NCBI RefSeq assembly: GCF_006345805.1
Contig: NC_042997.1
Location: 200,384,001-200,448,000 of the forward strand
Direction of reading: 5' to 3'
DNA: 64,000 nucleotides
DNA from: Octopus sinensis
Lineage: Eukaryota
Shown: positions 1-64,000 of the stretch, in pieces
Layout: each line of letters opens with the position of its first letter
Position numbering within the stretch: the stretch's first letter is position 1
Made by a program: the position numbers and the translations under genes
The notes under the pieces: generated by a model
Told to the model about the DNA's origin: nothing
Databases searched by the model: none
Seen by the model: the letters and a program-made list of their open reading frames with translations, nothing else

Positions 1-110
1 GCCTGAGGCTATAATAGAAGACACTAGCGCAAGGTGCCACGCAGTGGGACTGAACCCGGAACCATGTGGTTAGTAAGCAAGTTACTTATCACACAGCCAC
101 TCCTGCACCT
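1..110 (-). mobile_element. tRNA-derived SINE family A (octopus OR-type/CORE-like), 5' head, cut by window edge
   Basis: Reverse complement of the head GGCGCAGGAGTGGCTGTGTGGTAAG...GGTTCAGTCCCACTGCGTGGCACC seen in full copies at 41036 and 44740. Confidence 0.85.
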
Positions 111-883
111 ATATACTTCAATTTCAGAACCTTCCATAATAATTCAATTCACAAACACAAACACACATTCAGTTTCCATTTTCAAACTTTACTACAATAT
201 TCTAATATTTCAACAGCACATTGTAATATCATTCACATCTCAGTAAGTTTCATTGCTGCTTTCAAACACTTTAAAACTATTTCATATGCTTTTTACAGCT
301 GCCTGACTATTTCTCACAGTAAAACCTTTCAATGTTAATATACCAACCCGACATATTTGCAGTTCAGGATTTCTAATATACAAGGTCACAGTTATTTGTT
401 GATATCGATAACTAAATCTAAGATTTAAGAGCTAAATACGATCGGTTTATAGCCCATAAAGTAGAAGAAAACGATTCTGTTTGCTGTAATGCAAACTCTA
501 GTACTTTTCCACTATGTAACTCTAGTTTCAAATCTGGAATCTCCTTCAGTCCTAGTTTAGTGTACAAAATCGATTTGAGTGAAAATAATGAGCATATTCA
601 AAAAGGGGAATTAAACACTTCAGTTTCTATTCCAGAGTGAAAAATTTAACATTTATGTAGTCAAATAATGAGATGGCTGAAATGAATTAGTTCGTTAACT
701 GCTTTGAGCAACTGCTGAGAGGCATTGAGAGTGGAAGCATGAGAATGGACAACTTAAAGTCAGATAATTAAGTTCTGGATCTCCTTCCATACATGACACT
801 CTCTAAATACACGACTTCACAAAAAATATTAATAAGTGTTGACTTCCCCTCCGCCTTCTTCCCTTTCTCATCTTCTCCCTCTG

Positions 884-1001
884 CTTCTTCTTCTTCTTCT
901 TCTTCTTCTTCTTCTTCTTCTTCTTCTTCTTCTTCTTCTTCTTCTTCTTCTTCTTCTTCTTCTTCTTCTTCTTCTTCTTCTTCTTCTTCTTCTTCTTCTT
1001 C
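884..1001. repeat. (TTC)n microsatellite
   Basis: Pure TTC run; source of the poly-E and poly-S ORFs. Confidence 0.98.
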
Positions 1002-1347
1002 TAATTTAGATGACAATTAATTCACTGCATCCTGTATATATATATATTAGCCACCGATTGCTGGCCTTTCGTGTCCAGCAGCCGTTGCGGCAAGACACAC
1101 TTTTTTGTCTCTCTGTAGCCCTAAGGCTTTCTTCTAACACCAGCTCGTAAATTTACTCGTCCTGTCGAAAAAACGCTTGTCTGTGACGTCCTGTTTTTGT
1201 TGTTATTATTATTATCATTATTGTTTTTACGTATTTTTGTATTCTTATTCGTGTAACATCGTCCGTTTTTCCGTCCTTGTTTTGTATACATTCGAGGCTT
1301 TCTTCCAAGGAATCTAATGCGCTTGGCTTGGATTTTCCTTTGGGGCT

Positions 1348-1425
1348 GGCCAGATCGGAGCAATGTCAAGATTAATCAGCCGAAATTGCGAAGATGATCC
1401 GGTTCTTGACTGAAGATTGAAGGCT
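1348..1425 (+). ncRNA. Reverse-order (pseudoknotted) hammerhead-like ribozyme, copy 1, probably inactive (G at position 17)
   Basis: GCAAT(1360-64)/ATTGC(1385-89) stem III; TCAAGA(1366-71)/TCTTGA(1404-09) stem I; GAA 1382-84; CTGAAGA 1410-16; AGCC/GGCT possible stem II after a 5-nt insert. Confidence 0.6.
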
Positions 1426-1607
1426 TCGAATGTCCCGTCCGTGTTTTTTGTATCGTTTTCTAAATGTTTCACGTTCTTGTCCCAGTTTGTATTTTTTTAC
1501 ATTTACGTATATATATATATATACATAGTTCATGTTTAGTTAAATGAAGGAAAAAGGTGGAGAGTTAAAATGATAATTATTAATTATTAAAAAATTGGTA
1601 ATCTTTA

Positions 1608-1705
1608 CTTCTTACAGCCGTTTCCATTAGTGCTCAATAGGTAAATTACAAATTTATGTTTTAAATTTACATTTATATGTTATGAACGTAATTTCATCAG
1701 AGAAA
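1608..1705 (-). ncRNA. Type I hammerhead ribozyme with long stem II (degenerate)
   Basis: Minus strand: TTTCT CTGATGA AATTA...TAATG GAAA C GGCT GTA AGAAG; core intact, A.G mismatch at the base of stem II. Confidence 0.6.
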
Positions 1706-1931
1706 AATATATACATTAAGATATTACATGCCAGCCTTTGCATTCATGCAAGCAGATTAAATAAAGAGATAGTATTTTTTATTGTTTTGTGTGAGAGGAG
1801 GGATAACAGATCAGTTAGAATATAATGGCTAATAAGGTAAAGTAAAGAATAAGATAAAATAAAATAAAAAGTAAATAAAGTAAAAATGGAAATAAAATAA
1901 AATGAAGAAAATTTTAAATAAATAATATAAA

Positions 1932-3060
1932 TCTATTATATAAAATCCGTTCTGTCTGTCTGTGTGTCTTCTAGGATCTTGGGCATCTTCCATCCGATTG
2001 CGCTCAAATTTGATATGTAGATACCGACGGTATCAGGGCGTGTATAAGTCTTGAAAAAATTACAAAAATCGATTCCAGGTGAGAATGCAATCGATAAAGC
2101 CATACGCAAGAAACCTGCACGTGCAGTTTGCGCAAAAAAAGCTGGCTGGCTTGAAATAATGCCACAAATTGCAGTATATTTAAGAGACCAAAAAAGTAAG
2201 ATGCAAAAGAGATATTTTCTTCAAACTTGGCATGAAGGAAGGAAAGACTATTTGGTTTCTCAAGAAGTTTTTTTTTCTGCCTTAACTTCGTTTAACAAAA
2301 CCAAAAAATTGTATTGAAATAAAGGCATGCTTAATTATTTTTTAATGAAAAATAAACACTGATTGCTTTTTATTTAAGGAAGAAAATACTATTTTCTTGC
2401 TAATAAATGATTTTTGTTGCCTTACAGCTTTAAACCAAAAAAGTGTGTTTTTTAGTGAAAGAAAACCATTATTGTATTCAATCAAGATTGTTTGAGCTTT
2501 ATTTCAAGGCGAATGTAGTGAAAATACTTCAATTTTTGAAACAAAAGACTATTTGCTTGCTTCTTAATCGTGCAATATTTTCATTTTCTGAACGTACACA
2601 ATTAGCCTACAATTGACCAGTTACGTTCTCATAAATTCATCCTGCTTTTCCATCTAGATTTACCTCCAGCTAACCCTTTTGCATGCATTGTTTTTTCCTG
2701 CTTTTCTTCCGTCAACCTGTACATAACTGCACCTTCCATTTTTTGTTGTTTTTGTACTGCTTAAAGGCACGTTTCTTTCCTGCCAAGCTTACTGTTTAAA
2801 CCATGTTTGTGTTCACCCAGTCAGCAGCCTTATCATTACTGGTACTTTAAACTCTTCGGTTGCATATTTGTGTGAATAAAATCGTTTTTCTTTGGAATAG
2901 AAAAAAAGTCTATCTTTATTTCTTCTTTTGCTGGTGTCTCAAATTTAGGTTAAATCAGTGTTTCTCAAAGGGGAGGCCTATGGGACGGTCGGACAAGTTG
3001 TTTTGAGAAAATTTGGTTTAAATGTTTGACAACTCAGCACCATCCATTGGATGGGGGGGG
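1932..3060 (+). mobile_element. Helitron-like non-autonomous element, 5' part (3' end not found; end coordinate is a guess)
   Basis: Starts A|TCTATTATATAAAA followed by (CTGT)n and ATCCGATTGCGCTCAAATTT, like the 5' ends at 15275, 41936 and 46685. Confidence 0.45.
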
Positions 3061-3294
3061 TTTACTTGTATAAAATAAGTAAATAACAGAACTAAAATAC
3101 CCAATTATGATATATATATATATATATATATATAAACCAACCCCTCAATGTTAGTTTCCTTGTCCTGTTTTTATTCTTTATGTGTACTGTATTTTTATTT
3201 GTATTGCTTTTACGTCCTATTCTTGTCACTTTTTTTTCTTTTTTTACTCCTCTGCAAAAGAATTTTATTTAATTCATTTTGCAGGAAGGACTAC

Positions 3295-3367
3295 TTCGGC
3301 CAGATCGTGTTCTGCCCTTACCTTCGAAACACGCATTGAGTCGAACCAGAGGCAGTTGATGAAGGGG
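3295..3367 (+). ncRNA. Reverse-order (pseudoknotted) hammerhead-like ribozyme, copy 2 (GUU site, C3U core)
   Basis: CGTGT(3306-10)/ACACG(3329-33) stem III; CTGCC(3312-16)/GGCAG(3351-55) stem I; GAA 3326-28; TTGATGA 3356-62; CTTC/GGGG stem II; outer helix TTCGGC/GTCGAA. Confidence 0.65.
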
Positions 3368-3488
3368 AATATTCCTTGTATTGTTTGTCTTGTACTCTGT
3401 TTTTCGTTGTTAAAAAAAGTCCGTTTCCTTGTTTGTTTTTATGTTTTCGTTTCTCGTTGTGTTCTACGTTTATTTGTGGTGTCCTGTA

Positions 3489-3539
<51 letters not shown>

Positions 3540-3678
3540 TATATATATATTATATATATATATATATAGATGTAGGTATGTACATATATGTATGTATGTA
3601 TGCATAAGTTTTATTGATAAATTGTTATTATATGACTGAACGCTCGCGTCGCTTCTTATCCTCCAAGTACGTGTTTAT

Positions 3679-3719
<41 letters not shown>

Positions 3720-4588
3720 TATATCATTGTGTAAAGACATATACATTCATAATCATTCACATATATATAAAAATCAATTTATTTCCTCTATAAGAGGACA
3801 CCTGGGTTTGTCTCTTCCATACCTTAGCTTTTCAACACCTGGCATTAACTACTTCCCCCTCTCTTAAACACTATCCCCTCCACTTATTTAAGGGTGTCTT
3901 TTTCCTGTTGTTCTCTTCTCTTGCTAGTTACTTGCCAACTTCAGTAGTGCAAGTGACATGAAATAACAGATAATGTCTCCAGTAAACGCTGTGAAATGTT
4001 TGGCATTTGGAAGGGATGGATGCCCTTCCTAAAGCCAATTACTAGAAGCCATTCCAAAGCTGACACTGAAGCTCTATGTGGCTTTGCAGCTTGTTGGATC
4101 TTGTCAAACATTTGATGATAATATATTGACATAGAGAATATACTTAACTATGAAAGATCAGAGCAAGTTTTACAAAAACAAATTTCATTGTGATTTATTG
4201 TGTAGCAAGTTGGGTTGAATGAAGCTGCCAAAGGGAATTTGAAATGTGATTTAATAGAATATTAAGAAGATAAAGCTTTAAGTAATCCATGAATGAAAAA
4301 CATTTCTTCAGAACCATCTCACCTATGCCACATTTGAGCATTATTTCATATACACCAGAGATGTGAATGTTAAAAAAAATTCTTTGAAACTTGATTTAAA
4401 TTTTTTTGTCTTGTTATCCCTTTTTTTTGTTGTTGTTGTATTTAAAAGCAGTGTTGGAAACATTTAATTCAGACAAAGTTATCTGAGTGAAAATAATGAC
4501 TTTTTGTATTGCTGTATATTTTATTAGCTTTAAAGACAATACGTAAGCCAAATAAAGATTCTATCACTACTTTTGTTCTTGTATGCAG

Positions 4589-4696
4589 GCTTCGACTGAA
4601 TGCAAGATCAAAGGTTCTGTTGCTGTGTGCTCGCAAGAATTCTCCTTCAAGTCGTTTGAAAAGATTGAAAACATCTTCAAAGGGTCTTGTCTTTGA
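4589..4696 (+). CDS. Candidate terminal exon (phase-0 reading ASTECKIKGSVAVCSQEFSFKSFEKIENIFKGSCL*), unverified
   Basis: Non-repetitive sequence after a good acceptor CTACTTTTGTTCTTGTATGCAG; no recognisable homology and a second frame is also open. Confidence 0.2.
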   Translation, partial: ASTECKIKGSVAVCSQEFSFKSFEKIENIFKGSCL

Positions 4697-4884
4697 TTGT
4701 CAAGCTCTTTCAGCATCTTATAATGTAGATGTTTTCAGACTAAAAAGATACATGTGTATATGTGTATATCTATGTATACATAGATATACACATACATACA
4801 TACACATACATACATACATACGTACATATATATATATATATGTATGTATATATGTATATATATATTATATATATATATATGTAT

Positions 4885-4931
<47 letters not shown>

Positions 4932-4937
4932 TATATG

Positions 4938-4989
<52 letters not shown>

Positions 4990-5153
4990 ATGTATATATA
5001 TTATATATATATACTTACACTGTGTGTGTGTGTGGCATGTGTCTGTGTGAGAGAGAGAGAGTATGTATACACACCCATTAATTCATATATTTACATGTAT
5101 GTATGTATGTATGTATGTATGTATGTATGAATGTATGTATGTATGTATGTATG

Positions 5154-5196
<43 letters not shown>

Positions 5197-5233
5197 TAAT
5201 ATATATATATTATATATATATATATATAATATA

Positions 5234-7973
5234 TGTTTGCATGTATATATGTATGTATTTACATATGTATCTGTCTATATGCATAATCTCTCTCTCTCTC
5301 CCTCTCTCTCTATATATATATAGATAAGTGTGTGTATGTGTGTGTGTGCATGTGCGTGTGTCTGTGTGTATATGATGTCACTTTACATAGATAATAATAT
5401 GAAATGACATTCACAGTTTCTGATATCACCATTTCTAATATTCGTAGGAATATTCATAAGACAGGATAAGTTCTTTACCACAAAGTGATGATTAAGTTAG
5501 GGAGATGAGTTGGGGAGGAGCTAAAGAGGCATACAGCGATATGTGTTGTGAAGATGCTACAGAACTACACTCAGTGTTTTACACATCCAGTATAATGTGT
5601 TGTCCCTGAATCTGAGCCAAAGCTGTTTGCCTGCTTTAGTTCCAGGAGCCACATAAGTTTTAATATGTTGGATTAAACTTAGTTAAATATATGTGTATAT
5701 ATGCTTTGTGTGGAGGCGCAATGGCCCAGTGGTTAGGGCAGCGGACTCGCGGTCGTAGGATCGCGGTTTCGATTCCCAGACCATGCGTTGTGAGTGTTTA
5801 TTGAGCGAAAACACCTAAAAAAGCTCCACAAGGCTCCGGCAGGGGATGGTGGTGATCCCTGCTGTACTCTTTCACCACAATTTTCTCTCACTCTTACTTC
5901 CTGTTTCTGCTGTACCTGTATTTCAAAGGGCCGGCCTTGTCACTCTCTGTGTCACGCTGAATATCCCCGAGAACTGCGTTAAGAGTACATGTGTATGTGG
6001 AGTGCTCAGCCACTTACACGTTAATTTCACGAGCAGGCTGTTCCGTTGATCGAATCAACCGGAACCCTCGTCGTCGTAACCGACGGAGTGCTTCCAAATA
6101 TATGCTTTGTACTATAGGCACAAGGCCTGAAATTTTGTGGGGAGGGGAATAGTCGATTACATCAACCCCAGTGCCTCATCATCATCATCATCGTTTAACG
6201 TTCGCTTTCCATGCTAGCTTGCATTGAACGATTTTGACTGGGGGTTGGCAAACCAGATGGCTGCACCAGGCTCCAATCTTGATCTGGCAGGGTTTCTACA
6301 GCTGGATGCCCTTCCTAACGCCAACCACTCCGAGAGTGTGGTGGGCGCTTTTTACCTGCCACCGGCACTGGTACTTAATTCATCGACCCCGAAAGGACGA
6401 AAGGCAAAGTTGACCTCGGTGGAATTTGAACTTAGAAAATAAAAACAGATGAGCTGCCGTTAAGCATTTTGCCTGGTGTGCTAACAATTCTGCCAGCTCA
6501 CTACCTTTATATATATGTGTGTATATATAAATGTATGTGTATATATAAATATGCCTTTATATATATATGTGTATATATAAATGTGTATATATAATATATA
6601 TATATATATATGTTTGCATGTATATATGTATGTATTTACATATGTATCTGTCTATATGCATAATCTCTCTCTCTCTCTCCCTCTCTCTCTATATATATAT
6701 AGATAAGTGTGTGTATGTGTGTGTGTGCATGTGCGTGTGTCTGTGTGTATATGATGTCACTTTACATAGATAATAATATGAAATGACATTCACAGTTTCT
6801 GATATCCCCATTTCTAATATTCGTAGGAATATTCATAAGACAGGATAAGTTCTTTACCACAAAGTGATGATTAAGTTAGGGAGATGAGTTGGGGAGGAGC
6901 TAAAGAGGCATACAGCGATATGTGTTGTGAAGATGCTACAGAACTACACTCAGTGTTTTACACATCCAGTATAATGTGTTGTCCCTGAATCTGAGCCAAA
7001 GCTGTTTGCCTGCTTTAGTTCCAGGAGCCACATAAGTTTTAATATGTTGGATTAAACTTAGTTAAATATATGTGTATATATGCTTTGTGTGGAGGCGCAA
7101 TGGCCCAGTGGTTAGGGCAGCGGACTCGCGGTCGTAGGATCGCGGTTTCGATTCCCAGACCATGCGTTGTGAGTGTTTATTGAGCGAAAACACCTAAAAA
7201 AGCTCCACAAGGCTCCGGCAGGGGATGGTGGTGATCCCTGCTGTACTCTTTCACCACAATTTTCTCTCACTCTTACTTCCTGTTTCTGCTGTACCTGTAT
7301 TTCAAAGGGCCGGCCTTGTCACTCTCTGTGTCACGCTGAATATCCCCGAGAACTGCGTTAAGAGTACATGTGTATGTGGAGTGCTCAGCCACTTACACGT
7401 TAATTTCACGAGCAGGCTGTTCCGTTGATCGAATCAACCGGAACCCTCGTCGTCGTAACCGACGGAGTGCTTCCAAATATATGCTTTGTACTATAGGCAC
7501 AAGGCCTGAAATTTTGTGGGGAGGGGAATAGTCGATTACATCAACCCCAGTGCCTCATCATCATCATCATCGTTTAACGTTCGCTTTCCATGCTAGCTTG
7601 CATTGAACGATTTTGACTGGGGGTTGGCAAACCAGATGGCTGCACCAGGCTCCAATCTTGATCTGGCAGGGTTTCTACAGCTGGATGCCCTTCCTAACGC
7701 CAACCACTCCGAGAGTGTGGTGGGCGCTTTTTAACCTGCCACCGGCACTGGTACTTAATTCATCGACCCCGAAAGGACGAAAGGCAAAGTTGACCTCGGT
7801 GGAATTTGAACTTAGAAAATAAAAACAGATGAGCTGCCGTTAAGCATTTTGCCTGGTGTGCTAACAATTCTGCCAGCTCACTACCTTTATATATATGTGT
7901 GTATATATAAATGTATGTGTATATATAAATATGCCTTTATATATATATGTGTATATATAAATGTGTATATATA
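5234..7973. repeat. Near-identical tandem duplication, period about 1.38 kb
   Basis: 5234-6594 matches 6611-7973; identical ORFs at 5794/7173 and 5846/7225; junction lies in (TA)n. Confidence 0.95.
5710..6097 (+). mobile_element. Full-length tRNA-derived SINE family D with 13-bp target-site duplication (duplicated at about 7089-7476)
   Basis: A box TGGCCCAGTGG, B-box-like GGTTTCGATTCCC; flanked by ATATATGCTTTGT at 5697-5709 and 6098-6110. Confidence 0.85.
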
Positions 7974-8954
7974 AATATATATGTGTATATATAAACGGAT
8001 GCATGGCCGAGTGGTCAGGGTGTTGAGCTCACAATTACAAGATTGTGATTTCAATTCCTAGACTGGGTGGAACGTTGTGTTCTTGAGCAAGACACATCAG
8101 CTCATGCTGCTCTGCAATCACCCTGACACTTGATGTGTGGTTCACGGTGACCAGTACTATAGTCACAGGAAAAAAGTCACAATTAATTTATGGGATCCTG
8201 ACCCCCCCCTAGGACAAAACCCCTGTGACTTTTCCCTAGTGACTTTATTTCTGTAACTTTTTTTACCTGGATTCGTAGTACATGTGTCCACCTGGTCAGG
8301 CAATGTTGCTTTGATCGAGGGAGTGAGCTGATGTACAGCATATACATTCAACTTCTATAAACAAATTATTTGTGCATAACAACAGGTGTCTTTCGACTAA
8401 GGACAAATTAAATTAAGCTGTCGTGTGTGGAAATAAAGCCTTGCGGCACAGGGAAGGATATGAATATTGCATGGACAGTGGCTGAACCAAGAAAGAAAGG
8501 TCAGGCTTGGCCGAACACCGGTTATGTGAGGAGAGAAGAGAGAGAGGTAGAGGCAGACGGACAGAAGAAATAAGGATGGGCGAGAAAAAATGACAGGGAC
8601 ACAGTGGAGTGAAAAGGGGGGAGGGAAGGGAGCATGAAGAGAAAGCAGAGAAATGTGAGAGAGGGGGAACGAAAGAACAAAGAGTGGAATGAACGATGTA
8701 AGCATGAAAGGGCTGATAGAAAGGAAAAAATAAAAGAATAAAAATGTATGAGTGTGTGTGTGTGTGTGTGTGCATGATTATTAAGTTCACAAGTGTTTTT
8801 ATTCTCTCTCTGTTTATTTTTCCCTTATTCCTATGTGTTGACAAGCGTAGGCTTGGAATGTAAAAGGCTTTTTCACTTTCCTGAGTGTCAATCGAATACA
8901 TCTGCTTGTTTTTCATACACCTGTCTTCGTCTCTTGTTTTTCTAGAAATTTATA

Positions 8955-9157
8955 TTCTTTAATTCTTTTATTCTTTTTCTTGTTTCAGTCATGTGACCGC
9001 GGCCATGCTGGAGCACTACCTTTAGTCGAGCAAATCGACCCCAGGACTTATTCTTTGTAAGCCTAGTACTTATTCTATTGGTCTTTTCTGCTGAATCGCT
9101 AAGTTACAGAGATGTAAACACACCAACATCAATTGTCAAGCGATGTTGGGGAGACAA

Positions 9158-9188
<31 letters not shown>

Positions 9189-9710
9189 TTCTGTCTACCG
9201 AATCCACTAACAAAGCTTTGGTTGTCCTGATGCAATACTAGAAGAGACTTGATGAAGGTGCCACACAATGGGACTGAACCTGGAACCATGTGGTTGGGAA
9301 GCAAGCTTCTTACCACACAGCCACTCCTATGTACATTCCTATCTTTTATCTTTTGCTTGTTTCAGTTATTTGACTGCAGCCATGCTGGAGCATTGCATTG
9401 AAGAATTGTAGTGAAATGACTCAACCCCAGTATTTTTTAAGCTTGGTACTTATTCTGTCAGTCTGTTTTGCTGAACTGTTAAGTTACGTAGACATCACTA
9501 TTAGTCAAGTGGTTTAGGGAGAGGACAAACACAGAGACACACACACTCACACACACACATACAAACCATGGGCTTCTTTCAGTTTCCATCCACCAAATCC
9601 ACTCACAAGGCTTTGGATGTCCTGAGGTAATACTAGGTGACACTTGATCAAGGTGCCATGCAGTAGGATTGAACTCAGAACCTTGTTGTTATGAAGCAAA
9701 CTTTTTATCA
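8955..9710 (-). mobile_element. Two adjacent SINE family A copies (about 8955-9331 and 9340-9710)
   Basis: Each has the TTGTTTCAGTCATTTGACTGCGGCCATGCTGG-type tail, internal (CA)n and tRNA-like head. Confidence 0.85.
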
Positions 9711-9719
9711 AAATCGCCC

Positions 9720-10050
9720 AAAATTCAATGGAAATTGTAGTTGTAATACCAGTGCCAGTGGCACGTAAAAGAACTATCCGAACATGGCCGTTGCCAGCGC
9801 CGCCTTAAATGGCTTCTGTGCCAGTGGCACGTAAAAAGCACCAACTGATCGTGGCCATTGCCAGCTTCGCCTGGCACATAAAAAAGCACCTACTACACTC
9901 ACGGAGTGGTTGACATTAGGAAGGGCATCCAGCTGTAGAAACACTGCCTGATCAGACTGGGCCTGGTGCAGCCTCCTGGCTTCCCAGACGCCGGTCGAAT
10001 CATCCAACCCATGCTAGCATGGAAAACGGACGTTAAACGATGATGATGAT
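9720..10050 (+). mobile_element. RTE-type LINE 3' UTR fragment with (GAT)n tail; about 20 similar fragments in the window
   Basis: Matches 54090-54560. Others at about 6177, 7556, 10408, 21320, 21840, 28293, 29290, 29790, 33230, 33570, 37340, 40128, 40660, 43600, 48745, 50826, 57110, 59240, 63410. Confidence 0.85.
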
Positions 10051-10704
10051 ATATATAAATAAATGGAGTTTAATGCAGGTATAATTCAAATACTTTTACC
10101 TCCGGCACATGTTTCGAAGATTTCACTGATATTATTCAAAAGAAGGTTTGGCTGTAAAAAACATAATAAAAGTTTTTATTTTTCATTCCCTTTGAAATGT
10201 GGTTTTGGACGTTTTGACTGCTCCTTCAAGCATGTAAGGCAGCCCGTTAAAGGTCACCTCTTTTTGTGTTTAAATGTACACTAATTTTATATGGAAAATA
10301 TGTTGTCTATTGACTTTTTATACATGCTAGGCCACTGGTAAAAAAATTTCTAAAATTTTGCTACCCTATATTATTTTAAGTATATATATATATATATATA
10401 TATATATCATCATCATCATCGTTTGACGTCCACTTTCCATGCTAGCATGGTTTGGACGATTTGACTGAGGTTTGGTAAACCATACGGCTGCACCAGACTC
10501 CAATCTGATCTGGCAGAGCTTCTACAGCTGGTTGCCCTTCCTAACGCCAACCACTCCGAGAGTGTAGTGGGTGCCAGTCAGGCGGTACTAGCAACAGCCA
10601 TGCTCAAATGGTGCCTTTTATGTGCCACCTGCACAGGAGCCAGTCCAGCAGCCCTGGCAACGACCCCGCTCAAATGTTTTTTCGCGTGCCACTGGCACAA
10701 GTGC

Positions 10705-10771
<67 letters not shown>

Positions 10772-11085
10772 TATAATAATAATAATAATGATAATAATAA
10801 TGATGATGATGATGATAATAATAATATTAATAATAATAATAATAATATAATAATAATAATAATAATAATAATGATGATGATGATGATGATAATAATATTA
10901 ATAATAATAATATTAATAATAATAATAATAATAATAATGATGATGATGATGATAATAATATTAATAATAATAATATAATAATAATAATAATGATGATGAT
11001 AATATTATTAATAATAATAATGATGATGATGATGATGATGATGATAATAATAATAATAATAATAATAATGATAATAATAATAATA
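10705..11085. repeat. (AAT)n/(GAT)n compound microsatellite
   Basis: Direct reading. Confidence 0.97.
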
Positions 11086-11574
11086 TCTCATGCTTAATTA
11101 AGAATGTTCAGTAAAAGCTTGTTTACAACGTCTCGTTAGTGATGCCTTATTAGTTAAAAATGAGTTAAATCTCAACTGCACATTATCAGTTTGTATAAAA
11201 GGCATATGAAACTATGACAAGCCTTCATTAAATGTTATCATTGCCTAGTATAAAATAGCAGAAATTAAGAATACGTTATACTTTGTCAAATCCTTGTTTT
11301 TTACCTCTCACATTTGCTTATCTCGTTTCTTGCATTATTATAGCTAACTTTCTGAAAGCTCAAGTTTTGTAAGATTTTATAACTTTAATTAAATCAATTC
11401 AGGAAGATATTCAAAAGAGAAATGATTTTGAGAATTCAGGTGATTTCTAATCACATTCTCTATGAAAACTAATTCATGGCTGTTTTGTTTTTATTTGGAA
11501 TAACAAATTAACATCTCTAAAAGTAAAGATATGGAATGGTATAATCATGTTAATGAAGTCTTTTAAATGCACGG

Positions 11575-11930
11575 AATGCTTGTTAGAAATAGGTGATAGC
11601 TTTTGTTACCTAGGTGATCTAATCAACAATTGAGGTTGATTTTGTGAAAATATGATTATCAGAATGAGTACGGTGAAGAAGAAGTTCAAGGAGTCTAAAA
11701 ATTCCACTGGATTTTCTCAGAAAAAGGCTTCTCTCTCTGAATGAATTGCAGAATATGTGAGAAGCTCATTATTTCAGGGTAGGGCAATGTGGATTCTGAA
11801 TATGGAGTCTATGCTAAAACTGGAAACAAAATAAAGTGAATGGGTACATGCTGTCAGCTGGTACGAAAGATGGAACACAAGTAATTTAAGGAGAATGTCT
11901 GGGTATCGGACATATCAGCAGTAATATAGA
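11575..11930 (+). pseudogene. Highly decayed RTE-type LINE ORF2 fragment
   Basis: Encodes LEIGDSFCYLGDLI, paralogous to LEVAGSFCYLSDQV at 53.4 kb; multiple stops. Confidence 0.65.
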
Positions 11931-12416
11931 TGTTGCAAGGATGGTGGCCGAACCAAGAAAGAAAGGTCAGGCTTGCCCGAACACCAGTCACATGGGGAGA
12001 GAGGTAGAGGCAGAGGGACAGAAGAAATAAGGAGGGGAGAGAATAAATGACAGGGAGACTGAAGTGAAAAGAGGAGGGAAAGTGAGCATGAAGAGAAGGC
12101 AATGAAATGTGAGAGAGGGGAAACGAAAGAACGAAGAGTGGAATGAATGAAGTAAGCATGAAAGGGCCGATAGAAAGAATAAAAATAGTGTCTTCTGCTA
12201 TAGCCCCGGGCCGACCAATGCCTTGTGAGTGGATTTGGTAGACGGAAACTGAAAGAAGCCTGTCGTATATATGTATATATATATATATATATATATCACA
12301 ATCAAGGAACGGCCATAATAGGCCATTCACCCACTAGAAATAACAGCCAAAAAGCTTCAACCGCAAAATAACATTAATTCCGTAACCAGGAGAAAATTAA
12401 AAAACATTTACCCTGA

Positions 12417-12523
12417 ATTCCTTATACGATGCACCGTTTCGTCACTGTTTAATGGTAAACTAACCTGATTAAATTAAATCAAGCAAAATCTACCATAGGC
12501 CCTTAGATTCATCAGTAAGGAAT
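12417..12523 (-). ncRNA. Type I hammerhead ribozyme, array unit 1
   Basis: Reverse complement of 13676-13781; predicted cleavage between 12425 and 12424. Confidence 0.8.
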
Positions 12524-12905
12524 AGCCAAATCGGAACAGATATTTTTCACGAGGCATTCTCGTCCATGCCTCGCCAATATCTGACCTAAAATTTTCAAAT
12601 CGTCGCACTCGCGCCAATTTATCGGCAGCCAAATAAATATAAGCCGCCGATTCCATTACGGAACCAACCAGAAAATTCATAATTAATCAATATAGGGAGG
12701 CAAAAAAATTTTGTAGAATTCTTTTGCCCCCAGCGGCCTAGTGGGAAAAAATTAAATAGTCATAAACCATTTTTAAGTTCAATATCACAATCAAGGAACG
12801 GCCATAATAGGCCATTCACCCACTAGAAATAACAGCCAAAAAGCTTCAACCGCAAATAACATTAATTCCGTAAACCAGGAGAAAATTAAAAAACATTTAC
12901 CCTGA

Positions 12906-13012
12906 ATTCCTTATACGATGCACCCGTTTCGTCTACTGTTTAATGGTAAACTAACCTGATTAAATTAAATCAAGCAATCTACCATAGGCCCTTAGATTCA
13001 TCAGTAAGGAAT
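12906..13012 (-). ncRNA. Type I hammerhead ribozyme, array unit 2
   Basis: As unit 1; predicted cleavage 12914/12913. Confidence 0.8.
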
Positions 13013-13394
13013 AGCCAAATCGGAACAGATATTTTTCACGAGGCATTCTCGTCCATGCCTCGCCAATATCTGACCTAAAATTTTCAAATCGTCGCACTCG
13101 CGCCAAATTTATCGGCAGCAAATAAATATAGCCGCCGATTCCATTACGGAACCAACCAGAAAATTCATGATTAATCAATATAGGGAGGCAAAAAAATTTT
13201 GTAGAATTCTTTTGCCCCCAGCGGCCTAGTGGGAAAAAATTAAATAGTCATAAACCATTTTTAAGTTCAATATCACAATCAAGGAACGGCCATAATAGGC
13301 CATTCACCCACTAGAAATAACAGCCAAAAAGCTTCAACCGCAAAATAACATTAATTCCGTAAACCAGGAGAAAATTAAAAAACATTTACCCTGA

Positions 13395-13503
13395 ATTCCT
13401 TATACGATGCACCGTTTCGTCTACTGTTTAATGGTAAACTAACCTGATTAATTAAATCAAGCCAATCTACTACCATAGGCCCTTAGATTCATCAGTAAGG
13501 AAT
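13395..13503 (-). ncRNA. Type I hammerhead ribozyme, array unit 3
   Basis: As unit 1; predicted cleavage 13403/13402. Confidence 0.8.
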
Positions 13504-13675
13504 AGCCAAATCGGAACAGATATTTTTCACGAGGCATTCCGTAATGGAATCGGCGGCTTATATTTATTTGCTGCCGATAAATTTGGCGCGAGTGCGACGA
13601 TTTGAAAATTTTAGGTCAGATATTGGCGAGGCTGGACGAGAATGCCTCGTGAAAAATATCTGTTCCAATTTGGCT

Positions 13676-13781
13676 ATTCCTTACTGATGAATCTAAGGGC
13701 CTATGGTAGATTGGCTTGATTTAATTAATCAGGTTAGTTTACCATTAAACAGTAGACGAAACGGTGCATCGTATAAGGAAT
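13676..13781 (+). ncRNA. Type I hammerhead ribozyme, inverted unit
   Basis: ATTCCTTA CTGATGA ATCTA...TAGAC GAAA CGGTGCATCG TA TAAGGAAT: 8-bp stem I, intact core, GUA site at 13771-73, about 67-nt stem II, self-complementary stem III. Confidence 0.85.
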
Positions 13782-14006
13782 TTCAGGGTAAATGTTTTTA
13801 ATTTTCTCCTGGTTTACGGAATTAATGTTATTTTGCGGTTGAAGCTTTTTGGCTGTTATTTCTAGTGGGTGAATGGCCTATTATGGCCGTTCCTTGATTG
13901 TGATATTGAACTTAAAAATGGTTTATGACTATTTAAATTTTTCCCACTAGGCCGCTGGGGGCAAAAGAATTCTACAAAATTTTTTTGCCTCCCTATATTG
14001 ATTGAT

Positions 14007-14045
<39 letters not shown>

Positions 14046-14875
14046 ATGTGTGTGTGTGTATGTGTGTGTTTGTGTGTCTGTGTTTGTCCCCTAGCATTGC
14101 TTGACAACCGATGCTGGTGTGTTTACGTCCCCGTCACTTAGCGGTTCGGCAAAAGAGACCGATAAAATAAGTACTGGGCTTACAAAGAAGTCCCGGGGTC
14201 GATTTGCTCGACTGAAGGCGGTGCCCCAGCATGGCCGCAGTCAAATGACTGAAACAAGTAAAAGAGTAAAAGAGTATATGTGTGTGTGTGTGTGTGCTTG
14301 ACTGCAAGGAGAAGATTAGGTTGGTACATGGAAAATGGAAGTTTGGGAGATGCAAATAGGAAAGCGTAGAAAAGAAGAAGCACGAAGTGGACAGGAGTGG
14401 TGAGAGATAATCTCACAGCATGCTGGACCTCATGGGCCTCACATAGGAAGTGATTAAGGATCCCCAATAAATGGAGAGCAAAATTGGGTGAAACACATCT
14501 GTCTGACTAACGCCAGTATGGAAAGGAGAATATAAAATGGTGATGATGGTGATGATGATGATGTTGACAGCAATGTATATAATGGAAAGAGCAACAACAA
14601 GAGCACTCAGAGAGCACAAACCTCCACCAAGGCAGCATCAATGTCCTCTCAAAGATTAGCCAGAGATGATTTTTAAAAAGAGAATATTTGAAATAAACTT
14701 GACTGCTCTCACAAATGAGAATACTAAAATGAACCCAACCACTCTCAAAAATTAAGCAAAAAATCCAGAAAAATAATCCATAATCCTTGTCCAGTATTGG
14801 ATCAATCCCAAAATCTAATCAGTTCATGCCAGTAGACAGAAACTGAAAGAAGCCCGTTGTATGTATGTATATGTA

Positions 14876-14912
<37 letters not shown>

Positions 14913-15211
14913 CTATATTTGTCCTCCCAACATCGCTTGACAACCGATGCTTGTGTGTTTACGTCCCCGTAACTTAGCAGTTTGGCAAAAGTAACCGATA
15001 GAATAAGTATTAGGCTTACAAAAAATAAGTGCTAGGGTCGATTTGCTCGACTAAAGGTGGTGCTCCAGTATGGCCGCAGTCAAATGATGAAACGAGTAAA
15101 AGAGTATATTAAAGCATTTTATTTTATTTATTTTTTACTTACCCATTTGTGTATAGTATCTGATTCTATCTATTAAACATCATCGAACTTAATAAACTTC
15201 TAAGCGTGACC

Positions 15212-15258
<47 letters not shown>

Positions 15259-15274
15259 TTAAAAATAATAATAG

Positions 15275-15648
15275 TCTCTCTATATATAAAGCTGAAGTTG
15301 TCTGTGTATGGCAGCCTTCAACTAACACTATCTCCTCCGAGACCCTGCGGTGCAAGTTGACCAAAATTGAAAGTATGATAGAAGAAGGCTTGCTCTTCCT
15401 TCCGTAGAAGAAAAAATTTCAAATCGGACCATGTTAACACCAAAAATTATTTACATCAAAAACGTGCTTTTTTTTCTATGAAAATACCTATTTTTAATGA
15501 TTTTTTGACGGCTGTGTCGCCATGTTTCGGTGTATTTCAACCAGAAAAATGTTCACTTAAAGAGAATAACAAGCTACATAATGCAAAACTTATGCTTTTC
15601 AAAAATTCCTATTCTAAAGGGTCGAAACAAACCCGAGCAACGCCGGGC

Positions 15649-15650
<2 letters not shown>
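15275..15650 (+). mobile_element. Non-autonomous Helitron-like element (3' CTAG lost in (AAT)n)
   Basis: 5' TCTCTCTATATATAAA; 3' hairpin CCCGAGCAACGCCGGG identical to that of the 41536-41936 element. Confidence 0.7.
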
Positions 15651-15719
<69 letters not shown>

Positions 15720-16375
15720 ATATTAATTAACTTTAATGTTAATTTATATAAACTTACATTCTTATCTCTTTTAGGTTACTTTATACTTTGGGTATTGACT
15801 TTGCACAAAACTTTTAAGCTCGTCTTTTTCATATAATTAATTAATTACTTATATTTTGTGTGTATATGAGTGTTGCCGTGTGTTTTATGTTTATACTTAC
15901 AGAAAAAACAAATTCCCATTTGTCTATAAATAATATATTCTATATTTTTTCATTACTTTCTTACTTTTCCCTTTATTTTAAGCTTCTTGCATTTTTATGC
16001 CATCTCCATTGTACTCACACTATATTATAATGCACCAAAAAGGATACACTTTTATTAGTTCATTATAATACTATGATATTATATTTATTTTAAATACTGC
16101 TTATCTATAATACTGATAACTATTTATAATAAGCTGCTATCACATTCTTATAACCAATTTTACAATTTCTTTCTTTTTAATACTGTAGAGATATATATTA
16201 TTTTAATACCATATCCTATTCCTTATTTTTATTCTTATTTATTTTCATAATAACTTTTATAAATATACTACCTTCCTCCCCTTTGTATGTTATTTCTATA
16301 AAGCATTTATCAGTTAATGGTTTGGCGCCATATACTCAGCACAGTAGAACATGAAAAAGCGATGGTATATCTTTA

Positions 16376-16463
16376 GCCAACTCCAATGAGATTCAGCTTT
16401 AATATGTTTTTGATTATGCTAATTAATTTCTAAAGCCTTGAATTGAAACAGCTGTCAGGGGTG
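16376..16463 (+). ncRNA. Degenerate type I hammerhead
   Basis: CCAATGA (mutated core) GATTCA GCTTTA...TAAAGC CT TGAATT GAAA C AGCT GTC AG. Confidence 0.45.
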
Positions 16464-16689
16464 ATGTCCAATTTTATAATTGATAAATAATTATAAATTT
16501 AATTATCTCTCAATTTTCTTATTTTCTTAAAAATATATATAAACCCTGGTTTATCCAGTTATCTCACAGTTCAATATTAATTGTAATATTCAATACTTCT
16601 TGTAATAGGTAATAAACCAGTATATTCATAGGATTTCATTATCCCTTAATGAGGTTTGCAACCTTTATTTGAACTTTTTTATATATACA

Positions 16690-16907
16690 TACTCTTTACT
16701 CTCTTTACTCTTTTACTTGTTTCAGTCATTTGACTGCGGCCATGGTGCAGCACCGCCTTTAGTCGAGTAAATCGACCCTGGGACTTATTCTTTGTAAGCC
16801 CAGTACTTATTCTATCGGTCTCTTTTGCCGAACCGCTAAGTTACGGGACGTAAACACACCAGTATCAGTTGTCAAGCAATGCTAGGGGGACAAACACAGT
16901 CACACAA

Positions 16908-16938
<31 letters not shown>

Positions 16939-17094
16939 CATATATATGACAGGCTTCTTTCAGTTTCCGTCTACCAAATCCACTCACAAGGCATTGGTCG
17001 GCCCAGGGCTATAGCAGAAGAATCCACGCAGTGGGACTGAACCTGGAACCATGTGGTTGGTTAGCAAGCTACTTACCACACAGCCACTCCTGCG
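16690..17094 (-). mobile_element. SINE family A, near full length
   Basis: Reverse complement of 44740-45181 with a small internal deletion. Confidence 0.9.
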
Positions 17095-17178
17095 TTATAT
17101 ATATATGGATTGTCAATGTATCATATAGCCGAAAAAGATACATGCTCTAAAGCATAGAGTAGTAAGGTATTTATGTTT

Positions 17179-17422
17179 GTTAAGACTATGTCAGGTCATA
17201 GAACGACCAATGGTTTCCACAAAGGGCTTAGGCCCATAGATGGTTCGTCAGCCACTAAAGCCAAAGACAAATGTAATTCTTCATCTCTGGGAGGCATGAA
17301 TCCTCCCAGATAGGAAGTGTTACATTTGTTTTCGGTTTTAGAGTCTGACGAGCCATCCATGGGGCTAAGCCCATTGTGGATGGGAAACCATTGGCTACCC
17401 TATGACTAGACATAGACTTAAC
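17179..17422. mobile_element. 244-bp fold-back element with a hammerhead remnant in each arm
   Basis: Imperfect palindrome with 7-nt loop 17295-17301; plus arm CTGACGA(17345) GCCATCCA...TGGATGG GAAA CCATTGG; minus arm CTGACGA...GAAA CCATTGG TC. Confidence 0.8.
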
Positions 17423-17442
17423 TACATACATACATACATACA

Positions 17443-17478
<36 letters not shown>

Positions 17479-17632
17479 TAATTTTTTTTTGACTCCTTAT
17501 TCGCATAATCACTGACCCTGGAACTTAACTATGATCTGTCCGTAGCACTTACTCAGCATTACCTGACACCTTTGGGTCTTATTGACGCCATTACCTCTCA
17601 TAACCTATATATATATATATCAAATGACACGT

Positions 17633-18138
17633 TTTTTTCCGGTGACACACCATCACTGATCTTGAAAAAGGAGGAACAAGCCATAATAAATCTCTGAACG
17701 AGATGTAAACAGTAGCAGTATGACATTGTGAAGTATATTGGCCGCCTAAATGTGGCTGACCTATAGGGGACGATGCTACTGTTGTTTATAGCCCTAAGAA
17801 GACATCTCCTCCAGCTGGCTAATGACATACTGTCTGTGTCCAATCAGTATTTGCAAAGGGAAATCATCGTTCCTGTCTCTAGCCTTACGTGATACACATG
17901 GATCCGGGTTTCTTGGTAGCAACCCGTCATCAGCATGTGACAATCACCAGCTAGGGATGAGAACTGATTCTAAATGTAAAATACTATATGCTTTTTCCAG
18001 TGACAAACCGTGACTGATCTCGAAAAAGAAGAAACAAGCAATAATAAATCTCTGAGCGAGATGTCTTCCTGGGGCTGTAAACGACAGTAACATTGTCCCA
18101 TACGGGTCAGTCACAATTAGGTGGCAAATATAATTCAT
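17633..18138. mobile_element. Direct-plus-inverted repeat element with central minimal hammerhead-like motif
   Basis: 17633-17705 repeats at 17992-18063; 17725-17808 is inverted at 18058-18138; minus 17939-17895 reads CACATG CTGATGA CGGGTTGCTACCAA GAAA CCCGGA TC CATGTG. Confidence 0.65.
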
Positions 18139-19509
18139 TATATATATATATAGAGAGAGAGAGAGAAAGGGAGAAATATATATATTTATATATATATATT
18201 ACAGAGATGTACTTGCATAGGTAGTGACCTGATCTGAGATCATGTGCTGGAACTAAAAACAATTGCAGCTTGGAAGGTGTTTATAAGCCATTTAAGAAAC
18301 ACACAAAAACCGTTAGATTCACTTCAACATTTAAAACTAAGTTCTGGAAGAATTATGTAAGTATATATATATATATGCACATCTTGGACCATTGCTTAAT
18401 TTCTACTCTAAGACACTATTATCACCCTTCATCTCTGTAACTGTAAGTTTTCCTCGATACCTCAATAACCTTTCTCAATATCTGGTCTAATTTCTCTTGA
18501 TAGCCATCCATCATCCTTAATACTGCTCTCCACCCACATTTTACATTGACTCCCTTCCACCCAATCAATACACCTTCTCTACTACCATATGCTTTATTCT
18601 CCTCATGCATTATACCTGTTCCTTTCTCTCCACACTCTTGCATCCTACTCAATAATTACTTGACATCTCATTCTCTCCCCTCTCCTCTCTTTTGTCAACT
18701 AACCATTACTATTCTGCAACACTTCATTCCTATCATCCCTGGCCACCCACCCCTTATCCACCATTCACTATATCCACCCCTCAACCTATTCTAACCTTTA
18801 CAGTTGTCACCTACTCTCCCCTATCTACCCCACTTATCATCCACTCAATACTCAATCTTCATTCATTATATTCATCTCCTCACCCATTCCCCATCTCTCA
18901 CTGCCCATACACTCCTGCAATCTCCACTGTCTCCTAAGTAACCATTGGAAGAAATTTTTTGCCATAAAAATATTGTTAGTATCTCTGGTTATTTGACTAA
19001 TGTGATCTATTTTACTATATTGAACTGAACATTTTTCTATAAAAAAATAAAAAAACGAAAAAACCCATAATTAAGGAATGGTGTCAGAATAATATCAATA
19101 ATTTCTTATCAAAGTATGAGAATGTACTAAGATAATCCCTGATGAAAATGAGAGCATATCTTAAATGACCTTCTTAAGACACTGGCCATGATCTCATGAT
19201 ATCTAAAAGTGTGAATGAAGTCTGAGAGATATAAGAACATATGTGGTTTAAAAGATTGACTAATTTAGTAATTTATTTCCTCAGAGGTACAGTTTGCTGC
19301 ATTCATAGGAATATCGTTGACTCATTCCATGGAAAGAGTATATTATGAAGAAAGGAGTGGCTATGTGGTAGGAAGTTTGCTTCCCAGCCATGTGGTCCTG
19401 GGTTCAGTCCTACTATATGGCACCCTGTGCAAGTAACTTCTATTATAACCTTGGTCTGACCAAAGCTTTGTGTGTGGATTTGTTGATAGAAACTGTAAGA
19501 AGCCCACTG

Positions 19510-19572
19510 TGTGTATATATATATATATATATAATATATAAACGATGATGATATGTATATATATATATACAT

Positions 19573-19659
<87 letters not shown>

Positions 19660-19811
19660 CACATGTATATATTAGTATACATATGTATATATATGTATGT
19701 ATATGTATATATATATACCTATATATATGTATATATATGTATATATATGCATGTATATATATATTATACACATATATATGTATATATATGTATATATATG
19801 TATATATATGT

Positions 19812-19866
<55 letters not shown>

Positions 19867-19910
19867 CATATACATACATATATATACATATAACACAATA
19901 TATATACATA

Positions 19911-19952
<42 letters not shown>

Positions 19953-20088
19953 CATATATATACATAATATACATATATATATGTGTATATATATATATAT
20001 ATATATACATATATGTACATATATATATGTGTATATATATATATACATACATACATAAATATATACATATATATACATATATATATGT

Positions 20089-20141
<53 letters not shown>

Positions 20142-20192
20142 ATACATATGTATATATATATACATATCATGTATTTATATTGTTTTATCATC

Positions 20193-20231
<39 letters not shown>

Positions 20232-20240
20232 ATATACACA
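19510..20240. repeat. Long degenerate (TA)n/(TG)n/(CA)n tract
   Basis: Direct reading; source of the YI-repeat ORFs. Confidence 0.97.
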
Positions 20241-20484
20241 CAGTGGGCTTCTTACAGTTTCATCGACAAATCCACACACAAAGCTTTGGTCAGACCAAGC
20301 AATAGGCTTCATGGAGCACATGTGCTTGAGAAGAAGACGCATCAAGCCAAGTAAAATTACATTCATGGCAGATGCTGGTGCCACACAAATGGCACCCGTA
20401 CCAGTATCACATAAAAGCACCCATTACATATATATACACATATATATATGTATATATATGTGTATATATGTATATATATGTATA

Positions 20485-20545
<61 letters not shown>

Positions 20546-20970
20546 TACAAAATTAGAGAATGGAGAAATATACTTAAATCAGTAAAAACATCAACTATCC
20601 GATGATACTCAATCCATACTTTAATACACCATTACATATGAGTAAAGGCAATACATAAAATGAAATGAGATATACAGTAATAGTAAAAAGGTAAAGAGAT
20701 ATAAGTAAAAAATTTTCAAATATAATATGCAAATAAATCAAAACTGACAGCTGTATATATATATACATAACTTTTCGGGATTCAAAAGAATCAGGTATTT
20801 AAATAGTTAAAACACCAAAAGAGAGTCAGGTATATTGCACCCATGTACCCCTGATGAAAACGTATTTTTTTTGTTTGCATGGTGTAACATTTTTGTTCAT
20901 CAGTAAAGAATATGTCTGAAAAAGCTGTTTTGAACCACCGATCATCTGTGTTATATATATATAGGAGTAT

Positions 20971-21015
<45 letters not shown>

Positions 21016-22179
21016 TATATATATATACCGAAGTATATATGTATTTATATGGAGTATATATATATGATTTGATTTTGATTTTTCCAGTTTCAGCTCATGA
21101 GCTGTGGCCATGCTGGGGCATATATATATATATATCTATATATCTAGATCTAGATACATCCCAGTAACTTAGCAGTTTGGCAAAAGAGACTGATAGAATA
21201 AGTACCAGGCTTAAAAAAGAAAAGTACTGCAGTTGATTCATTCAACTAGAAGGCGGTGCCCCAGCATGGCCACAGTCTAATGACTGAAACAAGTAAAAGA
21301 TAAAAGGTGAAGCAATGACAGGTCATATTTCTTTTCTTTTGCCACAAAACTCTTTATATTTTGTTATGGTAAGTGGCACAAGTGCCTGTGGCACGTAAAA
21401 AGCACAATTCGAGCATTGAGCCTCACAGATGCACATGAAAAGCTCCTTTCGAGTGTTGGGCCTCATGGAGGCAATGATTGTGTCCTTTCTCATGTTGTGC
21501 TTGAGAAGAAGACCCATCAAGCCAAGTAAAATCATAGCAATGGCAGACACTGGTGTCACGCAAATGGCCCCCGTGCCAGTGGCACATAAAAGCACCCATT
21601 ACACTCTCTGAGTGTTTGGCATTAAGATGGGCATCCAGCTATAGAAACCATGCCAAATCAGAGTGGGTTCTGATGTAGCCTTTCAGTTTGCCAGCCCTGG
21701 TCAAACTCCCCAACCTATGCCAGCATGGACAATGGATATTAAATGATGATGATAATGATGATGATGTGAACATGCGATCTTCGTAATTATTTTCATTCAT
21801 TTTTGCTCACAAAATACATGTTGCCTGTTTGCAATTGTTATGTAAGTGTCACCCATGCCTGTGACATGTAAAAAGCACCTTTCAAGCAATAGGCTTCATG
21901 GGAGCACATGTCGTGCTTGAGAAGAAGACCCATCAAGCCAAGTAAAATTACATCCATGGCAGACACTGGTGCCACACAAATGGCACCCGTACCAGTATCA
22001 CATAAAAGCACCCATTACACCCTCTGAGTATTTGGCGTTAGGAAGGGCATCCAGCCATAGAAACCAAGCCAAATCAGAGTGGGATCTGGTGCAGCCTTCC
22101 AGTTTGCCAGCCCTGGTCAAACTCTCCAACTCATGCCAGCATGGACAATGGACATTAAATGATGATGATAATGATGATG

Positions 22180-22410
22180 GGCGGTGATCTATCAGAATCA
22201 TTAGCACGCCGGGTGAAATGTGAAGCCGTATTTCGTCTGCTGTTACGTTCTGAGTTCAAATTCCTACGAGGCCAACTTTGCTTTTCATCCTTTTGGGATT
22301 GATTAAATGAGTACCAGTTACGCACTGGGGTCGATGTAATCAACTTAATCCCTTTGTCTGTCCTTGTTTGTCCCCTCTATGTTTAGCCCCTTGTGGGCAA
22401 TAAAGAAATA
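22180..22410 (+). mobile_element. tRNA-derived SINE family C (Meta-domain-like); also about 37798-38027(-), 51090-51280(-), 6367-6506(-)
   Basis: B box GAGTTCAAATTC, then TTTGC(C/T)TTTCATCCTTT(C/T)GGG..GAT..AA..AGTACC central domain and AATAAAGAAATA tail. Confidence 0.75.
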
Positions 22411-23472
22411 GATAAAGATGACGTAAACACGCGTCCTTTCTAATTATTTTCCTTCATTTTTGCTCACTAAAAACATGTTATCTTTTTGCAAAGACAGAAC
22501 GATTAAATAAGTACCAGTTACGCACTGGGGTCGATCTTATTGACTTAATCTCTTTGTTCTTGTTTCTCCCTTCGATGTTTTACCTCCTGTGGGCAATAAA
22601 GAAATAGATAAAGTTCACTAAAAACATGTTATCTTTTCGCAAAGACAAAGAGCGATTATGAAGAAAGGCTGACAAATTGTCGCAGCTGTACATGACACAT
22701 GTGAAGTGACAAGCCATTTTCTCTGAATCAGAAATGTCAAGCTTGTGCGAGCAGGAATTGCTGCTAGTTTCAAATATCTTTACACAACTGATTCATAACT
22801 GTCTACATTCCTTTCTTTCTCTGATTCATATCTTTTATTTTTTAGTCTTTTTACTTCTTTTCAATCATTAGACTATGGCCACACTGGAGCACCACCTCGA
22901 AGAATTTGTAGACGAATGCATTGGCCACAGCATTTGCATTTTTTTGTCTTTTAAAGCCTCTCTCTCTCTCTCTGGCTGAAATGCTACGTTGCAGGGATGT
23001 AAACACACCATGACTGGTTGTCAAGTGGTGGAGGAGAACAAAGATACAATGACAGTCACACACACACACACACACACTTACACATGCACACACACACACA
23101 CACACAAATGCACACATACATAGGTATGCATATACACATACATACCTCTACATGTGCACATATACATACGCCCACATACATTCACACATATACATATGGA
23201 TAACACAGATATGCTATAATTATACACATACATACATACACATATATGAACACATATACACTTCCCCCTATACACATACACATATGTATAACTACCCACA
23301 TATATACACATAAAGGCACAGGAGTGGCTGTGTAGTAGCACACAAACACACACACACACGCACATATGTACATTAATATATAAAGGCAACTATAAGAGAG
23401 GATAATGTTTTCTAAGTTCATTTAAAACAACACAGATACCTGGAAATATTTGTTCTATTAATATATTAACTT

Positions 23473-23821
23473 ATGATGATAACGATGATGACAATGACTA
23501 TGATGATCGTGATGATGATGATGTTGATGATGACGACGACAAGGACGGTGATGACGACGATGACGACGATGATGAGTATGATGGTGGTGATGATGATGTG
23601 GATTGTGATGATGATGATGATATGATGATGTGGATTGTGATGATGATGGTGATGATGATGATGATGACGATGATGATGATGATGATGGTGATGACGACGA
23701 TGACGACGATGATGAGTATGATGGTGGTGATGATGATGTGGATTGTGATGATGATGATGATATGATGATGTGGATTGTGATGATGACGACGATATGATGA
23801 TGTGGATTGTGATGATGATGG

Positions 23822-23870
<49 letters not shown>

Positions 23871-24670
23871 GATGATGATGAAGACGATGACAATGATGAT
23901 GGTGATGTCGACGATGATGGTGATGATGATGGTGATGATGATGATGATGATGATGATGACGATGTCGATGATGATGATGACAATGATGACGATGATGACG
24001 ATGGTGATGATGACAATGATGATGATGGTGATGATGGTGATGATGGTGGTGATGATGATGAGGATGATGATAATGACGATGACGATGATGATGGTGATGA
24101 TGATATGATGATATGATGATGTGGATGATGGTGATGACGATGATGGTGATGACGATGATGATAATGATGTAACTGCTTCATTTGATTCTGCTGCATTTGT
24201 TGTTGTTGTTGTTGTTGTTGTTGCTGCTGCTGATGGCAATGATGATGATGACAATGGTAATGACGATGATGTGATGATCAAGTTGATAATCATGATGAGG
24301 ACGACAAAGATGACGACGACGACGACGACGACGATGATGATGGTAATGATGACCATGACAATCATGATGAAGATAATGATAGTGGCGCTGCTGCTGCTTA
24401 TGATGATGATGATGATGATGATGATAACAATGATATTGAATATGAAATTGGTGATTATAATGTCAATGATGATGATGACGATGTCAACAATCAACAACAG
24501 CGCTGGTGGTGTCAGCAGTGATGGTGACAAAGATGAAGATAACAACCCTCAACATTATGGTTAAATTGGCGGTGGTGGTTGCGATGGTGATGAAGATGAT
24601 GATGATGATGGCCATGAAGACAATGATGATGATGATGATGATAACATTGATGACAACGATGATGATGATG
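23473..24670. repeat. Cryptic (GAT)n/(GAC)n/(GGT)n trinucleotide array
   Basis: Direct reading; produces poly-D/M/I/H/S ORFs in several frames. Confidence 0.97.
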
Positions 24671-24835
24671 CTGATTTGATATCATGTGAATGTGTGTGTG
24701 TGTGTGTGTGTGTGCTTTTATTCGTTGGTTTAATCTGTGATATCAGATGAAACATAATCCAATTTCTAGCCAATCCCCCTGTTACAGATCGATGAGAAAC
24801 TTGTCATTAATGTTTTTCCATTTTTACCACAAATA

Positions 24836-25695
24836 CGAGGACTGATCAATCAGTATCCAGACTGTTGCCATAGTAACAAAGCTAAGGCACAGATTGACCT
24901 TCGACTCTGTTGTGCATGTGCATTCACTTTTAATGTTCTAGCTCTCTTCCACTATGTACAGCAGTACTTGGAAGGAAGGTGTGTAGGGTATGACCGTCGC
25001 ATTGACCATGACAGAGAAAGTTGTCATGGTGATACCTGATCAGAGTCCTATGCAAAGTTGCAGAAAGTGTATGGAGAGGAGTGTATGAGCTGCACACGAG
25101 TGCACGAGTGGTCCAGACGGTTCAAGGATGGCCGTAAAAAGGTCAATATTGACGAACATTCTGGGAGACTCACAACCAGTAGAACTGAGAAGAACATCGC
25201 AGATGTTCGTGCAGTTGTGAGGGGGAAATCATCGAATCACTGTCTGTAAGTTATCAGAGAATGTACAGATTAGTTACGGTTCAGGTCAGTCCATTATCAC
25301 TGAAGATTTCGGTATGAGACGCGTGTCTGCCAAGTTTGTGCCAAAACTGCTTTCAGCTGACCAAAGAGACACTCGGGTTTCTGTTGCACAAGATCTCTTT
25401 GATTGTGTCGAGAATGATGAAAAGCTTTTGAAAACCTTGCATAGGGTTCTGAGCAGGTATCGCTAAGCTTTTGGCAAACTTTGATGCAGATTCTCTGCTA
25501 AATTTTCTCTGTCAAGGTGAATTTGATGATCACATGCTACACACCTTCCTTCCAAGCACTGCTGTAAACAGCAGAAGTGAGCTAGAGCGTTAAAACTTAG
25601 TGCACATGCGCAGCAGAGTTCAAGGTCCATCTGTGCCAACTGGCTTTAGCTTTGTTAGTATGGCAACAGCCTGGATACTTATTGATCAGACCATG
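24836..25695 (+). mobile_element. Internally deleted mariner-family DNA transposon with long (about 165 bp) TIRs
   Basis: TA-flanked; 24836-24995 inverted at about 25527-25695; remnant QKVYGEECMSCTRVHEWSRRFKDGR..DEHSGR (HTH) and a RVSAKFVPKLL motif. Confidence 0.9.
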
Positions 25696-26312
25696 TATAC
25701 ACACACAGACACAGACACACACACATACACACATACACACACACAGACACACACAGACACACAAAGACACGCATATGCGTGTGCATGCATGTGTACACAC
25801 ACATGTGGGTATATGCACACACATGGATACAAACGAATGCACATGCACACACACATATAGATGCACACATACATACACACGCATGCAGGCACACACACAC
25901 ATGCAGGCACACACACACATGCAGGCACACATACACACACACATGGACACACATGCATATACACGCACACACATATAAACACATAGATGTGCACATACAT
26001 ACACACACACATACACATGCATAATACACACACACGGACACACACACACATGCAGGCACACACACACATGGATGCACACGCATGCACATGCACACACACA
26101 CACATAGATGCATGAACACATACACACACAATCATGCAAACACCATCCACATCATACCAGGATTCGATTAATACTCGATAATGAACCACCAGATTCACCA
26201 GAAGTAGTGTACAAACGTGAGGAAAAGTATATATATATATATATATAAAAATAAATATAAGAGAGTGGTCACTATGTGGCTCACTCTAGCACTAGTAAAT
26301 CCAAATTATTAA

Positions 26313-26371
<59 letters not shown>

Positions 26372-26543
26372 ATATACATATATATGTGTGTGTGTGTGTA
26401 TTTGAAGGTGTAAATATAATTATTGGAGTGGTTGTATGGTAAGAAGCTTGCTTTCCAGCCACATGGTTCCGAGTTCAGTTCCATTGCATGGCACCTTTGT
26501 CAAGTGACTTCTACTATAGCCTTAGGCTGACCAAAGCCTTGTG

Positions 26544-27004
26544 AGGCATGATTCAAATACTTTTACTTCCGACACATGTTTCGAAGATATCACTGGTATT
26601 ATTCCAAAGGAATAAATTGGTGTAAAACAATGTAATCTTCTCTTTAGGGAAGCGAAGAACAAGACATTTTAACAGAAAATGATGGATATGTATAGTGATA
26701 TACTGAACGCTATTAATATTAATTTTTTTTTATATCTAACATTCACTAAAAAAATAACCCACCCCTTTCTATAGGCTACTCCTGACATTATATCATATAA
26801 CCTTTTTTTGAAACAATATTAATAGCGCTCAGTTAATCACTATACATATCCATAATTTTCTGTTAAAGTGTCTTATTGATGAGTTTTATTTCTTCACTTT
26901 CCTGAAGAGAAGATTACATTGTTTTACACCATTTATTCCTTTGGAATAATATCAGTGAAATCTTCAAAACATGTGTCGGAAGTAAAAGCATTTGAATCAT
27001 ACCT
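26544..27004. mobile_element. Fold-back element with two inverted type I hammerheads
   Basis: Arms 26544-26720 and 26815-27004; plus 26896-26983 ACTTTC CTGAAGA GAAGATT...AATCTTC AAAA C ATGT GTC GGAAGT; minus 26653-26565 GCTTCC CTAAAGA GAAGAT...ATCTTC GAAA C ATGT GTC GGAAGT. Confidence 0.85.
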
Positions 27005-27163
27005 GCGTTTAACTCCATTTATTTATTTATATATTATACAAAAAAATTCCACGTAAACCCAAAGTTTCTACCTTTAAAACAAGGAGTTACAACCTCTTTA
27101 CTTGTGTGATTTTTTGCTATCCTGGTAACTGTTTACCTATTTTTCTGTGTTAATTGTTAAGGG

Positions 27164-27206
<43 letters not shown>

Positions 27207-27522
27207 ATATGTATAAAACTTTAGTTAAATATATCCAATGAGAATATTATATAGTGAATTTATACTGAGTGCTCTATTGTATTAAAGTGTTAATACCATT
27301 AAAGTATTTATGTATTTAATATGGGCGATTATATATATTTTATATAATATATTATCATTAATATCAGGAAATCAATATTAGAAAATTCTTCAGAAAGATA
27401 TATACGTGTGTAAAATAATTGTTGTATTAAAAATATAAATACATATAAAAATATATGTAAATATGTATAAGTATAAATATATAATAATGACAGTTTAAAA
27501 GTTCTGAATTAAGTTTTTAAAG

Positions 27523-27614
27523 CATCTTACAATCGTTTCACAGCAGAGTTGTCCCTATAATGGAATCCTATATTGATAAGCATTTATGGACAACTCATCT
27601 GCTCTTCAGAGATA
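27523..27614 (-). ncRNA. Type I hammerhead ribozyme with intact core
   Basis: TATCT CTGAAGA GCAG AT GAGTTGTCC...GGACAACTC TG CTGT GAAA C GATT GTA AGATG; the downstream flank 27397-27530 is inverted at 27966-28100. Confidence 0.8.
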
Positions 27615-30600
27615 TAAAATGTAAAATTTGTATAATTTATCGAATGGCAGTTTTTTTTAAATATGAAGTAATATAGGTAAATGGTGTTTGTTTGAAATAT
27701 AAATTAAAAATTAAAAATTACTGCTTTTGATTTTGTTAAGTACACTTTAGTATGAGAATCTTGAAATTCATACATTCCTCCTTGGTAAGTCTTCTGTCGT
27801 AATCCATAATAATTATGTATAAAATCCATTATATTATCCTGTATTCCAAATATAGTCCAAAGACTTAAATAATATAAAATAAGATTATATGTGAAATCTT
27901 ATGTGTGAAATTCTAAAGTTATAAATTGGTCAAAACATTTCTTCTATATTTTTATTTTTATAATCGGAAGATGCTTAAAAACGTAATTCAAAACTTTTTA
28001 AATGCTATTATTATATATTTATACGTATACATATTTACATATATTTTTATATATATTTATTTTTTTAATACAACAATTATTTTACACATGTATATATCTT
28101 TCTCAAGGATGGAATGCATGGCTGCAGCAATAGAGTGCAGTATGTGGTGAGGATTGGTGCTCCTGCTTGAGGACACTGACCTTTAGACATGAAGATGGAG
28201 ATATTTCTTCCTTCATTCCTTCCTTCTTTCTTGCCTCCTTTCCTCCTTTTCTTCTTTTCTTCCTGCTTTCCTTCTGTCATTCATTTGTTGACTCATCATC
28301 ATTGTTTAACGTCTGTTTTCCATGCTAGCATGGGTTGGACGGTTCAACCGGGGTCTGGGAAGCCAGGAGGCTACACCAGGCTCCAATCTGATCTGGCAGT
28401 GTTTCTACAGATGGATGCCCTTCCTAACGTCAACCACTCCGTGAGTGTAGTGGGTGCTTTTTATGTGCCACCGGTACAGGTGCCAGGGGAAGCTGGCAGC
28501 GGTCACGATCGGTTGGTGCTTTTTACGTGCCACCGGCACAGGAGCCAGTCAAATCAAGTCATATAACATTCAAATTAGCAAGATGAGTTTGTGCAAGTTT
28601 GTATGTAACTTTTAAAGTGCTTCTAGACAAATGCATGCGTGTCTATATGTGGGCATGTGTTTAGTAGAAAACTTTATGGTAAGGAAAAAAAGAAATTGAG
28701 ACTAACGCAGCTAAATCAAAAATGAAGATCTAAAATAACATCAGTTTGGTTAATCACATATAAACTACACATGATAGAGATACATCTTAGATACTCTATG
28801 ATATCACTGTTTGAAAACTGCATCCAAATTGGAATCCATGTAGAGGATAATAATTACATGGAATCCATTCCGTTGATAAGAGCAATGAAGAGATTTTGTA
28901 TTAAGTCTTGTCAATAAACTTTATGTAATTTCATTTACAAAGTAACTGAATCTGTAATGCTTTTAAAATAGATCAGTTTGTTGCGTAAACAGATATTAAA
29001 CTGACCATTTACTGTGCACTGGCAGTGGTAATTGTGATTAATCATATTGTTAGTGATTGTAGTTGTGGCAGCTATGATAGTCATAATAATGAGGTGATGA
29101 GAGCAATTACATGGATATCAACGTCAGCTTTATTCAATAACATGCAGCAGAGTAGAAATAGCAACATTCAATTAATATCAATTTTCTCATGGTGCTTTGC
29201 TTGAGAAATATTTTCCTTCATTTCTGTTAAGGCTATCTCTACTCTGGCAGCTTTTCATAATGATCTCATGCCATATGTTCACCTTGTATATCATCATCAT
29301 CATCATCATCTTCGTTTAATATCGTTTCCTATGCTGACATGGGTTGGACAGTTTGATTCAGGTCTGGGAAACCAGGAGGCTGCACCAGGCTCCAGTTTGA
29401 TCTGGCAGTGTTTCTACAGCTGGATGCCCTTCCTAACGCCAACCACTTTGAGAGTGTAGTGGGTGCTTTTTATGTGCCACTGGCACAGGGACCAGAGGAG
29501 GCTGGCAATGACCATGAGTGGTTGGTGCTTTTTATGTGCCACTGGCACAGAAGCCAGTCAAGGCGGCACTGGCATCGGTCACATTTGGATGGTGCTTTTT
29601 ATGTACCACTAGCACAGGGATCACAGCTACAATTTCCATTTGATTTTGATTTTGATGTACTTGACTCAGTAGGTCTCCTCAAGCATGGCATGTCACCCTA
29701 TGATCCAAGGTACTTTTGAGTTGGCTGGTTATGTGACACTGGTGTAGGTTACAGCTGTAAACTCATTTTATTTGCTGGCTCTTGCTTGCGAAGACCTGTT
29801 GGGGCAAGTGAAATCGGGAAAAAAAGAAAAAAAAATTCGGGATCGAAATTGAACCAATCCTATGACTGGCACCCGGCAGATGCCAGGACCCCTGGACTGG
29901 AGATGCGTAAAAAGCACTATCCGAATCGTGGCCGATGCCAGCGCTGCCTCGACTGGCTTCCGTGCAGGTGGCACGTAAAATGCACCAATCTGACCGTCGC
30001 CGATGCCTGCCTCGCCTGGCACCAGTGCAGGTGGCACGTAAAAAGCACCTACTACACTCACGGAGTGGTTGGCGTTAGGAAGGGCATCAAGCTGTAGAAA
30101 CATTGCCAGATAAGACCGGAGCCTGGTGCAGCCTTCTGGCTTCCCAGATCCCCGGTCGAACCGTCCAACCCATGCTAGCATGGAGAACGGACGTTAAACG
30201 ATGATGATGATGATGATGATGATCTTCACAGTCACAGCATATCTCCAGAGGTCTCAGTCTTTTGTCATTGGCTCTGTGAGGCTCATTGCCTATCCTTCAT
30301 ATATACATATATATATATATATATAGCAGTATCTACCAATATTGGTGCTGACTCCTTTCTTTTATATCCTGCTCATTACTTCTGAACAGAAGCCACTCTT
30401 TAAAATTTCTTACCCTCAGCCCTTCCGTTTTAGATGATGGTTGTCAGTAAATAAATAAATAATGATCAGTTTTAGTGCTGTCTTCGTTTCCTGCAATGTT
30501 CTGTCGTGTGTAAGGCAAAGCATGTACCTCATGCTCAATACCAACAGATGGAGAACTTCTCTCATAAACTTGCATTCATTTAGGCAGCAAACTGATAGAA

Positions 30601-30619
30601 TCTTTAGAATCTCAGACAA

Positions 30620-30785
30620 AATCATCATCATCGTCATCATCATCATCGTCATCATCGTCATCATCATCATCATCATCACCACCACCACCACCACCACCAC
30701 CACCGCCACCACCGCCACCGCCACCACCACCACCATCATCATCATCATCACCACCACCACCACCACCACCACCACCACCACCACC

Positions 30786-30831
<46 letters not shown>

Positions 30832-30902
30832 CCACCACCACCACCACCACCACCACCACCACCACCACCACCACCACCACCACCACCACCACCACCACCA
30901 CC

Positions 30903-30948
<46 letters not shown>

Positions 30949-30952
30949 CCAC

Positions 30953-30988
<36 letters not shown>

Positions 30989-31015
30989 TGTCATCATCAT
31001 CGTCATCCTCATCAG
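30620..31015. repeat. (CAT)n/(CAC)n compound microsatellite
   Basis: Direct reading. Confidence 0.97.
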
Positions 31016-31744
31016 GATGAATACCAGTTGAACACTCCCTGAAAATGCTGGCCTTGTGCCAAATTTTGAAATCAGTATTTTATGAAGATTTTTTTTTAAG
31101 GTGTTGGCATGGCTGTGTGGTTAAGAGGTATACTTTGGAGCCAGAAGATTAGAATGCTGGTGCTGTTAAATGAACACTGTTGGCGACCATAGAGCCATGG
31201 GTCAGCCAGTGTCTTGTGAAATCAGCCGCTGTTGGAAATGGAAGAGGCCAATCTCACACACACAGACATATACACACAAACACACACAACTCTCCCCTCC
31301 CCCCACACACACAAGCACACTCACACACATACACACATAAACACATAAACACACACAAACGCACACACATACACTCGAACACACACACATAAACACACAC
31401 ACATATAAACACACACAAACACATACACACTTATAAACAAACACACATAAACATACACAAACACACACACATAAACAAACACACACACACACACATGTAC
31501 ACTCACACACACATAAACACACACACACACACAAACACACACATACTCACACACACACACAAACACACATACACAGTCATATAAACACTCACACACATAC
31601 ACACACACACCTACATGTATGTATAGTTAAGTGGGTCTATGAGCATGTTTGCGTGTGTGTGTGTTTGTATTTCCCCTTGTCTTCACATGTGTTTGCTCAA
31701 TGTAAACACCAGTTTCATTTGTCCATGCAGACAGTGTGAAGAGG

Positions 31745-31895
31745 ACAACAATGACGACAATGATGATGAGGAGGAGGAAGATGAATGCAATGATGACAAC
31801 AGAAACAACAACGATGAGGATGAGGATGATGATGATGGTGATGATGGTGACAATGATGATGATGATGACGACGACGACGATGATGGTGATGATAG

Positions 31896-31948
<53 letters not shown>

Positions 31949-32014
31949 GTGATGGTGATGGTGATGATGATGACAATGATGACGATGATGATGACAATGA
32001 TGACGATGATGATG

Positions 32015-32062
<48 letters not shown>

Positions 32063-32229
32063 GTGATGGTGATGATGATGACAATGATGACGATGATGAT
32101 GAGGAGGATGATGATGGTGATGATGATGACAATGATGACGAGGATGATGAGGATGATGATGATGGTGATGATGATGACAATAATGGTGGCGACAAAAATA
32201 ATGAAGATGACGACGACGAGAATGATGAC

Positions 32230-32264
<35 letters not shown>

Positions 32265-32360
32265 CGACGACGACGACAATGATGGTGGTGACAAAAGCAG
32301 TGACAATGATGACGAAGAGGTGGAAGAGGAGAAGGAGGAAGGGGAGGTGGAGGAGAAAAA
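31745..32360. repeat. Cryptic (GAT)n array
   Basis: Direct reading; poly-D ORF is considered an artefact. Confidence 0.93.
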
Positions 32361-34211
32361 CTTATGAAATATCTTTAATCTAACTGACAAGAGTCGATGT
32401 ATCTAAAACAAGCGGTTTACAAGGCATCATAAGCAGAAACAATTGATATCAAAAGTGTAGAGCAAAGTCAACAGTGACTGCAGCCGTGTGTGTGTGTGTG
32501 TGTGTGTGTGTGAACACCATCTGCTGTTGTTGTGGTTGTACGAATAGCAAACATGTCCCCTGTTGCTTGTCTGCTGATGTATCTACTCTATAACTCTATG
32601 GGAAATCAGAACAACATGCTTTCGTGTACAGTTGTGGTTACTGTTGCTTTCAAGGGGTCTTGACAGGATTTAGGCAGAACAGCGTCGTCATCGTCATTGT
32701 CGTCGTCATTGTCATTGTCATCATCATCATCGTTGTTATTGTCACCATTGTTGTCATCATCGTCATCATCGTCATCATCATCATTGTCATTATCATCATC
32801 GCTGTCATTGTCATCATCATCATCGTCATTGTTGTCATCATCATTATCATCATCATCATCACCATCAAATACTCGTTTTCCATGCTAGCAGGATCCAATA
32901 AACTGGAGGACTCTATTGAACTCCAATGTCAGCTTTGGCATAGTTTCTTTGATTGAAAGCCCTTCCAAATGCCAACCACTTCTCAGTGTTTACTGGCTGC
33001 TTTCTTTGTGACACAGGCACTAGTGTGGTTGCCAAGTAATTTACAAGACAAAGGAAAAAAAAAAAAAAAGAAAGGATAAAGCCTCTTGAGTGCTTGGGAA
33101 TGTAACGTTCCCCTTTCTAAACAGGAACACCTGAACGGCCAGACATGTTTTCATGGAAGATTGTAAACCAGCAACACTGTTCATAAGACAGCAACCTCAT
33201 AATCATCACCATCATCATCAGCAGCAGCATTACCATCATTAGTTAAAGTCTGTTTTCCATGCTGGAATATGCTGGCCAGTTTGACCAGAACTGGCAAGCT
33301 GGTGGGGCTGCACAAGACTCCAGTCTGATTTGACCTGGTTTCTATGGCTGGTTGCCATTCCTAACAACAACCAGTTTACCTTGTGTGCTGGGTGCTTTTA
33401 CATGGCACTGCTAAAGTGCTTTTACATGACACCAGCATGAGTGTGTTTATCATGTGGCACAGGCCCTGAACTCTTGCAGGTAAATCCTCTCCACGAGGGG
33501 CTTAACATTTCTGTCATGGAGTATAGGTCTTCTTGAGTACAACATATGTATAAAAATTGAATTACACTATTAGGGCATCAAGCGCTGTAGAAACCTTACC
33601 AGATCAGATTGGAGCCTGGTGCAGCCTCCAGGCTTGCCAGACCTCAGTCCAACCGTCCAACCCATGCCAGCATGGAAAACGGACGTTAAACGATGATGAT
33701 GATGGTGATGATGAAATAAGGTGGCAAACTAGCCAAATCCTTACATGCTGGAAAAATGGCTTAGTGGCATTTCTTTCAACTTTATATTCTGAGATCAAAT
33801 GTTGCTGGGGCCAACTTTGCCTTTCATTATTTCACAGTCGATAAAACAAGTACCAGTTAAACACTGGGGTCAATGTTGCAGGCCTTGTGCCAAAATTTGA
33901 AATCTGTATTATGCAAGGAGAATGCATAGACTCAAACTTGCGCATGTACACACCCTACACATGCGTGCTTGAGTTTGTGCATTGAGTTTACCTCCTTGTT
34001 ATAATATTGTAGTCTAATTGTAAACATACATTGCTGATTTACAGTCCTCTATGTAAACATGTCTGGCCTCTGAGGTGTTCATACACAAAAAGGAAGACAA
34101 GGAAGATCATGCAGCCTTAAAAAATCCATATCAATGAATTTTGTGTGATCTATGATAGTAAGGAAATTGAATTTCAAGAGAATGAGCATACTGCAGATGG
34201 TTGTCATCATG

Positions 34212-34248
<37 letters not shown>

Positions 34249-34252
<4 letters not shown>

Positions 34253-34458
34253 AATGTACACAATATAAAGATATGGTCTGCAAATAATTTCTTGCTATGA
34301 AGACACATGTCTAGGCAGGTTTTAATAACACACCTTGTATTTCCAAACAATCTTCAGACACTTGGAAACACAAGGAATAAAATAGAGATTTGCCTAGACT
34401 CGTGTCTTCACAGCAAGAAACTGGGGTAGCTTATATCTTTATACTGTGTACATTAAAT
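34249..34458. repeat. 210-bp imperfect palindrome (MITE/fold-back)
   Basis: ATTTAATGTACACAATATAAAGATAT...TTTCTTGCTATGAAGACAC pairs with GTGTCTTCACAGCAAGAAA...ATATCTTTATACTGTGTACATTAAAT. Confidence 0.85.
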
Positions 34459-34610
34459 AATATCTATCTTTCACTGGATGGAGTACTTTTTTTTGTTGAT
34501 CTTACCTTAATGGAATAGTAAACTATATATGTATATATATATTAATAATAATAATATGACAACAAAAGAATGAATGAGACCTCAATATTATGTAAATAGA
34601 GGAATTTATC

Positions 34611-34770
34611 TATAATATAATATGTGACAATTAGTCAGTTGCCATAATAAAACTCAGAGTTTCGGATGTTGAGCTGGAAGTCTGCTCCAGCATCTTGTCA
34701 GACTTCCGCCCCGACATCTGAAACTCTGAGTTTTATTATGGCAACCGACTAATTGTCACATATATTATAT

Positions 34771-34774
<4 letters not shown>
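34611..34774. repeat. Near-perfect palindrome, about 160 bp (fold-back)
   Basis: TATGTGACAATTAGTCAGTTGCCATAATAAAACTCAGAGTTTCGGATG pairs with CATCTGAAACTCTGAGTTTTATTATGGCAACCGACTAATTGTCACATA. Confidence 0.9.
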
Positions 34775-34809
<35 letters not shown>

Positions 34810-35062
34810 CATACATACATATACATGCATATACATATATATAAGCACATACACACACTCATACACCCATCAGTACCTTCTATTTTTAAAATGACATTCT
34901 CCTCTCCCTCACTGTATATGTTGGATATGCTTAAATATCTTCTTTTTAACCTTCAAGTGTATTTTATTGTCTTTCCTTTCTCTCTCATTCTCTATTGCTC
35001 TCTCTCTCTCTCTCTCTCTGTATACATACATACGTATATATAGATATATATCTATATCTATA

Positions 35063-35124
<62 letters not shown>

Positions 35125-35930
35125 ATATGTATATATATATATGTATATATGTATATATGTATATATGTATATATGTATGTATATATATATATATATGTAT
35201 ATATATACACACGCACACACACACACATACATATATATATATATTTATCTATTTATCTATTTATCTATCTATCCACCTATCTGTCTGCCAATCAATTCAT
35301 AGCTCTCTCTCTGTCTTTCTCATAGACAAACAACATTTTCTCTGCCAATAACAGCCTTCAACACAATTTCTCATGGGAAATATATCAGAGATATTTTTAT
35401 TTCAATTTTATCAGTGTTAATCTGATAAATGTCAAAAATAGATATTTCTACAGTTTGTATAAAAAAATTTATCAGAAGCTTTATCTTTGACCAATTGAAA
35501 TAGATCACTGTTCCATACAAAAGACCTTCTGGAGAGCAAATGGCATTCCATCGGTTACGACGGTAAGGTTCAATTTGATCGGATCAGCAGAACAGCCTGC
35601 TCATGATATTAATGTGCCGGTGGCTGAGCACTCCACAGACATATGTACCCTTAATGTAGTTCTCGGGAAGATACAATGTGACACAGAATGTGACAAGGCC
35701 AGCCCTTTGTAGTACAGATACGACTCATTTTTGCCAGCTGAGTGGACTGGGGCAATGTGAAATAAAGTGTCTTGCTCAAGGACATACCAGGAATTGAACT
35801 CACAACCTTATGACCATGTGCTGAATACCTCTAACCACTTAGCTACATAGCTTCATCATGGCTGGTTTTTGAATTACTGGTGCAACTCATTTTTGCCAGC
35901 TGAGTGGACTGGAGCAATGTGAAATAAAGT

Positions 35931-36470
35931 TTGTTAGTTAGTTAGTTAATTTTTTGGCTCAAAAAGCAAAAAGCAAGGCCATGTAGGGGGACATGGAGTT
36001 ATGTACAGGGTGGTGTTCATGCAAAGAGATCAGGCCATTTGTGGTCAAGGGAGACTTTGAACCGAGTGGTTGTTGGCATCTTCACTATCTCGTCCGGTAA
36101 CTTATTCTATGGATCCGCAACCTGAACGGAGAAAGCCCCTCTCCTTCGATTGAGATAAAATCATTGCAGATAGAGCTTTTCAAAGTGACCCCACAGCCTA
36201 CGCTCTGGAGCAGGAGTGAAGAACAGCTCTTTCGCTTATGATGTTGTGAGCAAGAATGAGATCATCATGGCGTCGTCGTTTTTCTAGAGAATAAAGGTCA
36301 AGCGTCTTCAGCCTTTCTTCATAAGACAAATGCTTGAGAACAAGAACCATGCGGGTAGCCAGCTTCTGGACTCTTTCGAGATGCTGTATGTCTTTGAGGA
36401 GATAAGGAGAAGAGGCTTGAATCCCGTACTCCAATATGGGTCTCACCAGCGTGACATAGAGCGGTCCAGG
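35931..36470 (-). mobile_element. 5'-truncated CR1/L2-group LINE 3' end with (CTAA)n tail
   Basis: LYVTLVRPILEYGIQASSPYLLKDIQHLERVQKLATRMV..LKHLSYEERLKTLDLYSLEKRR is the typical CR1 ORF2 C-terminus; (TTAG)n at 35932-35948. Confidence 0.9.
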
Positions 36471-38973
36471 GATTGGACTCAACCTTATGACCATGTGCTG
36501 AATACCGCTATCCACTTAGCCACATGCATTCATCCTCGATGGATATGCTTCCATGGAAGATTGGCAGGAAACAACACTACTTGTATGGTAGTGATACCAT
36601 GGAGCACAAGGATAGAATGGGAATGATATAATGCATTGATTTCCAGCTTTGGTATATGTTGCAAAGCGGTCTTTTGCCTCTGTTGTATTTGTCTTTTGAC
36701 AACAGTTGCCATTCTGGCACACATTGTAATATTCCATAATCATCGATGGAATGGTTCTAGCTGGCACTGTATGACTCCTAGATGTCTTCAAAATGTTGGA
36801 TCCTTATACCGTCCACTCAGTATCACAGTATATTTACTAAATCAGCACCGACATGACTATCAACACAATCTACACTTACTCTAAACATAGAAAGAGAATT
36901 TTCTAAGTTGCACGAAGAATTCTGTGTTCAACAGGAACAAATGTGAAAAGTAAAGAAAGGTGTTTTATATTTAATTGGTGTTACTGGTGCTGGTGCCATT
37001 TAGAAATCAACCAGTAAGAACACTCTGTCAAGTGGTTGCCATTAGGAAGGGCATTCAGCCATAGAAAAACAGTACTGGTTGAGCAGACTTTTGATCAAGG
37101 ATATTCCAGTCGTGGCCATCCTGTCATTTTGTTTACCTAGATCTGATATTAACTGAGGAGGCATTTGGCACTTATTTCTATCTGGTCGAACAATCATGTA
37201 GATGTTCCCTTATTGGGTCGGTATATTTAACATCACCATCATCATCACCATCCCCATCACCACCACCACCACCACCACCACCACCACTGCTCTCGTCGTC
37301 ATCATCATCATTATCCTCCTCCTCCTCCTCCTAATCATCATCAACATCATCATTTAATGTCCATTGTCCATGAGGTCAAACATGGGTTTGAGAGTTTGAC
37401 CAGGGCTAGTACACTGGAAGGCTGCACCAGACTCCACTCTGATTTGGCATGGCTTTCTACAGCTTGATGCCCTTCTAAATGCCAACCACTCCAGGAGTGT
37501 AATGGGTGCTTTTATGTGTCACTGGCCCAGGTGCCATTTGCGTGACACTGGTATCTACCACAACTGTGATTTTGCTTGGCTTGGTGGGTCTTCTTCTCAA
37601 GCATGACATAATACCAAATGTCTTGGTCATTGCCTCTGTGAGGCCCAACACTTGAAAGGAACCCAGCCACTTTGCCTCCATGAGGCCCAACGTTCAAAAG
37701 GAACCCAACCACTTTGCCTCAATGAGGTCCAACAGTTGAAAGGAACTCAACTAATTTACCTCTGTGAGGCCTAACACTCGAATATTTATATATATATATT
37801 TCTTTATTACCCACAAGGGGCTACACACAGAGGGGACAAACAAGGACAGACAAACGGATTAAGTCGATTACATCGACCCCAGTCCGTAACTGGTACTTAA
37901 TTTATCGACCCCAAAAGGATGAAAGGCAAAGTCGACCGCGGCAGAATTTGAACTCACAACGTAGCGGCAGACGAAATACGGCTACGCATTTCGCCCGGCG
38001 TGCTAACGGTTCTGCCACCTCGCCGCCTTTTTATTTATAGACACATGCACAGACACACATATACATATATACATGAATATATACACGCATCCATATTGTT
38101 GTATTTTACAGAAGCCACACAACTTATCTGTTTGCTTTACTTAGCTTTTAATCAAAATTGTTTAACGATAAACTTTTGTTACATACTTTATAACTAAGGC
38201 TCTCACTTATCTCCCTTCTCTTTGTCTTTTCCATTCACACTATTACATTCACAAATGCACACGTACACACTCACATGCACATGTACACAGACACGCACAC
38301 TCACACAATACATACACATGTACACATTCTTTCATTTACACTTCAATATATTTACTAACATACAGAAACATTGACTTCGTTATTAATTGAAGATTTCTTA
38401 ATCTTAATTAAAGAATCATATACATTTAGATTTCAAAGGAAATTTTGTCAAATATTGATTCATCTTGAATCATAATCTTACATAAATTTTGATATTGTTG
38501 TTGTTGTGTGTTCAGTAGACAACTCTAACTGAGCAGGTTTCTGAATAAGGACATTCCAGCTGTGGCTGCCGACTCATTTCATTGTACATCTAGGTGTACA
38601 TGAGCTCACAAAGTCCCTCCTTACTAAGTATGATGTAATGTAATTTCAAAGAATGTAACTGCTTTCTCTAATTGACTACACAACCATACAGTTTCCCACC
38701 AAATTAGTTTTTGCTCTTAAAGTGACACTCTTGTTAAAATTTCAATGTGTTTACATTTTATCTCCTTGATGTCATTCAATAAATCATGTTCTGTAATATT
38801 TCATTCAGGAATAGCATACATCAAAGGAATCATGAGGAAATATCAGCTAAATTCTGTTCCTAATATTTAATATAGTAAATATTAGAAAACAAAAATTTTC
38901 ACAAATGGTTCATAATTGTTCTCTACAGTTGTTTCAACAGACAGATAGCAGTTTCATACATTAATTGTTACAT

Positions 38974-39240
38974 TCTTTTATTTGTTTCAGTCATTTGACT
39001 GTGACCATGCTGGGGCACTGCTTTTAGTTGAACATATCAACCCCAGGATTTATTCTTTGTAACTGTTGTACTTATTCTATTGATAGTTTTTGCTGAACTA
39101 CTAAGTTACAGAGATGTAAACACACCAACGTCGATTGTCAAGTGATGGTGGGTGGGTGGAGGACAAACACAGACACACAAATACATAATATTATATATAC
39201 ATATATATAAATACATATATATATATATATATATATATGC

Positions 39241-39292
<52 letters not shown>

Positions 39293-39360
39293 TATACATA
39301 CACATACATACTATATATATATATGCATATATATATATAATATATATATATATATATTAT

Positions 39361-39423
<63 letters not shown>

Positions 39424-39586
39424 GACGGGCTTCTTTCACTTTCGTCTACCAAATCTACTCACAAAGCTTTTGTTGGCCTGAGACTATAGTAGAAGACACG
39501 TGCTCAAGGTGCCATGCAGTGGGACTGAACTTGGAACTATGTGGTTGGGAAGCAAGCTTCTTACCACGCAGCCACTCTTATGCCTA
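38974..39586 (-). mobile_element. SINE family A with expanded internal (TA)n
   Basis: Tail 38974-39175, head 39423-39586. Confidence 0.85.
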
Positions 39587-40372
39587 TCATTCATATTCAA
39601 TTAATCTAAATGTGATGCAATACCAGTGTTAACTGGGTTTTGATTTAGATTTTTCAACTTCTTCCCTTGAACAAATGGAGAATACATCCCATTTAAATAA
39701 ATCATGGAGAATACACCCCATTTAAATAATCATGAATAATTAAATATGTAATTATGTAAATGATGATCTATTTACTCCCTGTATTGAAACAGCTGTAGAG
39801 AACAATTAAGATAGGAATCATATGTGAAAGTAATGTTTTTCTGCTCTTTACTATAAAGACCTGTTGTTCACAACTCTCATTTTATCTGATTCCCTATGTT
39901 TATGCAAGTTTATTCTGCCGATATTTATTACACTGCAATAATCTATTGCTGTGGAATGATGTGATAATAATGGAGCTCTTAAACACTGTGAATATATTTT
40001 ATGATGTTTGTGCATTAATTCTATATAAAGAAATGTTGTTAGTTATAGAAGCTTAGACAATACTTTACGTATACATGAATGAGTGAGTGTGTATGTGTGT
40101 GTGTGCGTGTGTAAATGCATATGTGTATATCATCATCATCATCATCATCATCATTTAACGTCCGCTTTCCATGCTAGCATGGGTTGGACGGTTCAACTAG
40201 GGTCTGGGGAGCCTGAAGGTTGCACTAGGCCAGTCAGATCTGGCAGTGTTTCTACAGCTGGATGCCCTTCCTAACGCCAACCACTCTGAGAGTGTAGTGG
40301 GTGATTTTATGTGCCACCGACACAGGTGCCAGACGAGGCTGGCAAACGGCCACGCTCGGATGGTGTTTTTTA

Positions 40373-40417
<45 letters not shown>

Positions 40418-40512
40418 GTATCTATATCTAGCTGCCCACCTGTCTATCTATCTATCTACCTACCTATCTATCTACCTACCTATCTACTTATCTATCTACC
40501 TATCTATGTGTG

Positions 40513-40543
<31 letters not shown>

Positions 40544-41035
40544 GTATACATACCTATATACATATATAGATATAGATAAATATGCATATATATATACACA
40601 CACACATAGCTAGGTAGATAGATACACACACGCACACACACACACACACATATATCATCCTCCTCCTCATCATCATCATTTAACATTTGTTGTCCATGCT
40701 GGCATAGGTTGGATGGTTTGACTAGAGCTGGCAAGCTAGGGAGCAGCACCAGACTCCAATAGTCTGTTTTGGCTTGGTCTCTATAGCTGGATGCCCTTCC
40801 TAAAGCCAACTACTTTACAGAGAGTGCTGGGTGCTTTTATGTGGCACCTCACAGACAATTTCAAGTGGCACCACATGGATGCCTTTACATGACACCGCAA
40901 AGGTGCTTTTCCATGGCACTGCACAGGTGGTTTTATGTGGCACTGTAATGGGCACTTTTACATGGTGCTGCCATGAGCAACTTTTTGCAAGAAGATGGAA
41001 TGAACAGGCTTTAATCATAAAACTGAACAATTATA

Positions 41036-41456
41036 GGGGCAGGAGTGGCTGTGTGGTAAGTAGCTTGCTTACCAACCACATGGTTCCAGGTTCATTCCTA
41101 CTGCGTGGCACCTTGGGCCAGTGTCTTCTACTATAGCCTCGGGCCGACCAAAGCCTTGTGAGTGGATTTGGTAGACGGAAACTGAAAAGAAGCCCGTCGT
41201 ATATATGTATATATATATATATATATATATGCATGTGTGTGTTTGTGTGTCTGTGTTTGTCTCCCTAGCATTGCTTGACAACCGATGCTGGTGTGTTTAT
41301 GTCCCCGTTACTTAGCGGTTCGGCAAAAGCAGACCGATAGAATAACTACTGGGCTTACAAAAGAATAAGTCCCGGGGTCGAGTTGCTCGATTAAAGGTGG
41401 TGCTCCAGCATGGCCGCAGTCAAATGACTGAAACAAGTAAAAGAGTAAAAGAGTAA
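41036..41456 (+). mobile_element. SINE family A, full length
   Basis: A box TGGCTGTGTGG, B box GGTTCATTCC, CORE-like CCTTGGGCCAGTGTCTT, internal microsatellite, (GTAAAAGA)n tail. Confidence 0.92.
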
Positions 41457-41535
41457 TTGTTTCAGTGCAGTGATAATAGTTGTTACTTACTGAATTTTCC
41501 ATATCATGCTATTACATAAAATATTATATATATAA

Positions 41536-41936
41536 CTAGCTGTATCGCCCGGCGTTGCTCGGGTTTGTAAGGGAAATAACTATATAAGCATTTTTAGAGA
41601 TGTAAAGTATAATAGCCATCTCAATATGGCTAACCACAAAGATGGGGGGGGGGTGTTACTGTAGCTTTTTACGTTCTGAGATTTAATAATAAATTTTTAG
41701 AGAGTTACTTCCCTTATATATGCCAAAAATGCATTAAAAATGGGAAAAATTGATGGTAAATTTTTTTTCAATCGTAGACTCATCGTAGACGCGTGCTAAT
41801 ACCCAGGAGGGTTTGATATGAATCACGGCTATAAGATACCCGGTTTTGGTTAAACTGCACCGCAAAATGTGGGGGTAGTTAGGAATCTAAATCGTAGGAG
41901 ACAGACAGCACACAACCTCACTTTTATATATAAAGA
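41536..41936 (-). mobile_element. Complete non-autonomous Helitron-like element (401 bp)
   Basis: Minus strand: A|TCTTTATATATAAAA...CCCGAGCAACGCCGGG CGATACAG CTAG|T; 5' TC, subterminal hairpin, 3' CTAG, AT target. Confidence 0.85.
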
Positions 41937-42170
41937 TTACATAAAATTTCCAACAGCATCTGTGTACTGGCACATCATCAGGTGAGTGACTTTATGTGTG
42001 TGCATGATTGTATCTCCTTGTGTTTATGTCATATCATAGCCACAGAACAGAATCATGAACATGCAAGATGAACAATTCATTCTGCAGAAGACTTATTTCT
42101 AATTCAAATGATGGTAAGTTGCGTCAGTGCATGCGTGTCTCTGTGAGCGCAAGTGTGCATGCATGCGTGT

Positions 42171-42204
<34 letters not shown>

Positions 42205-43178
42205 TCATCATACATCCTCAGATGCAGTACTTGAACACTTATGTATATTCATATGTTTAAAACAATTTAAAACAATTCCTAGCAACCATTTAACCCGAAC
42301 AAAAAAAAAAGAACAGAATTTTTATTCATTTTGTTTTATTATTCTTCACTTCACAGTGATGATAAATGAAAGTTGTTGAGGCCAGAGAATATACTAACCA
42401 CTTCCTAAGAGAGAGATCAAATATTTACTGAACAGCTGGGACAATGTTTGTATTCATCAATATCTTGTCTGGTCTCCATTGAAACTGAGAATCTTATAAT
42501 ATTTGCAACAATAATTCATCCTCTTATGTTATTTCTTGAATTTCTTCATCATCATGTCATCTCTCTGTTGTAAGGTACAATGAGGAAACCTGAATGTGGC
42601 TTCTCACTCTGCTAGTAATAACAGCCAACTTTCTGCTCTAAATTACACACCCTTCTATCTTGGAAAAGGAAGGACATGATGAAAAAATATAGTCTTTAGT
42701 TAAAAAATATAAAGAATTTTGTCTGCAAAGGAGACAAGATAGACATTTGCTCTTTCAGGTGTCACTTAGGACAAAACAACTGAATACTTATTCACAGAGA
42801 ATCAATTTGGAATAAATAAAAGATCTTTGGGTAAAACCTTTGATGATTACTTTTAAGAAGAAATCTATACTTCTTGAGGCTCAAGTTCCTATTGTCTGAG
42901 ATTCAAGCAGAGAAAGGTAAAGTGGAAAACAATTGTTCTAAAGATGTGAGAAGAAATAAACACAATAACAAGATGCTGAGAATCAATGAAAATGCTTCCT
43001 GTTCTCTACGGTTAGAGACAGTCTTTATTCAGATATTCGGGTGCAGGTGTGGCTGTGTGGTTAAGAAATTCATTTTGTAACTCTATGTCCTGGGTTCAAT
43101 CCAACTGACTGGACATCGATGACCAATAGATTGTGATTAAAATTGAGTTGGTGGTTAGGGTGCAGAAATCTATCTTAT

Positions 43179-43213
<35 letters not shown>

Positions 43214-43844
43214 CATACATACACACGTACATACGTATATACATACATACATGCTGAGACCCCTTTCGGTCATGACTGACCATGGGATTGCACCTAGAAA
43301 GTTACACTCCCAGGCACAAGTCCGGGCAAGTTTGTTTACGGAAGACCAGCAGTCACCCATGCATAACGGCCTCCCCTCTCCATGCCACTAGTGTTATCCA
43401 AGGGAAAGGAAAAGGCCGATATAGCTTGGCACCTGAGGTGTCACAATTCATTTCTACAGCTGAGTAAACTGGAGCAATGTGAAATAAAGTGTCTTGCTCA
43501 AGAAAACAACATGCAACCTGGTCCAGGATTCGAACTCACAACCTCACGATCATAAGCTTGACGTTCCAACCACTGAGCCTTCACACATACATACATACAT
43601 GTCAAAATGTACTGTTGCAGTACCATGTAAAAAGCACTGGTGCTGGTGCCACATAGAAATCACCCAGTACACTCTTTCAAGTGGTTGTCATTAGAAAGGG
43701 CCATCCAGCCATAGAAGACATGCCGAAACAGACAATCGAGCCTGGTGCAGTTCTTGGCCTTACCAGTTCCTGTTAAAGCATCCGAACTATGCCAGCATGG
43801 AAAACAGACATTTAATAATGGTTATGATGATGATGATATATATG

Positions 43845-44153
43845 GATAGGAATAGGGTATGGAGAAGGTAAATCGGCACTACATATGTTTCCAAGAAAAG
43901 CTGAAGATATTATTTGGCTTTAGGATATAACATATACATTAAGCTTCACTTTTCTTGAGAAACATTTATCTGCATTTTACAAGTTCCATAAACAAGTCGT
44001 TGCAACAAAGAACTTGTAAACTACAAGTAAAGATATCTGATAAAAAGTCAAGCTGAATATATATGTTACACCTCAAAGTTACATAACACATGTTCAGCTT
44101 TATTTGGAAACATGTGTAGTATGAACTTACCTTCGTAATTCACTATACCTATC
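43845..44153. repeat. Diverged fold-back element, about 310 bp; arms carry GAAAC-ATRT-GTA (hammerhead 3' half)
   Basis: GAAGGTAAATCGGCACTACATATGTTTCCAAGAAAAGCTGAA pairs with TTCAGCTTTATTTGGAAACATGTGTAGTATGAACTTACCTTC. Confidence 0.75.
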
Positions 44154-44739
44154 AAATTATAATCTCATAATTAGCGATTTTCGTTGCTAAACAGTTGAGT
44201 TGTATATTTGCGGTTATCTTATCGAAACCTTCATCAAATTTGATATGGGACAAATTGTATAACATACATTGATAGACAAACTTAGTTGATTGAGTATCGT
44301 ATGTTTTATGTCATCTATACAAACTATGTCTATGCTTGATGCACTCTAACTGCTTGTACCAAGATCTTTTAGGTTCCAAGCTCTTTTCTCATAGATCACC
44401 ATCCTGGTTTTTGATGTGTGTGTTTATATGCATGCATATGTGTTTCTATGTTGGTTACATACCAATGACTGTTCTGTGCTTCTGTTTAGGTGAAGAGTGT
44501 TAACATTGGTGAGTAACAAATCGGTGTTCTTATAATGATATCCTTTGTAATATTTGTTCTGCCATGAACTGCCGACGCTCCCTTGTTCCCCACCCCAACA
44601 GACAGAAATGCTTTCTGTATGCCTTTGTCTCAATGGTATTTACTCTGATACTCTCTCTGCTACCATTCTATCACAGGAAAACGTATGTTCCTTTCATCAA
44701 GCTTTAACCTCTCTCATCTTTAATCTCTCTCATCAACTA

Positions 44740-45181
44740 GGCGCAGGAGTGGCTGTTTGGTAAGTAGCTTGCTAACCAACCACATGGTTCCGGGTTCAGT
44801 CCCACTGCGTGGCATCTTGGGCACGTGTCTTCTGCTATAGCCCCGGGCCGACCAATGCCGTGTGAGTGGATTTGGTAGACGGAAACTGAAAGAAGCCTGT
44901 CGTATATATGTATATATATATATAAGTGTGTGTGAATATGTTTGTGTGTCTGTGTTTGTCCCCCTAGCATTGCTTGACAACCGATGCTGGTGTGTTTACA
45001 TCCCCGTAACTTAGCGGTTCGGCAAAAGAGACCGATAGAATAAGTACTGGGCTTACAAAGAATAAGTCCCGGGGTCGATTTGCTCGACTAAAGGCAGTGC
45101 TCCAGCATGGCCGCAATCAAATGACTGAAACAAGTAAAAAGAGTAAAAAAAGAGAGTAAAAAGAGTAAAGAGAGAGAGTAA
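44740..45181 (+). mobile_element. SINE family A, full length
   Basis: Near-identical to 41036-41456. Confidence 0.92.
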
Positions 45182-45682
45182 CTAACCAATTAAGTTGTTC
45201 ACTCTTTCGTTGGTATTCTCTGCAATCACATGAATTCATTAGTCTTACTTGTGACCAAGTAACCTCACTTGTGCTGATGCCACAGAAAACAACACACACA
45301 GTAAAGTTGTTGGAGTTGGAGCTACGAAGTAGGAATGGATAACTGGTCTACACGTTCACCAATCAAAACATGCCAAATGGGAAACATTAAATCATGATGT
45401 TGCCCCCACCACCACCACCGCTGCCTGCCCAACTCATCAGAACTAATGGAACCATCCATCCAATGTTATCTTGGAAAGGGTATGTAAAATAATGATGATG
45501 ATGATGATGATGACACACTCCCCCCCCCACACACATTCAAGAGTTTTGGGAAATATAATGATCCATGAGTTTAAATAAATGTATTTATCCAAGAAATTTA
45601 GCAAACAATTTTATCTTAGAGTTCAAATATAAATGCATGCATGTACACACACACACACACAACACACACACACACACACACA

Positions 45683-45728
<46 letters not shown>

Positions 45729-46684
45729 GTTGCAAAAATACCTACTGAAAGCTTTCACCAAGAAAATAACAGCAAAACATCCAAATTACTAGGAATGACT
45801 CCAGTCCCTAAAGATATTCCATAAAATCGTGACATTCTCTTCTAGAAATGATAAATTAAAGAAGAGAAATATTCAAACATTTACCAATGCAATCGAAAAC
45901 TAACAATCACCTTTTGATGATATATTACAGTTCTTATGCCTTAAGACTTTACCATTCTTTAAAATTTTTAAACAATCAGAAATACAACAATAGTATCGAT
46001 AACTTAATTATGGATATACAGGGTTTGGTAGAAGAGTTGCCCTGATTTCAAAGGTTAATAAAAACAAACACACGAAGATACAAGAAAAAACTTTGTATTT
46101 CTAATAAATGCACACTTTTCTCCACTCCCGACTGTGATAGATATTATCTGAAACAGGAAAACAAAATGGCATTTCATGAACTTTATAGAAATATGAGGTT
46201 TATTCATACATCTTCATGTGTTTGCTTTTTATTAACCATTAAAATCAGGTAGATCTTTCTGCCGTATCCTGTATTTCTAATTGGAACTCCAGGCCCGGCA
46301 TTTTTACTGGGACATAATCTGTTGATGGGTTGTACAAAGGTTTCCAATGGCTTCTTAATATACTTATACAAGCATTGAAATATCAGAAATTCAGGAGAAG
46401 CAAGGCTTAAGTAGTTCACTGCACATTCACATGGCTTCAGGTTCGGTCTTAGTGTAGAGCATCTCCCACTACAGACATGAATAAACTGAACAAAGCCTAT
46501 ATATATACGATGGGCTTCTTTCAGTTTCCATCTACCAAATACACTCACAAAGCTTTGGTCGGCCTGAGGCTATAGTAGAAGACACTTGCCCAAGGTGCCA
46601 TGCAGTGGGACTGAACCCAGAACCATGTGTGGTTGGTAAGCAAGCTATTTACCACACACCCACACCTGCACCTATATATATATA

Positions 46685-47096
46685 TCTCTATATATAAAAC
46701 TGAAATGCGTTTTTACCGCTTGGATCGCTTTCAATGCCACTACATCCCGTCCGATTCGCTCCAAAATTTACAGGGACATGTAGAATGAGGTGACGATGCT
46801 CGTGGGCTACCTTAGAAATTCCTATCTTAAAAGGTGTGGTTGCTAGGGGCCATCTTCCTCACTCACCCTATTTCCTCCAGTACCCTCTCACTCCTCTTCA
46901 TTTGACAAGTCCACTACCGTTATTTAATGTAAAGTCTTCCTCAAATCACTCTCTCGCTATTTCCTCTCTTCCAAGAACATTTTCACTCACTCTATCTCTT
47001 AGCTTCCCATACATTTTACTCATGTATCTATCTGCGTTCATAGACAGAAACAAATATTACATCACCATCGCCATCGCATTCTATTGTCTACCTGTC

Positions 47097-47145
<49 letters not shown>

Positions 47146-47255
47146 CTAATATTATATTTTTATTTTTATGTTTTTGTTTTTGGTTTTTTACTGTTTCATT
47201 TCCCTATTAGTGGTTTTATCTCTAATTTAATTTCTACAGCGTGCACACACACACA

Positions 47256-47305
<50 letters not shown>

Positions 47306-49098
47306 CTATATGTGGCTCCAATAGACCCGAATGAAATCGGGTTCTCTTCATCAAAATGTGAAAAGGGGTCTAGAATTATCATCGCCACCACCACCACCAC
47401 CACCACCAACACACTTTCATGACAATCTTTCTCTTAAAACAAATCATGTTTACATTGCAAAATATTTCATTTTCCCCGTCCTCTCTTTCATATATCACCT
47501 TTTCTTTCTCGAGCTCTCTCTTTTTTCGCCGTCTCTATTTATTCTACAACGAGTCTATCAATGACAGCCGCAAAAGTTTCAATATTCTTACTTCACCTCT
47601 TTCAGAAACGCAACAGATATTATTTTTTTGCCGGGGTTAAAGCCCACTACATCCCGTTGGATTCACTCCAAAATTTACACCTTTTCTTTCTACCTCTAAC
47701 TCCCCTTCAATTTCTCTTTATCTCCATTCATAAAGATAATTATCATCGCCACTACCACCACCACCAACACACAATCTGGACAATCTTTCTCTTAAAACAA
47801 ATCATGTTTACATTGCAACGACGTCTGCCACCTCCGCCGTCTCTATTTATTCTGCAAATGACCAGAACTCGGGAAACTTGGTTGAGTGTTCTATGGTCTA
47901 TGACCAGAACTCGGGAAACTTGGTTGAGTGTTCTATGGTCTATGACCAGAACTCGGGAAACATGCTTGACTGTTCTATGGCCTATGACCAGAACTCGGGT
48001 AACTTGGTTGAGTGTTCTATGGTCTATGACCAGAACTTGGAAAACTTGGTTGAGTCCTCATCTTATAAAATGTGGCCCCAGTAGACCCAAATGAAATCGG
48101 GTTATATTAACCAAAATGTGAAAAGGGGTCTAAATGGGACTGGAAGGGGATTAAAATTTAAAGGAGCGGGTGTTTAGCAATTCTCTATTACATCAAGCTA
48201 AAAAATTTGCGCCAGCCTTTTAATCGTCAATGTGTTGCCGTCCATGATGAAGAAGTTTTGAATGCTTGCCATCGTGAGTCTACTGTCGTGAGAAAGAATC
48301 AATTCAAAACTTGGTTTTTAGGGATTTTCTTTTACATCAAGTTCAAAATTTTACGCCAGCCGTTGAACTGTCAATACGTTGCTGTCCGTCGTTAAGAAAT
48401 GCCGGCCATGGTGACTCTACTATCCTCAGATTCTCTCCCTTCAAACTTTGGTTTCCAATATTTTATTATTTTTATTCAGCTCGCAAGTTCGTCTGTCCCT
48501 TTTAAATGTTAGTGTTTTGCTGTCTGCCTTGAAGCAGACCTTTCCGTTGTTACTGCCTGATATTTATGATTGATCTTTCTAAATATTTTATTTCTCAACT
48601 TACTCAAGATCTTTTGTCGTTTATAAATGGGAGAGAGATAGATAAAGATAGAGAGTAAGAGAAAGCGAGGGAGAGTCCGAGAGAAAGGAAGAGTAAGAGA
48701 GTGGGAAAGTGAGAGAGAAAGGAGAGAGAAACAAAGAGGGAGAATCATCATCATCATCGTTTAACGTCCGTTTCCCGTGCTAGCACGGGTTGGACAATTT
48801 GACAGGGGTCTGGGAAGCCAGGAGGCTGTACCAGGCTCCAGTCTGATCTGGCAGTGTTTTGACAGGTGGATGCCCTTCCTAACGCCAACCACTCTGTGAG
48901 CGTAGTGGCACAGGTGCCAGGGGGGCTGGCAGCGGCCACGATCGGTTGGTGCTTTTTACGTGCCACCAGCACAGAAGCCAGTCAAGGCGGCGCTGCAATC
49001 GGCCACGTTCGGATGGTGCTTTTTACGTGCTGAAAGGAAGCAACAGAAAGTAACAACCACACTCTTACCCGCGCGTAGAGCGGGTCACCTTCAGCTAG
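46685..49098 (+). mobile_element. Non-autonomous Helitron-like element (2.4 kb) with internal duplications, a minisatellite and a nested RTE tail
   Basis: 5' A|TCTCTATATATAAAA; 3' hairpin CCCGC-GCGTAGA-GCGGG, then CTAG|T at 49095-49098. Confidence 0.75.
47858..48056. repeat. 42-bp minisatellite, about 4.7 units
   Basis: ATGACCAGAACTCGGGAAACTTGGTTGAGTGTTCTATGGTCT at 47858, 47900, 47942, 47984, 48026. Confidence 0.95.
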
Positions 49099-49160
49099 TA
49101 TATATATATATAGCTGAAGGTTTAAAATTAATCAAAGGACATACTTGTTATGTCTACCTG

Positions 49161-49621
49161 CTGGAAATAACAGTCAAAACTCTTATTTAAATCGACAAAA
49201 TACGCTGATAATAACTGCAGAAATCAAGTGTCTGTGAGCAAAAGGGCCAAGACAATCTCTCAGCATACATTCAAGTATTTGGACTCACATGGACCGGTTT
49301 TGGGGTTGATATTATAGCCTCACCTTCCTCAGCACACGTTACCATGTTGAAGTCTACACTGCAAATGATTCATTTTGCGCCAAAATCACGGCAGCCACCA
49401 GTGTGAAAATAATTTCAATACAGAGCAAATAATTCACGAGAAAAAAAAATGCAATCGCCTATATTATTGATTCTGTTATTAACATTTTAAAATTGATACA
49501 CTAGATAATAACAGTCAATGATACAGTATATTCGTGAATGATTTCTTTGTGTATTATTTTCTTTCTCATGAATTATTTGCTCTGTATTGATATATATATA
49601 TATATATACATACATATATAT

Positions 49622-49665
<44 letters not shown>

Positions 49666-50275
49666 ATATATATTATATATATATATATAATATATATATA
49701 TATATATTATATATATATTATATATATATATATACATATATATATACATATATAGCAGAGTAAGACATAAATGGGAAACAAGTTGGAAAAAATAGTACTC
49801 AAATACCGGAGGCAGAATAATATGAAAATGGGGTCATAACCCCGAAATATTGAAAACAAGGTAAGCCTACATTAATTCGCATAATTGTTTTCTTGTGATT
49901 TACCTTGCATTTACTTCGCATTGTTTTGGCCTTACCCACGACCTTTTATACAATATAGTCTACACAGTACTTCATAGTAATTATTCATTATAATATATAT
50001 ATATATTGCTGAAGGATTAAAATTTATATTAACCAAAATATATACTGAGTAAGGTGAGGCTATAATCAAAGGATATACCGAGGAAGGTGAGGTTATAATG
50101 CCAGTCCAGAAACCGGTTCAGGTGAGTCCAAATACTAGAAAAGATATAGCTGGATGCTATATTGTTATGTTGACTGATTCTCTTAATCCATATGCTCGTA
50201 GACGGTTGATTTCTGTAGTTATTAACAATATTATTTTTTCGATGGTTTAAATAAGAGTTTTGACTGTTATTTCTA
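49161..50275. mobile_element. Inverted-repeat element with a minimal hammerhead remnant in each arm
   Basis: 49161-49335 inverted at 50078-50275; minus 49338-49286 CGTGTG CTGAGGA AGGTGA...CC AAAA CCGG TC CATGTG; plus CCGAGGA(50078)...GAAA(50109) CCGG TT. Confidence 0.7.
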
Positions 50276-50471
50276 TTATACTGAGTCTCTCCTTTGATTA
50301 AAATAATCTTTAATCTTTCAGCTATTTAATGCTTTTTTGGGGACCTGCAGTCGCCTATAATATTAATTCTGTTTTTATCATTTTAATTATTTTACCCTAG
50401 ATAATAATAGAGTTAATGATATCATCATAAATATTTTCTACTGAATTATTTGTTCCGTATTGGAATTATAC

Positions 50472-50509
<38 letters not shown>

Positions 50510-50573
50510 CAAAAGGATGTGTTATAATACTATTCCACATATACAAAAACAGACATACCAACAATCTGACATA

Positions 50574-50640
50574 CTTCCATCATCAGCTGCCCCTCGGATA
50601 TCATTATGGTTTCGACACCTGGGCAGTACAATTCAATCCG
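50574..50640 (-). ncRNA. Reverse-order (pseudoknotted) hammerhead-like ribozyme, copy 3 (GUA site)
   Basis: Minus: CGGAT TGA ATTGT A CTGCCC AGGTGTC GAA ACCAT AATGAT ATCCG AG GGGCAG CTGATGA TGG; 6-bp stem I, stem III with one mismatch, outer helix CGGAT/ATCCG. Confidence 0.65.
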
Positions 50641-50774
50641 GTGGTGTCAACAGCACTAAAATATGCATTGTTTGGGAAGAAACATACCAAAGAAACCACA
50701 ACTTTCAAACACATTTACACTATGTACAACATTATTGGTAAATAAATTCAATAAGTAAATCTATAACCGACTCC

Positions 50775-50819
<45 letters not shown>

Positions 50820-50824
50820 TATAT

Positions 50825-50868
<44 letters not shown>

Positions 50869-51025
50869 TATTTAACGTCCGTTTTCCATGCTGGCATGGG
50901 TTGGACGGTTTTGACTGAGGGCTGGCAAACAGATGGCTGCACCAGGCTCCAGTCTTGATCTGGCAGAGTTTCTACAGCTGGATGCCCTTCCTAACGCCAA
51001 CCACTCCGAGAGTGTAGTGGGTGCT

Positions 51026-51075
<50 letters not shown>

Positions 51076-51798
51076 TTAAAATCAAATATTTATTTCTTTA
51101 TTGCCCACAAGGAGCTAAACATAGAGGGGACAAACAAGGACAGACAAAAAGGTTAAGTCGATTAGATTGACCCCAGTATGCATCTTATCGACCCCGAAAG
51201 GATGAAAAGCAAAGTCGACCTCAGCGAAATTTGAACTCAGAACGTAGAGGCAGACGAAATACCACTAAGCATTTCGCCGCCTTAATTAAATATAGGATAA
51301 AAGCTATATAAGAATTTATCAAGTAGTCAGCGTGAGAACCACATAAGGGGAAAATTTATAATTATTCCCTTTAAATACATTTATTATATTAAGGGCATTA
51401 CTACACGTAATATTTAATTTTAAATTTAGCTGGAATATATTCAGTGCTGAATTATTCCGAGTATGCACATCTACCAAGATGTAATTTGAAGAACCCACCT
51501 CTTACATAAATACATAAGTGTGAACATTCCTATGTGTTATGTTGGATACATTTGATGTTCGTCTGGTATGTTGAATTTTGTTCATTTTTATGTGTCTTGA
51601 TTATGCCAGCACTGACGATTGGAAAGTGGATTATGTACACTAACTATGGAATCATATGCTTTGCGACTGAGTCTGTTTTTAAGAGACGATTTCCAGGTTG
51701 CATTCCTTCGCTGTCGGTACACTGTATATTCATCATGGTAGTTTTGACTTTAAGAGTCCCTCATACGTGTAGTAATGCCCTTAATATATATATATAAT

Positions 51799-51844
<46 letters not shown>

Positions 51845-51993
51845 TATAATATATATATATATATTATATATATATATATGTATGTATGTATATCGGTAGA
51901 ATATACAAATTGACTCAAGAGCTGAAAGTTTGTGCATTTATAATTATCAAAGTGGAAATGCACATCACTCTCAAAACATATACATATACATAC

Positions 51994-52054
<61 letters not shown>

Positions 52055-52195
52055 TGTGTGTGCGTGTGTGTGTGTGTATGTGTGTGTGTGCGTGCATGTG
52101 TGCGCATGTGTGTATGTAAGTTGAATTTAACATACGATAGCGTCTTATAAAGCTAGATTTATATATCCTAAATTTGCAGAAGAGTTTGTTGTTGG

Positions 52196-52268
52196 GTCAG
52201 TTTAGCTTAATGGTAAAGCACTGGACGTTGTAATCACAGGGATATGAGTTCAAGTCTCGTGACTGGCG
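52196..52268 (+). pseudogene. tRNA-like pseudogene (Thr-TGT-like) between inverted repeats of about 30 bp
   Basis: Acceptor GTCAGTT/GACTGGC, D arm GCTT/AAGC, T arm ATGAG-TTCAAGT-CTCGT; anticodon arm is irregular. Confidence 0.55.
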
Positions 52269-53066
52269 ACCGACAGAATTTTCTGCAAAATATGGATAGT
52301 TTATCCTGTTCATGCTATATTATTAGCATTATCAGTGTCAGGTGAGGAGGGTGATTTGGACACCCAGCAGGACTAAAAACAAAACCTGTCAAAGGGCAGA
52401 GGAATAAAGTTGAATAAAGTTGAAACATGGTCTGGTTTTTACGTTTTTTTTTATTATGATATTAAAAAAAAATTATTGCAATGTTGAAGTGTGCTAAATA
52501 TTAAAGAAATATTTTGTAATGTTCATGAATTTCAATTAGCGCTTTCATACGTTCGTAGTAATCACCAGATTTCAAAATGTATTTAACTGACAGTTGAGTT
52601 CTTGACATCTGTATTAAAATGACAGACTTCTTCCTTTTAATACTTCTTAAAAGGCTCCAACAAGCTGAATTTTTCGAATACGATTCTGACCAATTCGCAT
52701 GCGGCTCAAACGTCACGCTTTGCCAGGCGTACTGATATTACTGGCATAGATCCCCACCAATTAGCTTTCAGTTTACATGCAATGGTTTTAGGAATGAGCA
52801 AACTTAGTTGGTTTTGATCGTTTTTATTACTTCTGTAATTTGTTTATATTCGTATGTTAAAGATATTTTTTAACCCACGTCATTAACTGGTTGTTATATT
52901 ATTGCTGTTATTTCCATTCAAAACAGGTTTGAACATTTTAATAAACCGTTTTTCTTTTATCTTTCTTCCAACCTCACTTATGTCGTGCAGTTTGTGGAAA
53001 AGAAAAATTAGAAACAGTTCCTGACCACATGTTTCTGTATGTTCGCTCAGTGGAAGTTGGCGAACA

Positions 53067-54560
53067 TAGAGAAGAAATTTTAGGTGTGGAAGCAAGGTTT
53101 AGAATGGAAGGGCCTTAGAGTCAATGTTGCAAAAGCCAAAGTCCTAGTAAGTAGAAAGGCGAACAAATCACAAACTCCTTCAGGTAGATGGCCCTGCTTG
53201 ATCTGTAGAAAAGTTGTAGGTAGAAACTCCATAAGATGTACCCTGTGTAAGCTATGGGTGCATAAGAGGTGCAGCAACATCAAAGGAAGGTTAACCGGGA
53301 GGATAGTTTTTGTGTGGCAGATTCACAGGGCCAATGAACACCAAAGATGTTCAGAAAACAGGTTCCATCACATACCAGGGGGAGAAACTAGAAGTAGCTG
53401 GTAGCTTCTGCTACCTAAGTGACCAAGTCTGTTCTGAGAACATTGCCACTAGAATAAGAATAACCTGGGCAAAGTTTAGAAAGCTCCTACCTCTGCTGGT
53501 GATAAAGGGCTTCTCGCTCAGAGTGAAGGGTAGACTGTATGATGCATTTGTGCAAACTGCCATGGTACACGGCATTGAAACATGGGACATGAAGGCTGAG
53601 AACATGCGTAGGCTTGAAAGAAATGAAGCCAGTATGATCCGTTGGATGTGTAATGTCAGTGTGGACACATAACAGAGTGTAAGCAACCTGAGAGAAAAGT
53701 TGGACATAAGAAACATCAGATGTGGTGTGTAAGAGAGATGACTGCGCTGGTTTGGTCATGTGCTGCATATGGATGAGGAGAGTTGTGTGAAAAAGTGTCA
53801 CTCCCTAACAGTGGAAGGAACCTGTGGAAGACGGAGACCCAAGAAGACATGGGATGAGATGGTGAAGCACAACCTTCGAACATTGGGCCTTACAGAGGCA
53901 ATGACAAAAGACCGTGACCTCTGGAGATATGCTGTGATTGAGAAGACCCAGCAAGTAAAATGAGATCACTGCCGTAGCCTATACCAGTGTAGCATAACCA
54001 GCACATTTAAAAAGTACCCTTGAACTGTCGGGTGAAACGCCTTACTTGAGGAGACCTATTGAGTCAAGTAAAATCAAAATCACAATCAGAATCGAAATCA
54101 AAAATGGAAATTGTAGTTGTGACTGATGCCAGTGCCGCCTGACTGGCTCCCGTGCTGGTGGCATGCAATAAGCACCATTCATGCGTGGGTCGATGCCAGT
54201 GCTGGCTGACTAGCTCCCCGTGCTGGTGGCATGTAAAAAGCACCATCTGAACGTGGTCGATGTCAGCCCCCCACCTCGTCTGGATCTTGTGCTGGTGGCA
54301 CATAAAAAACACCATCCAAACCTGACCAATTCCAGTGCTGCCTGACTAGCTCCCGTGCATGTAAAAAGCATGTAAAAAGCACCCACTACACTCTCGGAGT
54401 GGATGGCGTTAGGAAGGGCATCCAGCTGTAGAAACCTTGCCAGATCAGATTGAAACCGGGTGCAGCCATCTGGATTGCCAGTCCCCAGTCAAATCATACA
54501 ACCCACGTCAGCATGGAAAACGGATGTTAAACGATGATGATGATGATGATGATGATGATA
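53067..54560 (+). mobile_element. 5'-truncated RTE-type LINE: frameshifted ORF2 C-terminus (to 53963), repetitive 3' UTR, (GAT)n tail
   Basis: GLRVNVAKAKVL, Cys/His finger WPCLICRK..CTLCKLWVHKRC, SFCYL, KGRLYDAFVQTAMVHGIETW, RWFGHVLHM, RRRPKKTW. Confidence 0.92.
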
Positions 54561-54561
54561 A

Positions 54562-54960
54562 TGTGAAAGCCTGTCCAATTTTTGTTCTAATGGATCTACC
54601 AGTATGCATGTATTGACACATTCCATATCCTTTATCATTGCACTTGGATACTGTCAATGTTTTATCCTGTTTGTTTGTTCATGTTGAATTTTACTATTTT
54701 GTTTATAGTTTCTTTAGATGATGTGGTTGCCTTTTCCTTGAGATAAATATTTGATTAGTTATTATGTTTTTTAAGTTTTCACTTTGTTTCATAACAGACA
54801 AATTTGTTTTGATGATGTTAAAAATGCTTTGGTGATGCGGATTGTATGTTACTAGAAATGGTAGTGTATTCCGTTGATGGGTTTGTCTTTCTCGTGTTTC
54901 CAAAAGTTGTTCTCTAGGAATCTCTTTTGCTCGTTGAATGCTACTTTCTTCAAATTCAGA
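54562..54960 (-). pseudogene. Penelope-like element (Neptune-type) ORF remnant, linker between RT and GIY-YIG
   Basis: IQRAKEIPREQLL..LPFLVTYNPHH..IFNIIK..RQPHHLKKL, then in frame past stops VSKCNDKGYGMCQYMHTGRSI (decayed Cys motif). Confidence 0.75.
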
Positions 54961-55102
54961 AAAGAAATGTATGTATGTATGTATGTATGTATGTATGTAT
55001 GTATGTATGTATGTATGTAGTATGTATGTATGTATGTATGTATGCATGTATGCATGTATGCATGTATGCATGTATGCATGTATGTATACATACATACATA
55101 TA

Positions 55103-55135
<33 letters not shown>

Positions 55136-55138
55136 TCA

Positions 55139-56405
55139 CAGGGGTTGGACAAAATAAAGGAAACGCTTTAAAATTTCAAACAAATTTATTTTAATATGGG
55201 GTAGGACCACCTTTCACAGTAATTACAGCTTGAATTCTATGAGGTATGACTCGTACAGAGTTTTAATTCTTTCCAAAGGAAGTTTTGTCCGTTCTTCAGC
55301 TAAAACAGTCTCCAGTTCTTGTAGTGATGATAGTAGAGGATATTGATACCTTACTTGTTTTTCTGAAATGCATCATAAATGTTCAATAATAACAAGATCT
55401 GGGGACTGTAGTGGCCAGATAAGACATTCAACTTCACTAGAATGTTCCTCGTGCCATTCAGTAACAACTTTAGCTGTGTGAATTGGTGCATTATCATCCT
55501 GAAAGATTGTATTTCCCTCCGGAAACCATAGGATGAATTTGATGAGATAAAATACTTAAATAATCTTGACTATTAATTATTCCATGAAGGGAAACCAATT
55601 GGGCCGGCGGATTTCCAAGATATAGCCCCCCCCCCCCAGATCATCACAGATCCTCCTCCATGGTTAACAGTTGGAAGAATGCAGTCTGGGCCAGATGCAT
55701 CTTTTTGCTATCTCCACACGTATACTCGGCTGGTGGTCGGAAATAAAGTTAAGGATGACTCGTCCAAGAAAATAACGTTCTTCCACTGCTTTAGGGACCA
55801 ATTCTGTAGGTTTTTACTCCACTCTAAATGCTTTACAACGTTTGTTTTTGAAATTAGTGGTTTTCTGATTGCAGCCCTCCCATGAAATCCGGCTTTGTGC
55901 AGCTCCTGGCAAACAGTTTTTGAGGAAACTGGGTTCTCAAGGTGGTCATTAATTTCTGCAGTAATTTTGGGAGCTGTACTTATGTGATCCTTTCTAACAA
56001 TTTGCATAAGAGTCCGACGGTCCCTATCTGAAAGTTTTGGTTTCCTTCCGGAGTTTTCTTTCGATGAGGAGGTTTTCCCCTCTTTCTCAAAGGCTGTCAT
56101 TACTTTCGAGACAGTACTTCTTGTCGCATCAAACATTTTGGATGTTTTTGTTACACTAGTACCGGCCATTCGAGCACCAACAATTTGACCTCATTGAAAG
56201 TCCAATAGATCTGTCATTTTAATGAATTTTAATTAGCTGTTTCCGATGATATCTAAAAAGAAATGGCAATTTTAGCAAAACGTACTAAGCAACACTAATA
56301 ATGGAAAAAAAATAAATAAATAAACAAGCTTTTGATGGTTTTAAAGATATTTCAAAATTATGATGCTATGATGCTAGGTGCTTCCATTATGTTGTCCAGC
56401 CACTG
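55139..56405 (-). mobile_element. Tc1-family DNA transposon, full length but decayed
   Basis: TIRs CAG(G/T)GG(T/C)TGGACAA(A/C)ATAA(A/T)GGAA at 55139 and 56405; encloses a transposase pseudogene. Confidence 0.92.
55191..56217 (-). pseudogene. Tc1 transposase pseudogene
   Basis: MTDLLDFQ*GQIVGARMAG...SGRKPKLSDRDRR...GRAAIRKPLIS...WKNVIFLDES...FQDDNAPIH...WPLQSPDL...GGPTPY*; contains stops and frameshifts. Confidence 0.92.
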
Positions 56406-59085
56406 TATATATATATATATATATATATATAAACATTAAAAAAAATTTTTGTAGATATAATAATGAAAAGTGTGAAAATCGGACCATGTAACTTTATTCA
56501 ACTGATATATTTTTCTATACACACACAAATTCGGGGGAGTATATCTATGTATGTATGTATGTATGTATGTATGTATGTATGTATGTATGTATGTATGTAT
56601 GTATGTATGCATGTATGTATGTTAGAGGGAAAAGGACAACAAAAACCAAGGCAGGATGAGTATCTCAAGTCATTTAGAATATTTAATTAGAGTAAGGTGA
56701 AATTGAGGCAAAATTCTTATATCCAAATGATATTTCATTCACCAGACTCTACCTGTTTTTCAAGTAAGAGAATATTTCATTCTAAACGTATCTGGATGCA
56801 CAGAACTACACAGAACTAACAGAAACTTTGTTGAAAGGAAATGCCAATAAATGTCACCAAATACTACCCAACCAAAAATTATGATGTTTCCATTTATAAC
56901 TGAGCCGTATTGCCATAGCTCAGTGTTCTTTTGTAGGCGTTTCCCCAAACACAGAGGCGCATGTACACCACAAACATACACACGCACATGTCTGATAATC
57001 TTTTATTTTCCGTCTACCAAATCCTTTCATAAAGCGTTGATTGGCAGAGATAGACCTGGGAATAGTTCAAATCAACTAAAGAATCGTAAAGCTGACTTGG
57101 GATATATTATCATCCTCATCATCATCATCGTTGTGCTTAACGTCCGCTTTCCATGCTGGCATCAGTTGGACGGTTTGACTGAGGACTGGCAAGCCAGAAA
57201 GGTGTACCAGACTCCAATCTGATCTGGCAAGGTTTCTACAGCCGGATGCCCTTCCTAACGCCAACCACTCCGAGAGTGTTGTGGATGCTTTTATGTACTA
57301 CCAGCATGGGAGCCAATCAGGTGGTGCTGGCATTGGCCATGCTTGAATTGTACTTTTTACGTTCACTCAGCTGTAGAAATGAGTTGCAACATCACTGGTG
57401 TCAAGCTGTATCGGCCTTTGCCTTTCCTTTGGATAACATCAGTGGTGTGGAGATGGGAGGCCGGTATGCATGGGCGACTGCTGGTTTTCCATAAACAACA
57501 CTGCCCGGACTTGTAACTGGGAGAGTAACTTTCTAAGTGCAATCCCACAGTCAGTCATGACCGAAGGTGGTCTCAATATATTTATATTCTCTGTGAGTGT
57601 ACGTCGTTGTGTCTGTTTTTGTCCTCCCCTCCACTGTTTGACAATCGATGTTGGTCTGTTTACATCCTCATAAGTTAGCGGTTCAGCAAAAGAGAACAAC
57701 AGAATAACCACCAGGTTGAAAATGAATTGAAGTGCTGGGAACTAAAACTCTTCAAGGCAGTACTCCAGCATGGTCGCAGTCTAATGACTGAAAGAAGTAA
57801 AATATACCACTAACTAAGATTGCAGCATTCTCCCTCAAAAGTGGTGCCATGTCTGGCATCTGGTTAAATCCCCAGCTATTGTTGGGTTTTATTTACAGCT
57901 GAATGGTTTGAAGCAAGAGAAAATGAAGTGTCTTGTCCAAGAATATAACATACTACTTTGACCGGGAATGAAACCACGATTTTATGAGCAGTAGTGCAAC
58001 ACCCTAACTACTGGACCACATATTTTCACATCTAGTTATATGAATGTTTTCTAATTTAAACACGGGGCTGGCAATTTTTAGGGAATAGGGTTTTTGTTAA
58101 TACGATCAACTCCAGTTCTTACAATGAGTCGTATCTTTATTTTATTGGCTCTGAAAGGAAGATAGACAAAGCTAAACTGGGTGGGATCTGAACTCACAAT
58201 ACAACGAAAATTTTAATTTTTAGTTGTACTGAGAATGTAATGTAATAATAGTTTAAAATTTCAAAACAAAGTATGAAAACTAATTAATTTGTGAAAATTT
58301 GAAAAATTTACATTTGAAAATTTAGAAACTTGTAAAATTTTATAAATTTTATTCATATAGACACCAATTTCGTCAGATTCCAAATTTTCCCAACACACAC
58401 ACACCACACAAATGTACACATGTGTATATACACATAGGTGCAAATATGTGTGTGTATCTGTGCGTACATATTTGTGTGAGCGTATATGTATGTATACAAG
58501 TGTGTGTGTGTGGATGCAAGAAATGTATTTCTAAAACATTTTCTCTAAATGTCAAGTGTTATATGTTTGTTTAAATTCTGTTTTACTCATCATATTTGTA
58601 GAAATATTTCTCCTGATTTGCTAATAATAAATTTTGAATTTTCTTCTTCAGAAAAGATGGAACTTTGTTTGAAGAAAGAGTAAATTAAAACGAAATAAGG
58701 AAGGAATATTAAACGAAAAGAAACAAGCTGGAATTCTAAGGTAGCAGCTATAGCTGTGTGGTTTACATATACACATTTCAACTACACACTTGTGTGTTTG
58801 GTTGATTCTTGCGCATGGTTTGGTAAGATTTCCCGTTTTTCCATTTTCCTTTGCTCCAGCTTACTGCGCCTGTCTGACAGTTGCAAGACCCATTTTGTTT
58901 TTATTTGTTATTGTTGGAATTGTACAATTATTTCCCTTCTGTTGTTTAGCCGAAAGGCGTTTGTCCATTGTATATGCATAATTATTTTCTGTTGCACTTG
59001 CATTATTATTTCATTATTATTTCATAACGTTATGTTCGTTAAAAAGTCGAAAGACCTTTCCTGTTATTTACCTATTTGTATTCGT

Positions 59086-59259
<174 letters not shown>

Positions 59260-59837
59260 GTTTAACATCCGCTTTCCATGGGTTGGACAATTTTGACCGA
59301 GGGCTGGCGAACCAGATGGCTGCACCAGGCTCCAATCTTGATCTGGCAGAGATTCTACAGCTGGATGGTCTTCCTATCGCCAACCACTCTGAGAGTGTAG
59401 TGGGTGCTGTTTACGTGCCACCGGCACTGGGGCCAGTCAGGCGGTACTGGCAACGACCTTGCTCGAATCTTTTTACACATGCCATCAGCACAGGTGCCAG
59501 TAAGGCGACGTTGGTAACGATCACGCTCGAATGGTGCCCTTTTTTCGTGCCACGGATATGGAAGCCAGTTGGCTGCTCTGGCAACGATCACGCTTGAATG
59601 ATGCTCTTAGCACCCTACTAGCATGGGCGCAAGTGCTAGTAAGGCGACGCTGGTAGTAGGGCGACGCTAAAAATTTCTTTTCCCTCCACTTTATTGTATA
59701 GCTGAAAGGTGTTCTGCCGTACATGTATAATTCTAGCTTTCTTGTTTTTCTTTCTATTCCTGTTTTCGTTCTTGTATACATTCATCTGCCTCTTTCCCAG
59801 AGGCTTAATGCTTTTAGGTTAAGTCCCTGCACCCGCC

Positions 59838-59905
59838 GAACTTGAGTAGTACCAGAGATAAAGGAGCGAAACTACCAGCAGTTTCTGGACTCTGACTGAT
59901 GAGCT
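59838..59905 (+). ncRNA. Reverse-order (pseudoknotted) hammerhead-like ribozyme, copy 4 (GUA site, fully canonical core)
   Basis: GTAGT(59846-50)/ACTAC(59871-75) stem III; A17 at 59851; CCAGAG/CTCTGA stem I; AGC(59865-67)-GAA; CTGATGA(59896-902)-GCT stem II with G10.1-C11.1. Confidence 0.75.
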
Positions 59906-60512
59906 AATCAGCTGCAAATGATCCATGTATCTTGTTTTTGTACTGTTTGCCATTTGTTGTGCTGTCGTCCATTTTCCCGCATGTCGTGTTTTGTTGGTTT
60001 CCGTTTGTGCTTACCTTACGGTAGGTGTGCATCTAAATTTTATACAGCTCTTACTCTATCTTTTATTCCCCCTCTCATTTTTCTTCCTTTTTCTCGCTCC
60101 CCCTCTCTCACATTTCTTAGCCTTTCTTTCTTTAACTCCCACTATTTCCCACTTGTTTATCTCCTCTGCATCTTTCTCTTTGTCTCTGATTTTTGTCTAA
60201 TCCTTCAATCACGCTACCCCCTACCCATCTCTCCTTCTTTCTTGGCCTGACTACCAACCGCCAACACCTCTCATGTCCATCTCCTAAGTTCCTGCCTTTA
60301 GGCTTTCACTTTATACACGCCAGCCCATTTTGATGTGTTCTCAGTAGAAAGATGCATGTTGTTATTTCTTGTTGTTTGTATTCGTAATTGTGTACCATGT
60401 TCTCCGTTTCTTTTTTGTTTGTTTGTTTTGTTTGTCTTTGTAGCCATACACATTCGCTAGCTTTCTTACAAAAGGGCTCTAATGGTCTTAACTTAGACTG
60501 TTTTGGGAGCAA

Positions 60513-60585
60513 CCAGATCGAACCATCTCAAGTGTATCTGCCGAAATGGTCGTGACTCCTGGGACTTGACTGAGGAAAGAAAGCC
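60513..60585 (+). ncRNA. Reverse-order (pseudoknotted) hammerhead-like ribozyme, copy 5 (AUC site)
   Basis: ACCAT(60522-26)/ATGGT(60546-50) stem III; C17 at 60527; TCAAGT/ACTTGA stem I; GAA 60543-45; CTGAGGA 60570-76; stem II weak. Confidence 0.65.
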
Positions 60586-60740
60586 TGTCCTTCTAATTGT
60601 TGATCTTCTTGTCCGCCTTTGTATCGTCTATCTGTCCGAATATTTTAATGCCCTCTATTGCGTATTTTTCCATGCTTTCTGATGGAATCCTTTTCTGTAG
60701 AGAAAGGGACTTCATTCTATATTGTTAGTATATATATATA

Positions 60741-60780
<40 letters not shown>

Positions 60781-60952
60781 TCATCATCATCATTAAACAT
60801 CTGTTGTCCATGCTGGCATGGGTTGGAATACACACATACATACATGGATGCATGCATCGCATACGTATATGCATATATACATATATACATGCATACATAC
60901 AAATATACAAAGGGGTTTGTTCAGTTTCTCTCTATCAAGTTCATTGTAAAGT

Positions 60953-61305
60953 TCAAATGACACCGAGTGAAATCTTTATTGCTATTCTTTAAATTCTGAG
61001 TTCAAATACAACTTGGGTCAACTTTGAAGATCATCATTTTGGGGTTGGTAATAATGATGAAAATCATTTTATATTTTTTAGCTCATTCATTTTCCTTTTT
61101 TTTCATCTCACCATCATTGTCATCATATCCTTCTCCTCCCTTCCTGTTCCTCTTCCTCCTCCCCCTCCTGTTCCTCCTCTCCATCATCATTGTTCTAATT
61201 GTCATCATCATCATCATCATCCTTGTCATCATCACTATCATCGTCATCATCACCTTCATCATCACCTTCATCATCGTCACCACCATCACAACCATCATCA
61301 TCATT

Positions 61306-61339
<34 letters not shown>

Positions 61340-61457
61340 CCATCATCACCACCACCACCACCACCATCATCACCATCATCATCACCATCACCACCATCAT
61401 CATCATCACCATCATCATCATTGCCATCAACATCATCGTCATCATCATTATCATCAC

Positions 61458-61496
<39 letters not shown>

Positions 61497-62512
61497 ATCA
61501 TCATCATCATCACCATCACCATCGTCATCATCAACACCATCATCATCCCGATTATCGTCATTGCTGTCATTATTGTTATCGCTGTAGTTGTAGTCGTTAT
61601 TGTCATCAACATCGTTATCTATTATCATTGTTTGCTGTTATTGCCATTATGACCATGACACTCCCCCCCTTCCTCACCATTTTTACATCTGTTTGTTGAT
61701 GTTGCTGAATGGAAATTTCAATGTCAAAAGATAAAAAAAATTGTTCAAGAGACAGAGAAAAGAAATAGTATTTTGAACCTGACTCTTGAAAAACCGTATA
61801 AAACAGATCGAAAACTATGAATATGAATTTGTGGTAGCTGTTATGTAACTTAAGAAGGAAGAGAATTTGTGCTGTCAGCTGAAATTTCAGTTTAAAATGC
61901 TGTTTTATTCGCTATTATCAACTAACAACTGAAATATCTTTAGAATCACAAGCTGAAATTGATCCCTGGGGGTCTCCAATTAACAATTTCATGATAATGG
62001 TGATGATGATGATGATAATGATAACAACGATGGTGATGATGATGACGACGACAGCAATGGTAATGATAATGATGACGACGACACCAATGGTAATGATAAA
62101 GATGATGACAAGGACAATGATGATGATGATGATGATAATGATGATGGTTGTGATGGTGGTGACGATGATGGTGACGATGACGATGATGATGAAGGTGATG
62201 ATGATGGTGATGATGACGATGACAGTGATGATGACAAGGATGATGATGATGATGATGATGACAATTAGAACAATGATGATGGAGAGGAGGAACAGGAGGG
62301 GGAGGAGGAAGAGGAACAGGAAGGGAGGAGAAGGATATGATGACAATGATGGTGAGATGAAAAAAAAAGGAAAATGAATGAGCTAAAAAATATAAAAGGA
62401 TTTTCATCATTATTATCAACCCCAAAATAATGATCTTCAAAGTCGACCCAAGTTGTATTTGACCTCAGAATTTAAAGAATAGCAATAAAGACCTCACTCG
62501 GTGTTATTTGAA
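60953..62512. repeat. Inverted duplication, arms of about 370 bp around a spacer of about 0.8 kb
   Basis: 60953-61320 is inverted at about 62120-62512; paired ORFs MKIIILGL... at 61024(+) and 62440(-). Confidence 0.9.
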
Positions 62513-62719
62513 ATCATCTGAATATAAATTTTCCTCATCTGAATATAAATTCCTTCACCTTTCCCAGTCACCTCTATCTTCATTAATATCCTGCCTCTCT
62601 CCCCAACTGGTTCCTTCGATATCCCATACCCACCCCTCTAACACATATGCAACATCGGTCATCCCCCATGTCCACCATTCACTACACCCACCTCCTTCAA
62701 CCCAACCTAATCCTTACAG

Positions 62720-63410
62720 TTGTTGTCTACCTGCCCTCGTCCATTCCGTCATTTCTCACTACCCCCATACACTCTTAGAAATCCTCAAACACCCACGTTC
62801 CTTGTTCCTCTGTCAAACCTCACTCCTACTTTCTTCGTACCTCGAGGGGCCACCCACACACCACATTAGCACTATTTTATCCCTTTTAAGCTCCATCCTA
62901 TCATCCTTGCCCTTTCTTCTAAATGTGAGTAGATACGTAGCTCCTCTACAACAAAAACAGTCTGCTCTGCCCTCGCCTTTTCTCACCCCTCTTATCCTAG
63001 CATAAAGTCATGCTACACCTTTCGGGGTTAATAATCTTACAAGCTGAATGGCAACCTTGCTAGTGTTGTCTACCTGCCCTCATCCATTCCTCCATCACAC
63101 ACTCCTCCCCCATACACTCTTAGAAATCCTCAAACACCCACGTTCCTTGTTCCTCTGTCAAACCTCACTCCTACTTACTTCGTACCTCGAGGGGCCACCC
63201 ACACACCTCATTAGCTCTATTTTATCCCTTTTAAGCTCCATCCTATAATCGTTGCTCTTTCTTCTAAAAGTAAGTAGATACGTAGCTCCTCCACAACAAA
63301 AACAGTCTGCTCTGCCCTTGCCTTTTCTCATACTTCACCCCTTCATATCCTAGCATAAGGTCATCCCTCACCTTTCAGGGTTCATAATCTTACAAGCTAA
63401 ATGGCAACCT
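62720..63410. repeat. Diverged direct tandem duplication, period about 345 bp, pyrimidine-rich
   Basis: TGTTGTCTACCTGCCCTC...CATACACTCTTAGAAATCCTCAAACACCCACG...AATGGCAACCT occurs twice. Confidence 0.9.
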
Positions 63411-63619
63411 CACTAGTGCTGATGGCACAGACAAAGCACCCAGTATATGCTGTAAAGAGGTTGGCATTATGGTGGGTACCCTAGCATGGAAACCACGTCA
63501 AAGCGAACAGCGGGGCATGAAGTAGTCCCTGGACCTATCAGATCCTGTCGGACCATCCAACTCATGCCAGCATGGATCAGTGATGATTGTAATGATGATG
63601 ATGGTGCTAGTGGGGGCGC

Positions 63620-64000
63620 GGTGGGGTGGTAGTGGTGGTATTGGTTGTTGTGGTGGTAGTGGTGGTAGTGGTGTTTGTGGTGGTTGTGGTGGTAGTGGTG
63701 GTTGTGGTGGTTGTGGTGGTAGTGGTGTTTGTGGTGGTTGTGGTGGTTGTGGTGGTAGTGGTGTTTGTGGTGGTTGTGGTGGTAGTGGTGGTGGTTGTGG
63801 TGGTTGTGGTGGTAGTGGTGTTTGTGGTGGTTGTGGTGGTAGTGGTGGTTGTGGTGGTGGTTGTGGTGGTTGTGGTAGTGGGGGTGGTATTGGTAGTGGT
63901 GATTGTGGTGGTAGTTGTGGTAGTTGTGGTGGTTGTGGTGGTTGTAGTGGTAGTGGTGGTAATGGTGGTTGTGGTGGTTGTGGTGGTTGTGGTGGTTGTG
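63620..64000. repeat. (GGT)n-based compound microsatellite
   Basis: Direct reading; continues to the window edge. Confidence 0.97.

Follow-up and report, generated by a model that had tools for sequence, protein, structure and literature searches.

In the 64,000-nucleotide stretch of Octopus sinensis DNA analysed here (the window), positions 3247-3367 are probably a worn, mutated copy of a hammerhead-type ribozyme, which has its strands in a knotted order and is predicted to be self-cleaving. Judged from its sequence, the motif is apparently an undescribed hammerhead variant, real and conserved, residing in a probably disabled copy. A four-way junction very probably opens the hammerhead core, separating A9 from G10.1; its predicted strands are given in Table 1. 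The start of the motif, placed at 3295 in an earlier note on this DNA, lies at 3247.

Table 1. Elements of the ribozyme copy, its host repeat and related regions of the window.
Feature	Positions	Strand	Remark
Sister family 1 ribozyme region	1260..1450	+	same wiring
(TA)n tract, 5' junction	3110..3134	.	likely insertion target
5'-truncated family-2 copy	3142..3680	+	3' 350 nt of unit (3142-3492), (TA)n spacer, ~130 nt of next unit (3552-3680)
Added helix P4, 5' strand CTCCT	3247..3251	+	family CCCCT; predicted partner 3363-3367
Added hairpin P5	3252..3284	+	CTGCAAAA 3252-3259 / TTTTGCAG 3277-3284; flush with P4 and helix II
Helix II, 5' strand GAAGG	3285..3289	+	G10.1 = 3285; predicted partner 3321-3325
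Helix III extension, 5' strand	3291..3305	+	predicted partner 3334-3349; duplex on family majority
Block S: helix III strand CGTGT, helix I strand CTGCC(C)	3306..3317	+	predicted cleavage 3' of T3311 (GUU triplet)
Block G: helix II 3' strand CCTTC, GAA, helix III strand ACACG	3321..3333	+
Helix III extension, 3' strand	3334..3349	+	leads into helix I
Helix I strand GGCAG and core TTGATGA	3350..3362	+
P4, 3' strand AGGGG	3363..3367	+	"extra A" and the helix II strand of the earlier note
(TA)n tract, 3' junction	3679..3724	.
Sister family 3: Naiad retroelement 3' end	50512..50778	-	same ribozyme wiring
Sister family 4 ribozyme region	59751..59940	+
Sister family 5 ribozyme region	60421..60615	+

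All the block letters quoted in the earlier note were found in place in the window copy, which reads CGTGT (3306-3310), T3311 and CTGCC (3312-3316), then CTTC (3322-3325), GAA (3326-3328) and ACACG (3329-3333), and, after a 17-nt linker, GGCAG (3351-3355), TTGATGA (3356-3362), A3363 and GGGG (3364-3367). A descriptor allowing the three hammerhead blocks in any order recovered this copy as S (site)-G (GAAA)-C (CUGAnGA). The strict pattern gave two matches in the window and none in each of 40 dinucleotide shuffles. Over 773 kb, comprising the window and 170 loci enriched for these families, all 49 strict matches were in the order S-G-C, and the other five orders and the reversed control gave none, which bears out the proposed hammerhead core with a non-circularly permuted strand order. 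A looser scan of the window gave seven candidates, five of which have equal spacing, with cleavage bases at +1365, +3311, -50627, +59851 and +60527. No hammerhead was present among the 150 matches listed of 159 in an Rfam scan of the window, nearly all of which were microsatellite noise.

The motif occurs in eight repeat families, of which family 2 hosts the window copy. The core letters (CUGAnGA, GAAA, UH) are found in all eight family sequences and in 39 of 48 family-2 copies, and no family majority has a cleavage triplet ending in G. The core pairs of helices I and III are Watson-Crick in 70 of 70 cells across seven family majority sequences, with two to four pair types at nine of the ten positions, where P1/P3 pairing itself formed part of how the families were found. 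The observation that the stems of the window copies differ and nevertheless pair is upheld as covariation across copies and families.

These results bear on whether the motif might be chance complementarity in a repeat, spread by transposition, which we regard as hardly credible. Copies within one family are not independent of each other, and the nested fold is not unusual: the minimum-energy fold of 3288-3380, which leaves out P4/P5 and cannot draw pseudoknots, is unremarkable (z 0.35). Against chance stand the zero matches in the shuffled and reversed controls, the confinement to one of six orders, the different stems of the eight families, and the tails of Naiad retroelements from cnidarians, a crustacean and others, which, in the published consensus ends viewed, are wired alike by eye. 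The covariation between families already refutes the chance reading, unless the majority sequences are artefacts.

The window copy itself departs from the core at C3, where it carries T3356. The earlier suspicion that C3 is damaged was confirmed: U3 is attributed to damage because C is kept at this position in 46 of 48 distinct family-2 copies, and contigs from four public runs, which carry the labels of four organisms, also have C at 3356 almost throughout. The defects of single window copies disappear in the family majority sequences. A3350 is G in family 2. Every helix and the core are intact in only 12 of the 48 copies. The exact leader CCAGATCG, described in the earlier note as shared with copies 1 and 5, is not the majority form of the family, which is CCGGATCG. 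A C3U change lowers hammerhead activity strongly, and the window copy, which carries it and is lone and truncated, is likely to be nearly inactive.

The largest revision concerns helix II. The earlier note paired GGGG with CTTC and described all the stems as perfect; this holds for helices I and III, which are Watson-Crick, and not for GGGG/CTTC, which contains two G-U pairs. Helices I, II and III abut the core with G10.1-C11.1 and A15.1-U16.1 once an upstream strand is taken to complete helix II. This strand lies 20-29 nt 5' of the cleavage base in all seven family majority sequences and was not part of the search pattern. The upstream helix II has 5-6 bp with G-C as its first pair in all seven, in five unrelated sequences. 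Pairing of GAAGG with CCTTC, which the earlier note feared would sequester the core, is indeed predicted to form; however, it uses a second GAAGG at 3285-3289 and makes helix II instead of sequestering the core.

An alternative is a plain type-SGC hammerhead, in which GGGG/CTTC with a bulged A is helix II and the upstream hairpin is irrelevant. The block order and the short linker between helix I and helix II match type SGC, and four pairs, two of them G-U, are formally possible in families 2, 6 and 7; in families 1, 3, 4 and 5, only 1-2 bp can be formed. In family 2, the calculated duplex energy is 0.0 kcal/mol for GGGG/CTTC compared with -4.6 kcal/mol for the upstream GAAGG/CCTTC, and none of the four pairs covaries (0/4), whereas the same G run covaries with the strand at 3247-3251. 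A simply minimal helix II was also considered and was dropped once the upstream strand was found to pair over 5-6 bp in all seven families. An unpaired base 5' of stem II, the place of the "extra A", has been reported for Penelope hammerheads (PMC4209133). Here, A3363 is predicted to be paired, as the first pair of P4, and this T-A pair is replaced by G-C in family 8. Overall, the plain type-SGC reading is very improbable.

The opened core with the upstream helix II is supported by the arrangement as a whole. The four-way arrangement of P4, P5, helix II and the core was found in all eight families, six of which have no unpaired linker. Its score was reached by 2, 0, 11, 22, 1, 0, 0 and 0 of 200 shuffles of the upstream DNA in families 1 to 8, respectively, and by 0 of 200 for the window copy. 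Families 3 and 4 therefore score weakly (11/200 and 22/200), and helix II of family 4 contains a mismatch. When seven copies from four related families were aligned, 97.8% of the cells paired, and the value dropped to 40-51% in slid controls. Two-sided changes affect 10 of the 26 pairs in this alignment (4.8 on average in shuffles; matched by 0 of 500 shuffles), a test that is inflated by the relatedness of the aligned copies. Helix II is invariant within the alignment, and its covariation comes from the comparison between families.

The site between A9 and G10.1 is a metal-binding spot of the hammerhead, and we know of no precedent for helices inserted there. The core geometry could be kept intact by mutual stacking of P4 and P5 and by stacking of helix II onto the core. 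The extended helix III would bend back and may thereby bring the distal ends of helices I, II and III together in a second junction that would take the place of the contact between loop I and loop II. The helix III extension between leader and linker is by itself not significant, with 3-44% of shuffles as good per family (11% in family 2). Its joint has NNN-GA opposite GA, which is the k-turn consensus, in families 1, 3, 4 and 5 and not in families 2, 6 and 7.

The motif shares with type-SGC hammerheads (HRIMA-1 and variants; Eckert et al. 2023, PMC10085705) the core letters, the order site-GAAA-CUGAnGA and the mutually crossing helices I, II and III; also found is the short linker from the helix I strand to the helix II strand that characterizes the type (3-4 nt in family 2). 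It differs in that block C, which Eckert et al. took to be uninterruptible around CUGAnGA and which is uninterrupted by definition in type SGC, is split: the downstream helix II is weak or absent, and the upstream strand fits in all eight families. The type-SGC helix "I", which joins the free sides of stems I and II, is absent, and these sides enter the helix III extension instead. By its core and predicted helices, the motif is therefore of the hammerhead class and, because block C is split, not type SGC as defined. The present wiring could be derived from type SGC by closing it into a ring and reopening it inside P4. Type SGC is reported from metatranscriptomes, cleaves at 0.007-0.19 per minute in vitro and was found in no known organism's genome. 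In the full texts searched, no paper describes hammerheads that are permuted or core-opened in Naiads or in repeats of animals.

The T-rich block at 3135-3490 in which the earlier note placed the motif is present, but it is really the 5'-truncated end of a longer repeat unit reaching ~3680; the Penelope-type (TA)n context noted for 3295..3367 was confirmed. For this block, 2,960 first-look candidates were found in the genome, and the 40 that were scored have 92-97% identity. Mapping of 60 loci, in two overlapping sets, gave a unit of 768 nt and a TA spacer, and no copy extends into an open reading frame. The copies are 5'-truncated and run on into 85-130 nt of the next unit; an inverted piece or a partial copy of their own 3' end often precedes them. 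Tandems are partial, with two sites in a few loci, and in at least five loci the partial unit upstream continues past the predicted cut site; tandem 5' ends stopping at the cut site, as had been predicted, were not found in family 2. Contigs of public runs that we guess to be RNA cover parts of the unit and show no ends, strand or level. As judged from its genomic copies, the host is a non-coding, retrozyme-like tandem repeat of ~780 nt that targets TA.

Among the sister families, the window copy of family 1 has G at the cleavage position, where 15 of 16 aligned copies have C or T. Families 6 (L107/L105/L108), 7 (L099) and 8 (L086, L251-L295) are related repeats that share the wiring and show compensatory changes. 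Of these, family 8 is very young: among 40 scored matches, 22 (the query included) are identical over 281 nt. Identical copies lie on many contigs, and the family looks currently active. Its monomer is 838 nt without a meaningful open reading frame, and two or three ribozymes (dimers, trimers) are found in 20 of 33 loci. The 3' end lies at monomer position 256-260 in 30 of 33 loci and is followed by (TA)n, and the 5' ends are scattered, with 2 of 33 copies beginning at the cut site (monomer position 5).

Family 3 connects the motif with Naiads. By eye, the region at 50512-50778 (-) agrees with the 3' end of the published octopus Naiad consensus (Craig et al. 2021 supplement, PMC8557442). Family 3 lies downstream of a Naiad-like reverse transcriptase (RT) in 11 of 30 RT loci of the genome (10 near-full, 1 partial), and CxC and DKA-type motifs occur upstream of it in some decayed RT copies; GIY-YIG was not found by pattern search in 8 stretches. 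No intact Naiad open reading frame was found among 150 scored of 2,364 candidates, the longest frame among close matches being 320 aa. Craig et al. state that Naiads lack canonical hammerheads and mark some of them "HHR_core/half_core".

The last 420-450 nt of 46 of these consensus records (places 116-161 of 208) were read by eye, with names assigned from record order. Permuted hammerheads are readable in 18 of the 46 tails. Ten, including those of cnidarians and a crustacean, show the core-opened wiring, fully readable in 3_Chem, Amil, Aacu, Anas, 2_Movir, EuTe, Obim and Ovul, with P4/P5 out of view in Plae and with an imperfect helix II and P4 in Esco. Two spider records show S-G-C with helices I and III only, and six nematode records show a C-S-G hammerhead in which the core is intact and a I-II helix is added (clean in Naiad-1/-2/-3_Nbra, Hcon, Hpol and Asuum). 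Type CSG was known to Eckert et al. (PMC10085705) from two metagenome sequences only. The remaining 28 tails have no readable or resolved hammerhead in the portion viewed. In bivalve, hemichordate and some cnidarian ends among the tails viewed without a visible hammerhead, a different motif, conserved and rich in GC, lies close to the 3' end; it could be another structured RNA.

The family-2 unit has no sequence match to the Naiad tails, the one match being a nested family-2 piece; it shares with them the design and the helix I sequence, so its tie to Naiads is, at the level of predicted structure, architectural. With Naiads, family 2 also shares (TA)n targeting, 5' truncation, partial tandems, inverted copies and a 3' tail (PMC8557442), of which the (TA)n bias, the truncation and the partial tandem or inverted copies are common to other Penelope clades and hence not diagnostic. 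Unlike Naiads, which encode an N-terminal GIY-YIG, CxC and RT, family 2 encodes no protein. The ribozyme of the repeat may have derived from Naiad 3' tails.

The host also resembles metazoan non-LTR retrozymes (Cervera and de la Pena 2020, PMC7229834), which are likewise non-coding, low-GC head-to-tail monomers with one hammerhead and for which Penelope dependence has also been proposed, and its 770-840 nt units fall within the 51-972 bp retrozyme range (Li et al., bioRxiv 10.64898/2026.07.22.740005). Retrozymes carry type I hammerheads, whereas none of type I was found in the present families, and circular RNA has been shown for retrozymes, while the present repeats are known from genomic sequence. 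Penelope hammerheads have the same location near the element 3' end and have likewise been proposed to help make circular templates that are copied over more than one unit; they differ in having the classical order and a tiny helix III and in acting as dimers (PMC4209133). The long helix III of the present motif looks monomer-competent.

In the proposed cycle, the ribozyme would cut tandem repeat transcripts into monomers, which a Penelope-type enzyme would then copy. Cleavage 3' of the T3311-equivalent would release monomers, which may circularize and be copied for more than one round, giving head-to-tail copies. Intact family members quite probably cleave, and a circular RNA intermediate is somewhat favoured. 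Because family-2 units cross the cut site, the template does not appear to have been a simple cut linear monomer; the family-8 ends together with the family-2 read-through fit a circular or uncut tandem RNA template, as has been proposed for Penelope hammerheads (PMC4209133).

The same read-through enters into another reading, that the conserved fold is real and cuts negligibly or not at all, serving as a structural signal such as a binding or priming element for a Penelope-type protein. The interruption at A9-G10.1, the genomic copies reading through the site, the often weak activity of Penelope hammerheads (PMC4209133) and the 28 of 46 viewed Naiad ends without a readable hammerhead are in its favour. 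However, circular or uncut templates would likewise give read-through, and eight families with changed stems all preserve the letters of the catalytic core and a cleavage base other than G. A non-cutting fold is thus unlikely, though it deserves more weight than the other two alternatives, and cleavage is preferred. Taken jointly, the data lean slightly towards an active core-opened hammerhead being the "missing" Naiad ribozyme in several animal phyla, with nematode Naiads using CSG and with derived retrozymes still spreading through circular RNAs after their Naiad parent died.

As for the enzyme, Neptune-like open reading frames of 775-782 aa are intact in the genome, while the Naiad RT copies have decayed; the clade name rests on the CxxxxCxxC linker (Craig et al. 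2021, PMC8557442). A Neptune-type element is our guess for the present copying enzyme because only those were found intact, and this guess may just as well be wrong as right. In 2 of 30 GIY-YIG loci, a Neptune-like frame is followed at 1.0-1.1 kb by a sister ribozyme. Neptune as direct parent was rejected: the junction is not spanned by any further copy, and the ribozyme was found in 0 of the 16 remaining long-ORF loci, where two loose matches were judged to be chance. The two adjacencies are adjacent insertions or template jumps between separate elements. Direct junctions without TA were seen at L052 (G000:C18), where a Neptune 3' end is joined to a truncated family 6, and at L272, where an apparent family-1 3' end is joined to a truncated family 8; both are possible template jumps. 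In L061-L110, a minimal type I hammerhead-like motif lies ~815-975 nt past the Neptune-like stop codon, in the 3' UTR of intact elements; its helix III is palindromic, and U3:A8 takes the place of C3:G8.

If the proposed reading is true, non-circularly permuted ribozymes move from rare environmental RNAs to thousands of animal-genome copies, the hammerhead core tolerates opening by a helical junction, contrary to the assumption behind published searches, and the claim that Naiads spread without canonical-type hammerheads is overturned. The family of identical copies provides an unmutated substrate and a route into how Penelope enzymes copy ribozyme RNAs, and a 120-nt transcript, which carries the whole predicted motif, is sufficient for a test.

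Several other features were observed in the window. A 489-bp tandem unit, in 2.5 copies that are 97% alike, occupies 12293-13539, and pattern search gave no type I hammerhead core in it. Stop-free frames lie at 55711-56190 (-), 54706-55167 (-) and 53307-53669 (+), which by eye resemble, respectively, a fragment of a Tc1/mariner transposase, part of a Neptune-like RT-EN linker and the tail of a LINE RT. The segment at 52196-52268 (+), with an Rfam tRNA match of 41.6 bits and no ARAGORN call, is perhaps a SINE head. A long near-perfect inverted repeat of ~100 nt is present at 34641-34742.

Follow-up and report, generated by a model that had tools for sequence, protein, structure and literature searches.

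Two non-coding Penelope-like repeat families (A and B) that adjoin in a 64,000-nt stretch of Octopus sinensis DNA (hereafter, the window) appear, on balance, to carry an active hammerhead ribozyme with a wiring that is not in print. According to the model built from their alignments, it would be a non-circular permutation braced by a kink-turn, with the catalytic strand split from stem II by a four-way junction; it may be the ribozyme thought to be missing from Naiads and would be used by several short non-autonomous families stacking at (TA)n tails. In the literature searched, subscription papers aside, neither the split fold nor chains of this kind were described. The block that holds both families (59690-60730) quite probably consists of three distinct non-coding Penelope-like repeats chained head to tail, namely A, B, and the 60-nt tail of a family C, which likely arrived by successive insertions; A and B each have a predicted split-core hammerhead in reverse order near the 3' end. 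The linked pair itself is an ordinary one-off pile-up of mobile elements, and it is the ribozyme that carries the interest.

The genome is repeat-rich and 2.7 Gb in size. The block is U-rich, as stated in the initial annotation, with a T content of 41% compared with 32% in the window. It and its surroundings were resolved into the following parts:

58812-59087, + strand: upstream part of a 5'-truncated family A copy, non-coding and T-rich, with hairpins capped by a GAAA loop at 58949 and 59046 (delimited by blastn, longer A copies serving as queries)
59088-59668, no strand assigned: later insertion splitting family A, a (CAT)n run and a high-copy repeat with internal repeats of ~65 bp
59669-60008, + strand: 3' part of family A; other copies extend ~28 nt further and have a (TA)n tail
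60005-60008, + strand: A/B junction, 4-nt microhomology TTGT
60005-60673, + strand: nearly full unit of family B, lacking ~20 nt at the start as well as the (TA)n tail, and with a ~22-nt deletion after 60585
60670-60729, + strand: last 60 nt of a young ~421-nt repeat, family C, joined to B at a 4-nt microhomology, CCAT
60729-60778, no strand assigned: (TA)n tail, a sequence into which these elements preferentially insert, judging from the 3' flanks of A, B, and C copies

The two hammerhead copies were delimited from the alignments and pair counts:

59779-59920, + strand: hammerhead copy 4, decayed
59779-97, 59798-829, and 59829-33, + strand: copy 4 helix X 5' strand, hairpin P0, and stem II 5' strand
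59844-45, 59846-50, and 59849-51, + strand: copy 4 kink-turn GA, stem III, and site GUA, with the predicted cut after 59851
59852-57, 59868-71, 59890-95, and 59896-902, + strand: copy 4 stem I, GAAA, stem I', and CUGAUGA
60451-60584, + strand: hammerhead copy 5, core intact, passing the descriptor
60460-67, about 60469-505, and 60507-11, + strand: copy 5 helix X 5' strand, P0, and stem II 5' strand
60520-21, 60522-26, and 60525-27, + strand: copy 5 kink-turn GA, stem III, and site AUC, with the predicted cut after 60527
60528-33, 60543-46, 60564-69, 60570-76, and 60577-84, + strand: copy 5 stem I, GAAA, stem I', CUGAGGA, and helix X

The two reverse-order cores described initially were recovered, both on the plus strand. 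CUGAUGA spans 59896-59902 and CUGAGGA 60570-60576; GAAA precedes them at 59868 and 60543, respectively, with the site triplet further upstream, and the predicted cuts do lie 676 nt apart. Every core letter was present in both copies. In copy 5, the core was intact, as were the three stems, with a single bulge in stem II, and the near half of helix X. In copy 4, the kink-turn G was mutated, on account of which the copy failed the strict descriptor, the first stem I pair was mismatched, and helix X (after A9) was broken; judging by these defects, copy 4 is likely inactive. A contig of the locus from run X2 (3 differences in 323 nt) had T for C at 59852, which pairs in stem I; the alleles may differ. 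The motif is beyond chance: a descriptor comprising stems I-III and the kink-turn gave no matches in 100 shuffled windows and two in the real window, copy 5 and a copy at 50627. Rfam reported no hammerhead at the gathering score over the window, nor within 59200-61000 at E<=10. When copies 4 and 5 were folded as nested structures, they scored no better than shuffles (z -0.28 and -0.69), which is uninformative since a poor score is expected for a pseudoknot.

One fold was obtained from both family alignments, which comprised 29 rows for A and 25 rows for B (24 of the 29 B loci were used). Its 5' half consists of the helix X 5' strand, P0, the stem II 5' strand, an outer stem, GA, the stem III 5' strand, the site, and stem I; the 3' half consists of a short linker, the stem II 3' strand, GAAA, stem III, a 3-nt bulge, GA, the outer stem, the stem I 3' strand, CUGAnGA, and helix X. 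As the strands follow in the order site, GAAA, CUGAnGA, the three stems I-III cross one another. Stem II would take its 5' strand from upstream, behind P0, and A9 would be followed by helix X; the kink-turn would fold the extended stem III back, its 3' strand then feeding stem I. The kink-turn consensus is a 3-nt bulge, then tandem G-A and A-G pairs, between two stems, and we take the 3-nt bulge with tandem GA pairs in the A/B fold to be a match to it. The GA/GA was present in 21-25 of the 25 B rows and in 24-29 of the 29 A rows.

Pairing was observed in 86% and 92% of the cells in the two family alignments versus 24-47% when the partners were slid, and stems I and III had 83-95% of their cells paired. 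Double changes numbered 25 versus 18.0 in shuffles and 9 versus 4.2, values reached by 8 and 6 of 500 shuffles; the excess of covariation is modest, and these sequences had also served to derive the structure, so this measure is weak alone. Stems I, II, and III had different sequences and yet were paired in four families of this genome. Within the core, N7 varied among the 25 B rows (G in 12, T in 7, A in 5, and C in 1), and the other positions each differed in at most two; among the 29 A rows, H17 was A in 15 and C in 11, N7 varied too, and the remaining core was nearly fixed. Stem II formed with the upstream strand was paired in 112 of 121 cells in B and 113 of 139 in A. A contiguous stem II after A9 was paired in 53 of 123 cells (B) and 49 of 140 (A) and was rejected; its first pair alone was possible in A (25/28) and absent in B (2/25). 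A simple type II hammerhead with local hairpins was also rejected, with stems I and III weak in that arrangement and the crossed stems pairing across families.

The 5' ends of the copies gave mixed signs of the predicted cleavage. Four of the five upstream partial A copies began 0 to +14 nt after the predicted cut, compared with one of 12 copies sampled without length bias. For family B (30 of 33 pattern matches), the 5' end lay upstream of the predicted cut in 24 of 30 copies and within 5 nt of it in two, with no pile-up at the predicted cut among these 30 copies, and five of the nine upstream partial B copies read through it. Circular templates would give a similar 5'-end picture, and uncut templates were the main substrate of an anole Penelope-like element in vitro, according to the available text of PMC11167929. 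The motifs might also be structured 3' ends, such as protein-binding sites, that are hammerhead-like but no longer cut. This explanation is compatible with the chain and is favored by the mostly read-through B insertions, by the Poseidon-clade element that inserted in vitro without needing its hammerhead, a ribozyme that cut only when protein was present (PMC11167929, available text), and by the separation of A9 from G10.1, which lies outside the hammerheads described in the available text of PMC10085705. We nevertheless consider it unlikely, given that the full catalytic core is kept in four families, with free variation only at N7 and among the cleavable H17 letters, and that the upstream partial A copies start mostly at or just past the predicted cut. 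If the ribozyme is active, as we prefer, its likely job would be the cutting of tandem or read-through element transcripts, and RT and endonuclease may be supplied in trans by Naiad-type elements.

Hammerheads of type SGC (HRIMA-1 and variants) cleave in vitro and were discovered in metatranscriptomes instead of in the genomes of known organisms (Eckert et al., 2023, PMC10085705, available text). As described there, they agree with the A/B RNAs in block order (site, GAAA, CUGAnGA) and in having three stems that cross, every core nucleotide, and an NUH site. However, Eckert et al. assume that CUGAnGA is directly contiguous with its stem II strand, whereas two helices lie between them in A/B. 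The A/B fold also has a kink-turn in stem III, while "kink" occurs zero times in the main text of that paper as available; helix X and P0 are placed differently from the extra helix of type SGC, which binds stems I and II; and the A/B ribozymes sit in high-copy animal repeats, unlike the metatranscriptomic type SGC. With the contiguity of CUGAnGA and stem II failing, the A/B RNAs are not strict members of type SGC, though they would work like them. If the A/B ribozyme cuts, it breaks the explicit assumption that CUGAnGA and stem II cannot part, places in animal genomes the non-circular permutations known from environmental RNA, and accounts for Naiads having been called hammerhead-less in descriptor searches.

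On sequence grounds, the link to Naiads is direct only for the copy at 50451-50800 (minus strand of the window), a 5'-truncated Naiad 3' end with a split-core hammerhead (predicted cut at 50627) for which there are 1765 candidates genome-wide. This copy nearly matches the published ends of Naiad_Obim and Naiad_Ovul, and both consensus sequences end in the A/B ribozyme fold (available part of the PMC8557442 supplement). Naiad_Ovul is annotated as "HHR_half_core" in that work, and Craig et al. (2021, PMC8557442) reported no canonical hammerhead in Naiads, as far as the available text goes. Naiads, as described there, resemble A and B in their (TA)n targets, partial tandem and inverted copies, and optional tail of 30-40 bp. 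However, A and B are non-coding units of 0.75-1.2 kb, whereas the Naiad clade has an ORF with an N-terminal GIY-YIG and a C-terminal RT; A and B had no sequence match to the Naiad consensus set published in the available part of PMC8557442, and the fold alone is shared.

No GIY-YIG/RT ORF was found in the A and B units, and the 1.5-kb flanks contained no RT or endonuclease, save an unrelated fragment downstream of L015. No Penelope-like RT or GIY-YIG match adjoins the two halves of the block in the window. In a search for an autonomous partner, 9-kb extensions of 20 of the 147 GIY-YIG matches contained neither A nor B, and the long ORFs among these loci had a C-terminal endonuclease. Likewise, 20 of 40 copies of the Naiad-type end, extended 4 kb upstream, were all 5'-truncated within the untranslated region. 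As A and B have neither an ORF nor a sequence link to a described Naiad, we infer, rather than observe, their mobilization by Naiads. Unbroken Penelope-like frames of 762-883 aa with a C-terminal GIY-YIG were present at four other loci (L101, L102, L103, and L104), with many near-identical genome copies, and fragments of an ORF for a Penelope-like RT with a C-terminal GIY-YIG were detected at 52913-54948 on the minus strand of the window (tblastn E to 2e-26). The anole Poseidon element (Frangieh et al., 2024, PMC11167929, available text) is like the families described here in its AT-rich targets, internal RT start, tail, and use of uncut RNA as a template; unlike A and B, it is autonomous and has a C-terminal endonuclease and a minimal canonical hammerhead.

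The chain itself was delimited by comparison with other copies. Blastn of longer A copies against the window showed that A homology ends at 59087 and restarts at 59669; contig cover was very deep across 59300-59635, within the insertion. Elsewhere, A copies run ~28 nt beyond 60008 into (TA)n, and B copies start ~20 nt ahead of 60005, after (TA)n. With the whole block as the query, the window's own match alone started before 60005 (query 316; best 40 of 3082 candidates scored), and with 59685-60010 as the query, all matches ended at or before query 325 (~60009; best 40 of 326 candidates scored). A query spanning the A/B join, for which the best 40 of 241 candidates were scored as a partial sample, gave one match crossing the join, the window itself; nine matches stopped there and 30 started there. 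Among 122 other A/B/C locus records, which represent about 38, 55, and 19 distinct places, respectively, there was no A-then-B pair and no C with A or B; A and B met in one place only (L127/L157), on opposite strands. The A-B linkage is a one-off, and the expectation that homologs would keep both motifs linked was not borne out. Contigs of runs X2, X3, and X4 (two studies, one of which may be the source of the assembly) bridge the A/B join, which is therefore not an assembly error. Run X1 had no cover over family A, which is uninformative. The B/C join was bridged by none of the contigs listed, with 152 further pieces beyond those; 40 further sequences matched the segment 60670-60729, with identities of 92-98%.

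Copies of each of the three families terminate at (TA)n and have 5' truncations of variable extent; the families also occur as partial tandem and inverted copies, and the optional tail of 30-40 bp is present in family A. These features are supported as marks of Penelope-like elements by the available text of Craig et al. (PMC8557442), in agreement with the Penelope-like nature first proposed for the pieces. Independent adjacent insertions, offered at first as an alternative, are supported, with three elements instead of two. A would have inserted at a (TA)n run; B would then have entered the (TA)n tail of A by target-primed reverse transcription, with its 5' end joining A at TTGT, and its arrival would have removed the tail and 28 nt of A. 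C would have inserted into B later in a similar manner, joining at CCAT. B and C have complete 3' ends and A has a clipped one, as would be expected if the newcomer deletes the target at its 5' join. Under the chain reading, the 676-nt spacing is an accident, being made up of 157 nt of A and 519 nt of B; core-to-core spacing in natural same-family tandems was 753-895 nt (five B) and 969-1236 nt (three A).

Non-CpG divergence from the family majority was 7.7% for the A copy of the window (21/271), 6.4% for the B copy (37/581), and 1/58 for the C copy, where 58 sites were used and a wider C stretch, spoiled by internal inversions, was left out. The family medians were 8.1%, 6.5%, and 1.7%, respectively, and family C is young. 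The ages of the A and B copies did not differ (Fisher p=0.47), and the comparison of B with C gave p=0.24 on these copies alone; hence, we infer the order of insertion. Since A and B are unorderable by age, they could also have arrived in one event, in which RT copied the B RNA and switched template to the A RNA at TTGT, with C following later. Such a switch would produce an identical microhomology and is in line with the about equal divergence of A and B; in addition, this equality, the shared fold, and similar unit-start motifs suggest that both likely used the same enzyme. However, sequential insertion into tails does occur here, as seen at L054, where family E, then a fourth family, and then A follow on the same strand with a (TA)n run left between partners, and no second A-B chimera was present among the 40 scored junction matches and the 122 locus records. 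We therefore see the single event as improbable and favor successive insertions. A is also fused to the fourth family at L034.

The same-strand chains of different Penelope-like families noted besides the block lie at L054:1760-2215 (-), L034:1780-2030, and L025:1500-2410 (-), and the fourth family has a minimal type I core reading CCGACGA. The unit starts (tails) of A and B are alike (L060:845-905 and L007:1440-1530), a resemblance suggesting that reverse transcription starts from a common signal in both.

The initial annotation had proposed one Penelope-like terminal repeat or retrozyme spreading as a unit, with a 676-nt RNA excised by two paired ribozymes, and although both cores lie on one strand, an A tail upstream of B mimics a natural tandem, and the X2 contig has the T at 59852 that pairs in stem I, this is very improbable in view of the separate boundaries, the A-then-B order that recurs in none of the 122 other locus records, the junction crossed by the window alone among the 40 matches scored, and the broken kink-turn and helix X of copy 4. 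The chain pattern is a warning against assuming that ribozymes lying next to each other in such genomes work as a pair.

The hairpin previously noted before the (TA)n tail is real, and lies at about 60688-60709; its description as a possible type I remnant was not confirmed, because GAAA is paired within the stem, the core sequence is CUGAUGG, and there is no stem I. CCAUG is the pairing partner of the upstream GAUGG, four of nine relatives have T for C3, and no Rfam match to the motif was obtained (E<=10, 59200-61000). The third motif is the 3' hairpin (tail) of family C and not a remnant ribozyme. The family consists of ~421-nt units in tandem and inverted arrays and has a proper type I hammerhead ~280 nt before the 3' end, which places it ~220 nt upstream of the present piece, outside this copy. 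The stem II loop of that hammerhead is palindromic (L062:1140-1560; G000:C10191:52986-55527). Family C looks like a non-LTR retrozyme. Retrozymes, in the available text of Cervera and de la Pena (2020, PMC7229834) and Li et al. (2026, 10.64898/2026.07.22.740005), are, like A, B, and C, short non-autonomous Penelope-derived units with one hammerhead each, and family C, with its 421-nt unit, type I core, and tandem arrays, agrees well with the non-LTR retrozymes described there. However, those repeat one unit with a type I hammerhead, whereas the block joins three units, of which A and B are not type I.

Several other features of the window were observed. A copy of family E at 1067-1513 (+) has the A/B fold with the site AUG and is likely dead on account of that site; around the ribozyme, E and B are 67-73% alike. 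In A, B, and E, the sequence upstream of the ribozyme repeatedly contains short GAAA-loop hairpins (58949 and 59046 in the window; L112 and L142), which may be a further RNA signal. At 17167-17480, there is an inverted pair of decayed hammerhead-like motifs in canonical order (CUGACGA at 17345 on the plus strand and at 17251 on the minus strand), which belong to another Penelope-like family. A 489-bp unit is present in 2.5 tandem copies (97% alike) and an inverted copy at 12293-13539 and 13684; these units have CUGAUGA in a short hairpin with GAAA 33 nt upstream and do not fit the split-core fold. Finally, the segment 52196-52268 (+) resembles a tRNA (Rfam 41.6 bits) but its anticodon arm is irregular; it is possibly a repeat head or a pseudogene.

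What the first reader, a model, noticed from the sequence alone, without database searches (positions are those of the whole stretch)
59838..59905. Hammerhead core with strands in reversed order: a candidate new, pseudoknotted hammerhead topology (best of five copies)
Established: a hammerhead has three strands, A=[stem I-CUGANGA-stem II], B=[stem II-GAAA-stem III] and C=[stem III-NUH-stem I]. Types I, II and III are the circular permutations ABC, BCA and CAB. Seen: this locus reads C-B-A: GTAGT-A-CCAGAG / ATAAAGG / AGC-GAA-ACTAC / 14 nt / CTCTGA-CTGATGA-GCT. All core nucleotides, a GUA site and G10.1-C11.1 are present; the only flaw is a C.A pair at 1.1/2.1. The same order recurs at four other loci with different sequences (1348+, 3295+, 50574-, 60513+). 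Stem III covaries: GCAAT/ATTGC, CGTGT/ACACG, ATTGT/ACCAT, GTAGT/ACTAC, ACCAT/ATGGT. Stem I covaries: TCAAGA/TCTTGA, CTGCC/GGCAG, CTGCCC/GGGCAG, CCAGAG/CTCTGA, TCAAGT/ACTTGA. Spacing is tight: 7-10 nt from stem I to G12 and 13-17 nt from stem III to stem I. The long linker pairs with the 5' flank. Inference: no stem is closed by a hairpin loop. A short covalent link joins the tips of stems I and II, which lie side by side in the active fold, possibly replacing the usual loop-loop contact. Nested type I/II/III descriptors would miss it. I know of no description of this order but cannot check the literature.
Basis: partly seen in the sequence, partly recalled or inferred. Interest (0 to 1): 0.95.

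Follow-up and report, generated by a model that had tools for sequence, protein, structure and literature searches.

The report
Split-core permuted hammerhead in Naiad retrotransposons
The flagged sequence is one decayed copy of a rearranged hammerhead RNA motif found about 29,000 times at the ends of Penelope-like retrotransposons in this animal genome; it likely cuts itself through a core opened at a link thought unbreakable, and would explain why Naiad retrotransposons seemed to lack this ribozyme.

Summary
The motif is real, but its strand order is published: C-B-A is the type-SGC hammerhead of Eckert et al. 2023, previously found only in metatranscriptomes. The surroundings are new. The five window copies belong to five repeat families, and the core pattern occurs 33,328 times in the genome against 4,190 for a control. 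The core is therefore opened between A9 and G10.1, a link Eckert et al. assumed unbroken. One family is the 3' end of a Naiad Penelope-like element, a clade reported to lack canonical hammerheads. By eye, published Naiad consensi carry this split form (cnidarian, acanthocephalan, crustacean, cephalopod) or intact type CSG (nematodes). Truncated copies start almost only downstream of the predicted cut (83 of 86 and 78 of 89 loci), indirect evidence of cleavage in vivo. Cleavage itself is untested. This scan noted an A9/G10.1 opening earlier in a phage (unchecked).

The parts
59669..60008 (+). 3' end of a 5'-truncated, non-coding Penelope-like element, family F4. A further upstream piece at 58812-59087 is separated by an insertion.
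59829..59834 (+). Likely 5' strand of stem II (10.1-10.6), in the 5' flank; pairs with 59862-59867 with one A.A mismatch. In F4 an alternative register just upstream is possible.
   Evidence: two sister copies (L023, L024) show a fully paired changed version of this helix
59836..59840 (+). 5' strand of the helix tying stems I and II together (pairs with 59883-59888); decayed in this copy, 5 Watson-Crick pairs in the family majority
   Evidence: family swap p=5e-5
59846..59857 (+). Block S: stem III strand, U16.1 at 59850, A17 at 59851 (predicted cut 59851|59852), stem I strand; C at 1.1 departs from the family majority U
59862..59875 (+). Block G: 11.x strand of stem II, C11.1, G12-A13-A14, stem III partner
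59883..59902 (+). 3' strand of the I-II helix, stem I partner and CUGAUGA (C3-A9)
59903..59905 (+).
60005..60677 (+). Family F5 element, near full length and non-coding, ribozyme at about 60505-60576; begins where the F4 copy ends
1048..1527 (+). Family F1 element (young, 97-98% identical copies), ribozyme 1344-1416; this copy has G at position 17 where 27 of the 29 sister copies have C and none has G
3139..3597 (+). Family F2 element (95-97% identical copies), ribozyme 3285-3362; this copy has U3
50486..50780 (-). Family F3: 3' end of an autonomous-type Naiad element, ribozyme 50648-50580

Best explanation
This is a decayed copy of a non-circularly permuted hammerhead motif at the 3' end of Naiad-type Penelope-like retrotransposons, whose core is opened between A9 and G10.1 and which likely cleaves the element's tandem transcript to set the 5' end of the RNA that is reverse-transcribed. 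Shown in sequence: the order is [10.x strand of stem II] - [I-II helix strand] - [stem III, NUH, stem I] - 1-5 nt - [11.x strand, GAAA, stem III] - [I-II helix strand] - [stem I, CUGANGA]. That is the type-CSG hammerhead re-opened at the A9/G10.1 link and closed from stem III to the I-II helix. Inferred: four helices (I, II, III, I-II) rebuild the normal active site; G10.1-C11.1 from the 5' flank stacks on the A9.G12 pair; the short covalent link and the I-II helix hold stems I and II side by side. Inferred: in a tandem or pseudo-LTR transcript the upstream copy cuts after H17, so the template begins at nucleotide 1.1 and new insertions begin at or just inside that point. The flagged copy is probably weak or dead (1.1/2.1 mismatch, decayed I-II helix).
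For: Pattern enriched about 8-fold genome-wide. 158 copies were chosen on core and stems I and III only; 2 were dropped because their 5' flank is (TA)n. A 5-bp stem II score of at least 4.5 was reached with the 5' flank in 113 of 156, directly after A9 (0-2 nt insertion) in 1 of 156, and anywhere in 20 nt of 3' flank in 2 of 156. The partner of position 11.1 at the best 5' site is G in 150 of 156. Family swap tests: stem II p=5e-5 on 13 representatives; I-II helix p=0.008 by pair count and 5e-5 by duplex energy on 17. Across 17 representatives stem II pairs 2-5 each show three or more standard pair types with 16-17 of 17 paired, while the canonical register pairs 1 of 17 at 10.1. The I-II helix strand follows the 10.x strand as in published SGC/CSG ribozymes. 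Carrier: fixed 3' ends, variable 5' truncation, tandem and inverted partial copies in (TA)n; RT directly upstream of F3; F3-like ribozyme regions after 5 of 16 fetched RT loci; GIY-YIG motif upstream of RT in L193; F3 reads like the 3' ends of published Naiad_Obim and Naiad_Ovul (by eye). 5' ends of (TA)n-flanked truncated copies, counted by hand: F2 has 4 loci in -89..-32, 3 in -30..-1, 50 in +1..+14, 33 in +15..+28 (all 86 loci) and 16 in +29..+60. F1 has 11 upstream and 78 at +1 or later among 89 loci (first 100 of 1,519 rows, 3 deletion variants set aside).
Against: No cleavage assay. Representatives are related, so the swap p-values overstate independence, and the 5' partner was chosen as the best of 16 positions (shuffled flank scores 3.6 against 4.6 observed). 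The helix that would close the A9/G10.1 gap by pairing the two ends is not supported by covariation here (p=0.21). Eckert et al. state that no known alignment has more than 1-2 nt inserted next to CUGAnGA. Nested folding gives unremarkable energies for 6 of 6 copies (z from -1.5 to +0.7); pseudoknots are not modelled. In F4, the flagged family, G usually follows A9 and the 5' partner has a mismatch and a rival register. No ORF was found on F1, F2, F4 or F5, so their link to Naiads is inferred. For another Penelope-like element, ribozyme cleavage was dispensable for insertion in vitro and no RNA-seq ends mapped to the site (PMC11167929).
Confidence: 0.78

Rival explanations
1. Ordinary type-SGC ribozyme with a switch: the 5'-flank helix is an OFF state, and the active form uses a weak stem II with bases shortly after A9.
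For: F2-like families can form 4 pairs (2 G-U) after a 1-nt insertion, F1 can form 4 Watson-Crick pairs after a 5-nt insertion, and the flagged copy forms 3 pairs directly. Published HRIMA-1 ribozymes have a 1-nt insertion there.
Against: The 3' alternative is 2-9 kcal/mol weaker in 15 of 17 representatives (0.5 weaker in one, slightly stronger in one) and absent in F3, F4, F5, L223, L242 and L245; it scores at least 4.5 in 1 of 156 copies. The 5' strand keeps G opposite C11.1 and sits next to the I-II helix strand, as a true 10.x strand does.
Confidence: 0.08
2. A hammerhead-derived structural signal that no longer cuts. It is kept as a protein-binding or packaging element, and reverse transcriptase stalls in it, which gives the pile-up of 5' ends.
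For: The core is broken at A9/G10.1. A Penelope-type ribozyme needed protein to cut and was not needed for insertion in vitro. Some 5' ends cluster at +20 to +23, near the 3' edge of stem III.
Against: All catalytic letters, A15.1-U16.1 (16 of 17) and H17 are kept across families whose stems have turned over. Stalling predicts ends at the 3' edges of the helices (+35 to +45), where few lie, and does not explain a sharp drop exactly at the scissile bond.
Confidence: 0.12
3. Chance pattern multiplied by repeat amplification, with no selected structure.
For: Copies within a family are not independent. The strict descriptor found none in the 400-kb sample.
Against: At least six different stem sequence sets keep four helices and an invariant core. 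The same layout appears by eye in published Naiads of several phyla.
Confidence: 0.02

Closest known systems
Type-SGC hammerhead ribozyme (HRIMA-1 and variants; Eckert et al. 2023, PMC10085705)
   Same: Order S-G-C, short covalent link from stem I to stem II, a fourth helix tying stems I and II, full catalytic core, similar spacing.
   Different: Published examples keep the 10.x strand directly after CUGAnGA; here it lies 5' of block S. Published examples come from metatranscriptomes, none from genomes of known organisms; here about 29,000 copies in an animal genome.
Type-CSG hammerhead (two metagenomic sequences, Eckert et al. 2023)
   Same: Same circular order; the 10.x strand is followed by the I-II helix strand and then blocks S and G.
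   Different: Here the chain is opened at A9/G10.1 and stem I-CUGANGA comes last. By eye, nematode Naiad consensi carry the intact CSG form.
Naiad Penelope-like elements (Craig et al. 2021, PMC8557442)
   Same: N-terminal GIY-YIG before RT, (TA)n targets, partial tandem and inverted copies; F3 matches the 3' ends of two published octopus Naiads by eye.
   Different: The paper reports no canonical hammerhead, only unexplained HHR_core and HHR_half_core cases; here a full structure is given. F1, F2, F4 and F5 are short, non-coding and in part young.
Type I hammerheads of canonical Penelope-like elements and non-LTR retrozymes (as described in PMC8557442 and bioRxiv 10.64898/2026.07.22.740005)
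   Same: Position near the element's 3' end or pseudo-LTR; presumed role in processing tandem transcripts.
   Different: Nested C-G-S order with an intact core. Such type I motifs also occur in this genome.
Hammerheads with one extra base after A9 (pattern CUGAUGAUG in the Eckert descriptors; viroid precedent recalled from memory, not checked)
   Same: Show that this backbone position tolerates insertion.
   Different: One base, not a chain opening.

Membership tests
Hammerhead ribozyme | Core C3-U4-G5-A6-N7-G8-A9, G12-A13-A14, A15.1-U16.1, H17 | tested here: met
   Flagged copy; all five family majorities; core columns invariant in 28 picked sequences, most chosen on that pattern; A15.1-U16.1 in 16 of 17
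Hammerhead ribozyme | Stems I, II, III with covariation, G10.1-C11.1 | tested here: met
   stem II only with the 5'-flank strand
Hammerhead ribozyme | Site-specific self-cleavage after H17 | not testable with these tools
   Indirect only: step in 5' ends of insertions at nucleotide 1.1
Types I, II, III | Circular order C-G-S, nested three-way junction | tested here: not met
   Rfam finds none
Type SGC (Eckert 2023) | Block order S-G-C with short stem I to stem II linker | tested here: met
Type SGC (Eckert 2023) | Block C intact: stem II strand within 0-2 nt after CUGAnGA | tested here: not met
   1 of 156 copies; 1 of 17 representatives pair at 10.1. The flagged copy itself has a 3-bp version.
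Type SGC (Eckert 2023) | Helix joining the far sides of stems I and II | tested here: met
   its first strand lies in the 5' flank, not the 3' flank
Naiad PLE | GIY-YIG endonuclease N-terminal to RT, RT last before the 3' UTR | tested here: met
   F3 lineage only: motif upstream of RT in L193, whose RT is 80% identical to that of L192; L192 runs from RT into the ribozyme. The ribozyme of L193 itself was not in the fetched stretch.
Naiad PLE | (TA)n targets, 5' truncation, tandem and inverted partial copies | tested here: met
Naiad PLE | Coding link for families F1, F2, F4, F5 | tested here: inconclusive
   No element-linked RT seen in 1.5 kb upstream of 120 loci (output cut; the RT in L142 belongs to a neighbouring element); units about 0.7-1.25 kb
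Naiad PLE | CxC and DKA motifs, place in the RT tree | not tested
   No tree built; local ORFs are decayed

The most novel reading that the evidence does not exclude
Naiad retrotransposons across animal phyla carry an active, previously unrecognised hammerhead class: non-circularly permuted, in two forms. One is intact CSG in nematodes; the other has its catalytic core opened at A9/G10.1, in cnidarian, acanthocephalan, crustacean and cephalopod elements. These would be the first non-circular RNA permutations in animal genomes, at tens of thousands of copies, and their cut leaves a footprint in where new insertions begin.
Probability: 0.65. Interest if true: 0.9.

Novelty: new variant of a known kind. 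Interest (0 to 1): 0.8.

Why it matters
It moves non-circularly permuted hammerheads from a few hundred metatranscriptome contigs to a very common feature of an animal genome. It breaks the assumption that CUGAnGA and its stem II strand must be contiguous, so more than six layouts are possible and present descriptors miss a large set. It offers an answer to a stated gap: Naiads were reported to proliferate without canonical hammerheads, which was taken as a hint that these ribozymes are dispensable or parasitic on Penelope-like elements. The step in insertion 5' ends at the predicted cut gives a genome-only readout of ribozyme activity and makes the role of cleavage in Penelope-like transposition directly testable.

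Tried and rejected
Rfam at gathering threshold: no hammerhead in the window. Strict six-order descriptor on the 400-kb sample: no S-G-C hit, too strict for decayed copies. The loose version was noisy: 11 S-G-C against 4-17 for other orders. MAFFT alignment of 28 copies shifted the stems, so the count of structure pairs was not run and pairs were counted on core anchors. A terminal helix closing the A9/G10.1 gap is plausible by eye in most families but not above family swaps (p=0.21), so it is not claimed for this genome. A 3' splice-site reading of the CAG before G10.1 was dropped because other families have CGG or TGG. The Penelope-like RT beside L142 is a different element with its own type I-like motif, not the parent. 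Protein search for full-length relatives of the RT piece found none at E<=1e-8, so other species could not be tested with tools. Sequencing runs: no RNA holder listed; the contigs laid on an F1 unit show no informative start, end or joint. Nested folding energies were uninformative. Of the 40 picked pattern hits (non-F1-looking ones from the first 100 rows), about 8 look like chance matches and some others are too decayed to score. Published Naiad passages that could not be fitted by eye: the CUGACGA passages near parts 17-19 of the file, most likely the ostracod elements. No motif was seen in Naiad_Ppla or in the visible end of Naiad_Omin. One review (PMC3334697) was not held. A search for prior A9/G10.1 openings returned nothing and a second failed on term length.

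Full report
Observation. The flagged letters are as described, and the four other loci show the same order. Rfam finds only a tRNA in the window. A descriptor built from core letters and stems I and III gives 2 strict S-G-C hits in the window, none for the other five orders and none in 10 shuffles. The window lies in a 2.72-Gb eukaryote genome, G000. CGAAA-N22-27-CTGANGA matches 33,328 times against 4,190 for the reversed control, an excess of about 29,000, or one per 93 kb. That agrees with 5 family pieces in a 400-kb evenly spaced sample.

The order is published. [quoted passage not shown] They assume block C (stem I strand, CUGAnGA, stem II strand) cannot be interrupted by more than 1-2 nt.

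Five families. Each window copy retrieved its own repeat family, 30 loci each: F1 (1348) 97-98% identical, F2 (3295) 95-97%, F3 (50574) 89-92%, F5 (60513) 79-92%, F4 (flagged) 77-89%. First-look candidates were 2,567, 2,459, 1,610, 1,366 and 265. Family majorities have perfect stems I and III and H at position 17. The window copies' flaws, including the flagged C.A pair, are departures from those majorities. Forty further pattern hits, picked to avoid obvious F1 copies from the first 100 rows, showed several more families; about 8 look like chance matches.

Stem II is elsewhere. The bases after A9 do not pair with the strand before CGAAA. A strand 20-28 nt upstream of the cut does, and it changes with it: GGCTG/CAGCC, GGGCA/TGCCC, GAAGG/CCTTC, GACACC/GGTGTC, GCACCA/TGGTGC, GAGCA/TGCTC. 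In 156 copies chosen without using stem II (158 found, 2 dropped for a (TA)n flank), a 5-bp score of at least 4.5 was reached in 113 with the 5' flank, 1 after A9 and 2 in the 3' flank. Mean scores: 4.61 own flank, 3.37 other family's flank, 3.61 shuffled, 2.51 canonical. The partner of 11.1 is G in 150 of 156. Family swaps give p=5e-5 on 13 representatives, which are related and so not independent. Just after this strand comes a second one that pairs with the long linker, the I-II helix of Eckert et al. (p=0.008; p=5e-5 by duplex energy on 17 representatives). So the motif is a CSG-type hammerhead re-opened between A9 and G10.1. A helix pairing the two new ends is plausible but not supported above swaps (p=0.21). 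In F4 the picture is least clean: G usually follows A9, the 5' partner has one mismatch and a rival register, and the flagged copy has a 3-bp canonical stem II (1 of 13 copies scored). L023 and L024 show a fully paired changed version of the 5' helix.

Carrier. The elements have fixed 3' ends about 100-300 nt past the ribozyme, variable 5' truncation, tandem and inverted partial copies and (TA)n flanks. F3 follows an RT directly (weak Pfam RVT_1 match below the curated cut-off). Five of 16 fetched RT loci have an F3-like ribozyme region downstream. L193, whose RT is 80% identical, has a GIY-YIG motif upstream of RT. By eye F3 reads like the 3' ends of Naiad_Obim and Naiad_Ovul in the supplement of Craig et al. 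2021 (PMC8557442; passages of the text; supplement parts 1 and 19 and searches). That paper states that Naiads lack canonical hammerheads and lists unexplained HHR_core and HHR_half_core cases. F1, F2, F4 and F5 are 0.7-1.25 kb with no ORF seen; I infer that they are non-autonomous relatives.

Other animals, by eye only, from passages and not a census of the 54 consensi. Six passages near parts 13-16 (three assignable to Nippostrongylus Naiads) read as clean type CSG with the I-II helix. Naiad-2_Movir (box jellyfish), Naiad_Plae (acanthocephalan) and Naiad_EuTe (clam shrimp) read as the split form, with a 4-5 bp terminal helix and a hairpin at the opening. Naiad_Esco (squid) fits less well. 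Several passages could not be fitted. These readings were not computed.

Footprint of cutting. I counted by hand where (TA)n-flanked truncated copies begin, with nucleotide 1.1 as +1. F2: 4 loci in -89..-32, 3 in -30..-1, 50 in +1..+14, 33 in +15..+28 (91 rows, 86 loci) and 16 in +29..+60. The anchors differ between searches, so only the within-search contrast is strict. F1: 11 upstream against 78 at +1 or later (first 100 of 1,519 rows, 92 loci, 3 deletion variants set aside); one search gave 5 against 26 on an overlapping set. A step at the scissile bond is what a template cut by the ribozyme would leave. Stalling of reverse transcriptase would favour the 3' edges of the helices, where few ends lie. 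Against a required role: another Penelope-like ribozyme was protein-dependent and dispensable for insertion in vitro (PMC11167929, passages).

Mechanism. Shown: layout, four covarying helices, core conservation, carrier type for F3, and the 5'-end step. Inferred: the active fold with G10.1 supplied from the 5' flank, cleavage of tandem transcripts, Naiad-driven mobilisation of the non-coding families. Untested: cleavage. Confidence 0.78; OFF-state switch 0.08; non-cutting signal 0.12; chance 0.02.

Novelty. Searches: 'type-SGC'+hammerhead gave 1 paper; 'non-circular permut'+hammerhead+genome since 2023 gave 7; Naiad+hammerhead+ribozyme gave 4; hammerhead+'between A9 and G10.1' gave 0; 'hammerhead ribozyme'+'stem IV'+insertion+natural+core gave 4; hammerhead+permuted+Penelope-like since 2022 gave 6; hammerhead+Penelope+octopus gave 5. 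The rest I saw as listings only. None describes permuted hammerheads in Naiads or an opened block C, but most subscription journals are not searched. This scan holds an unchecked note of an A9/G10.1 opening in a phage hammerhead (e1-5861566), seen after my reading was formed. Verdict: order known, variant and setting new; new variant of a known kind, interest 0.8.

Noticed in passing
L152 minus near 4483, L169 plus near 1836, L173 minus, L179 plus near 9054, L186 plus near 9276: Canonical type I (C-G-S) hammerheads are also common in this genome: 4 strict hits in the 400-kb sample, some with a long stem II.
   Followed up: partly
L191 2400-5500, minus strand: A separate Penelope-like element with RT and C-terminal GIY-YIG ends in a minimal type I-like hammerhead with a palindromic stem III.
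   Followed up: partly
L195 1397-3742, minus strand: A Penelope-like family with open frames up to 782 aa at many loci (RT plus C-terminal GIY-YIG); no clear hammerhead seen in its 3' UTR by eye. A possible mobiliser of the young non-coding families, untested.
   Followed up: partly
5' ends of F1, F2, F5 units (L055, L059, L127, L069): A GTAAGT/GTATGT donor-like word followed by a long pyrimidine tract suggests a retained 5' UTR intron, as known for Penelope-like elements.
   Followed up: no
PMC8557442 supplement, end of the record before Naiad-2_Movir (Naiad-1_Movir): The 3' end holds a twister-like motif by eye (compared with twister rows), so some Naiads may use another ribozyme class.
   Followed up: no
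G000:C1:205007894, 205037643, 213363184: Three F1 copies share an internal deletion that removes the 5' stem II strand and the cleavage site.
   Followed up: no
window 52196-52268 +: tRNA-like match (Rfam 41.6 bits), possibly a tRNA-derived repeat head.
   Followed up: no
window 59669-60677: The F5 element begins where the F4 copy ends; different families often sit next to each other in the same microsatellite.
   Followed up: partly
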